From IMG/VR virus record IMGVR_UViG_3300024339_000005: 64,000 nt of DNA. One strand, written 5' to 3'. A program made the position numbers and the translations under genes. The notes under the pieces were generated by a model, which was not told the origin of the DNA, ran no database searches, and saw only the letters and a list, made by a program, of their open reading frames with translations. Every line of letters starts with the position of its first letter. Positions within the stretch are counted from its first letter, which is position 1. This document shows positions 1 to 64,000 of the stretch, piece by piece. Source of the stretch: a virus.

Positions 1-2
1 CC

Positions 3-389
3 CATGGCAAACGGTATGTTTCCAGACTACATGAATACAACAGGGTAAAAGTGGCTAAGGTTATTAGTGAATCGAATAAAGGCAGACAGCCGAGATTGGG
101 TGCTGTTCTTTCCGATGAAACAAAAAAGAAGATAGGTGACGCCCATCGCGGCAAAGTACCATCAAAAGAATTGAGAGAATTATGGAGTAAACAACGAACT
201 GGTGCTGGCAATGGCAACTATGGTAAAAAACACTCCGAGGAGAGAAAGAGAAAGATAGGGCAAAAATCCAAAGACAGACAGTATCCAGTTTCGTGTGTTC
301 ATTGTCAGAAGACCGTTTCTAATCAGTTAACCTTATCTCGCCATCATGGTGATAGATGTAAATCTATTCAGCTTCGCCAAACGGGTTAA
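3..389 (+). CDS. Free-standing homing endonuclease, C-terminal part (NUMOD3 repeats plus Cys/His tail); 5'-truncated by the window
   Basis: Frame is open from position 3 (HGKRYVSRLHEY...). NUMOD3 motifs LSDETKKKIGDAHRGK and GKKHSEERKRKIG; C-terminal CxHC...HHGDRC. Confidence 0.75.
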   Translation, partial: HGKRYVSRLHEYNRVKVAKVISESNKGRQPRLGAVLSDETKKKIGDAHRGKVPSKELRELWSKQRTGAGNGNYGKKHSEERKRKIGQKSKDRQYPVSCVHCQKTVSNQLTLSRHHGDRCKSIQLRQTG

Positions 390-1176
390 TTTCGCTAAAG
401 TCAATAATGTTGTCGTCATAATTGGTTGTTGTGAAATAGGTGTTATTAGCCTGAGCATCGGTGTTCACAGGTAGATAATCTTCCTTGATAAATGAACCAC
501 CATCTTCTAGCAATATCTTGTCACCTGTTTCAAGCAACATTTCATAAGCAAGGGCGTTTCCAGAATAATCGGTTTCTATTTGATCAATGGTCGCATTACC
601 AGTACTAATAGTTTCGTGGCTATACTCAAATAGGGTACACCTCAGATCATAGGTGTATAGACGACCAAACGAATAGAAAACTTCTTCATGTTCAACATGG
701 TCGATCTGGAAAATCTTGCCGTTCAATGGGAAGTAGATTAGATCTCCTTCAAAGGGTCTGCCGAGAGACAAAGCAAAGTTGTCGCCGTTGGCATCCTCAA
801 GTAAAAACTCGTCGCCTGTCTCTAAGAGAACATTATAGCCTTGGCCTTCTGTAAGCAATTTCTCTGATTGAAATTGTTCGAACCTTTTGACGGCTACTGT
901 GAAGGTTATCTCGTCGCGTATCTCAAGACCAAACTTTGATAGTAGGTCACCCTCACCTTCAAAGCCCTCAACATTTTTGATATAGACTTCGATAGTCGCG
1001 GCTACATTGAAAGCCGAAAGCGTATCTTCACCAAACAACAAATCTTCTTTGACAAGGGTACGCGGCAAGTATTGAACATCATGCCCATACATTTTTATGG
1101 ACTCGATTATCAAGTCCTCTGCCAACCCCTGTTCTGAGGCGAAGGCATAGTTGTTGAAATAACTATTTACCGCCAT
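364..1176 (-). CDS. gp14: Neck/head-closure protein gp14
   Basis: EQ.L.EDLIIESIKMYGHDVQYLPR, YIKNVEGFEGEGDLLSKFGLEIRDE, EGDLIYFP, DFSEINPFG; follows gp13. Start moved to ATG 1176 (MAVNSYF). Confidence 0.93.
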   Translation of the reverse strand: MAVNSYFNNYAFASEQGLAEDLIIESIKMYGHDVQYLPRTLVKEDLLFGEDTLSAFNVAATIEVYIKNVEGFEGEGDLLSKFGLEIRDEITFTVAVKRFEQFQSEKLLTEGQGYNVLLETGDEFLLEDANGDNFALSLGRPFEGDLIYFPLNGKIFQIDHVEHEEVFYSFGRLYTYDLRCTLFEYSHETISTGNATIDQIETDYSGNALAYEMLLETGDKILLEDGGSFIKEDYLPVNTDAQANNTYFTTTNYDDNIIDFSEINPFGEAE

Positions 1177-1813
1177 AATCACAAACCCTTTCTACACTGG
1201 TGCCTTTACGAGAAATTTTGCCGCTCTTGGACAGATATTTCAATGTAGTTTTGGGTATATCCAAAAGTTTTGATACCCATTCTAAGGACCATGAATGAAA
1301 TTCTGTATCTTGGGTTGTTATCTTATACCAATACTTGGCTCTTGCTTGTGCGGCTTTCGTAGCATGTTCAATACTTTTCGGCACATCTTTGAGTCTTTTC
1401 GATAACTGATTTTTTTGTTCTTGGGAGCCGTTGTATTTACACAGCGGGCTGTTGTCGTAGTAAAGGTTCTTACCTGAAACTGATAATTTCTTTTTGAAAT
1501 CATCACTTCTTTTCATACCACGATTTACACGACCACCAGAGGCATGATTATAGCCAAGGGTCTGTAAATCATATTTTCCTATCCAATATTGTTCTCTATC
1601 ATCAATAGTAGTTTCATCACATCTTTCAATCATTTCGCATGTAAAATTATTTACACCATGCTTACGAATAGCATTGTATAATTTGTAATTACAAGAGGTC
1701 TTTGAACGTGACACATGACCAGACCATCTTTCATCAAGACTTTTTGATGTTTGACCAACGTATTTGATTTCATCAAATAATTTTATTGCGTAAATAATCA
1801 TTATATATTTCAC
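1163..1813 (-). CDS. GIY-YIG (Seg-like) homing endonuclease
   Basis: IIYAI...KYVGQT...RWSGH...LYNAIRKHG...E..WI...GYN; inserted between gp13 and gp14, overlapping both. Confidence 0.88.
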   Translation of the reverse strand: MKYIMIIYAIKLFDEIKYVGQTSKSLDERWSGHVSRSKTSCNYKLYNAIRKHGVNNFTCEMIERCDETTIDDREQYWIGKYDLQTLGYNHASGGRVNRGMKRSDDFKKKLSVSGKNLYYDNSPLCKYNGSQEQKNQLSKRLKDVPKSIEHATKAAQARAKYWYKITTQDTEFHSWSLEWVSKLLDIPKTTLKYLSKSGKISRKGTSVERVCDYGGK

Positions 1814-2553
1814 CCAGACATATCAAACACTGGAAGGCTGTAAGAGGTAATCATTTCTTCTTCTAGTTCCTTGAGCCGTGTGTTGGCTTCATCCCACAAT
1901 TCCTGACCGTTAAAGGTCACGCCACCGGGTAGTTGTACGCCCGTGAATTTCTTCAGGTTAGCACCCCATTGACGTTTGAAAAGTTGTGTGGTATATTCAA
2001 GCAACCAACGGTCGTTCCATACGTCTGTGTAGGTGTCTGGGTCAATCAACTGGTAACCGTCGATGATAACATAATTGCCTACAGTTACCTTGTTCCAATC
2101 CATATCAAGATTCACTCGGTCGGTATGACGATTGAAACGAATGGGTTGTTGACCTGTAAGAATTTCCTGTATCATTGCGATATGCTGTTGAGCGATCACG
2201 TAATGCGTCATTTGAACATTAGCGGCGTCAAAAACATCATTCAAGGAAAACTGATAGTTCAGGTTGAACATATTGCTTGATGAAGAAATTGCGCTACCGA
2301 TAGGGAAAATGCGTGTAACACCAACGATATCTTCATTAAGTGAAATATATTTGTTGGTTACGTCTGTGGCTGTGACTTGGTGAGCGACATAAACTTGTTG
2401 TGTACCATCAAAGTGGTAATCCCTGTAATACTGAAGGGATTCATCAATGCGGTCGTCAAGTTGGTCATTATCAACATTTATGTCAATAACGGGCTTGCCT
2501 AAGTTGCGAAGGCAATACTCTCTGTGTTGTTCACGGCTTGTAGGTACTGCCAT
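1810..2553 (-). CDS. gp13: Neck protein gp13
   Basis: YCLRNLGKPVIDINVDNDQLDDRIDE..QYY.DYHFDG; KRQWGANLKKFTGVQLPGGVTFNG. Confidence 0.95.
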   Translation of the reverse strand: MAVPTSREQHREYCLRNLGKPVIDINVDNDQLDDRIDESLQYYRDYHFDGTQQVYVAHQVTATDVTNKYISLNEDIVGVTRIFPIGSAISSSSNMFNLNYQFSLNDVFDAANVQMTHYVIAQQHIAMIQEILTGQQPIRFNRHTDRVNLDMDWNKVTVGNYVIIDGYQLIDPDTYTDVWNDRWLLEYTTQLFKRQWGANLKKFTGVQLPGGVTFNGQELWDEANTRLKELEEEMITSYSLPVFDMSG

Positions 2554-2580
2554 AATAGAAATACTCCTAGTTCTTTACTG

Positions 2581-2588
2581 TATTTATA
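2581..2588 (-). promoter_or_regulatory. T4-type late promoter TATAAATA (gp13)
   Basis: Exact TATAAATA on the minus strand 28 nt upstream of the gp13 ATG. Confidence 0.8.
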
Positions 2589-2604
2589 AGAACCAGGGAG
2601 ACTA

Positions 2605-2904
2605 TTACTTTTTCATTATTTTCCAGTTGTGGTTGACTACCCACATATAAAAAGCGACTAAACCAGTCATAGCAACGGTGACCATAGTAGGATAATCTGG
2701 ATATGCGTAATAATACATGAAATAAGCCACGGCGGCCGATAGCCCGAACTTTGCGACTAGCCATGATTTACCTAGCTTGCTCATAATCCATGCCATTACA
2801 GGATTAGATTCTACGCCGCCTTGGTTGATAACTTTGTTCGTGGTGTAAACGTCGAGAACTTGTAGCACCATAAATGCTGCGATAAGAATTTCAATAGTTT
2901 CCAT
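2605..2904 (-). CDS. Small membrane protein (DUF5658-like)
   Basis: LDVYTT...GGVESNPVM...K motif with three hydrophobic helices. Confidence 0.65.
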   Translation of the reverse strand: METIEILIAAFMVLQVLDVYTTNKVINQGGVESNPVMAWIMSKLGKSWLVAKFGLSAAVAYFMYYYAYPDYPTMVTVAMTGLVAFYMWVVNHNWKIMKK

Positions 2905-2907
2905 TTC

Positions 2908-5046
2908 TTACTCTCCTTCTAGTTCGCCAAAGAATACCACTAAATATCGGTAAACAGAATCTGCTGCTCCAGCGTGAGTGTAGTTATATATCGACGCCTG
3001 GCTCGGGTTAGTAACGGCTACGCCAATGATATTAGCATCATTATCTTCTGACGAACCGGATGCCACATAATAGCCTTTGAAAGGCGTTCCAAAAACAGCC
3101 GTGACTGTGGCACTAGCTACAGAAATACTTTCTATGTTGTGTGAGGCTCTGATTTCAGCCTGAGTCCCGTAAATCCAAGCCTTCGCTTTACCAAGATCAA
3201 TACCTTCATGTTGAATACCAAGCCCTTTGACGGTCTCGGTCAATTCACGGAGGCTTTCTGTCGGCATACTGATAGAGGAATCGGTAGCACCAATTGAGAA
3301 ACGCCCGTTACCCCATAGTTTCATATGTTCGAAGGCCGAGGAAGCGCCATCGTCGGCTACGTTGGTATATACGAGTCCATCCCAAATGCCTTTGTCGTCG
3401 GTTTGGGTTACAGCGACCTTACCGGAAACCGGATCAACATCAACGTCCAACACTGCGTCGGTTGTTCCCGATTGCAGCAAGACCTTGGCGGCTGTTTCAA
3501 ACATACCCTTTTCAGCGTCGTACATGGCACGAATTTGTGCGGCTGATGGGGCTGTTGCTGCTACCCTAATCATAGAAATAGCACCGTTGGCCCACGGATT
3601 ACCAGCCGCCGCCGTTGCACCAATGCCAATACTCTCATTCACAGTCAGTGTCGCTGTAGCGTTAACGATAGTGAAGTCACGTTCTAGCTTGCCATCGACC
3701 CATATTTCAGTGTTGGTTGTTCCACGCTTAACTGCAACAATCATGTGCCATTCACTGTCAGCAAAAGTGGCTGTTGTAATGTTCTGATCAAACCCTGACC
3801 CATCATTAATGATGAAATTCATGGCACCAGAGGTTTCTGTCCGCAAACCCCAGAGTGGAGTTGTGGCTCCTCGTGTTATGATAGTCTCATAGCCACCTGA
3901 CGCTGTTAGCTTGAACCAAGCCACAATACAGAAGTTTCCAGAGCCCCAATCAAAGTCAGTGTCTGTTGCTCTGGTCAGATAGTTACTTGCACTAAACCCG
4001 CTATAAGCCAGCAACTCACCACTCGCACCGTCTGCGGAGGCCGATGTTACAGTGCCGTTCTCAGTAAGCGTGTTGGCCTTGTAGCTACGATCAGCCGTTG
4101 CAGAGTTTGCAAGCCATGCGCCACGCACATCCCCGATCATGTAACCAGTGTTGTATGTGCGGTTTATAGCTGCGTTCATATGTGTTTGGAATGATGCTGC
4201 GGCGTCCCTTGGGCCATTCAGTTTGCCAATAGTCAAACCCGCAGCGGCTGCATACGCAATTTCACCTTGGCTACGGGCAGATATTCCGTTGTCTACACCT
4301 AAACCATAAACGCCGCCAGTAGTGGAGTTTGCAGCAGTTCCTGACCAGTTATCAGCAGTCATAGTTTCGATAAGCTGACTTTGGAAGGCTCTGTCACCAG
4401 ATGTTCCGTCTGAGTAAACAACGTAGCCGTTAACTATAGCTGATCCGTAGTTTGCCGCAGCGGCTGTCACGCGATCCCAAACATTACCGTCATATTTGAT
4501 AACACCGAAAGCTGCACCGCTACTCATATTATACCCGAAACAAGGCATGTTGCCGCCAGTGCGCGGATCAGAGGGCCAAGTGTCCCAAGTACCCGCACTT
4601 ACATCTGTAACTGCATTGCTTCCTAAAGCCGGAGTTGTACTGGTAGACAGTGACCGGGGCCAGCCTACTGTGCGTTCAGCCCAGCTGCCGTCATGTGGGT
4701 CTATAATCGTTACCCCGTCTTCTGAACCGACAATGATGTAGCCCATAGAGGCCGCAATTCCTGTTGGCGTCGCTGCGCCAGTGATCGTAACCGATGCAAG
4801 GGCTGTACCACCAACAACATTTGAATCCGTCGCATCCCAAATTTCAACCGTACTGTCAGCCCCAGCGTCTTTCACTGTGGCGACCATAAGTTTTTTGACG
4901 ACAGAAAGATTTTGTTTTTCGTCCCATTGTACGCCATCGCGGGCTGGACCAAAGATAACAGCATCAACATATGTGGCATCGGTATCAACCGCGCCACTGA
5001 AAGTACCTGTACCACCACCCTGGGCAATGTCTAATGCTTTACTCAT
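2908..5046 (-). CDS. Tail fibre / receptor-binding protein with LamG (concanavalin-like) domain, paralog 2
   Basis: G/T/A-rich; LamG-like FCIVAWFK...WHMIVAV...IWVDG; C-terminal AKAW...F.TPF fibre tip; paralog of 7989..10424. Confidence 0.8.
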   Translation of the reverse strand: MSKALDIAQGGGTGTFSGAVDTDATYVDAVIFGPARDGVQWDEKQNLSVVKKLMVATVKDAGADSTVEIWDATDSNVVGGTALASVTITGAATPTGIAASMGYIIVGSEDGVTIIDPHDGSWAERTVGWPRSLSTSTTPALGSNAVTDVSAGTWDTWPSDPRTGGNMPCFGYNMSSGAAFGVIKYDGNVWDRVTAAAANYGSAIVNGYVVYSDGTSGDRAFQSQLIETMTADNWSGTAANSTTGGVYGLGVDNGISARSQGEIAYAAAAGLTIGKLNGPRDAAASFQTHMNAAINRTYNTGYMIGDVRGAWLANSATADRSYKANTLTENGTVTSASADGASGELLAYSGFSASNYLTRATDTDFDWGSGNFCIVAWFKLTASGGYETIITRGATTPLWGLRTETSGAMNFIINDGSGFDQNITTATFADSEWHMIVAVKRGTTNTEIWVDGKLERDFTIVNATATLTVNESIGIGATAAAGNPWANGAISMIRVAATAPSAAQIRAMYDAEKGMFETAAKVLLQSGTTDAVLDVDVDPVSGKVAVTQTDDKGIWDGLVYTNVADDGASSAFEHMKLWGNGRFSIGATDSSISMPTESLRELTETVKGLGIQHEGIDLGKAKAWIYGTQAEIRASHNIESISVASATVTAVFGTPFKGYYVASGSSEDNDANIIGVAVTNPSQASIYNYTHAGAADSVYRYLVVFFGELEGE

Positions 5047-5324
5047 TTTGGATTATCCGCCTTTACTTGTGCAATACGGGTGCGCCATGCATCAACATCA
5101 TGGTAAATTTCATCTAGTTGATCGCCGACTAATCCGTAGGCGGCGATGCGTGTTTCATCGACTGTTGGTGCCGGCGTGTCGTCTTGCACCTTTGAGCAAG
5201 TCGGGTCAGCCTCAATATCCAATAGCATCTGGTCATAGTGGCGATTACCGGGGGCTACTGCCCACTGCATTTTCCCCCTGCTGAATTGAACTGTGATGCC
5301 ATTTATCTTGTGTTCTATGTACAT
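5043..5324 (-). CDS. Tail-fibre chaperone-like small protein
   Basis: GNRHY and R..AY..V.DQLD.IYHD...W...I..VK...PK motifs typical of genes next to fibre genes; paralog of 10432..10734. Confidence 0.65.
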   Translation of the reverse strand: MYIEHKINGITVQFSRGKMQWAVAPGNRHYDQMLLDIEADPTCSKVQDDTPAPTVDETRIAAYGLVGDQLDEIYHDVDAWRTRIAQVKADNPK

Positions 5325-5325
5325 C

Positions 5326-6816
5326 CTATAGCTCCGCGTCTATTTCAATATAAGTGATACCAGCACCAGCGTTCCGGAATGTCTGCACCAATGCCCCGTT
5401 CCCTATCGTTAACCCTGATGTTGTAAATCGGGGATTACAGTTATCATGGGTTATGTACCAACAGTTGAAGGACGTACAATTATATCCACCACCTTGTTGC
5501 AGAACACGCATGTTTGTTATAGCTGAACATGTAACGGTTGGATTGGTACGTTTCCAAGCAAAGTTTAACTGCCCCTCTAGGTATGTACTGTGTTGAGCAG
5601 ACCCATCTATCCAAAGCCTATAAAGACCCTCACTGTCAAACCGTTCGTAATACCGCTGACACTTAGCCAGCGTATCCCCATAACTCTCATGCTCAAAGCT
5701 GGTGGCTGCGCTGGCAACTTCCAGTTTGACGCCTGTCAGGTATACGTTGTTCGCCGTGTTATCCATCAGGTTCTGCTGGTTTGTCGTTGACCTCCAGCCA
5801 CCGCCAGAAGTCCAAGTATCGGCAGTGTTTTCATAACCGTTAGATAACAGGGGGAAGCCGATGCTCAGTGCATAGGTATTATCATCAGGCAGTGCGCTAC
5901 CAGAGGTTTGTGCGGGGAATGTCACAGTGAAGTACTCGGCAGTATTCGCCGCCGTGACTGTGAACTCCATAGGGCAGCCATAGTTGTTGTCGTTGTCCAC
6001 CATGAAAACGACCTGTGTACCAGCCTTTGGCGACTGCCACCAAAACGAGATCGTAGTTTCTAAAGAGCCAGATGTGCCATGCAATAGATGCTGAACATCC
6101 TGCCCTTCAAACTTATATTGGATGCCCATGAAATCACTACCAGCCAACGAACTTTCGACTGTGGTGCAGTCCACTTTTAATGCAGATGGAAAACCCGCTG
6201 CGGCCATTAAAGCGGGTGATGCCTCGACAGTTGTAGTAGCGATTGCGTTTGTAGTTTCGACAAATATCTGCCAACGATCTGCTGCGGTGTACTCTGTAGA
6301 GGTTATACCTGTAACAGTCCCACGCTGGCTGACAGTCATGCCGCCGTTGATGATCAGGTTAGGGTTGTTACCCGTTGGCGCACTCGTTGCACCTGTACCG
6401 CCCTGTGCCTCTGACAATGGCGTAGTCAAACCAGTTAGACTTGTTATATCTGCATTGGCTCCATTAAGAGCATATTTTGCATCAACTTCGGTCTTGGTAT
6501 AGGTATCTGCTTTCGCATATGAATTAGGGTTTGTGACTTCACCAAAGGAAAGAACTTCCAATTTCCAACCGGCGGTCATAGCCGCAAGACCAGTGAAACT
6601 TGTACCAGTTGTTGCTGTATAATCTTCGTCGTTTAGTTTAACACCGTTGAGTAAGACAAGATAATTGCCTTCGCCCACGGTATATGCAAGAGTATTGCCG
6701 TTGTCGTCTGCGCCAGATACTGAAGTTTGAGCCGCTGCCGCGGTGAATTCATAGAGAACAGCACCCTGATAGTTTTCCCACATTGCGCTAGGTATTGATT
6801 GAATGCCTAATCCCAT
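5326..6816 (-). CDS. Tail fibre protein with carbohydrate-binding-like module
   Basis: NPNLIINGGMTVSQRG...ADRW...GVKLEV...ATSFEHESYGDTLAKCQRYY; paralog of 10736..11860. Confidence 0.78.
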   Translation of the reverse strand: MGLGIQSIPSAMWENYQGAVLYEFTAAAAQTSVSGADDNGNTLAYTVGEGNYLVLLNGVKLNDEDYTATTGTSFTGLAAMTAGWKLEVLSFGEVTNPNSYAKADTYTKTEVDAKYALNGANADITSLTGLTTPLSEAQGGTGATSAPTGNNPNLIINGGMTVSQRGTVTGITSTEYTAADRWQIFVETTNAIATTTVEASPALMAAAGFPSALKVDCTTVESSLAGSDFMGIQYKFEGQDVQHLLHGTSGSLETTISFWWQSPKAGTQVVFMVDNDNNYGCPMEFTVTAANTAEYFTVTFPAQTSGSALPDDNTYALSIGFPLLSNGYENTADTWTSGGGWRSTTNQQNLMDNTANNVYLTGVKLEVASAATSFEHESYGDTLAKCQRYYERFDSEGLYRLWIDGSAQHSTYLEGQLNFAWKRTNPTVTCSAITNMRVLQQGGGYNCTSFNCWYITHDNCNPRFTTSGLTIGNGALVQTFRNAGAGITYIEIDAEL

Positions 6817-7145
6817 TAGTAACCTCTAATTTTCTTTAAGCGCGAATTGGCTTCTTCTAATTGCGCTTTTAAATTTCTCAACCTGTCTCTTGACGACTGG
6901 TTGCTACCACGCTTTTCAATGCGGTCTTCAATAGCCCACACTTGGCGTTGAATCTGTTCAACAATAAGTGTTTGGGTACGAACATCAAGACCTACCAGTT
7001 GGAATTTTACTTCCTCAACTTCGGTATTCCATGCGACCCTAGGAATATCAAGCCCCATTGCGTCTGCACCAGCATAAGCACCACCGATAGCAGAGACTAC
7101 GCCGAGAGAAATTGTGATATGTTTTAATGCGTCTATTATGTTCAT
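6816..7145 (-). CDS. Small protein with N-terminal TM helix and coiled coil
   Basis: Hydrophobic N-terminus, heptad-rich C-terminus; coupled to the downstream gene. Confidence 0.55.
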   Translation of the reverse strand: MNIIDALKHITISLGVVSAIGGAYAGADAMGLDIPRVAWNTEVEEVKFQLVGLDVRTQTLIVEQIQRQVWAIEDRIEKRGSNQSSRDRLRNLKAQLEEANSRLKKIRGY

Positions 7146-7153
7146 ATTACTAT

Positions 7154-7483
7154 TTAGCTGCCACCCTTGAATAAATTGCTTATGGCATCAAAAAAGGTGA
7201 AACCGACAGAACCTATGAAAGTAATAGCCAGGATGATACCCGCCCATTTGTTTTTCATAGCGATCAACGAGTTTTGGTTATCAATTAGCTTGTCCATCTT
7301 GTCAGATAATGCATCAATATGGTCTTCGGTCTTTTGATGATAAGCAAGTTCGCGCTCCTCATGTTTTTCTTGACCTTCTTTTATATCATCAATACGGTTA
7401 AAAGCCGTCTTGATTCTTTCGTCGTATCTGGCTTGCTCGGTTTCTAGGTGACCGATTCGTTCGCCGAGGTAATCGTTAGCCAT
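7154..7483 (-). CDS. Coiled-coil protein with C-terminal TM (XhlA/holin-like)
   Basis: ERIGHLE coiled coil followed by NKWAGIILAITFIGSVGFTFF TM helix. Confidence 0.55.
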   Translation of the reverse strand: MANDYLGERIGHLETEQARYDERIKTAFNRIDDIKEGQEKHEERELAYHQKTEDHIDALSDKMDKLIDNQNSLIAMKNKWAGIILAITFIGSVGFTFFDAISNLFKGGS

Positions 7484-7497
7484 AGTTGTTGCTTTCT

Positions 7498-7956
7498 TCA
7501 GTCTGCCAGTTCGGCAGGCGTAAAGGCATCCATATCGTCGGTGTTATCCATAGCGTCAAGGGCTACTTCCGCAGCGATAGGCATATCCCGTAGGACTACC
7601 TTTTCCGCTGCGGAGTTGGCTTTGGTTCTGGTAGCACCAGGCTTACCAACAACCTTTTCCATAATTTCTTTGTCGATTTGTTCCAGTTTCGCGTTACGGA
7701 CCCGGCGCAATTGTACCATTTTTTCTTCACGAACCTTAGGTAGACGCCAAGCATGGGTCTTCAATTCTTCTTCAGTGACCTCAACAGCCAATGTAGAAGC
7801 ATCGGGTACGATAGCCGCGGCTGTTTCGTTGCCTTCTTGGTCGTAAGTGGCAGGAATTGTTGCAGCCTTGACTTTCTTAGCCAGGATACCAGAGACAGAG
7901 CCAGCGTCACCAACTACGGTTACTGAGCCGTCTGCGTTTACAATTTTCTCGTTCAT
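7498..7956 (-). CDS. Tail-fibre assembly-like protein
   Basis: HAWRL...LRRVRNAKLEQID...LRDMP motif; directly after the fibre gene. Confidence 0.6.
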   Translation of the reverse strand: MNEKIVNADGSVTVVGDAGSVSGILAKKVKAATIPATYDQEGNETAAAIVPDASTLAVEVTEEELKTHAWRLPKVREEKMVQLRRVRNAKLEQIDKEIMEKVVGKPGATRTKANSAAEKVVLRDMPIAAEVALDAMDNTDDMDAFTPAELAD

Positions 7957-7988
7957 TACTTTGTTTCCTCTTTAGTGTATTTATTCAT

Positions 7989-10424
7989 TTACTCGCCTTC
8001 AAGTTCGCCAAACCATACGGCTGAATATGATTGAACATTCCTGGCAGCACCGGCGCCGTTATAGAAGGCTAATCTACATGAGGTATTTGTGCTTTCATCA
8101 CTGCCGTCATAGTAATAACAAGTATCTGTCGTCCCGGCATCTGGTTGCATAGTAACCTGACACACATAAGGGATTTTATCCGCACCAGAAACCGATTCCT
8201 TAAAAGGTGTGGCAAATACTACATCAATGTGCCCAGTAGATACCCATGTTACACTCTCTATCCCATATGAACCGTTGATTGTGCTAGTTGAAATTGGTCC
8301 ACCAATAAGCCAAGCCTTCGCCTTACTTAAATCAATACCTTCATGTTGAATACCAAGACCCCTGACAGTTTCAGCCAGTTCTCTAAAATCCTCGGCTGGC
8401 ATATTGATTGAAGCATCGGTAGCACCAATTGCGTAATGACCCTCACCCCAAAGTTTTAGGTGTTCGAATGCGGTTGAAGCGCCATCTTCTACTGAATTTG
8501 TATAGACAAGCCCGTCCCAAATGCCTTTGTCGTCAGCCTGAACTACTGCGACCTTACCGGAAACCGGATCAACATCAACGTCAAGGACCGCATCGGTAGT
8601 ACCGGACTGTAATAAAACCAAGGCCGCTGTATCAAACATGGGTTTCTCTGCCAAATACATATTGCGTATCAAGGCGGCAGATGGCGATACGCTTGAAACC
8701 CCGGCAAAGCGGCACATTGTTAATGTGGTAGAAGTGGCGGGGTTTGTTGACCCGTTAGCCAGTGATCCGATAGCAAAAGGCATATTACCGCTGTCAGACA
8801 TAGAGCCTGTATTAGTAGTGTCAGAGGCTTCTAAAACGCCGTCAACGTACAAATAGCGTTCTGTGGATGACACGTTTACAAGGTCAGCTTTGTGCCAAGC
8901 ACCATCATCAAATGTCTCTGTTGTGGCAAGTCCACTTGCAGACGCTGATGCGCCGTTGACTTGACAATCAATAACACCACTGGTCAAGAAACTGATATAA
9001 CTCTCCACAGACCGAGCAGCATTACCAAAGCCGCAGAATACTTCGCCAGTAGAGTTGCCGGAAGACTTGAACCAGATAGCCATATGAAACGGGCCAGTGC
9101 CACAAACATCCCAATCTTCATCACTTGCGCGAGTATGGTTAATTGTTGAGCTATAACCATTATAGGCTTTAAGTTCTCCAGTAGCTCCGTCAGCGGATAC
9201 CTCAGTAACACCTGCACCGTTATTAGTCAGCGTATTCGCGTAGGGACTAAGATCAGCCGTTGCTGAATTGCAAAGCCAAACTCCTCTGGTTGTGTGAAGC
9301 ATGTAGCCAGAATTGGTTGCCCTAGTGATTGACGCAGAGGCTAATAGCTGGTTCTGCAATGAGCCTTGACCCATGCGACCAATAGTAAAATCAAGGCCAC
9401 CAGTACCGCCTAGCGCACCAATCTTCTCTCCGATGGAAAAAGCATCAGCAGAGATACCTACACTATCAAGCCCACCGTTAGATGACAGATAACTATATGG
9501 TGGGTTGACACTTTGGTCCGCAGTAATTGTATCAATCGGTCCCGCTGCTCTGAACTGTGATGTAGAATATGCAGCGAACAGCATATCTTGGCCGATGGCG
9601 ATAGCAGGAGAAGATGTTGCTGTTATCTGGATTACATCTTTAACTGTTCCATCGTTCTTAATAACAGAGGCTTGGAATGTCCCTGTCCCATACTTGACAC
9701 CAAAGGTTGGGATTTGCCCTCCTGTATTACTATCAGTTGGACCACTGGAAAGCGTATTTGCTGCAACTCCAATCACATCGTTGTTGTTCAAATTAGGGGT
9801 GTCAGTTGAGTTTAATGATCGGGGCCAACCTGTTGTGGCTTCGGCCCAAGAACCAAAATGTGGGTGGATGATATGAATGCCATCCTCGGAACCCACAATG
9901 ATATAGCCCATGCTGGCTGCAATGGAAGTCGGTGTTGCAGCACCAGTAATGGTTATTGCCGCCATAGCAGTACCACCGACAATCGTGCTATCTGTGTAAT
10001 CCCAGATCTCAACGGTCGTATCTGCGCCTGCGTCCTTGATGGTCGCTACCATGATTTTCTTCACAGTAGACAGATTGAGTTTTTCATCCCATTGAACACC
10101 ATCCCTCGCAGGACCAAAAATAACAGCGTCAACGTATGTACCATCAGTTTCAACAACACCAGAGAAAGCGGCTGAAGTCATGGCACCATTAGCAGATACA
10201 GCGCCTGTAAATGTTCCGGTTGTTCCTGCAACAGCGCCTGTAAATGTTCCGGTTGTTCCTGCAACAGCGCCTGTAAATGTTCCGGTTGTTCCTGATACGG
10301 CACCGGATGAAGTCACAGAGGTAGCGGTCACGGCTCCTAGATTAATAGGAACCGCTGTGTTCGCTGATAAGTCCTGAAGTTTGGTGCTTTCAAGAACGTC
10401 GGTATCAATTGTGTTAATTGCCAT
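7989..10424 (-). CDS. Tail fibre / receptor-binding protein with LamG domain, paralog 1
   Basis: Shares YVDAVIFGPARDGVQWDEK and LLQSGTTDAVLDVDVDPVSGKVAV with 2908..5046; LamG-like core. Confidence 0.8.
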   Translation of the reverse strand: MAINTIDTDVLESTKLQDLSANTAVPINLGAVTATSVTSSGAVSGTTGTFTGAVAGTTGTFTGAVAGTTGTFTGAVSANGAMTSAAFSGVVETDGTYVDAVIFGPARDGVQWDEKLNLSTVKKIMVATIKDAGADTTVEIWDYTDSTIVGGTAMAAITITGAATPTSIAASMGYIIVGSEDGIHIIHPHFGSWAEATTGWPRSLNSTDTPNLNNNDVIGVAANTLSSGPTDSNTGGQIPTFGVKYGTGTFQASVIKNDGTVKDVIQITATSSPAIAIGQDMLFAAYSTSQFRAAGPIDTITADQSVNPPYSYLSSNGGLDSVGISADAFSIGEKIGALGGTGGLDFTIGRMGQGSLQNQLLASASITRATNSGYMLHTTRGVWLCNSATADLSPYANTLTNNGAGVTEVSADGATGELKAYNGYSSTINHTRASDEDWDVCGTGPFHMAIWFKSSGNSTGEVFCGFGNAARSVESYISFLTSGVIDCQVNGASASASGLATTETFDDGAWHKADLVNVSSTERYLYVDGVLEASDTTNTGSMSDSGNMPFAIGSLANGSTNPATSTTLTMCRFAGVSSVSPSAALIRNMYLAEKPMFDTAALVLLQSGTTDAVLDVDVDPVSGKVAVVQADDKGIWDGLVYTNSVEDGASTAFEHLKLWGEGHYAIGATDASINMPAEDFRELAETVRGLGIQHEGIDLSKAKAWLIGGPISTSTINGSYGIESVTWVSTGHIDVVFATPFKESVSGADKIPYVCQVTMQPDAGTTDTCYYYDGSDESTNTSCRLAFYNGAGAARNVQSYSAVWFGELEGE
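10198..10294. repeat. 33-bp tandem repeat (~3 copies) encoding GTTGTFTGAVA
   Basis: acagcgcctgtaaatgttccggttgttcctgca repeated in tandem, in frame. Confidence 0.95.
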
Positions 10425-10431
10425 TTATCTT

Positions 10432-10734
10432 TTACCCTTTGGGATATTTAGTCTTCACGGCTTCAACATGGTCGACCCATGTAGTTGTGCCGTTGATAGA
10501 GTCGTGGTATTGCATATCTAGTTGGTCTGTGATTGAAGCGTATTCAGCAGTCCGGTTATCCGCATAGGTGACTTCGGGTGTTGTATCAACCACTGTAATT
10601 ACAGCGTCACCAGATTCTACTTCTTCTAACATGCAGAGATACCATTTGGTGGCTGTATCTGTGAAAGTTGTTTTCAATTCGTCGTCGTAGAAAGATTCTA
10701 CATTACCATGAATCGTGTGAATATATTCTTTCAT
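10432..10734 (-). CDS. Tail-fibre chaperone-like small protein
   Basis: YADNRTAEYASITDQLDMQYHD....TTTWVDHVEAVKTKYPK. Confidence 0.7.
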   Translation of the reverse strand: MKEYIHTIHGNVESFYDDELKTTFTDTATKWYLCMLEEVESGDAVITVVDTTPEVTYADNRTAEYASITDQLDMQYHDSINGTTTWVDHVEAVKTKYPKG

Positions 10735-10735
10735 T

Positions 10736-11860
10736 TTACATTTCTGCCTTTATCACCATTACGGACGCGCTTGCCGTCGATTGAAGTATTGCCGGGCGGT
10801 ATTGCGTGGTACCACTAGCATGTGTTACAGCCAAAGCCCCATACACAATATCAGTATCCGCGTTCGAAGAAATACTGAGGGCTGATCCTACTCTCCCTGT
10901 CAACGTATCGGCCGAATACCAATGAGCGGCGGTATAGTCACCGAGCGTCGGCGCGGCTCTCATAGGAACAGGGAAACGGACGGTCATTCTTGTGATAGTC
11001 GCCGTTTCTGATATACCATGAGCAAAGGATTTAAAACCACCGGTCGGAACAAGAACATATTGATATCTAAGGCATTTCAAATAATTTTCGTTATATGTTT
11101 CATGGACAAAATCCGTGGCCGAGGAGCCAGCTTCAAATTTAGCATTTGTAAAACCAATATAGTTGTTGGTGGCATCCATCAAATTATCAGCGCCTGTTGT
11201 TGTGTAATGGTCAGTGGTGCCCCATGAGCCGCCGGCATCAGTCCGGGTACTTCCGCCGTATAATCCAACGCTTACCCACAAAGCATCTTCGTAAAGTTCT
11301 CTATCAAAACCTGGGTTTGCATCTGCCGGAATAGATATCGAAACTCTTTGCCATGTATCGGCCGAAGTGATCGTTACTTCTTCCCAATAACTGTATAGGT
11401 TGCCAACATCAACTTGCGTTCTCACTTGCAATGCCAGTGTGGCGGGAAACGTGATAGAACTTGCCCCATCGGCATGGAAAATTATATCCATTGATAGTGT
11501 TGTTGCTTCGATACCTGTCGTATTATTTACTACTGACAGACAATTTTGCGTTTCAATTTTCTGGACAATCTTGAAACCTTCTGTGGAACCAGGCGAGGCG
11601 TCTGCGGTTGTTACAAGTAATTTATGCCATGGATATAATGCTTCCACACCGCCGTCAACTTCCTGGGATGAAGTAACACGCGCGGTCATAGTCCCTGCGC
11701 TTCGCTGTTGCCATTGATCACAGGCCCCAATAGCATTATTGGTAGCGCCGAAAGAAGTCTGGTCACCCAATTGAGCCACTTCCATTCCACCATTAATTAG
11801 CATGTTAGGATTACCACCACTAGCGCCTGCTGTCGCTCTGAAATCGCTATAGGTACTCAT
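10736..11860 (-). CDS. Tail fibre protein
   Basis: NPNMLINGGMEVAQ...KFEAGSSATDFVHE...CLRY...FPVPMRAAPT. Confidence 0.78.
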   Translation of the reverse strand: MSTYSDFRATAGASGGNPNMLINGGMEVAQLGDQTSFGATNNAIGACDQWQQRSAGTMTARVTSSQEVDGGVEALYPWHKLLVTTADASPGSTEGFKIVQKIETQNCLSVVNNTTGIEATTLSMDIIFHADGASSITFPATLALQVRTQVDVGNLYSYWEEVTITSADTWQRVSISIPADANPGFDRELYEDALWVSVGLYGGSTRTDAGGSWGTTDHYTTTGADNLMDATNNYIGFTNAKFEAGSSATDFVHETYNENYLKCLRYQYVLVPTGGFKSFAHGISETATITRMTVRFPVPMRAAPTLGDYTAAHWYSADTLTGRVGSALSISSNADTDIVYGALAVTHASGTTQYRPAILQSTASASVMVIKAEM

Positions 11861-11863
11861 ATC

Positions 11864-13411
11864 TTAAACCTCCGTCAACAGCCAGCCCTGCGTAGTGTTG
11901 AAATACACTAGCGAGAAAGCGGCTCGTTCTGTGGAAACTGTCATATCGGTATTTGATCCTTGAATAGAAATGCTGTTAGCGTCACGCGCCACAGTAATGT
12001 TATTTGTGTCTGCGGTTCCTTGCGTGTCGATAATACGAACCCAATCACCTTGTGTTGGTGTTACAGGCAAGGTCATTGTCACGGCACCACCAGTTGTCGA
12101 AACGAAGTATCTACCACCGGCGACCATCGTTGTGTTTGACGTTGCTGTGTTCCATGTTGTATCGGTCTTGGCGAAGGTAACGGCGTCGTTTGCAATCTTG
12201 ATTGTCGAAACTGCGTTGTTTGCAATCTTGACTGTTGAAACTGCGCTGTCTGCGATCTTGACTGTTGAAACTGCGCTTGCAGATAGTTTAGCCGTGGTCA
12301 CCGATTGGTCTGCGACAACAGCCACATTAGAAGTAAATCCGGTACTACGAATAACAACAGGTACACCGTTCGCTGGTGAAGCGTTCAAGGTGATTGTGTT
12401 ACCAGAAGCGGTATAGTTCAATTCTGAATCTTGAACAACACCACCAACCATAACAAATACGCCGTCTGAGTTTGCGGGTGAAGTTGTTACCGTAAAGGAG
12501 TTAGCGGTACCGTTTGCTGTCCATCTATGAGACTTCCATAGTTTGGCATTCACGGCTATTTTCTCAAACGTCACAGAACCAGTCTGAAGTTTTGATGTTC
12601 CTATGGTATCGTCTGCGGCTGTGACGGTCACATCAGCCGATGATAGACTAATGGTGTAAATCTGTGAGAGGTTGCTAGGCGCGGAAGTGAAGGTTACTGT
12701 ATTGCCGTTGACTGAATAATTTGTCACCGGTGTTTGAATCGCGCCGCCTACCCATACCATAAGGGATGAAGTGTTAGGAGGGCTTGTTGTTACAGTAAAT
12801 TCGGTACAAGCACCAGTGCCTGTAAATTCGTCGTGATCGAGAGAAGCGCCACCGGCTGAACTTTCAGCCCATGATAAGGTACCAGCGCCATCTGTTGTCA
12901 GAGCATATCCGGCTGTTCCGCCGTCGATGTGCAGGCTGGCAACGCTACCGAAGTTTATATTAGCCGATTCAAAGACCGTGTTTGCGCCAGTCCATGTTGT
13001 GTTGGCTGCGATTGAATGAGAATGGTCAAATTGGTTGTTGGCGATTGTGCCTGTAAGGTCGCTGAAATCGTTTACAGCCGAACCCGCTGCCCATTCAAGT
13101 AAACCGGAACCGTTCGTTTGTAGATAGTACCCGCTGGTACCACCCATGATATGTAGGTTGTTCGCTTGTTGGATTATCACATTTGATGTGGCAACAAAAT
13201 CAGTGTTTCCATCAAAGCTGGCGGAAACAGCAATGGTCAGATTGTTGGAACTAGAAGTGTTTGTGGTAAACGTGTTTACGTGTGCGCCAGCAACATGAAG
13301 GTAGTTGTCTTGACCTTGGGTAATGTCATTGATCTTCGTCGCAGTGAGGTTATAATTCGAAACCCACTCTGCGAAAGTATTTTGCACATATACGTTAGAT
13401 AGAAGCGCCAT
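11864..13411 (-). CDS. Baseplate/fibre connector (gp9/gp10-like C-terminal domain)
   Basis: NTFAEWV N-terminus, two V.VGG.xQ Ig-like repeats, AVSTVKIA repeats, C-terminal YFVSTTGGAVTMTLP..P..GD.V.IID...LVY....GW. Confidence 0.7.
   Translation of the reverse strand: MALLSNVYVQNTFAEWVSNYNLTATKINDITQGQDNYLHVAGAHVNTFTTNTSSSNNLTIAVSASFDGNTDFVATSNVIIQQANNLHIMGGTSGYYLQTNGSGLLEWAAGSAVNDFSDLTGTIANNQFDHSHSIAANTTWTGANTVFESANINFGSVASLHIDGGTAGYALTTDGAGTLSWAESSAGGASLDHDEFTGTGACTEFTVTTSPPNTSSLMVWVGGAIQTPVTNYSVNGNTVTFTSAPSNLSQIYTISLSSADVTVTAADDTIGTSKLQTGSVTFEKIAVNAKLWKSHRWTANGTANSFTVTTSPANSDGVFVMVGGVVQDSELNYTASGNTITLNASPANGVPVVIRSTGFTSNVAVVADQSVTTAKLSASAVSTVKIADSAVSTVKIANNAVSTIKIANDAVTFAKTDTTWNTATSNTTMVAGGRYFVSTTGGAVTMTLPVTPTQGDWVRIIDTQGTADTNNITVARDANSISIQGSNTDMTVSTERAAFSLVYFNTTQGWLLTEV
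12185..12280. repeat. Imperfect 30-bp tandem repeat (AVSTVKIAxx)
   Basis: tgc(a/g)atcttga(c/t)tgt(t/c)gaaactgcg, three copies. Confidence 0.8.
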
Positions 13412-13623
13412 TACTTACTTTCCTTCTCAAGCAACATATGGAGCATTGCTTTTATTTCCGACATTTCTGTCTTTAGAGTATTTATATCAGAGGCAGCCTG
13501 TTGGCGTGATAAACGACCAGCTTTATATGATTCAAGTGAAGCCAAATCTGTTGAAAGAATGGCTCCTGAATCCATATCACGGACTTTATATTTGGTGTCT
13601 TCTACATGTGCAAAATTTCTCAT
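13411..13623 (-). CDS. Small virion-module protein
   Basis: VRD..SGAIL.TD...INTLKTEMSEIKAML, the small gene usually following VrlC-like genes in T4-like marine phages. Confidence 0.65.
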   Translation of the reverse strand: MRNFAHVEDTKYKVRDMDSGAILSTDLASLESYKAGRLSRQQAASDINTLKTEMSEIKAMLHMLLEKESK

Positions 13624-13626
13624 ACG

Positions 13627-16600
13627 TTACACCTGTATAGCCAGCGTTCTTAGATCTTTGATACGTGGTACTTGTGAAGTATCAGAACTTAGCAGAACGA
13701 CCTTGATTGCGAATGTAAGGTAACCGGTATATGTGATAGAGTCGGCTACATATTGCACTTCGCTACTACTACCCGTTAGGTTAGCCGTAGGAATGGCATA
13801 TTCAAATTCTTTCCAATCACTTTTCAATTCACTATCAGATACGGTAGTTGTTGAGGTGACCTGAGTCATTTCAACCCATGCTTTGTCTTTGAAAGCACCA
13901 CCGTCTTCACCGTTCTGGATCTTGTAATACACTTCAATGGTCGCAAGGGCTGGATTATATGCTGTCAGATAAACTTTCATATCTTCTGCATCTTGCCCAT
14001 CATCAAGAGTGATTTGACGAGAGATATATTTAGCCAGTGCGGAACCAGCGGCTCCTGTTTCACCCGTTGATACGTTGTTGATTTTGTTTTCAACAGATAT
14101 ATTAGAGATACGCTTGGTATCAATTGCAGGTGATAGAACGTTGGTCGTTGTTGTCAGTGTACCCGTCAATTGATATGACTTTGTGCCACTTTCAGCCGTT
14201 TGACCAAGAATACGTTTTTCAGCCGTCAAGTCATAATTCTCATTGACTTCAATAGCCGTACCAGTTACATCAATAACGTCTGAAGTATTGGTGGTTTTGA
14301 TACTCCATGTGGTTTCTGTACCGTTGAATTTCAATGCTTGAATCTGTGGGTTCATGGTATCAAGAACGATATTATCCATCGCGGTGATCAATACATCCTT
14401 CCCTGAAGTTTGACCCCTGAGATTTTCACCGACAATGAAATCACCCGATACAGCAACCGAAGGTGTTGAACCAAGATGAAGTTTGATATCAGCCGAATCG
14501 TTCGGGTCGTAATACTTGATAACGCCCTGTGGTGTTGATTGGCTTGAAACGTCAAATATACCACCGAGGCTGGTTGTAATGTTTTCGGTGCTACTGAATT
14601 TGGTACCGGTTGGTACATCCTTGACGCTAATTATGTATGGTCCGGCTCCTGATACGGCAGTGATTGTACCGTTAGCGCCAGAGGTAGCGCCAGTCACAAC
14701 ATCACCAACGTTAGCAACGCCAGCAGTATATGTCACGGTAATTTTTGGTTCACCATGAATAACTTCGCCGACGTTCACCGTATTAGCGGCTGACAATTGG
14801 AAAAATTCGGATGCTTCGTTTGTAAGCCTTACGCTGCCTGTTGCAGTTTCATCAAACGCCGCACGGTGAATTGTGAACTTGAGATCTTCAGATTGGTGCT
14901 GAGTCCATGTTCTGTCGTTAGCCGAAGTGAACAGTACACCCGCGGCTGGTTGCTTTGTGATACGAATTGTGGTATCAAAGATATCGAATTCGCCAAGCTC
15001 TGATACCCAAACATTATAGTCGGGTGAGTTACCAGCTGGCTTCAGTACCATCACGTATTCTTGTTCGCTGCGGAGATAAACAGGGCTGTCAAAATGGAAC
15101 GGTGTAACCTTCGCTGCGGTAGTTGAAATATTGATCGCGGCTGGGTACAACGTCTTAGAGCCGAATGGTACGACCTTAGGACCAGGGAGACCGTTTATCA
15201 TTTCACGAATTTCGATCGTGATTGGTAGTGTGGTCGATTTGGTCTGGAAATAGATATCAATCTTAGATACAAAGAGACCGCCGGGTTGACGAACATAGAA
15301 TGATTGAGCGAGTGGGTCAGGTGGACCATTGCCGGGACCGTCAAAACCTGTGGCGTCCCTATTAAATCTATTGATAGCGTTCTGCTGTTCTACATTGACA
15401 ACGGTAACATTGGTTGTAGCTCGGGTAACATTGGTTACGTTGCTAACATTGGTTACGTTAGTAACAGTGGCCGCAGGCGTTCTGCCCACAAAGCGTTCAC
15501 CCGATGTTGTTACAACAGAAACGTCGGACGTTCTGCGAGTATCGCCGACCGTGCCTATCGAAACATCAGGTGTTCTTGTAGAAATAATCGTGTCTTCGGT
15601 TGTTTGAAGAAGACCTGTTGCGTTATAGTTCGCAACGGCGGATGTTGAAACGTCACTGTCCACATTAAGCGGGCTGTCTGTAAGTTTCAGAGATTTCAAA
15701 CCTGTGCGGAATTGAAGTGTGCTATCGTTAGGAATACGGAACACCATCAACAGTTGCCCGTTGGCGTCTGTGACCATACTTGAACCGTAAGACGGTGCAG
15801 TCAATAAGGCTTCGGTAAAGGCTGAAACACTAGCACAGTAGGCACTTACATCTTCATCATCAAAGAAGGCATAGACACGGGTGTTAGGTTTTAGGCTTTC
15901 GGCTGTTACCTGAATGACGCGAGAACGCATAAACGGAATAACAGAAACGTCAACAACTTTAGGACCGATACTCTGTGTCTGAGTACCAGGACGCACGTTT
16001 AACTGAATACCAGTACGAGACTGGCGCTGTGTTGTCGTCGTTGTTCTTGTTGTTTCTGTACGACCAAAGATAGATCCTTGACCGCCACCGGCGAATGTAA
16101 TACGGTTAACACCAACGTCGGCTGTTTCAGAAGAAGTAGAAGAACCCGTCCAGTTAGTTTGCCAATCGTTCCATTGCGTACCCCAGGCGTTTGAGAGAGT
16201 TTCCCATGCGTCCATGTTGCCATCGAAGTTTACTTGAACGTCAGGCTTCTGTGAAGTATCGGTCCAGTTATCTTGGTCAGGATTGAGAGTCATTGTACCA
16301 ACCCAATGGAACAATAGTTCGCCAACTGCGTTGCGTGTCTTAGACGCGAACGGCTGGTGAACTTGAACAGAGTGGGTGTATGGTAGGGTCAATAGTTCGC
16401 CATCAGTAGGCAATTGAATTGCTGTCACTGTGGCTGTTGCGCCAGACGAATCGCCTGTTGCTGTAGTCGAGACTGCCCATGTGCCGGAAGTAATTTCAAT
16501 ATATAAGCGGTCAGTGTTGTCGTGAACAATTTTACCCTGGGCTGTTGCTGCGCCGAGGTTCGCACCCTGATAAACATCTTCACGTATGGTGAAAGTGCCC

Positions 16601-19600
16601 GCAATAGGTGTTACATCAAGACGGGCATCATTAGGCTGAAGCACGATATTGGTCGAGTTGCTTGAGTCATAATCGAGTTCGTTGTTGTATAAAGAAAACT
16701 GAGGTCTTGCAGATTGTTCTTTCTCGTCTATTGCGATTTTGTAATCTGTGTTGGTTACATCACCTTGACCATGCCCAGTAAATGGGTCTACGAACATACC
16801 ATTCTTGAATCTGTCTACGCCAGAACCATCAAGAATTTGAAGTTCGCCAGTATCTTTTTCCAGTAGTGATAGAGAGGTGTAATATTCAAGGTTGTTGATA
16901 CGCTGTTCAAGAACAGAAATATCTTTCATTGTGAAACGTCTGTTATCCATTTGACGAATGGTAGACGATAGTTCTGATCTACCAATGTCACGGGCCACGT
17001 TAGGAGCCAGTGAAGGATAAGGTGGAATAGTAACAACAGCCAGAGACATAGCGGAGTCAATATCTTCCGGTGTCTTAGGCGTTAATGATGGTGCGCCTTT
17101 AAGGACTTTGAATGTTCCCTCAAGGTCAAGAACAACTTTGTCTTTACGACCAAGATAATACTCAAGGTCAAATGTCATGTTCTCGTTCGGTGCTGACATA
17201 TGCACACCAGCAGAAGTAACCTGAAATACGGATGAATTGGCTGGGTTCGTTGTTACAGTGCCAAATGTTGTTGTGCTTATGGCTGTGTTGGCGCGGAACG
17301 GTCGTATATCAATGGAATCCCTCAAATCAAACTGAGCACCAGTTGTTGGTGAAGTGAAGATAGGAATTTCTTTGGTCGTGATTGCGGTCGTGTCAGCCGT
17401 GTTCGCATCATTGATAGGATACGAGTCAACGGAAAGGTAACCGATACCCGATGAGGTATCATGGGTGAAGTGATCCAATTTGATAAGGATATAGTCACCG
17501 GAGGTGATTGTCAGAGTCGATGATGCTTTTTGTTCAAGCAAGGCATGGTCATAATAGTTATCTTTTTGGCCCGTGTCTAATTCGAAATGCGTAGTAACGT
17601 CTGTACCTTCACCGACCGCAGTAAAGGCTGTTGCTTTCTTACGGACTTCAGTGATTTGGTAAACATCAGATAGGCCTAGACCCCAAGGACCAGCAGTTGT
17701 TTCGCTGTGGGTGTCGGTGCGGATCATGACATAACGAGCCTGGTTGCTTGTCTTAGCAATCTCTTGACCGTCAGTCTTTTGAAGTTTCGCTTGGACAGAT
17801 ACCGTAGATGTTCCGGTCAAAGTTTGTAGTACAGTGAACGCCGAACTGGGTGACGAACCGACAATTCCTCGGGTTCCACCTGTAGTGACGCCTGACATAT
17901 CAAGGATGGTTCCAGATTCTAGCCACTTTGTATATGTGTTAGAAGAAAGGTTACCAGGTGCTGTTGTAATAGTCAAAGAAGTTTGGGTTGGGATACCATC
18001 AATGATATATGGACCGTTTCCACCAAGCTTGATTTGGTCACCAACATCAAATTCAGTTTGGAAAGCAGTGCCTATACCAGTCACGGTGCTTGTTGTCAAT
18101 GATGCTGTACCAGTCAGAGCGGTTGTCTCTGCGTTGCTTTTCATTGACACAACGAAACCATCTAGTTTTTGTGTGGCGTTCAAGGCGCCTGTTGCGGCAT
18201 ACACCTCATCGGCTTCACCAGTTGCAACAGCAAATGTGCCGTCTGTCGCCATCGTTACTTCAAAGTCTTTAAGGAATTGGAAGGTGTTATCGATCGAGCC
18301 AGTTGAGTCACGCAGGCGTTTTGTGTAACTTTGTGGAATGGCAAAGACGCTGGTATTGAAACCAGTTTCTTTCAAGACAGCCAAGGATGATTCCAAAACG
18401 GGATCACCGAAAGCATCTGCACCCGAGGAGTTGTCCAGATATATACTTCTCACGGCGCCAAATGTGCCAGAAGTCATCTGAATATCAAAGAGATATAAAC
18501 GATAAACACAAGCCGCATCACCAGGGTCACCTGATTCGTAAACTACAGCCCGGATGTAAGCAGTACCTACTTCAGAGCCAGGAGCCGCTGTAATACCGTA
18601 TGTACCAGATGTAACAGAATCTGCCGCTGTGTCTCTCAAGGAAACGGAAGGGATACCATCAGTATTCCAGATACCCGACATTTCATTGACAAGAACATAG
18701 TTACCATAGTTGGCTGGAATTGGTTGTGCTTCAACCTCAAGAGCATCGGTGCCCTTATCAGTTTCAAGATAGGTAGTTACCAGAGTTTCGTATTCAAAGC
18801 CGTGTACGAATGCTTTACCGGCTTCAACACCGATGGCTAATTTGTTTACGTCACCAGAGTTAGCCAGTGTTAGATAACCAAGGTTTGTGCCATCATTCAA
18901 GTGTTCACGAACACGAATTGGCATTGGTTGTACGGTGTAGTTGCCCGACTCGTCAAATGTACGACGAGCGAATTCTTTGCGTAGTTCCGCATATTGAGTA
19001 CGGTCACCACGGGCTTTCACAACACCAGCATCAATCTGCATCAATTCATAGAAGTCGGTAAGGTCGGTTGTGTTCAAAGATTTCGTAGCCAGTGTGGCTA
19101 CCATCTTGAAACGGTCAGCACCAGGGGCCGCAAAGTTGAATGAACCCTGTGCAGGATCTAACAGAGTGGCGTCTGAGGTAGAATCTACGGTAGATTCCGT
19201 AATTGTGTAACCGATTTTGTATGACGGTGTCGGTGTGTATTTGTCGAGGGTAACAGTCTGCTTAGAAACACGAATGAAGTTTCCTTTGGCATAGATGATA
19301 CCGGCGTCAATAGTAACAGCCGAACCAAGACCAGCCTGTGTTGTTGTGTTTACGACGTTGGCGTTTAGACCTGAGTTAGAGGTCAATACTTCATTAGCCG
19401 AAAATAGTTGTGAGGTATTGTTAGAACCAGAAGAGGTATATTTGACGAACAGAGTATTGTATTCAGGTGCACCAACTTCTGTACCTGCAGCATAACCAAC
19501 AACTTGTGCGGTTACACCACTTGTATTACCAGTGATTGTCGTACCATCGAATAAAGAAGCATCAACAGTACCGCCGCCGTGGTTATCATCGCGCAAATGA

Positions 19601-19830
19601 ACGTAGTTGTATTCGAGGTCGAGTGATAGTTCACAACCAGCAACAATCGTGCCTTCTTTAAAAACGTGGGTACCATGCTTCGCAATCTGGTCCTGTAGAT
19701 AGGATTGAATCTGCGTTAGTTCACGGGCTTGTACCGCGAAACCTGGACGGAACAGAATTCGATGAAAATCGTTGTCTTCATCAAAATCGTCGTAGTACGG
19801 GTCCACATTTAAGTCGGTGGTTAAAGTCAT
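13627..19830 (-). CDS. Large VrlC-like (DUF4815) structural protein
   Basis: LNVDPYYDDFDE...RILFRPGFAVQARELTQIQ, APGADR, ARRTFDESGNY, RFKNG.FVD.F, DPLAQSF, PRIKDLR.LA. Confidence 0.9.
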   Translation of the reverse strand: MTLTTDLNVDPYYDDFDEDNDFHRILFRPGFAVQARELTQIQSYLQDQIAKHGTHVFKEGTIVAGCELSLDLEYNYVHLRDDNHGGGTVDASLFDGTTITGNTSGVTAQVVGYAAGTEVGAPEYNTLFVKYTSSGSNNTSQLFSANEVLTSNSGLNANVVNTTTQAGLGSAVTIDAGIIYAKGNFIRVSKQTVTLDKYTPTPSYKIGYTITESTVDSTSDATLLDPAQGSFNFAAPGADRFKMVATLATKSLNTTDLTDFYELMQIDAGVVKARGDRTQYAELRKEFARRTFDESGNYTVQPMPIRVREHLNDGTNLGYLTLANSGDVNKLAIGVEAGKAFVHGFEYETLVTTYLETDKGTDALEVEAQPIPANYGNYVLVNEMSGIWNTDGIPSVSLRDTAADSVTSGTYGITAAPGSEVGTAYIRAVVYESGDPGDAACVYRLYLFDIQMTSGTFGAVRSIYLDNSSGADAFGDPVLESSLAVLKETGFNTSVFAIPQSYTKRLRDSTGSIDNTFQFLKDFEVTMATDGTFAVATGEADEVYAATGALNATQKLDGFVVSMKSNAETTALTGTASLTTSTVTGIGTAFQTEFDVGDQIKLGGNGPYIIDGIPTQTSLTITTAPGNLSSNTYTKWLESGTILDMSGVTTGGTRGIVGSSPSSAFTVLQTLTGTSTVSVQAKLQKTDGQEIAKTSNQARYVMIRTDTHSETTAGPWGLGLSDVYQITEVRKKATAFTAVGEGTDVTTHFELDTGQKDNYYDHALLEQKASSTLTITSGDYILIKLDHFTHDTSSGIGYLSVDSYPINDANTADTTAITTKEIPIFTSPTTGAQFDLRDSIDIRPFRANTAISTTTFGTVTTNPANSSVFQVTSAGVHMSAPNENMTFDLEYYLGRKDKVVLDLEGTFKVLKGAPSLTPKTPEDIDSAMSLAVVTIPPYPSLAPNVARDIGRSELSSTIRQMDNRRFTMKDISVLEQRINNLEYYTSLSLLEKDTGELQILDGSGVDRFKNGMFVDPFTGHGQGDVTNTDYKIAIDEKEQSARPQFSLYNNELDYDSSNSTNIVLQPNDARLDVTPIAGTFTIREDVYQGANLGAATAQGKIVHDNTDRLYIEITSGTWAVSTTATGDSSGATATVTAIQLPTDGELLTLPYTHSVQVHQPFASKTRNAVGELLFHWVGTMTLNPDQDNWTDTSQKPDVQVNFDGNMDAWETLSNAWGTQWNDWQTNWTGSSTSSETADVGVNRITFAGGGQGSIFGRTETTRTTTTTQRQSRTGIQLNVRPGTQTQSIGPKVVDVSVIPFMRSRVIQVTAESLKPNTRVYAFFDDEDVSAYCASVSAFTEALLTAPSYGSSMVTDANGQLLMVFRIPNDSTLQFRTGLKSLKLTDSPLNVDSDVSTSAVANYNATGLLQTTEDTIISTRTPDVSIGTVGDTRRTSDVSVVTTSGERFVGRTPAATVTNVTNVSNVTNVTRATTNVTVVNVEQQNAINRFNRDATGFDGPGNGPPDPLAQSFYVRQPGGLFVSKIDIYFQTKSTTLPITIEIREMINGLPGPKVVPFGSKTLYPAAINISTTAAKVTPFHFDSPVYLRSEQEYVMVLKPAGNSPDYNVWVSELGEFDIFDTTIRITKQPAAGVLFTSANDRTWTQHQSEDLKFTIHRAAFDETATGSVRLTNEASEFFQLSAANTVNVGEVIHGEPKITVTYTAGVANVGDVVTGATSGANGTITAVSGAGPYIISVKDVPTGTKFSSTENITTSLGGIFDVSSQSTPQGVIKYYDPNDSADIKLHLGSTPSVAVSGDFIVGENLRGQTSGKDVLITAMDNIVLDTMNPQIQALKFNGTETTWSIKTTNTSDVIDVTGTAIEVNENYDLTAEKRILGQTAESGTKSYQLTGTLTTTTNVLSPAIDTKRISNISVENKINNVSTGETGAAGSALAKYISRQITLDDGQDAEDMKVYLTAYNPALATIEVYYKIQNGEDGGAFKDKAWVEMTQVTSTTTVSDSELKSDWKEFEYAIPTANLTGSSSEVQYVADSITYTGYLTFAIKVVLLSSDTSQVPRIKDLRTLAIQV

Positions 19831-19860
19831 TCGCTATACTTTCGTGTCTTCATTCATGTA

Positions 19861-19868
19861 TATTTATA
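19861..19868 (-). promoter_or_regulatory. Late promoter TATAAATA
   Basis: Exact motif 31 nt upstream of the VrlC-like ATG. Confidence 0.8.
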
Positions 19869-20607
19869 ATACTTGGACAAAATAGCCTTTGTATTGTTTT
19901 AGTTTACCACTGGCAACCGAGGACATATTACCAGCATGTAGATTATTTTCTTTACAATATTTCGACATATTCTCTATTATTTCTTCTGTACCATCGGGGT
20001 GTGTGAGTAACCATTTTTTAGTGTTCCTCACGATACCCATTTTACTTTCGCTTAATTTCTTCTTCGATATTGCTGACATAGGAACACCTTTGTTTGGCGC
20101 AGGTCTTCCTGTAGCCTTTTCACTCATTTTCTTCTTTGTTTCATCACTATGTTTTTTACCGTATAGTGGATGATTAATACCAGCGGTTTTACCCCTACGG
20201 TTTCGCCTCATCTTCTCTATGGCTTCGGCACTATGTTTCCTACCGAACATTGGATTTAAATCACCAGAACGGTCTTTACCCCTCCAATGATTATTATCAC
20301 TCATTTTCTTCTTTGTTTCATCACTATGTATGAATAGTCCAGAACCACCTTTATTCATGTTATAGCCATTATCAAAACTGTCGTATTTTTCAACATAAAA
20401 CTTTTCCAGCGCGGTCGCTTCTTCAATAGTTTCTACCGAATCAATTTCTTCTATGGAGAAATTATGGGTCCCTAAAGAAATCATTGCCTCATGTAAATCA
20501 TAACCACTTTTCTTATGTTCATCAAAGCGCCCCTCAATTGTATTCTTAGTAAGCCCGATATAGTTCTTGTCGTTTTTAATGTTCGTTATTCTGTAAATAT
20601 GATACAT
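19864..20607 (-). CDS. GIY-YIG homing endonuclease with NUMOD3 repeats
   Basis: HIYRITNIKNDKNYIG.T...RF..H...GYNMNKGG; several HSDETKKKMS repeats; own late promoter at 20631-20638. Confidence 0.9.
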   Translation of the reverse strand: MYHIYRITNIKNDKNYIGLTKNTIEGRFDEHKKSGYDLHEAMISLGTHNFSIEEIDSVETIEEATALEKFYVEKYDSFDNGYNMNKGGSGLFIHSDETKKKMSDNNHWRGKDRSGDLNPMFGRKHSAEAIEKMRRNRRGKTAGINHPLYGKKHSDETKKKMSEKATGRPAPNKGVPMSAISKKKLSESKMGIVRNTKKWLLTHPDGTEEIIENMSKYCKENNLHAGNMSSVASGKLKQYKGYFVQVL

Positions 20608-20630
20608 GATAATTCCTTTGTTGTATCATG

Positions 20631-20638
20631 TATTTATA
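20631..20638 (-). promoter_or_regulatory. Late promoter TATAAATA
   Basis: Exact motif upstream of the endonuclease. Confidence 0.75.
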
Positions 20639-20668
20639 AGAATTTAGAATTGTATAACGCTTTTGACA

Positions 20669-22183
20669 TCAAAAACGGATTACGAGCTTCACATCCTCGA
20701 TCTGGTCAGCCGCACGACTAACAGGTGACCGATGTTCAACGTACATAATATCGCCTGAGAAATCTAACAGAGGTCCGTTGTTCGCAACAGAAACCGTTGC
20801 TGTCGCACCAGAGTCTGTACCGGTAAGGGTCTCTGCTACTGTAAATAGCCCATCAGTTTGTGTCGCATTGACCAGTGTCGTATTCGCTTGAACCACATAG
20901 CCTGTGGTGGTCGATGTTCCACCTGTTACGATTTCATCATTTGTGAATGTACCGGAGATACCAGTAATAGTCAAAGCAGTTGATTGGTCGTATGATGAGG
21001 CTGTTGCAGAAGAACCGTTAGCCAGTAGTGGGTCGCGCAACAAACCAATAACTCGGAAGTCATTACCTGTTGTGAATGTACCTGATTCACCCTTATCGAA
21101 TTTGGTGTTCAAGAGAACATTGTAACCCATCAATTCTTGAGCGGCATCAGCACCGTGACCGCTTGGTGGTCCAACATATGCAGAACCAGTCACACCAGAT
21201 ACACCGTTGCCTGTTACAGCCACAGTTGCTGTTGTGTAACTAGAACCAACCGCAGTAACCGTCATTGAATAGACAGTATTCGAGGTCACGTTCATTGAAG
21301 CAATAGCCGTCGCTAATGTACCATCGCCAGATATAGCGACAGTAGGTGCGATAGAATAAGTTGAGGTGCCATCCAATAGAGTGGTGAAAGCAGTACCCAC
21401 GACCACAGTTTTTGATGAACCTGTATAGCCTGAAATTGTTCGTTGCTGACCAACACCTGTTCCGCCCGTCACATATAGGGTATTGGTGTTGTATAGATTA
21501 TCGACCGGGCTTGCTCCGGCATCAATGACCATCTGTGTTGTGTTAGCAACAGAGACCAATGTACCAGTATTGTAATTATCGAATTGTGTTCCACCGTTTG
21601 TAACTTCAACAACCTCAATAGAACCGTTCACAGCAGCCGCTTGCACATCCCATTGGGTCGTACCGTCGTCGCTTGAAAGAGTCTTTACAGGTATATAATC
21701 CTCTGTCAAAAACTTCACAGCATCAGCAGCCGTCAGGGTATACATGAATTTCCAGATATAACCATCAGCCGTTGTTATCGCTGTTGTGCTTGTGCCAGTT
21801 GGCTTTGTGGTTGACGTTGCACCGTTGTCATTGAACAGGCATTTATAGACATTGAAATCTTCAGTAAGAACAAAGAAATCAGCCGTATTCAAGTCAGCCG
21901 TATGCGAGTATTCGGTATATACGGTACCTGTTGTCCAATCAACACGACGGGCTACAAGAGAGAGGTCAGTAGATTGAACTCGCTTGGCGCTCATCATATC
22001 GCGCCAGTGTTCAAACTCGGTGTTTGCTGTTGCGTCGATAGGAGTTGGTGGGTTGTTGTCGTCAGTCCATGACCGTGTGCGCCCTATAAACATATAGAGA
22101 TATGAAGGCGCCGCTTCGCCAAGGGCTTCCTTGAACTGGTCGGCGTTATAGACTCTAAATTTAGAGGTGACTAATGATGGCAT
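20669..22183 (-). CDS. gp8: Baseplate wedge protein gp8
   Basis: FRVYNA..F, Y.FIGR...W....PPTP, VYKCLFN, DGYIWKFMY, GHGADA..EL, DFRVIGL, R...QIEDVKLVI.F. Confidence 0.9.
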   Translation of the reverse strand: MPSLVTSKFRVYNADQFKEALGEAAPSYLYMFIGRTRSWTDDNNPPTPIDATANTEFEHWRDMMSAKRVQSTDLSLVARRVDWTTGTVYTEYSHTADLNTADFFVLTEDFNVYKCLFNDNGATSTTKPTGTSTTAITTADGYIWKFMYTLTAADAVKFLTEDYIPVKTLSSDDGTTQWDVQAAAVNGSIEVVEVTNGGTQFDNYNTGTLVSVANTTQMVIDAGASPVDNLYNTNTLYVTGGTGVGQQRTISGYTGSSKTVVVGTAFTTLLDGTSTYSIAPTVAISGDGTLATAIASMNVTSNTVYSMTVTAVGSSYTTATVAVTGNGVSGVTGSAYVGPPSGHGADAAQELMGYNVLLNTKFDKGESGTFTTGNDFRVIGLLRDPLLANGSSATASSYDQSTALTITGISGTFTNDEIVTGGTSTTTGYVVQANTTLVNATQTDGLFTVAETLTGTDSGATATVSVANNGPLLDFSGDIMYVEHRSPVSRAADQIEDVKLVIRF

Positions 22184-22194
22184 GGTTTGTTACC

Positions 22195-22398
22195 TTATTC
22201 GTTTAGCAATTCAGGACTGTCTGTGCCTGTTTCTTCTGTCTGTGTTTCGGTTGACCCGCGCTTAGCCAATTCATTGTTGATAGCGTTGGAAACGTCAACG
22301 TATGCTGGTACTTCTGCACCCTTGAGGTCAACACGACCTAGAAAGACTGCGGTGTTTTTTAGTTGTTCGTCTGTAAACATCAATTGATTCCTTTTCAT
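22195..22398 (-). CDS. Hypothetical protein
   Basis: FLGRVDLKGAEVPAY; preceded by late promoter 22414-22421. Confidence 0.6.
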   Translation of the reverse strand: MKRNQLMFTDEQLKNTAVFLGRVDLKGAEVPAYVDVSNAINNELAKRGSTETQTEETGTDSPELLNE

Positions 22399-22413
22399 AA
22401 TGTTTGGTCGTTG

Positions 22414-22421
22414 TATTTATA
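22414..22421 (-). promoter_or_regulatory. Late promoter TATAAATA
   Basis: Exact motif. Confidence 0.75.
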
Positions 22422-22425
22422 AGCG

Positions 22426-22779
22426 TTATACGGCTACAATCGTTCTATCACTTACCCGACGCCAATTGGTGCCATCAGAGAAAGCCATTGTTGCACCACC
22501 GGCATCGTCGGTGACATATATCAACCCCGCAGCAACAGCCGCAGATGGTACTGTACCCACTGTATATGAGGTGACAAAAACAATATCACCTGTGATATTA
22601 CCAGTCGTCACGATATTCTGAGTACCCGAAGCGCGGAGTAACGGCACACCACCGAGGGTCACGCCGTCATGAACAACAGCCGTGATCTTCGTTGTATCAA
22701 CGGTAATTTCACCAGATGCACCTGTAAAGGTAGAATGCTGTCCAGTAGTACCGCGTCTGAATTTTGTCTCTGTTGCCAT
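22426..22779 (-). CDS. Short fibre protein with Mtd_N-like N-terminal domain
   Basis: FRRGTTGQHSTFTGASGEITVDTTK.TAVVHDG.T.GG.PL; C-terminal IYV.D..GG...AFSDGTNWRR. Confidence 0.8.
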   Translation of the reverse strand: MATETKFRRGTTGQHSTFTGASGEITVDTTKITAVVHDGVTLGGVPLLRASGTQNIVTTGNITGDIVFVTSYTVGTVPSAAVAAGLIYVTDDAGGATMAFSDGTNWRRVSDRTIVAV

Positions 22780-22807
22780 TGAATATTATCTCCGAATATC
22801 TTTCTTC

Positions 22808-22815
22808 TATTTATA
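22808..22815 (-). promoter_or_regulatory. Late promoter TATAAATA
   Basis: Exact motif upstream of the Mtd_N gene. Confidence 0.75.
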
Positions 22816-22819
22816 AGTC

Positions 22820-22937
22820 TTAGACTGTACCGTAATATGAATTCGATGTTACAACCGAAACGATAAGGCCATAATCGCTGTTCGCTGTGATTGACTGAGT
22901 AATCAAGTTTCAATCAATCTGGGTATCACCAGGTAAG
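22820..22937 (-). pseudogene. Disconnected C-terminal repeat tail of gp7
   Basis: Removing one copy of a 10-bp duplication (22934-22953) extends gp7 as DLPGDTQID*NLITQSITANSDYGLIVSVVTSNSYYGTV*. Confidence 0.65.
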
Positions 22938-24386
22938 TCACGATAAGTCACGATAATCATTGTAGACCATAGGTGCTTGTGTCAGTGAACCCCAATCAAG
23001 TGACAGGGTAGACACAACAGCAACAGAACCCCAATCCAATGCGCTTTCATTGGTCAATATAGCAGAGCGTTTGTGAACTGTACCAGCCGCAAGAATACCC
23101 GAATAGACGTTGTTTACATCAATGAAGGTATCGCCACCGATAGCATCAACAAGGAAGCCTTGGTCTGGATTTGTTTCTGTTGGGTCAACAACAATAATGA
23201 AGTCACCGATTTCAAGTTCTGTTGTGAACAGAGTACCTGTACCGATGAACGACGAACCGTTACCGATCTCACTAATAGGAATACTGGCGTACAATGAGAT
23301 AAGGTCAGATTCATAGAATTCAATGGTCGAGTTACCAGATGGTGTCACGGTTCCTGTAAGCGTTGACGAGCTGGTTGTCTCTGTTACGCCATATTGAGGT
23401 ACATCATAAGGAGTTGACCACGTATCGGCTTCAACCGTGATTGTAATTTCACTGTTAGCAAATAGGTTGTTCGCAATCAAGTCTGAGATCGCAACCATTT
23501 CTGGCTCAAGGTTATTGGTTAGTTCCAGAGTCGTTGTAGACGAGAGGTCAAGGTCGTCAATAAAGGCAATCTGCCCAAACATCGCTGTACCTGAAGGGTG
23601 GACAATGCGCTGCAATATGTCTCGGTAGCGTTCGACATACTGTGTCGTTTTCAGAACATATGAATATTCCTGGTAATAGTAGTTATCCTGTAGGTACTTG
23701 TTAGATGATAGAAAGCCATCAGTACCCACGAACAAACCATCAGAAGAACTAACAACATCAACAACAAAGGTCAGTCCAGAGGTAGATGTAACGACTTCTT
23801 CGGCCACGAACGTACCAAGTTTTGGCGAGACATAGAACGTATAGGTGGGTGCACCTGCGCTGTACGTCTTCAATACTTGTTCAACAACACCAGAAGCACC
23901 TGAGCTACCACCTGTTATCTGAAAACCCTCAGCCGCGAACAATTCATCAGAGCCATTGTAACCAAGTGCGGTCAGTGTGGTCTTGATGGTCCATTTACCA
24001 TCTGAAGCGCGGAGTATGTCAGTACCAGGGTAATAGAATTCTACGCTGTCATCATAGAGAATGCGGAACATAAGTTCAAAAGATTTTTCAGAACCCCTCG
24101 CACGATAGAAAGATGAAACATTCTTCAGTAGGTTAGGTGTGTTGGCTAAGTGCGACCGAGGTATGTTGGGTAGAAAGTCAGCCTCAAAGTATTCAAGATA
24201 TGCATCAAGTGTATTGTCAACGTCGTGGTATGACAACAGGTTCTGGTTAGCGTCAATAGCATTACCCGTTTGCTCCATCCATTCATAATAGGCTTCCATA
24301 AAAGCCACGAACATAGGACCATCAGTGCGAATGAATTCGGGAAATTGCTGTTCAACCAGCGTTGATATCTTGTTTACAGTCGTCAT
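22938..24386 (-). CDS. gp7: Baseplate wedge protein gp7-like
   Basis: QFPEFIR...F..F.EAYYEW.E, FYRARGSEKSF..MFRILY, LQDNYYYQEYSYVLKT, VHPSGT.MFG. Confidence 0.85.
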   Translation of the reverse strand: MTTVNKISTLVEQQFPEFIRTDGPMFVAFMEAYYEWMEQTGNAIDANQNLLSYHDVDNTLDAYLEYFEADFLPNIPRSHLANTPNLLKNVSSFYRARGSEKSFELMFRILYDDSVEFYYPGTDILRASDGKWTIKTTLTALGYNGSDELFAAEGFQITGGSSGASGVVEQVLKTYSAGAPTYTFYVSPKLGTFVAEEVVTSTSGLTFVVDVVSSSDGLFVGTDGFLSSNKYLQDNYYYQEYSYVLKTTQYVERYRDILQRIVHPSGTAMFGQIAFIDDLDLSSTTTLELTNNLEPEMVAISDLIANNLFANSEITITVEADTWSTPYDVPQYGVTETTSSSTLTGTVTPSGNSTIEFYESDLISLYASIPISEIGNGSSFIGTGTLFTTELEIGDFIIVVDPTETNPDQGFLVDAIGGDTFIDVNNVYSGILAAGTVHKRSAILTNESALDWGSVAVVSTLSLDWGSLTQAPMVYNDYRDLS

Positions 24387-24388
24387 GG

Positions 24389-26179
24389 TTACACGGTACG
24401 ATCTTCAACAGAGGTTATGGTTGTGTCTTTGATATTGATAATTTGAGCAAGTGTCGGTGTTATGTCGTTGTCAGTAGGTGTGATAGAAATTTCCAGTATG
24501 CCTGAATTACCTACAGCCGTAGGGTTGAAAGCATCAAGAGATACAGCACCCGTATCATAATTGACAGTACCTGCAGCAGCCTCAAGAATGACCTTATCAC
24601 CACCATCCCAGCGGTATATCTGAATAATACCAGAACCATCATCTTGTAGAAAAGAGGTGAAGCCAAGGTAAGTGAATGACGTAGACTGAATAACACCAGT
24701 ATGAGCCGTATGAGGATCATGAGTTTCCGTATGTAGAATAGCGTTCTTAAACTGAATGGTGTATGAGGTAGCCACACTCACGGTTGGTGTTATCTCCATC
24801 ATCATTTTCACACTAGACAGGTTACCACGAATAGAGTTATCCGTTGCATCAATGACGGTAGAGAAAGCAGAGAACCTGAACTTGTTACCGAAGTCATCCA
24901 AGGTATCTGTCTGATATGTCGCAATCGAAGCAGCCACTTCACTCTCAATGGTACCTGCGTTCTTTGTTGTCAAGTCTGGGTTCCACCTTATCTCGACAGT
25001 CGGGATAACATAGAGGAATTCAGCATCAACCACGATAGGGTCAATACTCATTACATTGCGAGTCTTCAGTGAGGCTACCAAGATTTCTTTACGGGTGTCT
25101 GAAATGATGGTACCTACCGAGGGATTTACTGCGAGATACACACGGCCGTAAATAGGTGGGTCATTATCTTCACCACCCCATACGTTGACCGAGGTGAAAT
25201 CTGCGTTCTCTGCCATGATAACACGCTCGTAATCACCTTGAGTGACCACACGGTTCTGTCTCTCGTAGTACAGGGGTGCATTAAACTTAACAGCAGCCAC
25301 AGTTTCTAACTCTCGACCACCGGCAGCCGATGTTGTTGTCGCAATCGTCACATCACTATAACCAGCAATGGCAGAGAGGTTAGTGAATGAGGAGGCTCCA
25401 TTACCCTGTGTGGTGTTACAAACGTGGTAGTCAATGATGACCTGATTACCATCTGATAGAGATACGCCGAGGATATCGTCACCGAAGTAGATGCGGAATT
25501 GCTCGTCGTCTGTCTCCTCAAGGAAATAGACTGTTGACTCACCTGTAAGTTGGGTTATGTCGTCTGCAAGGGTGTATGTTGTGATTGTAGAAGAACCTGC
25601 AGATGGCTTGACTGTTATGCCAATACGAGTCGTATCGACATTTTTATTCGGTATGACATATTCAACAGGGCTACCTGTGTCAACGGTATATGTGTGGGTT
25701 AGTGGATAACCTTCAGCTATCGTCACTCCCGTTGCGACATAGGTGTTTGCACCACTCTTAGTTATCAACGTACCTGATGAGGTCGTGAAGGTCAGTGTTA
25801 TGTCATCGACCACAGTGGTCATTTGTGTATTGACAGGAATGGAGATACTGTCAGGTGAATCAGTAGGTACGATGGTGATGGTTACTTCTGCAATAGCACC
25901 GGCGGATGACGATGGTGTGTACCCTAATTCTTGCGCTCTTTCAATCACGTTGTTACGAAGTTGGGCCGACTTCAGGAACGACTCGTTGGCGACCATATTT
26001 GTATAATAAGCGTTGTAATGTGTATTGTAAGCCAGTATGTCCAGTAAGGTACTGATATTAGAACCATCAAAATCATAGTCAGCAAAATTCGATTGTGCCG
26101 CCATAAAGGTCTTCAATGACGCACGAATATTACCAAAATCCAGTTCGGTGACTTGTAGGGCTGAATTAGCTGTGGCCAT
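24389..26179 (-). CDS. gp6: Baseplate wedge protein gp6
   Basis: TELDF..I...LK.F...Q..F.DYDFDGS....LLDILAYNTHYNA; APLYY..QNR.VT..DY; WGGEDNDPP.YG.V. Confidence 0.95.
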   Translation of the reverse strand: MATANSALQVTELDFGNIRASLKTFMAAQSNFADYDFDGSNISTLLDILAYNTHYNAYYTNMVANESFLKSAQLRNNVIERAQELGYTPSSSAGAIAEVTITIVPTDSPDSISIPVNTQMTTVVDDITLTFTTSSGTLITKSGANTYVATGVTIAEGYPLTHTYTVDTGSPVEYVIPNKNVDTTRIGITVKPSAGSSTITTYTLADDITQLTGESTVYFLEETDDEQFRIYFGDDILGVSLSDGNQVIIDYHVCNTTQGNGASSFTNLSAIAGYSDVTIATTTSAAGGRELETVAAVKFNAPLYYERQNRVVTQGDYERVIMAENADFTSVNVWGGEDNDPPIYGRVYLAVNPSVGTIISDTRKEILVASLKTRNVMSIDPIVVDAEFLYVIPTVEIRWNPDLTTKNAGTIESEVAASIATYQTDTLDDFGNKFRFSAFSTVIDATDNSIRGNLSSVKMMMEITPTVSVATSYTIQFKNAILHTETHDPHTAHTGVIQSTSFTYLGFTSFLQDDGSGIIQIYRWDGGDKVILEAAAGTVNYDTGAVSLDAFNPTAVGNSGILEISITPTDNDITPTLAQIINIKDTTITSVEDRTV

Positions 26180-26657
26180 TGTTTGTTCCTCTGCGGGCTG
26201 TGAAGCCTTGGTGCTGTTTGTATTTTCCCGAAACAGTTCTCATCATATTGCCTTGGTCTAATCCATGGGCGATACAATATTTCTTCAGGTCTATTACTGT
26301 TGTTTCTTCACCATCAGGTGTGGTGACTATCCATTCTTTACCCTGTCTTACGCTACAGGCGATTCGTTGTTTTTGTGTTCGACGTAGACCTGTTTGGGCT
26401 AATATTTGTCGTTGTTTTGCTAGGGCACTCTGTTTCTTACCAGTGTTAGCAGCCTTTGTCGCCATTATATTTGCTTGTGCGCCTGATATTTGACCTGTCA
26501 AGGCTTTCCATGCAATATAATCTTGGACTTCTCCAAGCATATCATATCTGTATTTATGGTGTTCGGCGTGTTCTATAATGTCGCACCCGACTATATTACT
26601 GGCTTCATCGGTGCCGCCGGCATGGCGTGGCACAATATGGTGGTTATGATATATCAT
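26166..26657 (-). CDS. HNH (Mob-like) homing endonuclease
   Basis: HHIVPRHAGGTD...N.V....EH...H; inserted between gp25 and gp6. Confidence 0.85.
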   Translation of the reverse strand: MIYHNHHIVPRHAGGTDEASNIVGCDIIEHAEHHKYRYDMLGEVQDYIAWKALTGQISGAQANIMATKAANTGKKQSALAKQRQILAQTGLRRTQKQRIACSVRQGKEWIVTTPDGEETTVIDLKKYCIAHGLDQGNMMRTVSGKYKQHQGFTARRGTNNGHS

Positions 26658-27049
26658 CTTACTCGTTCCAAAAAGACCTGGACGGTCGTGGGTGCTGTGT
26701 TGTTCTTTATGCGAAATATGATGGCCACTGAAAGTCTGTTGTCGTCTGGAACCTCGGATACATGGACGTTTAGCAGTTCGGCCCGTGGTTCGTTGTCCTC
26801 AATAGCCTCTTTGATCGCGTTCGATATGTCTTCTGCGATTCCCTGGTCAAAGTTCTCAAATAGGTAGTGCGTGACATTCGACCCAAGGTTAGGCCGAAAA
26901 GGGCGTTCATAGAATTGAGTCAGTACGATATTCTTAACGGATCTAACAACCGCGTCGTTATTCGTCAGTCGAACGAGGTCACCACTTGTAGGGTGAGCCG
27001 TGAAGGCTGTGGTGAAGTCCGAAAAGACTATATCAGTTGTTAGCGGCAT
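26654..27049 (-). CDS. gp25: Baseplate wedge protein gp25
   Basis: SVKNIVLT..YERPF.P..GS....LFE...I...EPR...FLERVR. Confidence 0.93.
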   Translation of the reverse strand: MPLTTDIVFSDFTTAFTAHPTSGDLVRLTNNDAVVRSVKNIVLTQFYERPFRPNLGSNVTHYLFENFDQGIAEDISNAIKEAIEDNEPRAELLNVHVSEVPDDNRLSVAIIFRIKNNTAPTTVQVFLERVR

Positions 27050-27072
27050 CTTATTCCCTTAATTCCTACTGG

Positions 27073-27080
27073 TATTTATA
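27073..27080 (-). promoter_or_regulatory. Late promoter TATAAATA (gp25)
   Basis: Exact motif 24 nt upstream of gp25. Confidence 0.8.
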
Positions 27081-27102
27081 ATAGTTTTCTTTTGTTTTTT
27101 AC

Positions 27103-27131
27103 TTGACAAGTGCTTGACAGAGTGTTATGAT
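27103..27131 (+). promoter_or_regulatory. Sigma70-type promoter, antisense to baseplate hub genes
   Basis: TTGACA-17 nt-TATGAT with a T-rich upstream tract. Confidence 0.55.
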
Positions 27132-27160
27132 CACTATGTAGGGTTATTCAATACCATAGT

Positions 27161-27427
27161 TTAGTTACCAATAAAGACAGTGGTTGATCCAGATGCTGCA
27201 TGACCACATGTAGCTAGGTCACCTGCATTGACAGCCTTCTTTCCCTCTATCCAGACATTATTCGATCCTGCTATCATTGTTGGTCCTGCATGTAATCCTA
27301 TACCATGCGAAGCAACAGCGTCACCATCTAGTGCAGCCAGTTCGCCATTGATATACGTTGTAGTTGCAGAGGCTATGATATCTCCACCTGCGGTATCGTC
27401 GTTTTTACTTGCTCCGGTTGCTGTCAT
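27161..27427 (-). CDS. PAAR-type spike tip protein (gp5.4-like)
   Basis: D.V..H...LH...GSNNVWIEGK.....GD..TCGH...GS.TVFIG. Confidence 0.88.
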   Translation of the reverse strand: MTATGASKNDDTAGGDIIASATTTYINGELAALDGDAVASHGIGLHAGPTMIAGSNNVWIEGKKAVNAGDLATCGHAASGSTTVFIGN

Positions 27428-27428
27428 G

Positions 27429-28343
27429 TTATCTCTCCGCGCCGTCTGGTGGCTCTGCTGGTCCTACCTCATAGCCTTCTTCTAATCCAAGCAACTTAGC
27501 CTGCATTGCCTGAATATCCTCACCCTTTTGTTGTAAGGTATCCATGGTATTCAGCAAGCCCTTCTTACGGAATTCAAAACTCTTATTGAAAGAATCTGTT
27601 GCGGCTTTATCAGATAGGAAGCCGGATTGAACGTAATCAGTTACGGCTGCGTCCATATCCTTTTTACTGAATATGATATCCTTTGCAAACATAGGACTAA
27701 AGGTCTTCAATGAAGGTGACGCAACGGGATCAGCAAACACAGGCATTACAGGTGGCTTATTGAAAGCCGAGATCATATCCGCATCAATTAGATTGACCTC
27801 TGCGATATCAGGTAAGATAGGTGTTATCTCAAATAGAGATTTCGGAATCACTGGTATCTCAAGAGCAGCCACATCCTCAAGGGGCGTTACTGCGGCTGAG
27901 AATTTTTCTTCAAGTGTGCCATCTGCGAATGCATCAATGTCTGGTATGTCGTTGCATATGTCAAGAGTACCTGCTAACAAACCCGTGATACTACTGGTTA
28001 TTTCAGATATGTCAATACCAAATGTGTCGGACATTTCTAACATCTTGGCTGCATACGCAACAGGCGACGTGACAAGACCCAGCAGGGTAGCCATTTCATC
28101 CTGATAACTGGTTGGAATCTCGGGTATCTCTGGTATAGCGGGTAGTTCGGGTATCAGGGCTGTAAGACTATCGGTTATCGTGCTAATAGATGCGGTCATA
28201 TCCGCAGCCAGAGTAGATAACGAATCGGTTATACCTCCTGCGCCCTGGGTCAGAGTACCTAATTGATCTGATAGGGCTGTCATCCCCTCATCAATAAGGT
28301 CCGTTGCGGCATCAAGAAGGTCGGTTGGGCATGCACTACTCAT
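27429..28343 (-). CDS. Hypothetical baseplate-region protein
   Basis: Acidic 304-aa ORF, coupled between gp5 and the PAAR gene. Confidence 0.6.
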   Translation of the reverse strand: MSSACPTDLLDAATDLIDEGMTALSDQLGTLTQGAGGITDSLSTLAADMTASISTITDSLTALIPELPAIPEIPEIPTSYQDEMATLLGLVTSPVAYAAKMLEMSDTFGIDISEITSSITGLLAGTLDICNDIPDIDAFADGTLEEKFSAAVTPLEDVAALEIPVIPKSLFEITPILPDIAEVNLIDADMISAFNKPPVMPVFADPVASPSLKTFSPMFAKDIIFSKKDMDAAVTDYVQSGFLSDKAATDSFNKSFEFRKKGLLNTMDTLQQKGEDIQAMQAKLLGLEEGYEVGPAEPPDGAER

Positions 28344-29628
28344 TAATTCTTACCTGACTTCCGGTTATTCCCATAACGCCACCGGATGTTGTGTTCATTG
28401 TTGTTCCGGCTGTTACATTCATACCTGTTATTGACTTGAACGATACCGTTGCGCCACCGCCAGCAGAGAAATCTGTTCCTGCGCCGAGGTCCATTGTACT
28501 CGCTGCGGCAAAGACCGTATCTAGCCCGCTAGTCTGTTTAAACGCAAGAACATTAATGATGGTATTGTTCCCGATAATTTTTTCAAAGTGTGTCAATCCT
28601 ACTTGTTCAGAAAATGAACCAATGGTCGTTTCAGTTTTGTTCTGGCCAACACGTTCTTTCTGGTCCTTGTTGACATTACTCACCCTGTTAGCAACAATCT
28701 CGGTGACCTCTGAACCACCGATAGTAATGACCTTATCTTTTCGCACAGTTTCGTAGTAATTACCATCAACCTCTAAGTAATGGTCACCTTGGACGTACAA
28801 CTTGCTATCACCTTTTATAGTAACGCTACACGTACCACCAATATAAACGCTCTTATCTTTGATGAATAGTTCGAAATCATCACCTGTTACTTTGGTGATC
28901 TTATCGCCTGTGTGTTGTATTTCCTCAAACGTACCGGAAGGATGGTAGCTATGTGTTCGATTGGCGCCAGGTGTATCATCCCATTCCTCAACCATGCCAG
29001 CCTCACTCATTCGTACATGATTATATGGGTATGAACTTTGAACCGTAGCGACGTATTCACCTTCCTCTTGACCACCATAACGTGGGTTAGGCTCACTCCA
29101 TGTCGTTTTGTCTGTCTTTGCGTCTGGAATCGCGGGTGACATAAGCAGGTTCTTAGGTGCTCTTGCAATCGGAACATCACCTATTTTGTCCTGGCGTTTT
29201 TGAAAGAGTGACGGTGCACCCTCACCCTCTGTTGTTCTTGCGAGTTCATTTGTGTCTGGTACGTCAAAGAATTTTGGGTATACACCAGCGGGATCAGAGA
29301 ATCCTTTACCACCTTCTGGTACGTCTGGAATACCTCCGATAGTACCCATGATTACGGGTTCTTGTGCGTTCTCTCCATCACGAAAGAATCCAATGACCCA
29401 TGTACCCTCGACAGGACCAAGAGGTGTCTGTCCTATTCCACTTATACTAGCCGAGGTGATAGGTGCCATGGGGTGTGCCCAAGGAAGTGCTTCTGTAGGA
29501 ATCAAACTCTTGTCGTCAGTATGCCAACCAAGACAGCGTACACGTAAGCGACCAAGCTTCAATGGGTCGTTGCGATCTTCCACAACACCCTGAAACCATA
29601 CGAAGGCCCCTTTTCCCATAAAGTTCAT
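28336..29628 (-). CDS. gp5: Baseplate hub/central spike gp5 (no lysozyme domain)
   Basis: OB fold WFQGVVEDRNDPLKLGRLRVR...LPWA; YPYNHV...EWDDTPG..R...HPSGTF.EI; beta-helix repeats. Confidence 0.93.
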   Translation of the reverse strand: MNFMGKGAFVWFQGVVEDRNDPLKLGRLRVRCLGWHTDDKSLIPTEALPWAHPMAPITSASISGIGQTPLGPVEGTWVIGFFRDGENAQEPVIMGTIGGIPDVPEGGKGFSDPAGVYPKFFDVPDTNELARTTEGEGAPSLFQKRQDKIGDVPIARAPKNLLMSPAIPDAKTDKTTWSEPNPRYGGQEEGEYVATVQSSYPYNHVRMSEAGMVEEWDDTPGANRTHSYHPSGTFEEIQHTGDKITKVTGDDFELFIKDKSVYIGGTCSVTIKGDSKLYVQGDHYLEVDGNYYETVRKDKVITIGGSEVTEIVANRVSNVNKDQKERVGQNKTETTIGSFSEQVGLTHFEKIIGNNTIINVLAFKQTSGLDTVFAAASTMDLGAGTDFSAGGGATVSFKSITGMNVTAGTTMNTTSGGVMGITGSQVRINE

Positions 29629-29630
29629 AA

Positions 29631-30737
29631 TTAGGCTTTCTTAAATTTACTGAAGTCGAAACGTCTTGCTTTACTAGCAGCCACAGAGTCTTCTTTACTA
29701 AGTCCTTTGTTACGACGGTCCTGGTCTGCATCAATACCAACACCCGTCATAGCCGAACTAGGTACGTTGGCTGATATCCAACTAAACAGACCGGCTTGTA
29801 GTGCGGTCTTGAGGTCACCCATTGGCTTACCCTCGCGCTTCAATTGAATAGAAGAAAACGATTTGATGACCACAGGGCTTAATGCTTTGCGTAAGTCAGC
29901 AACCTGCTTAGGTGTACCAACGTATTTCTTCACGGTCTTTTCAATCTTATCAGAACCAGTAAGTGCTTCACCCTTTTCATTGGTATGAAAGATGGTGTTT
30001 TCTCTGTTGTTCAAGACGATATCAAAGCGACCATCTGCACCACCTGGTAGTTTACCACCTGTGACAATGTTCAACATAGAGCGCATTGCACCCTCATGTG
30101 TCTGCAACAGGATATGGGCGGGCACCACACGGTCACGACCTGCGTTGTTGTTTACAGCAACAGAATAGTTGGTTAGTACCCAGACCACATGGATGTTCTT
30201 AGGTTCGTAACCCATTTCTATCATATGCTCTGCAACGGCCTTGATATCACCACGGCTCTTGGCAGTAATGTCGAACAGGATGTTAGGCTTGTGTGTTGGT
30301 TGCATGTCTTTCATCAGTAGGTTCAGGGTCTTGTCTTCAATGTCCATCTTCTTGATAGCTTGGTGCAACTTGAAAACGTCTTTACCATTCTTGAGATCGA
30401 GGTTAGATAGATTGGTTCCCTGTGCTTCTTGGGAGAAACCTCTCTGTTTATCTCTTGAACTGAATTTACCACCGACGTTACGGGCTTGTTTAGGGCCTGC
30501 TCTGCGTATCTTGTCAAGGTGCATAAAAGCCACCTTCCATGCATCAACGTCGCGGATCTTGAATTTGTCGCTGTCCAGGAAGTTTTTGATGGCAAATCCC
30601 TTACCAGAACCCGCTCCTCCTGCCATGAAGACAATCTGACCATCTTTCTTACCCTGGTTGAACAGGATTAGTTTTTCCTCAAGGTGCTGTTGCTCCTCAA
30701 AGATTTCAAGGTGTTGTTTTTCAGAGAAAGATAACAT
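29631..30737 (-). CDS. P-loop NTPase/kinase-like protein, probably head-packaged
   Basis: Walker A AGGAGSGKG, ILFDIT, N..RDRVVP; N-terminal MLSFSE...LEE resembles a capsid-targeting propeptide. Confidence 0.7.
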   Translation of the reverse strand: MLSFSEKQHLEIFEEQQHLEEKLILFNQGKKDGQIVFMAGGAGSGKGFAIKNFLDSDKFKIRDVDAWKVAFMHLDKIRRAGPKQARNVGGKFSSRDKQRGFSQEAQGTNLSNLDLKNGKDVFKLHQAIKKMDIEDKTLNLLMKDMQPTHKPNILFDITAKSRGDIKAVAEHMIEMGYEPKNIHVVWVLTNYSVAVNNNAGRDRVVPAHILLQTHEGAMRSMLNIVTGGKLPGGADGRFDIVLNNRENTIFHTNEKGEALTGSDKIEKTVKKYVGTPKQVADLRKALSPVVIKSFSSIQLKREGKPMGDLKTALQAGLFSWISANVPSSAMTGVGIDADQDRRNKGLSKEDSVAASKARRFDFSKFKKA

Positions 30738-32035
30738 TATTTGATTTCCTCGTTTAGTGATTCTTTGATAACCTGCATGGATGTGGTCATTACATTACCT
30801 GTGATTTTATGTCGTACTTGAGTTACCAAGAACTTGCCTGTGTAGTATTTATCTGTCGCGTATTTAGGGTCTTCTACAGCAACACCAGATGGGTCGGGTA
30901 GTTCTATCTCAATTACATCCCCAGGCATTCTCTCTGAATCACCAGGTATCTCTACTGAGGCGACAAAGTTATTGAACCGCGCATAGGTCGAGTCGCGCTT
31001 CTGTAGGAATGTTTCTATCATAGCCGACTTGGTGAATACGTCTGTTGCAGCGTAATCAGATAATTCACCACGACGATACGACGTAGGTATCAGGTATTCA
31101 GTAGATGCACCTGTAATGAATTCGTCTTGCGTCTGGTGCATAGGTGTTGGCATAAGGTGCTTTGACCGTCTGACCGTATCGGCGAAATCTTTCTCGTAAT
31201 CGAATTCGTATTTCTTGTAGGTCTTCCGCACGATATCATGGGTTAGCAGGCCTGACTGGTACATGCCACCGTTAATGTTACCGAGTGTGTCAATAGATTT
31301 CTCTATTCTGAATTTCTCAACAATGTACGTTTTACCTGTATCAATTTTCTCTTTGTCATCTTGGGCATTCTGCGGGGCGTACTTATAGGTTTGTTTCTTA
31401 CCCTCTGCAATATGCTTGTCGATGGTCTTGAAATTGAATTTGTCGTGGTCTTCCCAAAACATGTAGTTGCTTGATGGGTGCTCGGCTGAATATGCTCTTG
31501 AGGCAAGCCATCCTAATGTCTCACCGGGAGATAGGTTAGGGATAATCAGATTCTGAACGCCCGCTGTTGCTTCTATCTCAATCTCTTTATCGACCTTGAT
31601 GTGGCTATCATAGATGATCTGTACGATATCGCTAATGGTTCTACCGACGAATCCTTGTTGAATAGACTTCTGTTGGCTCTTGAATGCTTCTTTACCAGTG
31701 AAGTGCAGAATGTACTTACGAGATTTATTGGTGTCACCCGTCATGAGGTCACTGATTTTATAGACTCGGAATGTCTTTTCTATCTTGGTATCAGGCTCCC
31801 CAGGCATATGGTACATCACTTCAAGGTCTTCCTGACCCGTGATAGGTAGTTCTGCGATCAGGTTCTCTGCGTCATCGAGGACCACGTTGCCATGTACATA
31901 TGGATTGGCTAAGTCTTCAATGATGTTCAATTCCGCCTTGATGTTGTCAAGGTGAATGCGTTCTCCTTTAACAGAGACAATGGTGAGTTTTTTAAGACTT
32001 ACCGAACCTGGCTGCGTCTGTCCATTCTCAGGCAT
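30737..32035 (-). CDS. Baseplate hub / tail protein (gp27-like)
   Basis: LPITGQE.L, Y.LHF...E, YMFWE....F.F, IPGD....G.VIE, Y.GKFLVT..RH; located between gp53 and gp5. Start taken at MPENG. Confidence 0.75.
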   Translation of the reverse strand: MPENGQTQPGSVSLKKLTIVSVKGERIHLDNIKAELNIIEDLANPYVHGNVVLDDAENLIAELPITGQEDLEVMYHMPGEPDTKIEKTFRVYKISDLMTGDTNKSRKYILHFTGKEAFKSQQKSIQQGFVGRTISDIVQIIYDSHIKVDKEIEIEATAGVQNLIIPNLSPGETLGWLASRAYSAEHPSSNYMFWEDHDKFNFKTIDKHIAEGKKQTYKYAPQNAQDDKEKIDTGKTYIVEKFRIEKSIDTLGNINGGMYQSGLLTHDIVRKTYKKYEFDYEKDFADTVRRSKHLMPTPMHQTQDEFITGASTEYLIPTSYRRGELSDYAATDVFTKSAMIETFLQKRDSTYARFNNFVASVEIPGDSERMPGDVIEIELPDPSGVAVEDPKYATDKYYTGKFLVTQVRHKITGNVMTTSMQVIKESLNEEIK

Positions 32036-32600
32036 CAGCGAACACCGCTGCGGCTTTATCAACTATCTCATCAAGGTACTTTACGTCCAGGATGTTGATA
32101 ATGCGCTTGCTGTCATTTAGGGCCAGTTCATAGTCGTATGATGAAATTGATTTTCTGTCTGTTGCTATCAATGCGGTGTAGGTCGCAAGGTCCACAGTGA
32201 CCACGATTTCGGGGATATGGGTACCTAGAGCGTTCCAACTTTCTTGTTGGATAATCTGTTCATAATGGTGTACTCCTGACTTAGCAAGAGCAATCGAACC
32301 ATATTTTGATATCAAAAATTTGATAAAGTTCTGTTGTGACAGTGGCCAGTCATAATTTACGTCATAAATGTTGTTTAACATCATGATCACCCAATCATAG
32401 TCAGAGCTACCGTAGTACTTATGGGCGATAATGTCTGGTCTATCACCATCCTTGATGTTGTACTGGTAGATTTCCGTTACACGTTTGTCAACGACGAGTC
32501 GCACAATGAACCTACGAAGGATATCGGTCGCCTCTTTAGTAACGGTGTTGCCACTGATATCATAGGTCGCTTTAGGAAAGATTGAAAAATAATTTGACAT
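32028..32600 (-). CDS. gp53: Baseplate wedge protein gp53
   Basis: YF..FP...Y, Y.IKDGDRPD.IA..YYG...YDWVI...N.I.D...DWPLS, YDYE...ND.KR.I. Confidence 0.92.
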   Translation of the reverse strand: MSNYFSIFPKATYDISGNTVTKEATDILRRFIVRLVVDKRVTEIYQYNIKDGDRPDIIAHKYYGSSDYDWVIMMLNNIYDVNYDWPLSQQNFIKFLISKYGSIALAKSGVHHYEQIIQQESWNALGTHIPEIVVTVDLATYTALIATDRKSISSYDYELALNDSKRIINILDVKYLDEIVDKAAAVFADA

Positions 32601-33586
32601 TAGAACCTCGTATTTGTTCTTTCATTTACAGCAAGTTGGCGACCAATAGATTTAGCGTTATCTTTTTGAAACGCTTCCTCCACCTGCTCTGAAGTATAGA
32701 CCAACCCCTGAGCCTGGCTTTCACTCATTATTTTCTCGCGTGTAATGATTTCGATCTCTTTGAATGACATTTCAATCTTGACGTTCACAGGTGCGTTTGT
32801 TCTCTCAAAGAATGTCGGTATGCCCTGACCATTAAAGGAAGCAGAGAACCCTGTCATCACGCAATTGGTGAAGTCGTATAGGTATGGGCGAATGTTGTCA
32901 GAGAATTGCAGACCCCATTGGTAAGGGAATGTGAATGTATTTCCGCCATGAGCCAATCCTGGGTGCATAGCGTACTTGCAAATGTAGATGATATCCTTCA
33001 ATGCTTTGGACTCTTGTGGTGTCTTGGCAATGAAATCATAAGAGAATGAATGCGTTCTGAAGCCAACACCCTGGAATAGTGAAGCAAGGTGTGGATTTAC
33101 AGCCATACCCTTTGAAATAGAAGCAGCCTCATGGGCTTTGATACCCACAGCATCACCCAATGATTGAACGATATTCGATACCAGTCTGGGCATAGAACCC
33201 TTCAGTGCGCCTGCGATATCCGTTTTGACCAATGATTCTAATGCACCACCACCCTCACCAGCAAGGGCTTGCTCAAGTGCATTACCAATCGCTGGGTCAT
33301 CTATCATATGGTTAGCGATAGTACCCAATTCTACATCACCATGGCTTGCATTATAAGCAGCGGTTACGTTTGCAGGAACAGGCAATCTGATAGTGGCTAC
33401 CGTAGGGGCTGTTGACGAAACTTTTCTATTAGCCTTGTCATATTTAAGGACGCGAAATATTAGACCATGATTGTCATTACCGTAATCATCGGAATTGAGA
33501 GGAAACTTGACGTTGGGTTTAATACCCGCTTCGGCTTCAAGTTTTTCAAGTGGGTTACTGGCATTGGCTGAAGGTGATATAGACAT
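32600..33586 (-). CDS. gp48: Baseplate tail-tube cap gp48
   Basis: I.LP.P, NPH...LF.G..FR...F.Y.F..K...ES..L..II...K..M.P, F.E.EIITR. Confidence 0.85.
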   Translation of the reverse strand: MSISPSANASNPLEKLEAEAGIKPNVKFPLNSDDYGNDNHGLIFRVLKYDKANRKVSSTAPTVATIRLPVPANVTAAYNASHGDVELGTIANHMIDDPAIGNALEQALAGEGGGALESLVKTDIAGALKGSMPRLVSNIVQSLGDAVGIKAHEAASISKGMAVNPHLASLFQGVGFRTHSFSYDFIAKTPQESKALKDIIYICKYAMHPGLAHGGNTFTFPYQWGLQFSDNIRPYLYDFTNCVMTGFSASFNGQGIPTFFERTNAPVNVKIEMSFKEIEIITREKIMSESQAQGLVYTSEQVEEAFQKDNAKSIGRQLAVNERTNTRF

Positions 33587-33613
33587 TTTTATTCCTTAGG
33601 GTTCTTTCATAAC

Positions 33614-33621
33614 TATTTATA
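33614..33621 (-). promoter_or_regulatory. Late promoter TATAAATA (gp48)
   Basis: Exact motif in the divergent gp48/gp4 gap. Confidence 0.8.
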
Positions 33622-33630
33622 CATATACGC

Positions 33631-34080
33631 ATGGCTTATGGAAAAACACACAAGGGTAAATTTAGACCCAAGAACCCGAACAAATACGTTGGTAATCCCG
33701 ACAATATCGTTTTCAGATCGGGCTGGGAACGCCAGGTGATGAAACAATTTGACGAGAGGATCGATGTACTTCAATGGGCATCAGAGGAGTTAGCCGTACG
33801 GTATTTTTCTCCTGTTGACAAGAAGGTGCATAGATACTTCCCCGATTTTATCATCAAAGCAAGACAAGCAAATGGTTCGACCAAGATGATAATGGTCGAG
33901 GTAAAGCCGTACGATCAAACGATGGCTCCTAAGAAGGGCAAGCGCAAGACGAGTAGGTACCTAAACGAGGTCAAAACCTACGCAGTCAATGAGGCTAAAT
34001 GGAAAGCCGCTGTTGAATATTGTGAAGACCATGGTTGGGAATTCGTAATCATGCATGAACGAAATACCAGATTTATATGA
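33631..34080 (+). CDS. gp4: Head completion nuclease gp4
   Basis: GKFRPKNPNKY.G....I.FRS.WE, W.SEE...Y.SP.D...HRYFPDF, EVKP..QT, N.AKW.AA. Confidence 0.95.
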   Translation: MAYGKTHKGKFRPKNPNKYVGNPDNIVFRSGWERQVMKQFDERIDVLQWASEELAVRYFSPVDKKVHRYFPDFIIKARQANGSTKMIMVEVKPYDQTMAPKKGKRKTSRYLNEVKTYAVNEAKWKAAVEYCEDHGWEFVIMHERNTRFI

Positions 34081-34081
34081 T

Positions 34082-34156
34082 GCTATATGTACCCTTATAA
34101 TGGTACATATAAACGCAGATCATCGCTATATGTACCCTTATAATGGTACATATAAA
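34082..34156. repeat. Two identical 32-bp palindromic units separated by 11 bp
   Basis: gcTATATGTACC-cttataat-GGTACATATAaa at 34082-34113 and 34125-34156. Confidence 0.92.
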
Positions 34157-34183
34157 TCGAACAGCACACGCCATGAGTATATG

Positions 34184-34191
34184 TATAAATA
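34184..34191 (+). promoter_or_regulatory. Late promoter TATAAATA (gp2 operon)
   Basis: Exact motif, followed by SD AAGGA at 34203-34207. Confidence 0.85.
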
Positions 34192-34215
34192 GAAGACAGG
34201 AAAAGGAATAAAACT

Positions 34216-34803
34216 ATCGCCTACATATTTGACGAGATTTTGCTGAAGGGTGTTCGGTCTGGTAAGATGCCAGCACGTAACCAACAGTCGCGGGACTGGT
34301 TCAGAAACAAAGCAAAAACCACAGGTGTGTCTGATACCAAACTTATGCGTGAGGCAACAAGAGACAGACTCCGCACACGGGTTGCCATGGGCAATATGTA
34401 CCTATTCCAATACGACGCAAAACACAAGAAAACCCTGCCATATTTTGATAGGTTCCCATTGATCTTTCCTTTCGCTAAAGCCCCAGGTGGATTTCTAGGA
34501 ATGAACCTACATTATCTACCCTATCGTCAAAGAGCCATCCTTATGGACGCCCTTTACGAAACGGCTAATAATGACCGTTATGATGAATCGACAAAATTGA
34601 GATTATCATATGATGTATTGAATGGTGCGTCCAGATTCAAGTGGTTCCTCCCCACGGTTCATCACTACCTAACACCACACGTAAGAAGCAGATTTTTGTA
34701 TATCGCGCCGTCTGAATGGGATATTGCTTTGTTTCTCAATGTGCAGAATTTCGGTGGGGCCAACAGGCGCACAGTATGGTCAGACTCAAGGAAAATGGTA
34801 TAA
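34216..34803 (+). CDS. gp2: DNA end protector gp2 (probable ATC start; alternative TTG 34240)
   Basis: S.DWFR, G.MY.F.YDAK.K..LPY.D.FPL.F, G.NLHYL, YL..HVRS.F, W..A.FL. Confidence 0.92.
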   Translation: MAYIFDEILLKGVRSGKMPARNQQSRDWFRNKAKTTGVSDTKLMREATRDRLRTRVAMGNMYLFQYDAKHKKTLPYFDRFPLIFPFAKAPGGFLGMNLHYLPYRQRAILMDALYETANNDRYDESTKLRLSYDVLNGASRFKWFLPTVHHYLTPHVRSRFLYIAPSEWDIALFLNVQNFGGANRRTVWSDSRKMV

Positions 34804-35534
34804 TGGCTTTCGACATAAACGAATTCGTTGGTTCAGTCAACACAGGTGGTGTGGCTAAGAAATCTCATTTTGATGTTGAGATAAACTTGCAAGATATCAC
34901 CAACACCAGACGTATTCAAAGATTCGATGCAAGAGGCTTTGCCCGAAACTTATCACTCCGCTGTGAAACAGCCGAACTTCCTGGTATTCAGATAGCAACA
35001 GCCGAGCAGAAAATCTATGGTCCACTACAAAAGATGGCCTATGCCGGCATGTATACAGATACCAGCTTTTCGTTTTTGGTTTCATCCAATATGCGAGAGA
35101 AGGTATTCTTTGATGATTGGGCGCGGTCAATAGTTGGTAGTCAGCAATTCGCAGGCTCATCATATAACGTCGGCTACTTCAAAGACTATTCGACTACGGT
35201 TGATATTCACCAATACGACACAACGGGTAAAATAACCTACAGTGTTAGACTGTTCGACGCATTCCCAACCACAGTAGCACCCATTGCTTTGGATCGAAGC
35301 AGTAACGATATTCACCGATTGAACGTCACAATGACCTATCGCTGGTGGACCTCTATGAACTGGGCTGACTCACAACTTAAAACTGGTGCTGACCACAGCA
35401 ACTGGTTCCGCAGAAATTCGGCTACTCTCGGCGCCCTTGCTGGCGTTGTATCTGCAAAACTACCTCCTAGACTGGTACAAGGGCTTGGCGCAGCAGGCAA
35501 ACTACCAAGCATAGGGCGAAACATTTTTAGTTAA
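34803..35534 (+). CDS. Tail tube initiator (gp54/gp19-like)
   Basis: MAFDINEF, L.LRCE.AELPG, E..FFD.W, Y.KDY, L.DAFP..V....L...S..I....V...YR.W; ATG overlaps the gp2 stop. Confidence 0.8.
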   Translation: MAFDINEFVGSVNTGGVAKKSHFDVEINLQDITNTRRIQRFDARGFARNLSLRCETAELPGIQIATAEQKIYGPLQKMAYAGMYTDTSFSFLVSSNMREKVFFDDWARSIVGSQQFAGSSYNVGYFKDYSTTVDIHQYDTTGKITYSVRLFDAFPTTVAPIALDRSSNDIHRLNVTMTYRWWTSMNWADSQLKTGADHSNWFRRNSATLGALAGVVSAKLPPRLVQGLGAAGKLPSIGRNIFS

Positions 35535-35549
35535 TGACAAGGAATTATT

Positions 35550-36269
35550 ATGGCATTACCATTACTTACTACCCCAACATTTGAATTGACACAACCATCG
35601 ACAGGCAACACCATTGAATACCGCCCGTTCCTAGTGAAAGAAGAAAAGAACCTTCTTATCGCCAGAGAGGGTGAAGACGAGGGTGAAATTACCCGGGCTG
35701 TTAAGAACATCATTCGTGATTGCGTCCTTTCCCCAATAGATACCGAGACTCTACCATCATTCGATATCGAATACATCTTTCTTCATATCCGTGGCAAATC
35801 CGTGGGCGAGGAGATAGAACTTCAGTACCAACACACCGATGGCAAGAATGATATGGGCATAGAATGCAAGCATGTTCAAAACGTGGTTGTCAATGTGAAC
35901 GAAATCCTATGCACACCACTAGAAGGTCATACCAAGAAGATTGACTTGGGTGGTGATATCATCATGGTCATGAAATACCCGACCATGAAAGAAGTTGAAA
36001 ACGCCCAGAAGAAAAAGTCAGAGGTTGATTCACTCTTTTCGCTTATTTCAGCATGTGTTGAAAGTGTGTTCCAGGGTGAAACTCCATTCGAATTTGATGA
36101 GGCTGAAATGTCTGACTGGTTAGAAACTATGTCCAACATGCAATTCGAAAAGATTCAGAAATTCTTTGAAACAATGCCCAAGGTCCGGCACACCATCAAA
36201 TACTCATGTGGTGGATGTAAAATGGAAACAGAGATCGACCTTGAAGGACTTGCAGGGTTTTTTACATAA
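35550..36269 (+). CDS. gp26: Baseplate hub assembly protein gp26
   Basis: MALP....P.FEL..PSTG..I.YRPFLVKEEK.LL.A, FDIEYIFL.IR.KSVGE, FF.TMP, LEGL..FF. Confidence 0.92.
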   Translation: MALPLLTTPTFELTQPSTGNTIEYRPFLVKEEKNLLIAREGEDEGEITRAVKNIIRDCVLSPIDTETLPSFDIEYIFLHIRGKSVGEEIELQYQHTDGKNDMGIECKHVQNVVVNVNEILCTPLEGHTKKIDLGGDIIMVMKYPTMKEVENAQKKKSEVDSLFSLISACVESVFQGETPFEFDEAEMSDWLETMSNMQFEKIQKFFETMPKVRHTIKYSCGGCKMETEIDLEGLAGFFT

Positions 36270-36445
36270 GCCTCTCGCACGACAATCTGATAAACCACTA
36301 TCAGACCAATTTCGCAATGATGCAGCACCACAAATACTCTTTGACGGAATTGGAAGGGATGATACCGTTTGAGAGGCAGATATATGTGCAAATGCTTATG
36401 AATTTTCTTGAAGAAGAAGCGGAACGGCACAACAAAAAATCATAA
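36245..36445 (+). CDS. gp51: Baseplate hub assembly catalyst gp51-like frame (no proper start; probably reached by -1 frameshift from gp26)
   Basis: LSHDNLINHYQTNFAMMQHHKYSLTELEGMIPFERQIYVQMLMNFLEEE; not in the ORF track. Confidence 0.85.
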   Translation, partial: RTCRVFYISLSHDNLINHYQTNFAMMQHHKYSLTELEGMIPFERQIYVQMLMNFLEEEAERHNKKS

Positions 36446-36453
36446 ATAGTTGT

Positions 36454-36705
36454 ATGACTGACACTGAAAAAACACCGACAGATAATGATGAAAAATCTAC
36501 CGTGATAAAGAATAAAAATAAAAGAAGAATGGCCTGGGTGTCATTAATTTCCATTCTTATAGTGACTGGATTAATGATGTTTGCTGTCCCTATAGAACGA
36601 TTAGATAAATTGAGTGACGTTGTGACTTGGTTCTATATGTCTATGGCTACAGTCATTGGTGCTTACATGGGAGCCAGTGTATATGCCCATGTTAAAGGGA
36701 AATAA
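36454..36705 (+). CDS. Two-TM membrane protein (holin-like)
   Basis: RRMAWVSL TM ... FY.S.A.VIGAYMG TM. Confidence 0.6.
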   Translation: MTDTEKTPTDNDEKSTVIKNKNKRRMAWVSLISILIVTGLMMFAVPIERLDKLSDVVTWFYMSMATVIGAYMGASVYAHVKGK

Positions 36706-37270
36706 TAAAACCTTCTTTGCGTAATTTTTCTATGGTGTAATTCTTTACCTTTTTACCTATTGACTTCGATGCGGCATTCATACTAACGTAAACAATGCCA
36801 TCAATAGTTATAGATTTACTTTTGGGTGAAGATAATTGCCTGGTTTTTTTACCAGCGGCGTCCATAGGACCTAGTTTTTTACCCTTACTCCATGGTACAT
36901 AATTTTCCTTTTTCTTTCTCATTATTTCAATATTTTCTGGTGTATGTTTCTTACCATAGAAATGGTTGTCTTTTCCAGCAAGGGCTCCTGGGCCACCTAG
37001 TCTCATATTATAAGTGTTTGGGTTATCCACATATTCTTGGTCAACTATTCTCTGTTCTTCTTCAACAAGGCTTTTTCTATCAATATGAATTGAAATGATT
37101 TCTTTTAGGAAATTCTCTTTTCCGTATTTTTTTATCGCTTGTTTGATGGCTATACCAGACCCCATGTAACGATTATCACTCACAGGTGATGAAGAATTCG
37201 CGGTTGATCTTCTGCCGATATATTCTTTATTATTTGTTGTGTTGGTTATCTTATAAATATAGTGTAACAT
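36692..37270 (-). CDS. GIY-YIG (SegB-like) homing endonuclease
   Basis: YIYKITN..N.KEYIG...YMGSG..I..AIKKYG.ENF.KEI...E...YN...GG, NUMOD3; antisense insertion with late promoter at 37300-37307. Confidence 0.9.
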   Translation of the reverse strand: MLHYIYKITNTTNNKEYIGRRSTANSSSPVSDNRYMGSGIAIKQAIKKYGKENFLKEIISIHIDRKSLVEEEQRIVDQEYVDNPNTYNMRLGGPGALAGKDNHFYGKKHTPENIEIMRKKKENYVPWSKGKKLGPMDAAGKKTRQLSSPKSKSITIDGIVYVSMNAASKSIGKKVKNYTIEKLRKEGFIISL

Positions 37271-37345
37271 GAAAACCCCTTGGACTTGATATATGCAAGT
37301 ATTTATAAAAATCAATAGTTTCACAACATGGGCTGGTAAGAAATA

Positions 37346-39304
37346 ATGGCACTACCTACACTTCAGGAAGCAGGCGATAAAGCGTCGTCTGGTATATCTA
37401 TTGGACTATTAGCAGCCACAATGGCAGCAACAGGCGGTAAGTCTCCTCTTGCAATGGGCGCGGCTGGACTCGCTGGCAAAGGTATAGGCGCCGGTATTGG
37501 TGCATTGACAGGTGGTAGAAAGCCTGGACCAGAAGGAACGACCGAGGCTGTCGATGAATTGGCCGAAAATGTCGAGCAAGTAAATGTAAATGTGACAGAC
37601 CCCAAGAAGGGTATCTTTACCGAGATCAAGGATGTTCTGTTAGACATAGCCGATATCCTTGGTGGAAAAAAGAAAGACGGTGGCTCACCTGCTAAGACAG
37701 GAATGGCTAAATTAGCTGCCCGTGAAAAAGAATTAGAGGCTCAAAGAGCAGCCAAGAGTGGTGTTGAAAAAGCTGGTCCTGGCCCATCCCTTAAAGATCC
37801 AAAATCAATGTTGGGTGCATTAGCCCTCGCAGCCCTTGCATTTGTTCAGGGCTTCATTGGTGGATTTATCAGATCAACAAAAAGTATTCTCAATAGCATA
37901 GCAGCATTTTTCAAGGCTGACGTTCTATGGGCCAAGATGTTACCAATATTCAAAGGCATGAAAGCCAATGTTCTGTTGGCGTTTACCTCTGTCTTAGAAA
38001 GTGTCAAGTTGTGGGGTGCCGGACTGAAAGAAAGTAAATTCGGTATCGCTATTGCTGAATCTCTTACAGCCATCAAAACCAGCGTCAAGACATTTTTCAC
38101 CTCGATATCAACCACAGCAAAAGCATTTGCAACAGGAATGAAAGAGAGTGCTTTCGGGACCGCCATTGCAGAACTTATCACAAGCGCGAAAACCTCAATA
38201 ACAACGGGCATCACCGCTGTGAAGACTGCGTTGGCTGAAAGTGGTATCGGTAAATATTTCATCCAGATTGGTACTGATATCAAATCTCTTGCTGCGCCAC
38301 TTGAAAAACTATTTGCACCACTGAAATCATTCTTTGCTGTTGGTGAAGAATCAAAGGGTCTGACAAGCATACTTGCTAAGATAGTCAAACCATTCAAGAC
38401 CGCTATGGCGTGGGGTAAAACCATCGCCACAGAGGTAGGCGCATGGGCAAAAACATTTTCCAAAGTCACCGCTTGGTTCAAAACTTTCGGCGCTGTTCTT
38501 GGTAAACTTGCATGGCCATTGACCATCGTCATGGGCATATGGGATTCTGTCACTGGATTTATAGACGGTTACGAAAAGGGTGGTGCGTCTGAAGGCATCA
38601 AACAAGGGCTCATCAAACTCCTTCAGGGACTTATTGCTTTACCACTTGACCTGGTGAAATCTCTTGTTTCATGGATCGCTGGCAAAATGGGATTTGAAGA
38701 AGCCGAAAAATCCCTTGATAGTTTCTCTTTCGCTGACCTCATGGATGATATGGTAACCGGATTCTTCCGCTTTGTGGAAGATATGATCTTTGGCATTGTT
38801 GAAATGATAAAGACCTTCGACCCATCTGATTTCATAACGGGCGACAGTTTCCTAGCCAAGAAGTCCAGAGAATTCTTTGGTAAAAATAAGGAAGACAAAG
38901 CACACGACGAAAAGGTATTCGAGGTAGCCAGACAGAGAATTGACGCAAAGCGTGCCAAAGAAGATAAAGCTAAAGGTGTGGTACGGGCTTCAGTAAAAGC
39001 AGCCAAAATCGCTGAAAGTGAAGCAGCAACTTCATCAACCCCAGAAGGTAGTCTTCTACCCAAAATGAGTACGGCAAGTGCCCAGATGGCACCAAATGCC
39101 ACGGCTCAAGGGAAAACGATCAACCAGACTTCTAATGATAATCGTGCAGCCGCATCAAGTGCCGCTGCCAATGTGATTGTCTCCGCACCCGTAAGTTCCA
39201 AGTCTAGCACCGTGGCCGCTCAAACATCGAATTACACAATGACCAACACCACTATTGATTCGGGTGAATCATCAATCGGTAGAGTCAATCATCACAAATG
39301 GTAA
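37346..39304 (+). CDS. Tape-measure-like protein (gp29 position)
   Basis: 652 aa, Ala/Gly-rich amphipathic helices, LGKLAWPLTIVMGIWD...GF motif, low-complexity C-terminus; follows gp26/51. Confidence 0.65.
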   Translation: MALPTLQEAGDKASSGISIGLLAATMAATGGKSPLAMGAAGLAGKGIGAGIGALTGGRKPGPEGTTEAVDELAENVEQVNVNVTDPKKGIFTEIKDVLLDIADILGGKKKDGGSPAKTGMAKLAAREKELEAQRAAKSGVEKAGPGPSLKDPKSMLGALALAALAFVQGFIGGFIRSTKSILNSIAAFFKADVLWAKMLPIFKGMKANVLLAFTSVLESVKLWGAGLKESKFGIAIAESLTAIKTSVKTFFTSISTTAKAFATGMKESAFGTAIAELITSAKTSITTGITAVKTALAESGIGKYFIQIGTDIKSLAAPLEKLFAPLKSFFAVGEESKGLTSILAKIVKPFKTAMAWGKTIATEVGAWAKTFSKVTAWFKTFGAVLGKLAWPLTIVMGIWDSVTGFIDGYEKGGASEGIKQGLIKLLQGLIALPLDLVKSLVSWIAGKMGFEEAEKSLDSFSFADLMDDMVTGFFRFVEDMIFGIVEMIKTFDPSDFITGDSFLAKKSREFFGKNKEDKAHDEKVFEVARQRIDAKRAKEDKAKGVVRASVKAAKIAESEAATSSTPEGSLLPKMSTASAQMAPNATAQGKTINQTSNDNRAAASSAAANVIVSAPVSSKSSTVAAQTSNYTMTNTTIDSGESSIGRVNHHKW

Positions 39305-39305
39305 T

Positions 39306-39334
39306 AAAAAAGGGCACCCCGAAGGGTGCCCCTT
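39306..39334. terminator. Rho-independent terminator between convergent tape-measure and gp32 genes
   Basis: aaaaaaGGGCACCC-cgaa-GGGTGCCC; the U-tract is on the minus strand. Confidence 0.85.
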
Positions 39335-39357
39335 AGTTCGATTGAAAACCCTAACAA

Positions 39358-40278
39358 TCAATCGTCAGCCGCCAAGCCCTTGAAAAAGGACATATCATCA
39401 TCATCGGCACTGGATTCTGCCAGTGAGTCTGCCTCGGCTGTAGGCGCAGACGTTTCTTCTTTCGCCCAAGGGAGATCTTCCTCCTGGGCTTCTTGTGCAG
39501 GAGCCGGTGCAACACCAGCAACATTACCAAGAACCTTATCCATGCGAGTCTTTTGCTCATCAAAGGATTTGTAGTTTTCAGGCGCAACAAATTCTGCGAG
39601 AGAATGTTGGCTGTTGTAGATAGCCTCCAATGCGTCATCGTCTTCACTCAAAGCCGCAGCCTTGGCAAATGTTGACTTGTCGAAATTTCTCCAACCTTCA
39701 ACTTTACGAATCTTCATTTTGAAGTCAGCACCAGTCCACAAGTTAAATGGATCGATGGCTTCCTCGTCGTCAAACTCTGGATACATCATATCATTGAGTT
39801 TGTCAAAAATCTTTTTACCATACTTGTAAAGAAAGACTTTGCCTTCGTTATCGGGATTGCCAGGATCTTTGACCACATAAATGTTACTCATGTAGTTCAT
39901 CTTACGCTTACGGCCGGGGCTACCCTCGGTACCACTTACGATAGACCTGTTGGCGGGAATGTCGCTGTTCCATAGAACACCGTTGGCTTCACAAACCGGG
40001 CAATCTTTGCCGATGGTTGTAAGGCAATTATCAATGAACCAACCGCCTGGTCCTTTGAAACCGTGAGAGAACAATTGTACCCATGGTGCTACTTCGCCCT
40101 CAGACTTAGGCAGGAACCGAATCACTGCGGCACCATTACCTGCTTTATCAACAGTTGGTTGCCACATACGGTCGTCTTTATTTGAGGAGCCTTTTGAATC
40201 GAACTTCTTGGCTTGTTCGATAGTATCCGCAAGAGATTTCTTACGGTTCTTCTTCATTGCTGCAAATGACATTATCAT
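39358..40278 (-). CDS. gp32: Single-stranded DNA-binding protein gp32
   Basis: DDR.W....DKAGNG.AVIRFLP, HGFKGPGGW.I.NC..T.G..CPVCE, YGKKIFDK, GA.FK.KI, acidic C-terminus. Confidence 0.96.
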   Translation of the reverse strand: MIMSFAAMKKNRKKSLADTIEQAKKFDSKGSSNKDDRMWQPTVDKAGNGAAVIRFLPKSEGEVAPWVQLFSHGFKGPGGWFIDNCLTTIGKDCPVCEANGVLWNSDIPANRSIVSGTEGSPGRKRKMNYMSNIYVVKDPGNPDNEGKVFLYKYGKKIFDKLNDMMYPEFDDEEAIDPFNLWTGADFKMKIRKVEGWRNFDKSTFAKAAALSEDDDALEAIYNSQHSLAEFVAPENYKSFDEQKTRMDKVLGNVAGVAPAPAQEAQEEDLPWAKEETSAPTAEADSLAESSADDDDMSFFKGLAADD

Positions 40279-40282
40279 TTCC

Positions 40283-40330
40283 TTTTCGCTGTTTTCGATT
40301 TATACGCTTATTTCGCTTTGGTACGCTTTT
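40283..40330 (-). promoter_or_regulatory. Periodic A-rich leader of gene 32 (candidate autogenous translational operator)
   Basis: Five A(G/T)CG units at 9/9/9/10-nt spacing immediately upstream of the SD. Confidence 0.55.
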
Positions 40331-40340
40331 ACTATTATTG

Positions 40341-40369
40341 ATCATAACATGAATACTTCGTTATGTCAA
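40341..40369 (-). promoter_or_regulatory. Sigma70-type promoter of gene 32
   Basis: TTGACA-17 nt-TATGAT. Confidence 0.75.
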
Positions 40370-40377
40370 CACTTTAT

Positions 40378-40968
40378 TTAGTTGTTTTCTACAAGTATCT
40401 CACGAATTATTTTCATATACTTGGGTTTCTCTACCGATAGAAATGGTCGGTACTTTTCGATGGTCTTTTTGATATCGGGCCAAACGTAGTCATCCATTGA
40501 TTCATCCCAACGGGTCATGAACGAGGCGCAGTGGTCAAGAATAATAAGGGTCTCAAGTGACAGCGAACCTTGTTGATAGGCTTTGAAGGCAAGTGGCTCC
40601 GCACCCTCAAACAACTCGCTATAAACGCCTGTCGATTCAAAAAGGTCTGTCACCTCTTGCTTGAACATATAACCCATCGACTCAATTCGTTTTTGCCATT
40701 GAGTATAGGCTTCTTCAGCCGCAGGACCAACGAGGTCACCAGACCACTTGATGCCAGGGCGAGAACTAAAATTGGCTACCAGGTAATCAATAAGATGATC
40801 ACCATGATTACGAGATAACTTGACATAATTCCATTTGTCCTTTTTCGTCTCAAGGTCACCAGCCTTGGTCTTGCCATGATACTTGAAATAATCATAACTT
40901 GTTGTGAAATGAAGTTTCACCGCTTGAAAGGTAACCAGGGCTTCTTCTGGGCTCATAGAGTTTTCCAT
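40378..40968 (-). CDS. gp59: Helicase loader gp59
   Basis: A.KLHFT..YDYFKY.GK, ANF, Y..W.KR..S..Y.F, SLETL.ILD, KY.PFL. Confidence 0.92.
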   Translation of the reverse strand: MENSMSPEEALVTFQAVKLHFTTSYDYFKYHGKTKAGDLETKKDKWNYVKLSRNHGDHLIDYLVANFSSRPGIKWSGDLVGPAAEEAYTQWQKRIESMGYMFKQEVTDLFESTGVYSELFEGAEPLAFKAYQQGSLSLETLIILDHCASFMTRWDESMDDYVWPDIKKTIEKYRPFLSVEKPKYMKIIREILVENN

Positions 40969-41420
40969 CCTGAATTATAGCCGCGAGAAATAATATTGTG
41001 GTGTTCTGTATCAAACTGATTTGCAAAGTATCCCACAGGCTCGGTACTCGTTTGTAATTGCCAGGCTGCCGCCGCATCATACAAAGCCAATTCAAAATCT
41101 GGTGGAATTTGTGTCGATACTTGTAAATGGGAAATCATCATGTTTTCAGAAATCTTGGGTATGTTGATAACAGTTACCCCGGCATCATGCCCGACCAACA
41201 AATGACCCTTACAGACATTCAGAGAAACATTTTCTGAATCATCCCAATAACCTTCAATAACATGTTGTTGGCGTTCCCAGGGGCCGTCGGCATCCTTTTG
41301 CATCCACGAAATCCATATTTTACCTTCTTCTGTGGCTGCAAGGGAGTCCATAGCGGGGAGTAGCGCAGCGGCAACCGTAGCGCCGAATAGTTTAGCAAAA
41401 CCTCGTCTGGTGATATTCAT
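40953..41420 (-). CDS. Protein with twin-arginine (Tat)-like signal peptide
   Basis: MNITRRGFAKLFGATVAAALLP...SLA. Confidence 0.6.
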   Translation of the reverse strand: MNITRRGFAKLFGATVAAALLPAMDSLAATEEGKIWISWMQKDADGPWERQQHVIEGYWDDSENVSLNVCKGHLLVGHDAGVTVINIPKISENMMISHLQVSTQIPPDFELALYDAAAAWQLQTSTEPVGYFANQFDTEHHNIISRGYNSGWKTL

Positions 41421-41683
41421 TCTTCTACCTTTTCATACACGATTTCATAACCACCTTTGCGGTCAGAAATCCAATCTTCGTAGTGATCAATTTCTTCAAA
41501 CCAATCAGAATATCGAATGATTTCACCGAGGTCGTCATCACTAAGGGCCTGGAATTCCTCCCAAGTGCCCTCAAAGGTTTCGGAGTATTCGCACCCTTGA
41601 TGTTGATTAAAATTTTCTTCGGTGATTTCGTACTTACGTTCGACGTTGACGGTGTGAATCTCTGTTGCTGTAAAAATCATCAA
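41417..41683 (-). CDS. Hypothetical acidic protein
   Basis: Overlap-coupled ORF in the operon. Confidence 0.55.
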   Translation of the reverse strand: MMIFTATEIHTVNVERKYEITEENFNQHQGCEYSETFEGTWEEFQALSDDDLGEIIRYSDWFEEIDHYEDWISDRKGGYEIVYEKVEE

Positions 41684-41889
41684 TCAATTTCCTTGTTCAT
41701 CCATTTTTCTTCGGACACTTTGACACACATCATTTCCCAATTCACGGCTTTGGATTTCATCAGATGGCTTGTGGCGTTGACAGATTTGGCTTGTTGTTCT
41801 TTACATGATTGTTCGGAAATATATCGGCTGTGAATCTCAACGTCCATATTGTAGAAAATGGTTGTGTAAAACAATAATAGTACCCACAT
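41680..41889 (-). CDS. Small secreted/membrane protein
   Basis: MWVLLL...S...C...CV pattern. Confidence 0.5.
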   Translation of the reverse strand: MWVLLLFYTTIFYNMDVEIHSRYISEQSCKEQQAKSVNATSHLMKSKAVNWEMMCVKVSEEKWMNKEID

Positions 41890-41900
41890 TAGTCAATCTC

Positions 41901-42143
41901 CTATATCGGTAGACGTTGTGTCTTCGGTAAATAATTGAGGTCTTCGGCTTCGACCTGGATCAGGGCTTTGATTTTGGTGTTGATAAGTTTAGCCATGGTC
42001 TCGACCTCGGCGCCTTCTTTTGCACAGTAGTCAACGACGGCGTCCATATAGGTACAACCAGTCTTGCTGACCTTCGCTTCAACTATCAACGAGAATTCTT
42101 TGGTTGATAGGATTTTAATTGCCGCTTCTGCTTCAGATTTCAA
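41901..42143 (-). CDS. gp33: Late transcription co-activator gp33
   Basis: FS..VE..V.....YMDAVV.YC......E...KLI...K..I..EA..LNYLP....LPI. Confidence 0.9.
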   Translation of the reverse strand: MKSEAEAAIKILSTKEFSLIVEAKVSKTGCTYMDAVVDYCAKEGAEVETMAKLINTKIKALIQVEAEDLNYLPKTQRLPI

Positions 42144-42486
42144 TTGCGCCTCCTACGGTTTTGCGGATAATGTCTTCTGACAAAGCCGACGGATAATAAA
42201 GTTCAAATGCTTCAACATGCATTTCATTCGATTTGAATAAATGAAATTCTCCAGGTTTTACAGTCGTGAAATCACCGGGTCCCAGGTTGGTTGTGTCTTC
42301 AAGGTCATAATCGTTTTTGAATACAACAATTTGCAACACGCCTTTGACCACATAGAACGCATTCCACTTTTGGGTATGCTTATGCAGGCTGCATTGCATA
42401 TTCGGTTTGATTGTTATTCGGTGAAACTCAATAAGAGGAGTTTCGATAAGGGGTTCGGTCGTTCCCCATACTTTACCATATTTCAT
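42133..42486 (-). CDS. Cupin-domain protein
   Basis: GKVWG.TE, CSLH.H..K...FYV..G.L, L.PGD...V.PG..H.F. Confidence 0.8.
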   Translation of the reverse strand: MKYGKVWGTTEPLIETPLIEFHRITIKPNMQCSLHKHTQKWNAFYVVKGVLQIVVFKNDYDLEDTTNLGPGDFTTVKPGEFHLFKSNEMHVEAFELYYPSALSEDIIRKTVGGAIEI

Positions 42487-42806
42487 TTACGTTTCCTATT
42501 TTTCACATGTTCTTTGATGAAATCAACCGGTATTTCTGGGTTCAGATAAATCAATTCGTTTTCTGAATATTCTTCTGGTCGTTTGATACCATGTTTGTCG
42601 AACTTGTCAAGAGCCCAATCGGTCAAATCATCTTTGGTTTCAAATTTCATTCTTCTACCTCAAGGTTTGGCCACGACATAAAATACCATCTATGTCCTAG
42701 GGCGTCTTCAACAACTTTTCGTAGATTCGGAATATCATCAAGACCATCCACCTCAAACACAATGCTCTTTGGCGAAATGTTTGGTGCTACCGATGGTGTG
42801 AAAATA

Positions 42807-43055
42807 TCAACTCTCATCGGGATACGCTCGACACCGCTTAATCAGCCACTGCCCAAGTTTATGGGCATCACCTTCTTCCATTGAAATGGTGATATCGGTT
42901 CCAATGTGGCTACCGTTTTCGTAACCCATTCTGATTTGAAGATCAGTCTTGGAATTCAAGTCGTCATGCTCAAACGCATCCATAACAAGGTGCAAATCCA
43001 TTTCGCCAATCTTACAGCCTGCTTCACGGTGTAACATTTTCATAATATTCTCCAT
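42807..43055 (-). CDS. Hypothetical protein
   Basis: SD GGAG; directly behind the promoter at 43067-43095. Confidence 0.55.
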   Translation of the reverse strand: MENIMKMLHREAGCKIGEMDLHLVMDAFEHDDLNSKTDLQIRMGYENGSHIGTDITISMEEGDAHKLGQWLIKRCRAYPDES

Positions 43056-43066
43056 CTATAGGTACC

Positions 43067-43095
43067 ATTATACAGCACCTACGTCAATTTGTCAA
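43067..43095 (-). promoter_or_regulatory. Consensus sigma70 promoter
   Basis: TTGACA-17 nt-TATAAT. Confidence 0.75.
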
Positions 43096-43096
43096 T

Positions 43097-43759
43097 CTAT
43101 TTCCTGTAAAAAATGTGGTCGCCAATCGTGGCGACCTCTTTGAAAGTCTTGCTCCAATAAGGGCTGACATAATTCGCATGATACCAAAGGGCCCCATGGG
43201 TTATGTCTTGCTCCGCATTAGCAGCCGTCACAACATCTTTAGCCTTTTCCCAGGCTGTCAGATCTCGTGGCTTGTCGCTCTTTCCGTCACAATAAAAGGA
43301 GAAGTGACATTTGTTTCGTATTGGATTACCCTTCCAGGTTTTTGATTGCTTGACCACGCCGCATACGCGACCAGGAAAGCCACTGTCAAGAACCCGATTC
43401 GCAACAACGTGGTAGACGGCTCTTTGCCCAGTATCGCTCTGATTCTTCGCCTCATGGTATACCGCCAATGCGGCGCACTCAAAGGCTTTTGCGGATAAAT
43501 CCAGGCGTTGGATACGCTCAAGAGTTCCCAATTGTGGCGCAAGAGTGGCATATTGTCTTTCCTTTGCGATATCAGGTATCTGGCTCGTTTTAGATTCCGT
43601 TTTATCTGCCGGATATCCGAGTCGAAATTGTCGATCATAACTAACACTCACTTTCACAGGTTCTGGTTTTTCAAATTCGGCTTTTCCAGCCAAGTCACCC
43701 ATTGTACTCGCATACCAACCAACAGCCACAAACGCAGCCGTAAATGTTATGGATTTCAT
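43097..43759 (-). CDS. Cell-wall hydrolase (SleB / Hydrolase_2)
   Basis: C.A..VYHEA.NQ...GQ.AV..VV.NRV....FP..VCGVV.Q, C.FS.YCDGKSD, GA..YHA.YV.P.W, IG.HIFY. Confidence 0.92.
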   Translation of the reverse strand: MKSITFTAAFVAVGWYASTMGDLAGKAEFEKPEPVKVSVSYDRQFRLGYPADKTESKTSQIPDIAKERQYATLAPQLGTLERIQRLDLSAKAFECAALAVYHEAKNQSDTGQRAVYHVVANRVLDSGFPGRVCGVVKQSKTWKGNPIRNKCHFSFYCDGKSDKPRDLTAWEKAKDVVTAANAEQDITHGALWYHANYVSPYWSKTFKEVATIGDHIFYRK

Positions 43760-43771
43760 GGTGTCTTTCTC

Positions 43772-44082
43772 CTACACGTTGTTGAATGCTTCTAGGACTC
43801 TCTCGTCGCTGATCGGAAAATCTCCGACCAAAGTTCCGCAGTCGAGACAAAATTCAATGTCGATATAATCACCACCGCCGATTTCTTTTAATTCGACAAC
43901 ATAGCCATCATGTTCCAGACTCAGGTTGGGACAGCCAGCGTTGCTCAAGTCATTTGTTTTACCACTGACCCAAAACGACCTCTCGCTCCCGCATGATTTA
44001 CAAACAACTTTTCTTCATCAACCTCTGGCGTTTCAACAACAGCCGTCTGATTCTCTTTGAACGCTTCAAATTCTGGTGTCAT
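43772..44082 (-). pseudogene. Frameshifted Zn-finger-like gene
   Basis: MTPEF...DEE frame joins the -1 frame VVCKSCGSER...DGYV...GGGDYIDIEFCLDCG at an A4 run (44009-44012). Confidence 0.5.
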
Positions 44083-44093
44083 TTTCTCTCTCA

Positions 44094-44279
44094 TCAAATG
44101 TTTTCGTTGATAACTTTCTTGTCCCAAGCACGGCGACGAACATTCACCAGCTTTCGGTTGTCTTGGCATCGGGCCATATCTTTGTAGCCTGTGGGGGAAC
44201 CGTTGGTAAGAAAGCCGGACTGACCGTCTTTATATCCAGTATCCCACTTTGTAACAGCCTTGCGATTTGTTCTTGACAT
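44094..44279 (-). CDS. Small basic hypothetical protein
   Basis: ORF track entry in a run of small early genes. Confidence 0.45.
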   Translation of the reverse strand: MSRTNRKAVTKWDTGYKDGQSGFLTNGSPTGYKDMARCQDNRKLVNVRRRAWDKKVINENI

Positions 44280-44607
44280 TAGTTCAACATCCCCTTGTCT
44301 TTAATATTCTTAGCCTCCGCTTCAGTAAGCACTTGTTCAAGATATTCTGAAATCTTTGTTAAGAATTCCATCCGATCGTCGGGATCTGGCCTCGCAATTT
44401 TCAACAAACGCAATGCTTCAGCCGTTTGTGCGTCTTTTGACATTTTATTTTACCTCGTATGAATCCAGTTCACCGTATTCGCCTGGGTGCAATTCCATTT
44501 CGTCCATGTATTTCAGAGCCTTTTCTTCTGAATCAAAAACACCATCGACCCACGATTCTTCGTATTTCACGCCTCTTTCAACTATCCAAACTTCCATTTT
44601 CTCTCTC

Positions 44608-44847
44608 CTATTCGTAGTGCCATTGTTCGGGGATAACGCCCATCTGGCGTTCTGTAATCACATATTCGTGAAATTCATATTCTGGTTCTTCGGGGTCATT
44701 CAAGTAACCCTCGGCAGAACCATCGTAAGGAACGCCACGAACTTCAAAAACATCAACAGCGGCTTCGGCTTCAACAAGTGAAGCATAAACGGCAATCAAC
44801 ATATCGCCTTCGTACGGTGTGCGACCTAAAACAACATAAACAGACAT
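44608..44847 (-). CDS. Small early hypothetical protein
   Basis: MSVYVV...YEG...IAVYAS..EAE; first gene behind a repeated promoter. Confidence 0.6.
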   Translation of the reverse strand: MSVYVVLGRTPYEGDMLIAVYASLVEAEAAVDVFEVRGVPYDGSAEGYLNDPEEPEYEFHEYVITERQMGVIPEQWHYE

Positions 44848-44870
44848 TTTTCTCTCGCTTTTCTCTCTAA

Positions 44871-44915
44871 TTGATCTTACTATTTGATCATGCACCATTT
44901 TAGACCAAATGTCAA
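44871..44915 (-). promoter_or_regulatory. Repeated early promoter element, copy 1
   Basis: TTGACATTTGGTCtaAAATgGTGCATGATCAAATAGTAAGATCAA. Confidence 0.85.
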
Positions 44916-44952
44916 GTGAAAAGTGCATAAAAAGTCAAAAAAAATGAAATAA

Positions 44953-45272
44953 ATTGGGGGATTCTGTTTCTAGGTTCCCCCGAACCCAATGAGATCACGC
45001 TGCGATAGCGAAAGCCTCAAATGCAAAACGGTTATCGTTTGCGGTTACTTAATTGAGCCAGAACGCCTGCTCATACGACTATCTCCACTCACCTATTCAG
45101 CATCGGTCGATCCTAATTTCACCCCCAGCAAAAAAACACTGTCAACCACCTAGGTGATTTCGTTGGCTATGCCCAGAACTTTCATTCCTATTTAAACAAT
45201 GTTCTTATGGTGGAGGTGCGGGGTACCGCCCCCCGGTATCCGATATACTTTTCAATTCGCTTCATCAATAGC
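44953..45272 (-). ncRNA. ssrA: Two-piece (circularly permuted) tmRNA
   Basis: Acceptor piece ends ...CACCUCCACCA at 45208. Coding piece starts GGGGGUGAAAUUAGGAUCGAC at 45126; the 7-bp acceptor stem has G3.U70. Tag frame 45042-44995 = ANDNRFAFEAFAIAA*. Outer ends are approximate. Confidence 0.93.
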
Positions 45273-45277
45273 AACTT

Positions 45278-45308
45278 TATTTATACATACTCGGTGATAT
45301 GGGGTCAA
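45278..45308 (-). promoter_or_regulatory. Overlapping sigma70 and late promoter for tmRNA
   Basis: TTGACC-17 nt-TATAAA, where the -10 box is also the late motif TATAAATA. Confidence 0.65.
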
Positions 45309-45476
45309 GACATAAACAATCATTCCACCCATAATAAATCCGGCTATGAAGCCGATGTTATATGTCTTTCCATCAGGGCACATATATCTTGACGTTTTCG
45401 ACAATCATAATGCCTGCGTCAGCCCAGCCAGCCGCCATCAAAGCGACCATGAAAACAGCGCCACCCAGTAAATAAT

Positions 45477-45722
45477 TCATACTGTCTCTCCTTCATTGAC
45501 CCAAACACCGATGTTTCCACCGTTAACGCCCTTAGACGCTTTGATTTCATGGACGCCCCATGTACCATCTTCCCAGCGGATATTCGCTTCAGTGACTTTG
45601 CCACGACGAACACCACCATATGTGGTCCAAACGTCGGTGACTTCACCGTAACTCATAGGATGCATTGCACCCCAATTGCCAACGACTTTGGTACCGGGCT
45701 TAAATTCTGTATCGTAATTCAT
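45477..45722 (-). CDS. Small early hypothetical protein
   Basis: GTKVVGNWGAMHP..YGEV; first gene behind a repeated promoter. Confidence 0.6.
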   Translation of the reverse strand: MNYDTEFKPGTKVVGNWGAMHPMSYGEVTDVWTTYGGVRRGKVTEANIRWEDGTWGVHEIKASKGVNGGNIGVWVNEGETV

Positions 45723-45743
45723 AATTTTCTCTCTCTTGGTTTC

Positions 45744-45787
45744 TGATCTTACTATCTGATCATGCACTATTTTTGACCAAATGTCAA
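45744..45787 (-). promoter_or_regulatory. Repeated early promoter element, copy 2
   Basis: Same ~45-bp motif. Confidence 0.85.
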
Positions 45788-45824
45788 CCCCTAAATGACA
45801 TTTTTATGCATTATATATACGATT

Positions 45825-46073
45825 ATGGATAAAATATATCATTTAATAGCAGGCATCGCCCTAGCATTAGTAACGCTAATTGCAACCGGAAGTGTATTCG
45901 CAGCCATGATTGCGACCACAGTGGTTGGACTTGGTAAGGAAATTTACGACTATCAGCATCAGGATAAACACACCCCAGAGGTAGCCGATTTCTTGGCTAC
46001 CGTGGTTGGTGGATTGTTAGTCTGTTTGGTCTACTTGCTTTCTTGGCAATGGTTGTTCGGGCTGTTTCAATAG
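45825..46073 (+). CDS. Small membrane protein (VanZ/YfiM-like DK..H...KE..D motif)
   Basis: MDKIYHLIAG...GLGKEIYD...DFLAT..GG; lone plus-strand gene. Confidence 0.7.
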   Translation: MDKIYHLIAGIALALVTLIATGSVFAAMIATTVVGLGKEIYDYQHQDKHTPEVADFLATVVGGLLVCLVYLLSWQWLFGLFQ

Positions 46074-46484
46074 TTCCATAAAAACCTTGCGTTGATTGCC
46101 TTTGCCACGCTTCAATTTAATATCGGTCTTTATCCCTTTGGCTTTCGCTCGTTTTGCTTCATCCAGTTTCTTGTGCATTTCTTTGGTGTAAGGCAACTCT
46201 AGGTTCTTGGGTTTGAGGGCAACAGCATCATTCGGTAGAACCCATAGGAAAATCGCTGTAGGCTCGTCAACCAAACTATCGACCAATCGGTATTCCCCGA
46301 GGTATTCGCTGGTTGTAGGATCTCCCAATAAATCCTGATAGACAGCATACCCATTGACGGCGAGAGCCATTGTGATTGGTATCATCAATACCATGCGCCA
46401 GGTATTCCCTCTCATCAAGATAATGAGCCAGAACGTCACCGCAATATACATGAATAGGGCTAGAAATAAAAGGAACGCGCTCAT
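46017..46484 (-). CDS. Membrane protein, two N-terminal TMs plus soluble domain (stator-like operon gene 4)
   Basis: Two TM helices, LLG.P, I.LWV, P....LPY....H..L; 4-nt overlap with the upstream gene. Confidence 0.7.
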   Translation of the reverse strand: MSAFLLFLALFMYIAVTFWLIILMRGNTWRMVLMIPITMALAVNGYAVYQDLLGDPTTSEYLGEYRLVDSLVDEPTAIFLWVLPNDAVALKPKNLELPYTKEMHKKLDEAKRAKAKGIKTDIKLKRGKGNQRKVFMELLKQPEQPLPRKQVDQTD

Positions 46485-47134
46485 CGGCCAACTCCATTAG
46501 GTCTATATCCAACTTCGCCTGGGTGCATAGAGGCTTGCAACATCTTGTTGATAAAAAATGCGCTCCTCGGTCCTACATCACGGGCTTTGCCATTTGGCTT
46601 CAATGTGAATCTGAACATGTGTAATTCCTCACGGTTCCTCTGTAATATGAAGCCCGCGATTCTGTGGACTTTGTATGGGTTTATCTGGATAAGTTCCACA
46701 GTACCAGTCACTGGTTCAGGGCCGCGTTTGGTATACATATGGACGTTGACCACATATTCGCCAGCCGTTGGCACCCTCACAGTAATGACCTCACGATTGA
46801 TTCGGGCTATCACTTCGTTGCCTGCACCGTCCACCGATTTATCGTTATGAACGCCGAGGTCGTCGCGCTCAAGGTATAGAGAACCGTTTTGGGTGTTTTT
46901 GAATCCGACAGGTTGCCCCGCTGGTGTCTGCACCCACATATCAACGTCATCAGCCACATTGGCATCCCAGTCAAGGACAATGATGTAATCGGCCTTCTTC
47001 TTAACGTCTTGCTTCTTCGTGGGTGGATTGATAAGGATCGCAGTCAGAATAAACAGAGACACAAAGGTCAGAGCCGTCAGAAATAGAACGTCTATGAATG
47101 CGGTCTTGGTGACCGTCTTAACCGAAATATTCAT
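46481..47134 (-). CDS. ExbD/MotB-like single-TM protein with YfaP-like periplasmic domain
   Basis: TM AFIDVLFLTALTFVSLFIL with the conserved Asp; W.....DVDMWV..P.G..V.F......LERDD.G...NRE......GEY.VNVH.Y. Confidence 0.72.
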   Translation of the reverse strand: MNISVKTVTKTAFIDVLFLTALTFVSLFILTAILINPPTKKQDVKKKADYIIVLDWDANVADDVDMWVQTPAGQPVGFKNTQNGSLYLERDDLGVHNDKSVDGAGNEVIARINREVITVRVPTAGEYVVNVHMYTKRGPEPVTGTVELIQINPYKVHRIAGFILQRNREELHMFRFTLKPNGKARDVGPRSAFFINKMLQASMHPGEVGYRPNGVGR

Positions 47135-47606
47135 CGCTTGTTTCACCGTAGGCACCAATCGCCATTTCCATGTTCATTATCTGTAGGCTGACCAACACAC
47201 CACAGACATAGCCCATAAGGGTTGTGTATAGCGCAGTACCCAATCCAGCAGCCACCGATACCAGAGCTTCCTTAACGCTAGACGTATCAGAAACATCAAG
47301 CAACCCAAACGTCCCGCTGGTCGCAATAATAAAGCCGATGATAGTGCCGACGAGCCCTGCGGTCACCATGAACTCTGGAATGTACCAGAGATATTTGCTA
47401 TCTGACCAAACATCATTGAAGGCTACTCGGTACGTCTTCAATCCTAGGACCAAGGACGATAGAACAAAGACGCCGAAAATGCCTGTACTTATGAACGTCT
47501 GGTCATTGTCAATGAATAGGTGGTGAATGTCAAACATTGTCATTACAGCGACCAAAGAAATCATCACAGCCGCAAACAAGTACCATCGCATAAAGAATTT
47601 TTTCAT
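47118..47606 (-). CDS. MotA/TolQ/ExbB-family proton-channel protein
   Basis: GLVGTIIGFI...GLGTALYTTLMG signature helices. Confidence 0.82.
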   Translation of the reverse strand: MKKFFMRWYLFAAVMISLVAVMTMFDIHHLFIDNDQTFISTGIFGVFVLSSLVLGLKTYRVAFNDVWSDSKYLWYIPEFMVTAGLVGTIIGFIIATSGTFGLLDVSDTSSVKEALVSVAAGLGTALYTTLMGYVCGVLVSLQIMNMEMAIGAYGETSDEYFG

Positions 47607-48052
47607 CAGCCTTCTGCCCTTTGATCGGGTTTTTTCATTTTCAAATCAATATGCAATTGTTTGCCGATAAAAATATAGCAGGACATTTTATTGGTGTAGT
47701 GTTCGACAACGGTAAAATTTCTTGTCTTTGGATCAACATAAGTCACAATGACCACTTTGTCGTTATTCGCAACACCTATCTCAATAGAAATTTGTTTTGA
47801 GTGTTCGATGTTTGCCATAACATACTTGGTTTCATTGCAAATTACTGGCTTCGCCCGTTGGAATGCCTGACCAGTTTTTCGTGGTACAGGCTTTGGTCGT
47901 GGCTTTGCTTTCGCAACAACAGGAGGTTTCACGACCGCCTTCGCGACTTTCACCGCAGGTTTCACTACCTCACCGACGTGTTTTATCTCGACAGAGATAC
48001 AGCCACTAAGCAGCAAACCGGCTAATGTAATTAGGATTAAGGGTCTTTTCAT
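47606..48052 (-). CDS. Lipoprotein with Pro/Lys-rich linker
   Basis: Lipobox LLSGC; KPAVKVAKAVVKPPVVAKAKPRPKPVPRK; C-terminal two-Cys domain. Confidence 0.65.
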   Translation of the reverse strand: MKRPLILITLAGLLLSGCISVEIKHVGEVVKPAVKVAKAVVKPPVVAKAKPRPKPVPRKTGQAFQRAKPVICNETKYVMANIEHSKQISIEIGVANNDKVVIVTYVDPKTRNFTVVEHYTNKMSCYIFIGKQLHIDLKMKKPDQRAEG

Positions 48053-48710
48053 ACTCTTTCCTCAATTCGATATAATCCCCGATGTGGTCGTCGCGTTTCT
48101 CATGGTAGACCACACCTTCAGGTCTGTTTTCGACAGCCATAATAATGATTATATCATTGATAGGGGTGCCCGTAAGTTCCTCATACATCACGGCATAGAC
48201 CGCGCATTGCATGAAATAAGACTTGATGAATTCTTTCTTGCGGAATTTCCGCGAGTTTTTGAAATCAACAATAGCCAACTTTCCCTTATATTTAGCGATC
48301 ATATCACAGCGACCACCAGTTTCAAGGTAGTCAGAATACATCGCAACTTCTTGGTGTGCAATATCGGTGATAGTGCCGTCAAGGATAGGTTTGATAGACG
48401 AGAACATGGAGTCCACGCCAGGCATAATATTGGCGTCGTAGTTTTCATTGCCCAACAGATACTTTTCGATCATATCATGCAAGGCTGAACCACGCAAACG
48501 TCCAACTCGACTCACTCTGTCGGCTTCTTCATCACCAACGGCTTCACGCCATTTAGCCAGACCCTCGTTCTTTTCGTCATCCGACGCAAGGACGGTGGTA
48601 ACCGAAGGATAGTGGCGACCTTCGGGAGTTAGATAAAAGCGACGACCGCCCTTATAAATCTCCTTCATATCACCTATGAAATCAAATGTCTGTTTTGTTG
48701 CCAACATCAA
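48006..48710 (-). CDS. PD-(D/E)XK Cas4-like exonuclease
   Basis: R.Y.TP.G..YPSVTTVL, W...VG..EA, RG..LH...E.YL, G.CD.IA...G..AIVDFK.S, Y..Q...YA.M..E. Confidence 0.9.
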   Translation of the reverse strand: MMLATKQTFDFIGDMKEIYKGGRRFYLTPEGRHYPSVTTVLASDDEKNEGLAKWREAVGDEEADRVSRVGRLRGSALHDMIEKYLLGNENYDANIMPGVDSMFSSIKPILDGTITDIAHQEVAMYSDYLETGGRCDMIAKYKGKLAIVDFKNSRKFRKKEFIKSYFMQCAVYAVMYEELTGTPINDIIIIMAVENRPEGVVYHEKRDDHIGDYIELRKEYEKTLNPNYISRFAA

Positions 48711-48939
48711 TGGTACTCTTAGGGTGGTGTTCTTTCACCCGCTGTAAGGTTTCACGGAATTCGGGAGTATGCTTCAAACCTGAAACGCTCCTCATGTTGT
48801 CACCCAAAAATAATGGTGCTTGGGCGATAAAGGTTTCCCAGTTTGGGTGGGCTGATAGATGGGATTGTAGTTCGTCCCAGGTACAATACTCCTCCCATTC
48901 CTTTTTGGTCTTCTTATTTCTTATTGAATAAATCGGCAA
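48682..48939 (-). CDS. FmdB-like small protein (Cys-poor)
   Basis: MPIY...N..T....E...L..HP; F...L..VK..HP.S.I. Confidence 0.65.
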   Translation of the reverse strand: MPIYSIRNKKTKKEWEEYCTWDELQSHLSAHPNWETFIAQAPLFLGDNMRSVSGLKHTPEFRETLQRVKEHHPKSTIDVGNKTDI

Positions 48940-49129
48940 TGTATTGTCCTAATTCTGTAAGTTGTTTCACGGTGATATCAGCCCATTGAAAGACTGTATC
49001 AAAAAGTTCGGGTGGTGTAATACCCAATAAACAAATAGTGACTAGGCCTGATAATACAAAATTACCAAGCCCAGCCTTCCATATCACAAAGGCAGCCAGA
49101 CCTAAAACGATAAAAATTTCAGGTGTCAT
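48914..49129 (-). CDS. Small membrane protein
   Basis: Two hydrophobic segments. Confidence 0.5.
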   Translation of the reverse strand: MTPEIFIVLGLAAFVIWKAGLGNFVLSGLVTICLLGITPPELFDTVFQWADITVKQLTELGQYIADLFNKK

Positions 49130-49776
49130 TACTCGGTCGTCACTTTAGGAACGGGCAAGGCAGGCATAGTTGCGACGGGCACATTGGTTTCTTTTTCCAG
49201 TTCCTTATGGGCTGCAGCCGCACGACCCAGGCTTTCGGTATTCAAAACCTTAACCAGTTGGGCTAACGCGATCTCGTTGGTTCCGTTGATAGGAAACTCC
49301 AACAGCGCATAGGTACGATAGAGGTTGCCATGAGGAACCACTTTGGTTTCGTTTACATGATAACCACTGGCTTGGGCGTTGGCAATCAAGTTGGCTGTGA
49401 CACGCTCGACCTCAGATACGATATGTCCAGAAGCAGCCTGTCCAACCCTGGAAGTATATTCCTTGAGTTTAGAACTCATTTGACCACGGATACGATCCGC
49501 CAAGACTCGTTTAGCCGCTAGAACGGCCAAGTCAACCGACAACTGAAGGTCTTGAGAGGTAGCCGTGCCCGCAGAGAACACCGAGTCCTCTTTCGCAGGT
49601 GTGTCCAAAAACCAATCGGGAATAGAACTAACCGTTTCTTCTGTCACGGTTGACTTTTTCTCGAGGTAGGCTTTGGAGTGGGTAGTTTCTGCCTGAGGGT
49701 CAATATCAATGGTTTGTGAACAAGCACCCAAAAGGGCCAACATGCTAACGGTAGCGAGTAACTTTTTCATAATCAA
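49129..49776 (-). CDS. LPP20-like lipoprotein
   Basis: Lipobox LGAC; IPDWF...P, GTA.S.DLQLS.D.A.L.AK..LADRI.G. Confidence 0.75.
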   Translation of the reverse strand: MIMKKLLATVSMLALLGACSQTIDIDPQAETTHSKAYLEKKSTVTEETVSSIPDWFLDTPAKEDSVFSAGTATSQDLQLSVDLAVLAAKRVLADRIRGQMSSKLKEYTSRVGQAASGHIVSEVERVTANLIANAQASGYHVNETKVVPHGNLYRTYALLEFPINGTNEIALAQLVKVLNTESLGRAAAAHKELEKETNVPVATMPALPVPKVTTE

Positions 49777-50207
49777 TTTCCAATAAATTTGGGTTTAACC
49801 CAGGGCAATCCAAATCGAGCCGTATCAATGATCCGATTGTTTCCCTGCATTTTCATACCCGTTTTACAGACCTCTTTTTTCACCATACTTAACGTGTGCG
49901 AAGTCTGTTCAAGGATTTTCGTCTTGGCTTCAATAAGAGCCTGTTCACACGCCCATTTCTCTGTCTCGCTGGGTCTAAAGAAAAATGATGAAGTACCCGA
50001 TACCTCGGATGTACCAACCAACCCAACAACCTGTACGACGCATTTGCGCCCAGTCAAAAAAGGCACCGTCGTTGACGATACGCTTTTGATATAATCCAGC
50101 CTACCATGATAGACCTCTTTTGTCTGTCTATCAATATAGCATGGAGTCGTGGCGCTTGCGGCTGTTGAAAGCAGCATAAGAGCGCCGACGGTCAATGATG
50201 TTTTCAC
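49773..50207 (-). CDS. Secreted Cys-containing protein
   Basis: Signal peptide ASA, four Cys; next to the LPP20-like lipoprotein. Confidence 0.6.
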   Translation of the reverse strand: MKTSLTVGALMLLSTAASATTPCYIDRQTKEVYHGRLDYIKSVSSTTVPFLTGRKCVVQVVGLVGTSEVSGTSSFFFRPSETEKWACEQALIEAKTKILEQTSHTLSMVKKEVCKTGMKMQGNNRIIDTARFGLPWVKPKFIGN

Positions 50208-50446
50208 TGGTCTTCCATCGCTTTGATGAATGCGCTAATCATCCCAAACATTTTGGCAGTCTCGGCTTTCGCCACAGCGGGGTCTTTGACTTTCATAGGG
50301 ACACAGACAACATCAACGTCGGTAGACATTTGGTTGATAACTTTGATAGACTCAGTCCGGCAGGTTTTCCAGTCGTCATAAGGAACCCTGGTCAATTCAT
50401 TTCCAGATACAAGGCTGGTCACGATCAGTACAATTTTCAACATCAC
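50204..50446 (-). CDS. Small secreted protein
   Basis: Hydrophobic N-terminus, C...CVP. Confidence 0.5.
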   Translation of the reverse strand: MMLKIVLIVTSLVSGNELTRVPYDDWKTCRTESIKVINQMSTDVDVVCVPMKVKDPAVAKAETAKMFGMISAFIKAMEDQ

Positions 50447-50591
50447 AAAGGGTTATCCTTTTTCACCTCAAAATATTGTGGAACCGCTTGTAATGCGGCC
50501 AGCAACTGGCGATTTTGTAAAGACATATCTTCAACAACACGCCGGAGTTTATTGTTTGCCTTGTGGCGTAATTCTTCAACAATATCCATAA

Positions 50592-50750
50592 TCACATTCC
50601 GTAAGTCAGAGTTTCAAAAACTTCGTCGTAGGCTTCTTCGGCCTCAACATCCTCACAACCGGTAATTTCTATGGCATGAATAACAGCTTGGTTATGGTTC
50701 ATATCCATTTCGACCAGGGCTTCTAAAATTGCATTCCGAATTTCACACAT
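50592..50750 (-). CDS. Small acidic hypothetical protein
   Basis: SD GAGG; behind a degenerate promoter copy. Confidence 0.5.
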   Translation of the reverse strand: MCEIRNAILEALVEMDMNHNQAVIHAIEITGCEDVEAEEAYDEVFETLTYGM

Positions 50751-50777
50751 GATTTTCTCCTCAAAAGGTAAACAATC

Positions 50778-50815
50778 ACTATCTAGATCATGCACCATTT
50801 CGGGGTAAATGTCAA
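50778..50815 (-). promoter_or_regulatory. Repeated early promoter element, degenerate copy 3
   Basis: TTGACATTT-accccg-AAATGGTGCATGATCtAGATAGT. Confidence 0.7.
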
Positions 50816-51002
50816 CCCCTTTTATCAAAAAACTTCACCTTTTTACCAATTTTCTTCAATCATTCCCGCCGTGCACCAGTATTCAATGCGTTCATATGCG
50901 TCCTGTTTCGACTTGGCCCGGACCTCTCTTACGATTTTTCCGTCCTCATCTATGCATATTGCGTAATAACTTTCACCGATAAAACCCAATTGTCCTGTAC
51001 GT

Positions 51003-51266
51003 TCACCCATTTTCATTTTCCTTTTCTGGTACCCAATCGTACCGTTTTACATCAATCACACGTTGACCATCTTTTACCAACACAATTTTGCCGGAGTCTT
51101 CCAGTTTGTGCAACATCATATCAATAATTTCACCCACCACCATAAGGGGTGGTACGACTTCTCTGACAGCCCTCATGGTATCGGCTAATCCCGCTTTATA
51201 CGAAACAAACGCGCAAACACCAAGAGAGGCTAAAAGTACCCAATCGGGCACCATAATTCCGAACAT
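51003..51266 (-). CDS. Hypothetical membrane-anchored protein
   Basis: N-terminal TM. Confidence 0.5.
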   Translation of the reverse strand: MFGIMVPDWVLLASLGVCAFVSYKAGLADTMRAVREVVPPLMVVGEIIDMMLHKLEDSGKIVLVKDGQRVIDVKRYDWVPEKENENG

Positions 51267-51299
51267 ATTTCAGTTCCTTTCAGGGTTATTTAGTGTGAA

Positions 51300-51557
51300 C
51301 TAAATCCACTCGCTTTCCTTGATGATATAGTTTTCCTCGTTTACACCAGCCAGCTCTCGGTCAGCCGTCAGCGTGACAAACGAATCGAACAACAGGTTGA
51401 AATGATACAAGAGGTTGTTGTAGTCGCCAGTCTTCATTCGATTTATGATCTCGGTGACTTCTTCTTCGGTGTCTACCGAATCTCGTAGCCAATTCTGGGC
51501 AATCCCAAGCAAGACAAAAGCATTGCCTTTGGGACCACCGATATCAAGATATTTCAT
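51300..51557 (-). CDS. Conserved phage hypothetical protein
   Basis: LDI.GP.GNAF.LLG.A...I...M..GDY..LL..F motif. Confidence 0.7.
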   Translation of the reverse strand: MKYLDIGGPKGNAFVLLGIAQNWLRDSVDTEEEVTEIINRMKTGDYNNLLYHFNLLFDSFVTLTADRELAGVNEENYIIKESEWI

Positions 51558-51775
51558 TATCGAATTCCTTCTTGCCTTGAGAGGTCCAAACCTTGGGCCA
51601 ACATCAGTTTCAATTCAACCTGCTCGTCGGGAATATTCACTGTGGCTTCGCCACTTAGACCAACCCGAACAATAATTCTCGCCACTTCAACATGGTCTGT
51701 CGGCCAGAAATCTTCGCCGTCTTTGGTGACCATAACCAACACGCCTTTGGGCGTGGCTCCAATATGCGTTATCAT
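51557..51775 (-). CDS. Hypothetical protein
   Basis: Coupled ORF. Confidence 0.5.
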   Translation of the reverse strand: MITHIGATPKGVLVMVTKDGEDFWPTDHVEVARIIVRVGLSGEATVNIPDEQVELKLMLAQGLDLSRQEGIR

Positions 51776-52011
51776 AGAGTTTTTCCTACTCGTAAGAGTT
51801 TGCCGATTTTTTCATCTTCGTATTTGCCACGCAGGCACCAGTTACGGAATGCAGAGCATTCGTTACCATCGGCTTCGCAGACAGCCTCCAGGTCACAGCC
51901 CTCGCAGGGCAAGTCCATTTTGCTGGTTAGATCGGGCAATTCATACTGACTCGCAGTAGATTTGCCCCATGCGGCTTCGCTTTCCCACCCGCTTGAAAGT
52001 GTTTCAATCAT
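51772..52011 (-). CDS. Small Cys-rich protein
   Basis: PCEGC....VC.....EC..F..W; start moved to MIETL. Confidence 0.5.
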   Translation of the reverse strand: MIETLSSGWESEAAWGKSTASQYELPDLTSKMDLPCEGCDLEAVCEADGNECSAFRNWCLRGKYEDEKIGKLLRVGKTL

Positions 52012-52189
52012 TATACATTTCCTCCAGGTTTTCACAGGTGCCACAACGGTTGCCGTTGATATCATAAAGATAATCAGCGGGGATTCCGACTTCAACACTA
52101 TCGGCGAGATCGCGCAAGATACGGGCGACTTGTTTTTCGCCGTATCCTGCAAACGCATCATTATCGGTATTCAAGGTGATGGTAATCAT
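52004..52189 (-). CDS. Conserved phage hypothetical protein
   Basis: I.TDN.AF...VARIL..LA...L.D.NGN..G. Confidence 0.7.
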   Translation of the reverse strand: MITITLNTDNDAFAGYGEKQVARILRDLADSVEVGIPADYLYDINGNRCGTCENLEEMYND

Positions 52190-52384
52190 TTACTGAACCT
52201 CCACTTCCACAATTTCTATATCAAGGGCTGATTCGAGCCATGATTCATAGGCATGAACAAAACTTTCATCGTCCGAGTCGAGCATGTAATTATTGCGTTC
52301 GACAAGTGCATCCCTGGCTTTATCTAATGAATCGAAAAAACCATCCAAATCGCCACAGCCCTCATGTAAATACCAAATTTTCAT
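52190..52384 (-). CDS. Small acidic hypothetical protein
   Basis: MKIWYL...G.FDS..KA. Confidence 0.5.
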   Translation of the reverse strand: MKIWYLHEGCGDLDGFFDSLDKARDALVERNNYMLDSDDESFVHAYESWLESALDIEIVEVEVQ

Positions 52385-52385
52385 T

Positions 52386-52697
52386 TTACAGCCCCGCCCA
52401 ACGAACGGTGTAACCACCATCCAGAATGTTTCCACGGGCAAAGTTACGCGCAGGACCAGCCCAGCCAGCAGGCTTCAGGATATCGCCCTTACGAAACTTT
52501 TTGTCGTTATCAACAGCAACAACAAAACCCCAGACGCAATTGTTCTGGATGATTTTGGTATATTTGTTTCCTTCAACGACTTCAAGGCCGTTTTCGAAAC
52601 GCTCGATCATCGCTTCGTTGGGCGAATTTACAAGGCCGGACCAGCGTCTGTAATCAGCTTTCAGATTCTCAAGCAGAGTGGCTATTTCGGTATTCAT
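52386..52697 (-). CDS. Conserved T4-like phage hypothetical protein
   Basis: G.KY.KII....VWGFV.....KF..GDILK.AGW..PA.N.ARGNI. Confidence 0.75.
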   Translation of the reverse strand: MNTEIATLLENLKADYRRWSGLVNSPNEAMIERFENGLEVVEGNKYTKIIQNNCVWGFVVAVDNDKKFRKGDILKPAGWAGPARNFARGNILDGGYTVRWAGL

Positions 52698-52831
52698 TTC
52701 GCAGAAACTCCTTTGTTATAAGCAAGTTCTTTACTCATTGACTTTGCAGCAACTTGTTTCACGGAACCACCACCAGCGAGATATTCAGCGGTTTTGGCTT
52801 CAATCATTTCACGCATTTCTTGTTTAGTCAT
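52694..52831 (-). CDS. Small hypothetical protein
   Basis: YLAGGGSV.QV motif; first gene behind a promoter copy. Confidence 0.55.
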   Translation of the reverse strand: MTKQEMREMIEAKTAEYLAGGGSVKQVAAKSMSKELAYNKGVSAK

Positions 52832-52857
52832 TTTCAATTCTCTCTCTTTGTTTCTAA

Positions 52858-52902
52858 TTGATCTTACTATTTGATCATGCACTATTTCTGACCAAATGTC
52901 AA
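52858..52902 (-). promoter_or_regulatory. Repeated early promoter element, copy 4
   Basis: Same motif. Confidence 0.85.
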
Positions 52903-52907
52903 GCGTT

Positions 52908-52969
52908 TATTGCACTTTATTGAAATAAAGTTTGCATCTATTGCACTTTATTTCAATAAAGTTTGCATC
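52908..52969. repeat. 31-bp tandem duplication of a palindrome with inverted 2-bp core
   Basis: tattgcaCTTTATT-ga-AATAAAGtttgcatc, then tattgcaCTTTATT-tc-AATAAAGtttgcatc. Confidence 0.85.
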
Positions 52970-53277
52970 ATTTCAGGGGTAAAACCGGAAGCATTAAGCA
53001 ACCCGGCGAATTCTGCGTTTAATTTAGCGTTTGCAGCATTTTTTGCAGCACGGGCAGCAGCGCGACTTTCCGCAGTTTCAAGCGTAGTAACTTCGTTCAA
53101 GACAGCGGTAAAAGCATCTTTGACAGTCGCAGCAACAGCAACACCAGTTTTGCCCTGATATTTCGCAGTAGCACGAAAATTTCCGTCTTCAGTAGGACGA
53201 ATCCAACCGAGTGTGGCGCGACCAGTGGTAATTCTGAAACTGGTCTGGGTCTCTTTTTTCATGGTGAAAGTAGTCAT
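52948..53277 (-). CDS. Early hypothetical protein
   Basis: First gene behind a promoter copy; Ala-rich C-terminus. Confidence 0.6.
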   Translation of the reverse strand: MTTFTMKKETQTSFRITTGRATLGWIRPTEDGNFRATAKYQGKTGVAVAATVKDAFTAVLNEVTTLETAESRAAARAAKNAANAKLNAEFAGLLNASGFTPEMMQTLLK

Positions 53278-53296
53278 TTGTTTTCTCTCTTGGTTC

Positions 53297-53341
53297 TTGA
53301 TCTTACTATCTGATCATGCACTATATTTGACCAAATGTCAA
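53297..53341 (-). promoter_or_regulatory. Repeated early promoter element, copy 5
   Basis: Same motif. Confidence 0.85.
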
Positions 53342-53372
53342 GCGAAATCGACAAAAAAGGTGAGAAAAAAGC

Positions 53373-53411
53373 AAAAAAAATGCCCCAGAGTGGCCATTCC
53401 CCGGGGCATTT
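53373..53411 (-). terminator. Rho-independent terminator
   Basis: AAATGCCCC...GGGGCATTT followed by a U8 tract on the minus strand. Confidence 0.8.
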
Positions 53412-53616
53412 CTCTTATTCATAGTCTTACGTCTTATACATCTATATCTCATATATGGGGTCTTATCCCCCTGTGGGCAGAGATTCCAGAATTCAGCACG
53501 ACACACTCTCGGTCTTGGGCTGCCGGTGTTTCTGGGCAGCCTTCTATCGAAAGATTTATATATCGCTCCTTCTTTTCTCCTCACGGTACCAGTAACCGAT
53601 AGTCACATTCGACTAT
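53373..53616 (-). ncRNA. Candidate ~240-nt structured small RNA
   Basis: Bounded by promoter 53622-53650 and terminator 53373-53411; several hairpins; no convincing ORF. Confidence 0.5.
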
Positions 53617-53621
53617 TCTTG

Positions 53622-53650
53622 ATCCTAGCATAAAGCCAGGCGTTTGTCAA
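53622..53650 (-). promoter_or_regulatory. Sigma70-type promoter
   Basis: TTGACA-17 nt-TAGGAT, followed by CAAgAATAGT as in the repeated promoter. Confidence 0.65.
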
Positions 53651-54582
53651 TCATAAATTACGCATTGTTCGCAAATAGTTCCGGTCACATCTTTTTCAAT
53701 ATGCTTGGCCCGTAACTCCTGAAACTTTTCAGAATGCCATGCGTCCATGAATGAAGTTGTATTAAGGTCACCCATATCAAACCTAGAGTCGTGGTCGAAG
53801 CAACAGGCGCTTAGGCGACCATCAAAGGAAATGTGCCCCTCGGTGAAAATACTCCAACATGGGAGTGGGTCGCGTAGCGCGTCAAGCCGACCACGGTTTC
53901 CTTGAACGAAAGTCCAATCTTCATTTTCGACCAAAGCAGCCTGGTTGTATAAAGGCAGCGCATACATTTCATCAAGGTGTGGGCTCAAGTCAGCCAGGTA
54001 TTCCTCGATCTTGTCAGCTTGGTCGCCTGTGTATTCGATAAAGGAAGCAGAGAGGGTGCAGTTATAGCCACCTTCTTCACGGACCTTGTAAGCACCCTTG
54101 ACGTTCTCGGCAATGGTGTAAAACAGTTCACCCTTGACCCGTGCGATTTCCTTGAATTGCTCCTCGTCGGCATAGTTCAATGAGAACTTGAGGCTATCGA
54201 GTCCAGCCTCCATGCATTCTTTCACCTTCTCGGGTGTAGACAGAGAACCGTTGGTTGTCAAAAACACATACGGATAACCGCAGTCTTCTTTGGCATACCG
54301 AATGGCTTCAGGCAACCTTGGGTCTAAAAATGATTCACCCAAATAAAACATTCCAAGTTCCTCGACTCCAGCCTCACGCATTTCTTTTACCACTCTTTTG
54401 AAGAGGTCCCAATCCATTGCGCCTGTTTGTCGTAAACGATCATTATGGGCACAAAATCCGCATCGAAAATTACATTTTCCTGTCAGTTCAATTTTCACAC
54501 TTTCGGGTGTGGGTGGCTTGAGAGAAAAATGTTTTTCTTTCATCCCTGTTATGTTATCAATCCGGTCGGTAATCTTACCCAT
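53647..54582 (-). CDS. Radical SAM enzyme with SPASM/twitch domain
   Basis: CNFRCGFC; GE.FLDP; TTNGSL; PC...F....I..DG...ACC.D...C..C. Confidence 0.92.
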   Translation of the reverse strand: MGKITDRIDNITGMKEKHFSLKPPTPESVKIELTGKCNFRCGFCAHNDRLRQTGAMDWDLFKRVVKEMREAGVEELGMFYLGESFLDPRLPEAIRYAKEDCGYPYVFLTTNGSLSTPEKVKECMEAGLDSLKFSLNYADEEQFKEIARVKGELFYTIAENVKGAYKVREEGGYNCTLSASFIEYTGDQADKIEEYLADLSPHLDEMYALPLYNQAALVENEDWTFVQGNRGRLDALRDPLPCWSIFTEGHISFDGRLSACCFDHDSRFDMGDLNTTSFMDAWHSEKFQELRAKHIEKDVTGTICEQCVIYD

Positions 54583-54600
54583 TATCTATTTCCTTGTTGT

Positions 54601-54608
54601 TATAAATA
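54601..54608 (+). promoter_or_regulatory. Late promoter TATAAATA
   Basis: Exact motif upstream of the endonuclease relic; SD AGGAG at 54656-54660. Confidence 0.7.
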
Positions 54609-54670
54609 GTTGTAGTCGCGGAATTCGTAGTTCCCACCACATCTAATTCTCTCATAGGAGATATCAGCAA

Positions 54671-54867
54671 ATGATTCCATACACATATTTAGTTACTTCC
54701 AAAACGACTGGTCAAAAATACTATGGCGCCCGTTATGCGTCAAATGGTCAGCCGAGACAAAAGCGAAAATGAGTAAATCGGCAATGGGTAATAAATGGGG
54801 TGTTGGTTATAAACAGACAGACGAACACCGAGCAAAAATTACTGGTCGACCAAAATCACTCAGTTGA
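54671..54867 (+). pseudogene. Internally deleted GIY-YIG-like/NUMOD3 homing endonuclease
   Basis: MIPYTYLVTSKTTGQKYYGARYA is joined out of frame to SAETKAKMSKSAMGNK...QTDEHRAKI. Confidence 0.75.
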
Positions 54868-55606
54868 TAATATCCTCATGGGAAAACGGTCGACCAAATG
54901 TAGCCTTGAATTCCTCTTTCCAGTAGTCTGCATAATCTACATCTTGGCATTCGGCGAATAAAGGAGCCCCAAGCGTATGATGTACTACCATCGGCATCTT
55001 CTCTGGCTTGTCCTGTTCGCCAACTAGAAAGTTGAAATCAAGAGGCAAGTCACCGATATATTCATCGGGGCACCATTCGAATCTGTGTAAGTATTTAGGA
55101 GAGGCAGTCTCAACAACCGTGTTGGTGAGTTGTTTTGTCACAGGGTGATCGCAATTATAAATCGTGAAAGCGGACCATTGTTTCCGTGGGTAAACCGTCT
55201 GTGGTATACCACCCATCTTGTCATCGAACTTCGGTGTATAATCATGCTGTGGGCATTGAATAGCCTTAGACGGATCGAAAGCGTCAAACACTTCCAAAAT
55301 ATTCCGGGTGATAAGCATATCACAATCCATGAACACACCAACGCCCTGATAGCCCATCAAATGTGGCACAAGGAATCGGGTGATAGAAAACTGGGTGCTG
55401 CCCATTGGGTCAATAGGACGGTCACAAATATCATAAGCAAGCAACTGGTCCCGTATGATAGGAAAAATACCAAGTTTCATATTGGTTCGACTACGAATAG
55501 AATGAGCCAACATCTTTGCGGCTTTGTCCTCAAGTGGGTCGTACCCAATAAACACCGCGTCATCACAAAACGGGGCTTCTTCTATATCATCAAAAAATCT
55601 AGTCAT
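54860..55606 (-). CDS. GT-A fold glycosyltransferase (GT8-like)
   Basis: VFIGYD..E, STQFS..RFL.P.L..Y.G...FMDCDML, YPRK.WS, HHTLG.P. Confidence 0.85.
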   Translation of the reverse strand: MTRFFDDIEEAPFCDDAVFIGYDPLEDKAAKMLAHSIRSRTNMKLGIFPIIRDQLLAYDICDRPIDPMGSTQFSITRFLVPHLMGYQGVGVFMDCDMLITRNILEVFDAFDPSKAIQCPQHDYTPKFDDKMGGIPQTVYPRKQWSAFTIYNCDHPVTKQLTNTVVETASPKYLHRFEWCPDEYIGDLPLDFNFLVGEQDKPEKMPMVVHHTLGAPLFAECQDVDYADYWKEEFKATFGRPFSHEDIIN

Positions 55607-56177
55607 TCTCTAATTCTTTCATCAACGTATTGTAGAAAATTCCGTCGGCATTCGTGGCACTCAATTGGTGAAAGCCCTCATGCAATTCATCAAACACAAA
55701 TCTGAAATGTATGTTGGGATTATCTCGGGCATACCAATCAAAATAATGGCAGCGTTTTTGAGAATCCGTCATGGTCGTGCGAACTTTTTTATCGCCGTCG
55801 AACATGTTGGAAATGCTCTGAATACTGTTATACATGAAATCGAAGCCGAGTAAATACAGCCTGGTGTTTCCAGCCTTGATGGCTTCGGCCATAGCATTCA
55901 TGCCGGCATTGGACCTGATGCTAGACGGACCATTATAGCCCTCTAATTCATATTGTTCATGTTCGGGCGGAAAGATACAGCGGTCTTCAGGAAAACCAGC
56001 TTCACGAATCATTTCCTTGCGATAGTCTTCAATCGAAACGGTGAAGTCTGGTATCTCAAAGTTTGGGTATTCCGTGAATAACAGATTGCATCCGTATACT
56101 GTGCCGTATGGTTTCAGGAAGCGGAGGTCAAAGCCTTCACGACTCCGCCCGTTGCCCACTATAAATGCTGTCGTCAT
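55599..56177 (-). CDS. Maf/MptE/sialyltransferase-like nucleotide-binding protein
   Basis: AFIVGNG.SR..FDL..L...G.VYGCN, NAG..A, YLLGFDF. Confidence 0.7.
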   Translation of the reverse strand: MTTAFIVGNGRSREGFDLRFLKPYGTVYGCNLLFTEYPNFEIPDFTVSIEDYRKEMIREAGFPEDRCIFPPEHEQYELEGYNGPSSIRSNAGMNAMAEAIKAGNTRLYLLGFDFMYNSIQSISNMFDGDKKVRTTMTDSQKRCHYFDWYARDNPNIHFRFVFDELHEGFHQLSATNADGIFYNTLMKELEND

Positions 56178-56303
56178 TTTCTTCTAATTCCTCGACATAA
56201 TCAAACAGTTCCTTTTTAGAGAACCTTTTCCGGGTGCCGGTTTCGCGGGGTAGCTTGTTGCTACCCCACTCGTCGTCGTATTCTTTTCGCTGTACTTTTG
56301 ACA

Positions 56304-56714
56304 TTAGTAGGTCAGTAGGCCGGGGAAGGCCTCCCTCACAGTAGCCTCGTTCAGGCCCTTGAGTTTACCGTTTGCCATCGCAATCATCATTTTGGCATCA
56401 TCAGGATGAAGCATTTCAAGCGTATCCACCCACAATTTCTCACGACGATTCGGCGCTAGATTTGGTGCACCGCCCTCGACAAACACATAGAGTTTTCGAA
56501 CTTGACCCCATAGATTTTCTTCGGCGTCATGTGGCTCGTTCACCACATAAGGTGGCTCACCATCTGGAAGCAACCACTTGATGTTTGGGTTAACCCAATA
56601 GGCACAGAACTCCCGAAATGTCGGGTTGTCGTTCTTGCGTAGAATCTCAATCTTCTTGGTATTGCTGCGGCACTTCTTTAAGTCAGCCGCAATTTCTGCT
56701 AGTAATGGTTTCAT
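56304..56714 (-). CDS. Conserved T4-like phage protein (DUF6433-like)
   Basis: KI..LR, W.LP.G.PPY, RKLY.FV.GG, RRE......LE.LHP.DA, V..AFP.L. Confidence 0.75.
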   Translation of the reverse strand: MKPLLAEIAADLKKCRSNTKKIEILRKNDNPTFREFCAYWVNPNIKWLLPDGEPPYVVNEPHDAEENLWGQVRKLYVFVEGGAPNLAPNRREKLWVDTLEMLHPDDAKMMIAMANGKLKGLNEATVREAFPGLLTY

Positions 56715-57577
56715 TGGAAGTCCCTTATGTCCTTCATTAAATGTTTCAATTTGTTGGTGATGAAATAACTGAACAGGTCACCCGTAGGCTTATGTTCGGT
56801 ATTATATTGCTTCATCACTTGGTGTTTCACGTTGTCGGGTACAAGCGCAAGGTCAATAAGAGCCTCGTTTCGCTTCCAACCACGTAGCATTTTCTCGTCA
56901 CAAAAATCTTCTGGCGCCTGATTAATCCATTTGCCAATCTTGACTTTGCCTAGAGTTTTCTTAACGCCACTATCTTCAACAAGGCAGTTATCGTCGGAAA
57001 GGAAGTTGGGTATGCCATCGCCCTTATCGCCTGCCATGATATGCTCCCTAAGATAGCGTTCCGGGTTTTTCTCTTTAACCCATTTCTTTTGAATAGGGGA
57101 GTATTGATCCACGTTGGAAAATTTCTGAAGTTGTACGAAATCCTTGTCAGAACTCAAGATCAGAATGGGCTCTCCGCCGCCGAATTCAATTCCGAATTCA
57201 TAGCATAGAGTACCAATGCAGTCGTCAGCCTCGGCATGTTCAACTTGAATCATTTTCCAGGGGAAGTGGTTGCGAACTTCATCACGCACCTTATTGAGAA
57301 TGCGGAACAGTTCCTGCCAATCAATGGTATCTTTGTCTTGGGTACCTTTACGACCAGCCTTGTAATAGGGGAACATTTCCTTGCGCCAGTAATGGCGATC
57401 GTCGGCACAGATAATCATTTCACCGTATTTGTCGCCGAACTTGCGTTTGTACGAGCGAAGCCCATTCAACACCATATGGCGTATCATGCCTTCATCAAGG
57501 GCGTTGTCACTCCCACCAAAACGCATTTGCATAAAAATATTCGAAATCATCACTTGGTTTATATCAACGAGAATCAT
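56711..57577 (-). CDS. rnh: T4-type RNase H / 5'-3' exonuclease
   Basis: MILVD.NQ, IRHM.LN, YWR...FPYYK..R, EADD.I, ILSSDKDF.QL, GD.GDGIPN.LS.D. Confidence 0.95.
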   Translation of the reverse strand: MILVDINQVMISNIFMQMRFGGSDNALDEGMIRHMVLNGLRSYKRKFGDKYGEMIICADDRHYWRKEMFPYYKAGRKGTQDKDTIDWQELFRILNKVRDEVRNHFPWKMIQVEHAEADDCIGTLCYEFGIEFGGGEPILILSSDKDFVQLQKFSNVDQYSPIQKKWVKEKNPERYLREHIMAGDKGDGIPNFLSDDNCLVEDSGVKKTLGKVKIGKWINQAPEDFCDEKMLRGWKRNEALIDLALVPDNVKHQVMKQYNTEHKPTGDLFSYFITNKLKHLMKDIRDFQ

Positions 57578-57864
57578 TTTTCAGTCCTAGTAATAATAAA
57601 TTGGCCATCCTTTGGGATTGGTCCATAAAACTTAATCGTGCCATCACCTGACGGAACATAATCGGGATCGGACTGGTATTTTTTACCGTCGAACCACACA
57701 GACAAAGAAAAGGGTTCAGTACCGAATCCCCATTCTGCAAAGTCTTGGGTCAAATGACTCTTGCTTCCCCAAAATTTAGAGGCCTTCGCGGGTAACGTCA
57801 TCAACACAGGTACAGCCGCGATAGTCGCAAACAACCCTGTTAAAAAATTTCTGCGTTTCATCAT
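57574..57864 (-). CDS. Protein with twin-arginine (Tat)-like signal peptide
   Basis: MKRRNFLTGLFATIAAVPVL...AKA. Confidence 0.6.
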   Translation of the reverse strand: MMKRRNFLTGLFATIAAVPVLMTLPAKASKFWGSKSHLTQDFAEWGFGTEPFSLSVWFDGKKYQSDPDYVPSGDGTIKFYGPIPKDGQFIITRTEK

Positions 57865-57895
57865 ATTACGATCATACACCAATTATTTCATTATG

Positions 57896-58303
57896 TCAAG
57901 TAAAATCTGGGTCTTCTTCTTCATTTTGTAAATATTCTTCGAATTCCTCATCAAAATAGTCTGGCAATTCTTCATCACCAAAGTATCCGGCTTGGTTTTC
58001 GTACATATCATCCATGAGGCTGTGAAGCGGGTGGTCTATATCGACATTGCGATACATCGCGCACCTTATCATTTCCATCACAATTGAAAAGTCCTCGCCG
58101 CATTTCTGGTCGAAGACATTGATACCAATCATAGCAAAACTGTTCATCAAAGCCCCGCCAATCTGGTCCACCGAAGCGTCCAGATAGCGTTGCTTATTCA
58201 TTTGTAGGTCTTGCTTATCAGGTTCCGATAGCGCGTTCTCAATACTCTTGATGGCGTGTATCGGAAACTGTACCACATTGTCAGTCATACAAACACCTTT
58301 CAT
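57896..58303 (-). CDS. Conserved hypothetical protein
   Basis: NVVQFP...E.IR..MYR.....HPL; late promoter TATAAATA at 58312-58319. Confidence 0.65.
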   Translation of the reverse strand: MKGVCMTDNVVQFPIHAIKSIENALSEPDKQDLQMNKQRYLDASVDQIGGALMNSFAMIGINVFDQKCGEDFSIVMEMIRCAMYRNVDIDHPLHSLMDDMYENQAGYFGDEELPDYFDEEFEEYLQNEEEDPDFT

Positions 58304-58314
58304 TGTGCTTGTAT

Positions 58315-58515
58315 TTATATGTCCCCGCGGTACAATTCTTGATAAGCCTGTTTCCAGGCACGTTTTTCCTCGACCAGTTCATTACCAGCCCTCAGGAGGT
58401 CGTCACGTCGCCACCGAAGAAACTCGATTTCCTTCCGCAGTTCTTTATGGTATTGGTCAAATGCCCATGACATAACCGACATATACTGCCGTTGGTCTTT
58501 CAGAACATCATTCAT
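58315..58515 (-). CDS. Hypothetical coiled-coil protein
   Basis: Coupled ORF. Confidence 0.45.
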   Translation of the reverse strand: MNDVLKDQRQYMSVMSWAFDQYHKELRKEIEFLRWRRDDLLRAGNELVEEKRAWKQAYQELYRGDI

Positions 58516-58711
58516 CAGGAATCTCCGAAATGGCTTTCAGCAACTTGTCGCGGGCGGTGATTACCGCATCACGCGAATGTTTCCACTCTGTGGTTACCCC
58601 TGGCACTGTATTTCGTACAGCATCAACGATGGTATTGAAGTGCCTGGCTCCGCCAGATAACACCTCGACACAAGCGGCTAGTTCTCGCTTTTCACGTTTG
58701 TCCATCACCAT
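58508..58711 (-). CDS. Hypothetical protein
   Basis: Coupled ORF. Confidence 0.45.
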   Translation of the reverse strand: MVMDKREKRELAACVEVLSGGARHFNTIVDAVRNTVPGVTTEWKHSRDAVITARDKLLKAISEIPDE

Positions 58712-59079
58712 TGCTCCTTCAATTGTTGTGCATCACCTGGGTCTAACCATAATGTCAGACTTTCGCCAGACTTGAAATGAACAACCGCAACGACGATATC
58801 CATTTCCTCATAAGTCTTTTTGTGTGGTGTCACCGTTACATCAGCCTTGAACCACAGCCAGACTCTCTGTCTTTCTGTGACTCTTTCTTGCTCGGTGAAT
58901 ACATCGGTATCCTTAGTCGCCTCGGCAAACGTCATGCTTTCGACTTCTTTGAGATCAATATCAGCCACATACTTTGGTACTTTTGTACCTATGTGGTATG
59001 CATCAAAAGAAAAAGCACCAGGGTATCCACCCCAATGATTGACGCGGGCTTGCTCATAAGCTACAACAGAATATTTCAT
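58705..59079 (-). CDS. Hypothetical protein
   Basis: SD AAGGAAGG. Confidence 0.55.
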   Translation of the reverse strand: MKYSVVAYEQARVNHWGGYPGAFSFDAYHIGTKVPKYVADIDLKEVESMTFAEATKDTDVFTEQERVTERQRVWLWFKADVTVTPHKKTYEEMDIVVAVVHFKSGESLTLWLDPGDAQQLKEQW

Positions 59080-59370
59080 TTTCCTTCCTTACATTTCTCG
59101 ACATTTTGTGGGGCTGTGGTATATTCTTTTGGCATCTTCGACGCCGCCCAAATCGGAACAATAATAAGAGTGGTGAATACAACAGCCGCCACCGTTAATT
59201 TGAATCCAAGTGTATTCATCATTTTCTTTTCTTCACATTAATCCATCGCTTGACAAATTCCCAAAATGGGGTGGTACGGGCACAGGATGGGCATTGATAA
59301 TTTTCATCCAATACAGTAACGTCCCAGCAAGTCATGCATGTTAGACGGTCGTCCATAATTTCTTTTTCAA

Positions 59371-60516
59371 TCATTTTTCAACCCTCAAGATAATGGTATC
59401 CTTGTTGATACGCCCGTTAGGCTTACCAGGTTTGGTCGTCAAATCAGGAATCAACTTGCGCCGGACAATCTTGCCACCCGTAAGGGCTTTAGGCAGGACT
59501 TCATCCGGCTTACGAACAGCTTTGTGTTCGCTTTGCTTTTCATCCCAGTTTTTCAGTGTTGAACCTTTGACGGTCAGTCCACCACGGTCAAGTGCGACAA
59601 ACTTTGAAATCGACTTGTACTTGGTGTTGAAAATCCAAAGTTCGGAAGCACCGATGATTTTTTCAGGATTGACAGAAACCAACTTGTAGTTCTTATCCTC
59701 AACCTGATACTTCAGATCTTTGACAAGAGAGCCAGTGGTCTTCACTTTGGCCTTCTTGGGTTTACGAGCGACTTTTGCAGATTTCACCATCATGTTGGCG
59801 TCGTCAACAAGATCCTGAATGAACTTAATATACCGCGTCAATTCTCGCGGCTTGATAAAACTGAAAGCCTCGTTCAAGTCGTCGTCTTTTTTGCCTTTGA
59901 CTTCAACCAATTCGACAAGCAACGGCTCATAGAAAGCGGCTATCTTGCCAGCTTGCATAGCTTTGACTTGATTCTTTTGGAGGTAATCATAAGCCTTGAA
60001 TTCAGACTTGTAATCGTTTTCCACAAAAGCGTCAACTTCAACCTCGAGGCCAGCAATCAATTCTGAAACTTGTTCGCGGATACGCTCTTGAATGTTGGGC
60101 TTGTAAACCTTCGCCTCTTTTTTCTCGACCTTCTTTTTGGTCTTCACAGCGATTTTACCCTTTTCAACCAACTTCGCAGAAAGGTTTGAAATACGAGTCA
60201 TGCTATGGGCATCAAGTTCAGCGCCGTTGTTGGCGATCCAGCATTGCTTACCGATAGCAAAAAATTCCCAATCGGGTAAAACTTTCAAAGCCGCTGTATC
60301 TGTTTTGTTGGGGTCAAGATATTTTATGACCTCCTTTTTCAAAACAGCTTTGTCGAGAATCACGCCTGCATAGTTCAATGCCCAATGATATGCGTTGGCA
60401 TACTTGGGATTGTCTAAGGTCAATTCTGACCAATCAGGTGCTTTGTAGTTTCCGATATCAGACGCCTTGGTCCCACGGAATACTGCCTTCTTTTTCGCTT
60501 TTTTGGGTAATGCCAT
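59371..60516 (-). CDS. Conserved T4-like phage hypothetical protein
   Basis: IQERIRE, DL.EA.S, SV.P.KIIGA..LW.FNTK.K, KG.TL, RKP...L, NGRIN...I.L. Confidence 0.75.
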   Translation of the reverse strand: MALPKKAKKKAVFRGTKASDIGNYKAPDWSELTLDNPKYANAYHWALNYAGVILDKAVLKKEVIKYLDPNKTDTAALKVLPDWEFFAIGKQCWIANNGAELDAHSMTRISNLSAKLVEKGKIAVKTKKKVEKKEAKVYKPNIQERIREQVSELIAGLEVEVDAFVENDYKSEFKAYDYLQKNQVKAMQAGKIAAFYEPLLVELVEVKGKKDDDLNEAFSFIKPRELTRYIKFIQDLVDDANMMVKSAKVARKPKKAKVKTTGSLVKDLKYQVEDKNYKLVSVNPEKIIGASELWIFNTKYKSISKFVALDRGGLTVKGSTLKNWDEKQSEHKAVRKPDEVLPKALTGGKIVRRKLIPDLTTKPGKPNGRINKDTIILRVEK

Positions 60517-60526
60517 AATCTCTCTC

Positions 60527-60790
60527 CTAAAGAGTTGCTGTCAGATTGAATTCCGACATAAAATCTCCAGCGCCATAAGTGCTAAACATTTCGCCCTCAC
60601 CGCCATGAACTTTAACGAACGCCCAAACTTCATCGGCCATTTCAGCCGTGACATAGGCATAAAAGCAACTTGATTCACAATCCGTTTCAACATTATCGCC
60701 GAACGTGTTTTGAACCAGTTCACCCAGTTCATAATTACAAACATCGCCAGCGGCACAGCCAGAAACCAACATCGTGTATTCTTTAGTCAT
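60527..60790 (-). CDS. Early hypothetical protein
   Basis: First gene behind a promoter copy. Confidence 0.55.
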   Translation of the reverse strand: MTKEYTMLVSGCAAGDVCNYELGELVQNTFGDNVETDCESSCFYAYVTAEMADEVWAFVKVHGGEGEMFSTYGAGDFMSEFNLTATL

Positions 60791-60811
60791 TTGTTCTCTC
60801 TTTTGTTACAA

Positions 60812-60856
60812 TTGATCTTACTATCTGATCATGCACTATTTCTGACCAAATGTCAA
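60812..60856 (-). promoter_or_regulatory. Repeated early promoter element, copy 6
   Basis: Same motif. Confidence 0.85.
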
Positions 60857-61025
60857 CCCCTAATCGCAACAATTTTCGAAATTAAATTGCACAACCTGGT
60901 CGATAGAATTCTGCATAATTACAACTTGGGCTTCAAGGTCGTTTATTCTTACAACCGATACCCACAACACCACCGCCATGAAAGCCACCATCGCAGAGAA
61001 AATAACACCTTCAATTCTACTCATT

Positions 61026-61751
61026 TCAAATCTCCACAGTTGTATAATCGCGGAATTCACGGTCATTGGTATGTTCGCCAGGATATCCAGCGGGGTTACA
61101 AACGACTCGGGTATCACCAATCATATAGTCGAACGAATTATGAACGTGCCCATGAATCCACAGAGCAGGATTATGGTCCAGCATGATATCGGTCAGGTCA
61201 GAATAGAAAGCACCGTTCAGACCAGACTTTCTGAAATGCTCCGAGATCGAACCGTAGCAAGGTGCGTGGTGCGTTACCACAACGTCACCAGGTTTCACAA
61301 AAGCATCCAGCCAAATCTTAGAAACATTCCAAATCCGCATGGCGTCTTCAGCCATGAAACGGTTGTCACCATCTGTAATCATTCGATGGTCGTTCATCAC
61401 ATTGTTGGCTTCGTTCATTTCCAGAGGGTTGCCACCGTTGTAGTCGGTCCACATGGTCGCGCCATGAAAAGTCACGCCTTCGATTTCCACCGACTCACGA
61501 TTCAGAACGTGGACTCTTGGGTCCAGTGAATTGCGAATCATTGTTTCAGTGAATCCGATATCACCACCATAAAACTCATGGTTGCCCAGAACATAAACGA
61601 TATGTTCATGTGGCAGTTGGTTGATCCAGGTGACTTCATCACCCATAGTAATGTCGCCAGCAAGCACTAGAACGTCACCTTCGACAGGCGGCACTGGTCT
61701 GGTGTAGTTCGTAAACTCGATATGTAGATCACTTAAATATTGGATTTTCAC
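61026..61751 (-). CDS. Metallophosphoesterase (calcineurin-like)
   Basis: SDLH, LAGDI, GNHE, VVTHHAP, WIHGH.H, NP.GY. Confidence 0.92.
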   Translation of the reverse strand: MKIQYLSDLHIEFTNYTRPVPPVEGDVLVLAGDITMGDEVTWINQLPHEHIVYVLGNHEFYGGDIGFTETMIRNSLDPRVHVLNRESVEIEGVTFHGATMWTDYNGGNPLEMNEANNVMNDHRMITDGDNRFMAEDAMRIWNVSKIWLDAFVKPGDVVVTHHAPCYGSISEHFRKSGLNGAFYSDLTDIMLDHNPALWIHGHVHNSFDYMIGDTRVVCNPAGYPGEHTNDREFRDYTTVEI

Positions 61752-62095
61752 GTTACATTGCTTTCAGTTTTGCAGCCACATAATCGACAGCATGAATGCC
61801 ATAAATCTTTCGCACTTGATGTAGAATCAGGGACCAGACGTAACCTTGATCTATAAGGCCCTCAACATATTCGTCAATGCCCATTTGCCAATCGCTAACT
61901 TTACTCATAGACCCATTCCTACTTCATCAGTTTCAACAGGGTGACAGGCAGTTTGAACGCCCGAAACATCCAGGGCAGCCATTACAGCTTGGCGAGCATT
62001 ATCAGCAACCACGTTCACAGCTTGGGAAACAATGCCAACGCTGTTGTTACATCGCTCCATACCAGCTTGCCAAGTTACTCGCACATTCCAAAATC

Positions 62096-62332
62096 TCATT
62101 CTGCGACCTCCGTCACTCGACCAGCCCATTCACCGAAATAAACATGAAGGGGAACATAAACGCTTTCACGCGGGTTTTCAGGATAACAAGTATCTTCTGT
62201 TACCGTGATTGTATAGGTGCCACCAGACAGGTCAGTGATTATACCTTCAACGTATAATTCACCAATTTCCTCGCGGGGTTGAAAATCATAGGCGCGAATC
62301 TTAGAACCCAGTGCAAACATATTTTCTAACAT
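62096..62332 (-). CDS. Early hypothetical protein
   Basis: G..IRAYDF.P......YVEG; first gene behind a promoter copy. Confidence 0.6.
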   Translation of the reverse strand: MLENMFALGSKIRAYDFQPREEIGELYVEGIITDLSGGTYTITVTEDTCYPENPRESVYVPLHVYFGEWAGRVTEVAE

Positions 62333-62353
62333 AATCTCTCTTTTCTCTGTTAG

Positions 62354-62398
62354 TTGATCTTACTATTTGATCATGCACTATTTCTGACCAAATGTCAA
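62354..62398 (-). promoter_or_regulatory. Repeated early promoter element, copy 7
   Basis: Same motif. Confidence 0.85.
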
Positions 62399-62401
62399 CC
62401 C

Positions 62402-62689
62402 CTAATCGTGATTTTTACCAAACTTTTTATGCATTTTCCGGGCTGCATCAGCCGTTTGCATCAGTGGTGCAATCACCAATAGATATTCCTGGGCTTCTTT
62501 CTCGTCCCAGGCTGCCATTTCGGTATTATATTGCCACATAAGAGCCTTCTCCATTTCATCAAAGAAGTCGGCCATAACGTCGAAGCGCAGTCTGGCGACC
62601 ATTGTCGCCATGTCAGCCATGGATACGTCTATTGCGGTTTCGCCGTCTTGCAATTGTAGTTCGGGTGTTTCACTTGTCTTGGTTGTCAT
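62402..62689 (-). CDS. Hypothetical protein
   Basis: SD AAGGA. Confidence 0.5.
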   Translation of the reverse strand: MTTKTSETPELQLQDGETAIDVSMADMATMVARLRFDVMADFFDEMEKALMWQYNTEMAAWDEKEAQEYLLVIAPLMQTADAARKMHKKFGKNHD

Positions 62690-62787
62690 TGTCGATTCCT
62701 TTAGTTTTCCAGTATTCTTTTATGTCTTTTTTGTTTTTCGGGCTGAGGTTCATATCCCACATATCCTCGGCTACCATCTGTTCTAGG

Positions 62788-63765
62788 TCACCCATTGTCA
62801 GCCGCCTTCAAAATCATTTCCCATTCATTCTTTCGTATATCCCACGAATAGAATTGGTCGGTATATGTTTTCTGTATATTCAAGAAATTTTCAATTCCAT
62901 CTGCCCGACAATTCACGATAGCTCCCGCAAGAGTGTTCGCAAACGTCTGGGCGTGTCTGTTGATATTTTCATCCCATTGATAACCCCACGCGAAGTTTGC
63001 AGTGGTTTCTGGTAGTGCAGCCAGATTCGGGCATACGATAATATTCTTGGCTGTCATTGCTTCCATCGCCGCAATGCATGAAGTCTCCTGCCAGATGCTT
63101 GGGTACGCAAAGATATGCGATTTGGTTAGAGCCTTGCGGATCACTGAATTTGGTTGTGCGCCATGATATGTGATTTTCGGGTGGTCGCGGCATTGTTGGA
63201 ACAACGGCTCATATTCCGCATCCCGTTCGCCCCAGCCATATACATTGAAACTTGAGTAAACATCAAGGTGAATATCAAACTGTTCAGCCAAAGACAAAAA
63301 CACGGGCACTAGAATATTCAACCCGCGGTGTGGCGTCGTATGATAAATGATGTTGATTGTGCCTTGGGGCTTCGGTACGTCTATGATAGGATAGATGGCA
63401 TTCTTCAACACGACCGATTGGCTCGGTGGAACACCCAAGAAATATTCATATTCCTGACGTTGCCAATTTGATACGAAAATCAATTTCTCGAATCTGTCGC
63501 GGCTTTCCTTATCTTTTAGATGCTCCGCTTCCGGGTCTCTCGCCAAATCATGGCACCAAAGAAACTTTGGCTTATCATCGAGGTCACGAACCCGCGACGA
63601 GATAATTTGAAACTTATCAAGCAAGTCGTTATCTACATTTTCATAGAGCCACTTGCGTTGTAATTCCGTTCCGCCCATAGCGTTATCGGTTGGCGTGGGA
63701 TCGTTTGTTCCATCAAACGAAAACACACCGGGCTGTTGTTGCAGCCCAGTTATCTTTAGTGCCAT
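62788..63765 (-). CDS. GT-B glycosyltransferase (GT4-like)
   Basis: GGTE, W.HDL, FVS.WQ, IYH.TP.RGL, YPS.W.ETSCI..MEAM. Confidence 0.88.
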   Translation of the reverse strand: MALKITGLQQQPGVFSFDGTNDPTPTDNAMGGTELQRKWLYENVDNDLLDKFQIISSRVRDLDDKPKFLWCHDLARDPEAEHLKDKESRDRFEKLIFVSNWQRQEYEYFLGVPPSQSVVLKNAIYPIIDVPKPQGTINIIYHTTPHRGLNILVPVFLSLAEQFDIHLDVYSSFNVYGWGERDAEYEPLFQQCRDHPKITYHGAQPNSVIRKALTKSHIFAYPSIWQETSCIAAMEAMTAKNIIVCPNLAALPETTANFAWGYQWDENINRHAQTFANTLAGAIVNCRADGIENFLNIQKTYTDQFYSWDIRKNEWEMILKAADNG

Positions 63766-63774
63766 TATATTTCC

Positions 63775-64000
63775 TTATTCACCACCACAGCCGAGGTCAA
63801 AACCATCGGCAAATCCTTCTTCATAACCTTCGTCCCAACCCACACCGAAATCCTCGTCATCGTGCAATCGTCTTTCTTCGGCTCCACCATCTAGGAAACC
63901 TTCGTCATAGCCTACATCCCGACCATCTTCATACGATTGTCGGACTTCTTCATCGGCGTCACCTTCACCTTCGGCATGACCACGGTTAAAAGCCTCGTCA
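63775..64000 (-). CDS. Partial acidic protein with GY/F.EG repeats (FliH-like low complexity); start lies beyond the window
   Basis: ...SYEDGRDVGYDEGFLDG...GWDEGYEEGFADG...*. Confidence 0.5.
   Translation of the reverse strand, partial: DEAFNRGHAEGEGDADEEVRQSYEDGRDVGYDEGFLDGGAEERRLHDDEDFGVGWDEGYEEGFADGFDLGCGGE

Follow-up and report, generated by a model that had tools for sequence, protein, structure and literature searches.

What might a phage do with a gene related to the channel subunit of ion-driven membrane motors, and which of the neighboring genes belong to the same machine? This question is raised by four genes in a 64,000-nucleotide stretch of DNA from a marine, T4-like phage (IMG/VR record IMGVR_UViG_3300024339_000005; the whole stretch is referred to here as the window), whose baseplate wedge and hub PHROGs are those of a T4-like myovirus. 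The reading frames concerned, with the names used below, are as follows.

47606-48052, minus strand: accessory lipoprotein, ORF of 148 aa
47118-47606, minus strand: subunit A, a minimal MotA/TolQ/ExbB-family protein, ORF of 162 aa
46481-47158, minus strand: subunit B, a single-pass transmembrane (TM) protein, 225 aa counted from the first TTG
46017-46484, minus strand: subunit C, a TM hairpin with a small beta-barrel, ORF of 155 aa

An initial annotation, made by reading the letters, had described these as four overlap-coupled minus-strand genes that form a phage-encoded stator operon. The arrangement is confirmed, since the ORFs, the junction overlaps (ATGA at both the lipoprotein/A and the B/C junction, 17-41 nt between A and B, and 47 nt between the exonuclease gene and the lipoprotein gene) and the JGI gene calls, which give the same four genes on this contig, all agree. 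The alignment of homologues makes the ATG at 47134 the more likely true start of B. The motifs quoted in that annotation were likewise all found, namely the LSGC lipobox and the Pro/Lys-rich linker of the lipoprotein, GLVGTIIGF and GLGTALYTTLMG in A, and AFIDVLF in B. No PHROGs family matched any of the four proteins, and a search of 50,697 phage records for DNA similarity to the region found nothing.

Subunit A has four hydrophobic segments (residues about 8-25, 39-58, 78-100 and 118-146), and with a TM2-TM3 loop of about 20 residues (59-78) a cytoplasmic domain is essentially absent. MotA and ExbB carry a cytoplasmic domain at the place of this short loop and, to our knowledge, such a domain is present in every characterised member of the MotA/ExbB family; judged by a sizeable cytoplasmic domain, A stands apart from the family. 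Against Pfam MotA_ExbB (PF01618) the window protein scores 22.7 bits, just under the cut-off of 22.9, and its homologues score mostly 23.0-42.4 bits among those scanned (26.2, 23.0, 42.4 and 37.6 bits), with the copy of phage 16-3 at 12.4 bits, below the cut-off. The family profile of A matches solved MotA, PomA, TolQ, ExbB and ZorA chains, over TM3-TM4 only, and its top match is MotA 8gqy (2.5e-5). The GxxGT (84-88) and A..TT..G (125-132) motifs align onto their MotA/PomA equivalents and are 97-100% conserved in 92 non-redundant sequences, among which G84, G87, T129 and G132 are kept in 100%, T88 in 99%, and T128 and D35 in 97%. Relatives of A number 956 at E<=1e-3 (clusters at 50% identity), and the best 150 of these 956 have lengths of 102-237 aa, mostly 130-195 aa. 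No match was found by tblastn of A against phage records, and the Rhizobium phage genes are linked to it by profile methods only. These sequence comparisons place A in the MotA_ExbB family, and its earlier assignment as a MotA/TolQ/ExbB-type protein is borne out by the HMM match and by the matches of the family profile to solved chains.

In subunit B, a TM helix (17-43) that carries Asp23 within AFIDVLF is joined through a short basic linker to a beta-sandwich (58-196) in the periplasm. Asp23 is situated at the N-terminal, cytoplasmic end of the helix and is kept in 87 of 89 non-redundant relatives, in line with the claim that the helix bears the channel Asp. The N-terminus of B is probably inside, because the flank on the N-terminal side of the helix is more positive (net +2.0) than the flank after it (+0.4); the corresponding charge bias is weak for A and for C. 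With a single N-terminal TM helix, an Asp near its cytoplasmic end and a gene that lies beside the A gene, overlapping it in most loci, B has the features of an ExbD/TolR/MotB-type partner.

The periplasmic domain of B is of a different kind. ExbD (PF02472), MotB and OmpA models (Pfam/NCBIfam, E<=1) gave no match to window B, and no ExbD, TolR, MotB or ZorB chain appeared among its PDB profile matches at E<=10. The AF2 model of B (pLDDT 74.9) is closest to TerD (3ibz, Z 11.6), followed by 2qng and 2qz7 (about 10), with the next unrelated structure at 6.6. The B profile scores 30-31 bits against Leptospira DUF2135 proteins of alpha-2-macroglobulin operons and only 7.4 bits against E. coli YfaP, and the Pfam TerD and DUF2135 models did not match window B. 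Residues W64, D71 and D73 are 100% conserved and D99, E123 and R128 are 99% conserved; the beta-sandwich contains an invariant acidic cluster. The domain is modelled as a TerD/DUF2135(YfaP)-like beta-sandwich, and the original description of it as YfaP-like, not OmpA- or ExbD-like, holds with both the TerD-like fold and the Leptospira matches. The model of B shows neither an ExbD/TolR fold nor an OmpA-like peptidoglycan-binding domain, and TerD proteins are its best matches (Z 9.9-11.6).

Subunit C, correctly recognized from the start as a two-TM protein, has a TM hairpin (2-23 and 28-53), followed in the periplasm by a small beta-barrel (63-139), and a tail rich in Lys and Arg, with a conserved IP inside TM2 and an LG(Y)P motif after TM2. 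Comparison of its AF2 model (pLDDT 83.5) with 48,161 solved chains gave no significant match (best Z 7.2), the fold matches at Z 6-7 being generic helical hairpins and OB-like barrels only, and a Pfam search with C found no family.

Which genes belong together was assessed by co-occurrence in 89 non-redundant loci, with loci of sufficient sequence as denominators. A is directly upstream of B in 81 of 82 loci, the sole exception being an ORF-calling artefact, C follows B in 84 of 87, at a distance of no more than 60 nt in 78 of these, and A, B and C are translationally coupled. The A-B-C synteny is therefore far beyond chance and near-obligate. The initial annotation had proposed a survey of gene neighborhoods, and had held that its reading would fall if A had no MotA_ExbB match, if the Asp were not conserved or if the genes did not co-occur elsewhere; the survey has now been run, and a family match, a conserved Asp and a near-invariant co-occurrence of A, B and C were found.

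The lipoprotein does not share this conservation. Its sequence reads as a signal peptide with a putative lipobox, LSGC with Cys18, a linker rich in Pro and Lys (about 29-58) and a globular domain with two Cys (60-142). MKRPLILITLAGLLLSGC fits the lipobox pattern [LVI][ASTVI][GAS]C by direct reading, and the Pfam LPAM_1 score of 12.1 bits is below the cut-off of 20. None of the first 89 related loci (L001-L089) contains a homologue, and a search of 5.8 billion proteins returned the self match only. In the closest relative (L090), the gene at the syntenic position encodes a 117-aa protein that is homologous in its C-terminal domain (34% over 83 aa, E 2e-13); this protein has an ordinary signal peptide, is without the linker and is not a lipoprotein. 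An unrelated lipoprotein gene precedes A in L053, L081 and L087. Judged from these homology searches, the lipoprotein is a lineage-specific accessory outside the conserved unit, and because it is a lineage-specific addition the conserved unit comprises three genes, not four. Of the four-gene operon proposed earlier, A, B and C remain as genes that are conserved together, and the lipoprotein drops out.

The three-gene cassette is found in a wide range of genomes. B was found on 340 IMG/VR contigs, and cassette loci occur in T4-like phages, other lytic and temperate Rhizobium phages, IMG/VR contigs and bacterial chromosomes. The chromosomal copies have housekeeping neighbors, which are purely metabolic in L099 and L101; the bacterial distribution is patchy and island-like, one copy (L118) is degenerate, and a HipA toxin gene occurs as a neighbor. 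The cassette is not phage-specific, because it is also present in bacterial chromosomes among housekeeping genes, so that the description of the module as phage-encoded is right for the phages that carry it and too narrow for the cassette as a whole. A published description of the A-B-C cassette was not found in the literature, including reviews of the superfamily.

Expression of the cassette in the window is probably early, as read from consensus matches, the first of which is the following site.

50787..50815, minus strand: sigma-70-type promoter-like site, TTGACA-17-CATGAT, heading the transcription unit to which the cassette belongs

Two further sites have identical hexamers, one shortly beyond the cassette (45787-45759) and the other at 44915-44887. 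The T4-type late promoter motif TATAAATA is absent from the minus strand between 45286 and 58311; in the whole window it occurs 14 times, against 2.2 expected, mostly before structural genes.

A clue to the target of the cassette comes from peptidoglycan hydrolases. One phage clade, with 10 such loci, has a Phage_lysozyme domain (PF00959, GH24) fused to the C-terminus of C, with E-values of 1e-45 to 1e-50 in the four fusions scanned, and R21 and P1 Lyz are among the GH24 enzymes that this catalytic domain matches. In L064/L070 an M15 endolysin gene is upstream of A at a distance of 2 nt, and in L013-15/L051 it is one gene away. Amidase_2 plus PG_binding adjoins the cassette in L116/L117, and both the window and L090 have a Hydrolase_2 gene at 2-3 kb. 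A recognizable cell-wall hydrolase is near or fused in only 20 of 117 loci, and window C is without a hydrolase domain. Because peptidoglycan hydrolases are recurrently fused or adjacent, the cell wall is suggested as the target; the roles listed in the initial annotation (superinfection exclusion, membrane depolarisation, poisoning of host complexes or energised uptake) did not include it.

We consider it most probable, at roughly 0.6, that A, B and C form a minimal PMF-driven complex of the 5:2 type whose site of action is the periplasm or cell wall and whose expression is probably early. By analogy with the MotA/ExbB-MotB/ExbD motors, five copies of A would surround a dimer of B, ions would flow through A/B with the TM Asp of B as the proton- or ion-carrying residue, and the Thr motifs of A would line the channel. 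The beta-sandwich of B, which probably binds Ca2+, would sit directly above the A ring, and C would dock through its TM hairpin in the manner of TonB/TolA, with its periplasmic domain facing the cell wall and, in some phages, extended by the GH24 lysozyme. Because A is without a cytoplasmic face, the output would have to be periplasmic. Early synthesis in the phage from sigma-70-type promoters would then allow PMF-coupled remodelling or policing of the host envelope or peptidoglycan, with the lipoprotein as an optional, lineage-specific outer partner. A complex prediction with four copies of A and two of B residues 1-62, a non-native stoichiometry run without controls, scored 0.04 against a mark of 0.32, which is evidence neither for nor against binding.

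The cassette shares features with several known systems. ExbB-ExbD-TonB and TolQ-TolR-TolA are also three-gene units, in which a MotA_ExbB-family channel subunit bearing GxxGT and TT-type motifs goes with a partner that spans the membrane once and has an Asp near the cytoplasmic end of its TM, and with a third, membrane-anchored periplasmic protein; the A profile scores 19.6 bits against E. coli TolQ and 18.3 bits against ExbB, and the outer-membrane lipoprotein of the window loosely recalls Pal. They differ from the cassette in that A combines four TM segments with the lack of a cytoplasmic domain, B is TerD/DUF2135-like with no ExbD HMM match, C is a hairpin and barrel without a Pro-rich spacer or a TonB/TolA C-terminal domain, and no TolB, Pal or TonB-dependent receptor accompanies the cassette. 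The MotAB/PomAB stators (8gqy, 8brd and 6ykm) are the best solved-structure matches of the A profile (2.5e-5 to 3e-3) and have four TM helices like A, and the B profile sets its Asp motif on MotB D32 and on ExbD D25, at an alignment score of about 0 bits. Unlike in the stators, however, A is without the torque-generating cytoplasmic domain, B is without the plug-linker and OmpA-like domain, and no flagellar genes are nearby. ZorA-ZorB provides the top curated-HMM matches of A (PADLOC ZorA2, 2.5e-7; NCBIfam ZorA, 1.5e-5), and Zorya likewise is a non-flagellar, envelope-associated motor in a setting of phage-bacterium conflict. Nevertheless, A scores 22-28 bits against cut-offs of 100-700 (for NCBIfam ZorA, 22-24 against 500-700), its 162 residues do not include the long ZorA tail, B has no ZorB-type peptidoglycan-binding domain, ZorC, ZorD and ZorE are absent, and B and C match no PADLOC model. 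Membership in Zorya ZorAB was rejected on these scores, which are far below the cut-offs, and on the missing tail and ZorC/D/E; the initial statement that TonB-dependent receptor, flagellar and ZorCDE genes are lacking was accurate.

As for the periplasmic parts, B has a TerD-like fold (Z 9.9-11.6), and the W..DxDLWV..P.G motif together with later strands is common to B and Leptospira DUF2135 proteins. TerD proteins occur in soluble form in the cytoplasm, YfaP-type proteins are secreted, and in contrast to B neither kind is joined to a TM helix with an Asp or encoded with a MotA-like partner. In the clade with fusions, C is a membrane-anchored GH24 lysozyme like the SAR endolysins R21 (phage 21) and P1 Lyz, which are activated by depolarisation, whereas its anchor is the two-helix hairpin and beta-barrel of the cassette, not a releasable single SAR helix.

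A narrower account, which we offer tentatively, sees the cassette as a mechanotransducer powered by protons, through which a peptidoglycan hydrolase would be controlled or delivered; an A5B2 rotary unit would drive C, itself a lysozyme in some phages, against the wall. It would be a PMF-driven counterpart of FtsEX, which is also a membrane machine governing a hydrolase, except that PMF, not ATP, would be the energy source; in phages it might serve to remodel the envelope or to control lysis, and in some bacteria to maintain the wall. It is rather doubtful that A and B are instead a gated ion channel and not a motor, opened by an envelope trigger so as to depolarise the membrane, whether in superinfection exclusion, in abortive defence or to time membrane-tethered lysozymes in a pinholin-like way. 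The lack of a cytoplasmic torque surface on A would suit such a channel, as would the apparently early expression (as for T4 exclusion genes), the patchy, island-like occurrence in bacteria with the degenerate copy and the HipA neighbor, and the resemblance of the C-fused lysozyme to depolarisation-activated SAR endolysins. However, all characterised relatives couple ion flow to movement, and a simple leak needs no conserved third subunit with a periplasmic domain. The fact that ZorA is the best NCBIfam and PADLOC match of A also points toward defence, but this similarity is limited to the TM3-TM4 core common to the whole superfamily, and beyond A the cassette matches no known defence system.

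The lipoprotein, of the outer-membrane type with a Pro-rich linker and overlap-coupled to A, raises the idea that all four genes form a trans-envelope lysis device, a spanin or Tol-Pal equivalent in which the lipoprotein is linked to the inner-membrane proteins for a late breach of the envelope. The unrelated lipoproteins before A in a few loci and the endolysin genes adjacent or fused in several lineages would fit, yet we regard this as unlikely: the lipoprotein is missing from almost all loci and its only homologue is not a lipoprotein, B is modelled as a beta-sandwich and not as an i-spanin coiled coil, there is no upstream late promoter, bacterial copies lie among housekeeping genes, and a PMF-driven device would be dead after holins collapse the PMF. 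A two-component spanin was rejected, with B and C modelled as beta-rich, the lipoprotein unconserved and no late promoter upstream. It is most improbable that a truncated A, with or without B, serves as a decoy that poisons host TolQR, ExbBD, MotAB or ZorAB in anti-defence or host takeover. A is indeed a truncated form of the family, most ZorA-like in curated HMM libraries, phage-borne and apparently early, but the cassette supplies a B of its own, in which the Asp is invariant, and a C as well, and its channel residues are fully conserved. Bacterial chromosomes also maintain the cassette, the phages that carry it have very different hosts, and no host motor is more than distantly identical in sequence.

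The 5:2 ion-driven motors that are understood are few: the flagellar, Ton, Tol, gliding/T9SS and Zorya motors. If the cassette is the minimal PMF-driven complex that we favor, it would add a very small 5:2 motor with a different axle domain, a new third subunit and a periplasmic output, whose size would be attractive for structural and single-molecule study of how such motors turn. Because the cassette is common in environmental phages, its role, once known, would annotate widespread viral dark matter, and the lysozyme fusions and endolysin neighbors connect membrane energy with cell-wall cleavage in a concrete way that can be tested. Rhizobium/Sinorhizobium phages in culture, including the classic phage 16-3 (p038-p042 region), could serve as genetic systems. 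For phage 16-3, a four-sequence alignment had suggested a B without the Asp, and profile alignment restored the residue.

The four overlapping minus-strand genes described in the initial annotation are present exactly as claimed, as judged by reading of the ORFs and a check of their junctions:

47606-48052 (-), lipoprotein, 148 aa, with a signal peptide, the lipobox LSGC and then a Pro/Lys-rich linker
47118-47606 (-), A, the MotA/TolQ/ExbB-type protein, 162 aa
46481-47158 (-), B, a single-pass protein with an Asp in its transmembrane (TM) helix, 225 aa counted from the first TTG
46017-46484 (-), C, a TM-hairpin protein, 155 aa

Comparison with homologues makes the ATG at 47134 the more likely start of B. 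The last 57 nt of gene C are shared with a convergent plus-strand ORF (45795-46073) for a hydrophobic 92-aa protein, which the JGI gene caller also reports, as 82 aa.

The proposed grouping of A, B and C is borne out by their co-occurrence elsewhere. Among 89 non-redundant loci, A lies directly upstream of B in 81 of 82, the single exception being an ORF-calling artefact, and C lies downstream of B in 84 of 87 loci, with a gap of at most 60 nt in 78. Because this order is nearly constant, the conserved unit is a three-gene cassette, A-B-C, and the lipoprotein lies outside it. Three marine phage contigs (L004-L006, 5643-6923) have an additional gene of about 420 codons between B and C, whose product is sulfatase-like (DUF1501) and has a Tat-like signal; at this place, L007 has a gene for a 419-aa protein of no family (5666-6925). 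In all four, a C homologue persists further downstream. Two large viral contigs (L040 and L061) have a DnaK/Hsp70-like gene (~630 aa, identified by its N-terminal sequence) directly upstream of the cassette.

Membership of the lipoprotein in the unit was not upheld: none of the first 89 related loci has a homologue, and a search of 5.8 billion proteins returned only the self match. In the closest relative, a TARA contig (L090; A 46% and the flanking exonuclease 60% identical), a syntenic 117-aa gene encodes the two-Cys C-terminal domain of the lipoprotein (34% over 83 aa, E 2e-13) behind an ordinary signal peptide and without the Pro/Lys linker. In three other contigs, A is preceded by a lipoprotein unrelated to that of the window; thus it is conceivable, as a speculation, that the cassette may have recruited an outer partner repeatedly. 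Upstream of the exonuclease, the transcription unit of the cassette also contains genes for three envelope-type proteins (48914-50207, minus strand): the gene at 49773-50207 specifies 144 aa beginning with a signal peptide, that at 49129-49776 a lipoprotein of 215 aa (lipobox LLGAC, weak LPP20 match) and that at 48914-49129 a two-TM protein of 71 aa.

Assignment of A to the MotA/TolQ/ExbB type is confirmed by its family profile (66 members), which matches solved chains of MotA (8gqy, 2.5e-5), PomA, TolQ, ExbB and ZorA, each time in the region of the last two TM helices, and matches E. coli TolQ and ExbB directly. The profile motifs lGmiGTviG and AlyTTlvG align with fGMIGTLIG and ALITTLYG of MotA. 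The A protein of the window itself scores just under the Pfam MotA_ExbB cut-off (22.7 vs 22.9 bits), matches PADLOC ZorA2 at 2.5e-7 and reaches 1.5e-5 with an NCBIfam ZorA model, far under the cut-off of that model. It has four hydrophobic segments, and the loop between segments 2 and 3 is almost absent. Searched exhaustively with phmmer, 1.84 billion representatives yielded 956 relatives at E<=1e-3, of which 206 reach E<=1e-10; the 150 best listed span 102-237 aa, with most at 130-195 aa. Because these relatives are numerous and similarly short, A belongs to a large "mini-MotA" protein family, which rules out that it is a broken gene. Across 92 non-redundant sequences, G84, G87, T129 and G132 never vary, and conservation of T88, T128 and D35 is 97-99%.

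B matches no family in Pfam, NCBIfam, PADLOC or PHROG. Asp23 belongs to the motif AFxD(L/V)LF of the single TM helix. This Asp, the proposed channel residue, is conserved in 87 of 89 non-redundant relatives; the other two are ORF-start artefacts. The B profile aligns Asp23 on MotB D32 and ExbD D25 with insignificant scores, because the aligned segment is very short; the label "ExbD/MotB-like" therefore holds for position, topology and motif, but not as demonstrable homology. The charges flanking the helix (+2.0 before vs +0.4 after) are consistent with a cytoplasmic N-terminus and a periplasmic C-terminal domain. That domain is predicted (AlphaFold, pLDDT 74.9) to be a beta-sandwich at residues 58-196, with the TerD family as the best structural matches (3ibz, Z 11.6; 2qng, 10.1; 2qz7, 9.9); two non-TerD entries, 9a6r_B and 7jtk_A, also reach Z values near 10, after which Z falls to 6.6 for the next distinct fold. 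An invariant cluster (W64, D71, D73, R98-D99-D100, N121, E123 and R128) may bind metal, as TerD and PPC domains do. The description of this domain as YfaP-like stands at the family level, since Leptospira proteins carrying Pfam DUF2135 reach 30-31 bits, whereas E. coli YfaP reaches only 7.4 bits. The neighbours of these Leptospira genes encode a 1538-aa protein and a PBP transpeptidase, an operon of the alpha-2-macroglobulin type; at one such locus (L120, 1092-7457, Leptospira sp.), the DUF2135 gene lies between the two, and the operon looks like the alpha-2-macroglobulin/PbpC type.

C is confidently modeled (pLDDT 83.5) as a TM hairpin that leads into a small beta-barrel containing one helix, and has no significant match among solved structures or Pfam families. 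In 10 loci, which make up one viral clade, C reaches about 300 aa and ends in a 125-residue Phage_lysozyme (GH24) domain, four of these fusions having been scanned directly (1e-45 to 1e-50) and the remainder assigned via the domain profile. Among the solved endolysins that match this domain are P22 lysozyme and two of the SAR type, R21 and P1 Lyz. For such a fusion, C must have its C-terminal part in the periplasm, and the fusion argues that the cassette acts at the peptidoglycan. An M15 peptidase gene, its product ~50% identical to annotated pelagiphage endolysins, ends 2 nt upstream of A in L064 and L070 and lies one gene away from the cassette in L013-15 and L051; an Amidase_2 plus PG_binding_1 gene lies ~750 nt downstream of C in L116 and L117. 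The window itself has a Hydrolase_2 (SleB-type cell-wall hydrolase) gene (43097-43759, minus strand, 220 aa) 2.3 kb downstream of the cassette, as does L090, at 2-3 kb. Altogether, 20 of 117 loci link the cassette, by fusion or proximity, to four unrelated hydrolase types.

We favor, at a probability of about 60%, a minimal 5:2-type ion-driven complex with periplasmic output, in which A5B2 would be the ion-driven core and C a peripheral subunit that receives force or acts as the effector. The output would be periplasmic because A lacks a cytoplasmic face, and it is probably directed at the cell wall. A gated depolarising channel, serving exclusion, defence or the timing of lysis, is a distinctly weaker candidate. 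It is improbable that the genes, lipoprotein included, form a spanin-like or Tol-Pal-like lysis device, and a decoy that poisons host motors seems very improbable. No description of the cassette was found in literature searches and reviews.

The cassette is not phage-specific. By tblastn, B matches 29 phage records, which stand for about 20 different phages of Rhizobium and Sinorhizobium. These belong to at least three genome types (temperate 16-3, ~68-kb phages and ~155-kb T4-like Pootjesviridae); the three types inspected each have a MotA_ExbB-type gene upstream of B and a C-like gene downstream. B is encoded by 340 IMG/VR contigs. Among prokaryotes, with one genome scanned for each species, there are 30 loci, several bacterial ones being clearly cellular. 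An 820-kb contig of a Gammaproteobacteria MAG carries the trio with genes for aconitase and MnmA at one end and, at the opposite end, genes for fumarase, adenylosuccinate lyase and a D/K/N-type class II aminoacyl-tRNA synthetase (Pfam tRNA-synt_2). On a Desulfobacterales chromosome of 6.97 Mb, the neighbours of the trio include acyl-CoA dehydrogenase and radical-SAM genes. Downstream of it in a second gammaproteobacterial group are convergent genes for an OmpA-family protein and for a thioredoxin of the DUF255 type. In the B protein tree, bacterial sequences form taxon-coherent clades among viral ones; because the tree is only midpoint-rooted, it does not give the direction of transfer. One Desulfobacterales copy (L118, 5301-6417), with B cut to 148 aa and no C after it, looks degenerate, in contrast to those of sister genomes.

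The window, which is also contained in a 139.7-kb JGI metagenome contig, belongs by its sequence to a T4-like myovirus. PHROG matches of the long ORFs are to proteins of the baseplate wedge, of the baseplate hub/tail lysozyme and of the tail fibre, and its gp6-like protein is ~40% identical to counterparts in Methylophilales phage Melnitz, Pelagibacter phage HTVC008M and cyanophages. The T4-type late motif TATAAATA occurs far more often than expected (14 copies vs 2.2) and mostly precedes structural genes (baseplate, tail-fibre); none occurs on the minus strand between 45286 and 58311. Two sigma-70-type sites with the same hexamers, at 50815 and 45787, flank the cassette. Because of these sites and the lack of a nearby late motif, early expression of the cassette is likely, though unproven.

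50815-50787 (-), promoter-like site TTGACA-17-CATGAT, ahead of small minus-strand genes
45787-45759 (-), promoter-like site TTGACA-17-CATGAT, ahead of small minus-strand genes
44915-44887 (-), promoter-like site TTGACA-17-CATGAT, ahead of small minus-strand genes
2581, 13479, 19861, 20631, 22414, 22808, 27073, 33614 (-), late motif TATAAATA
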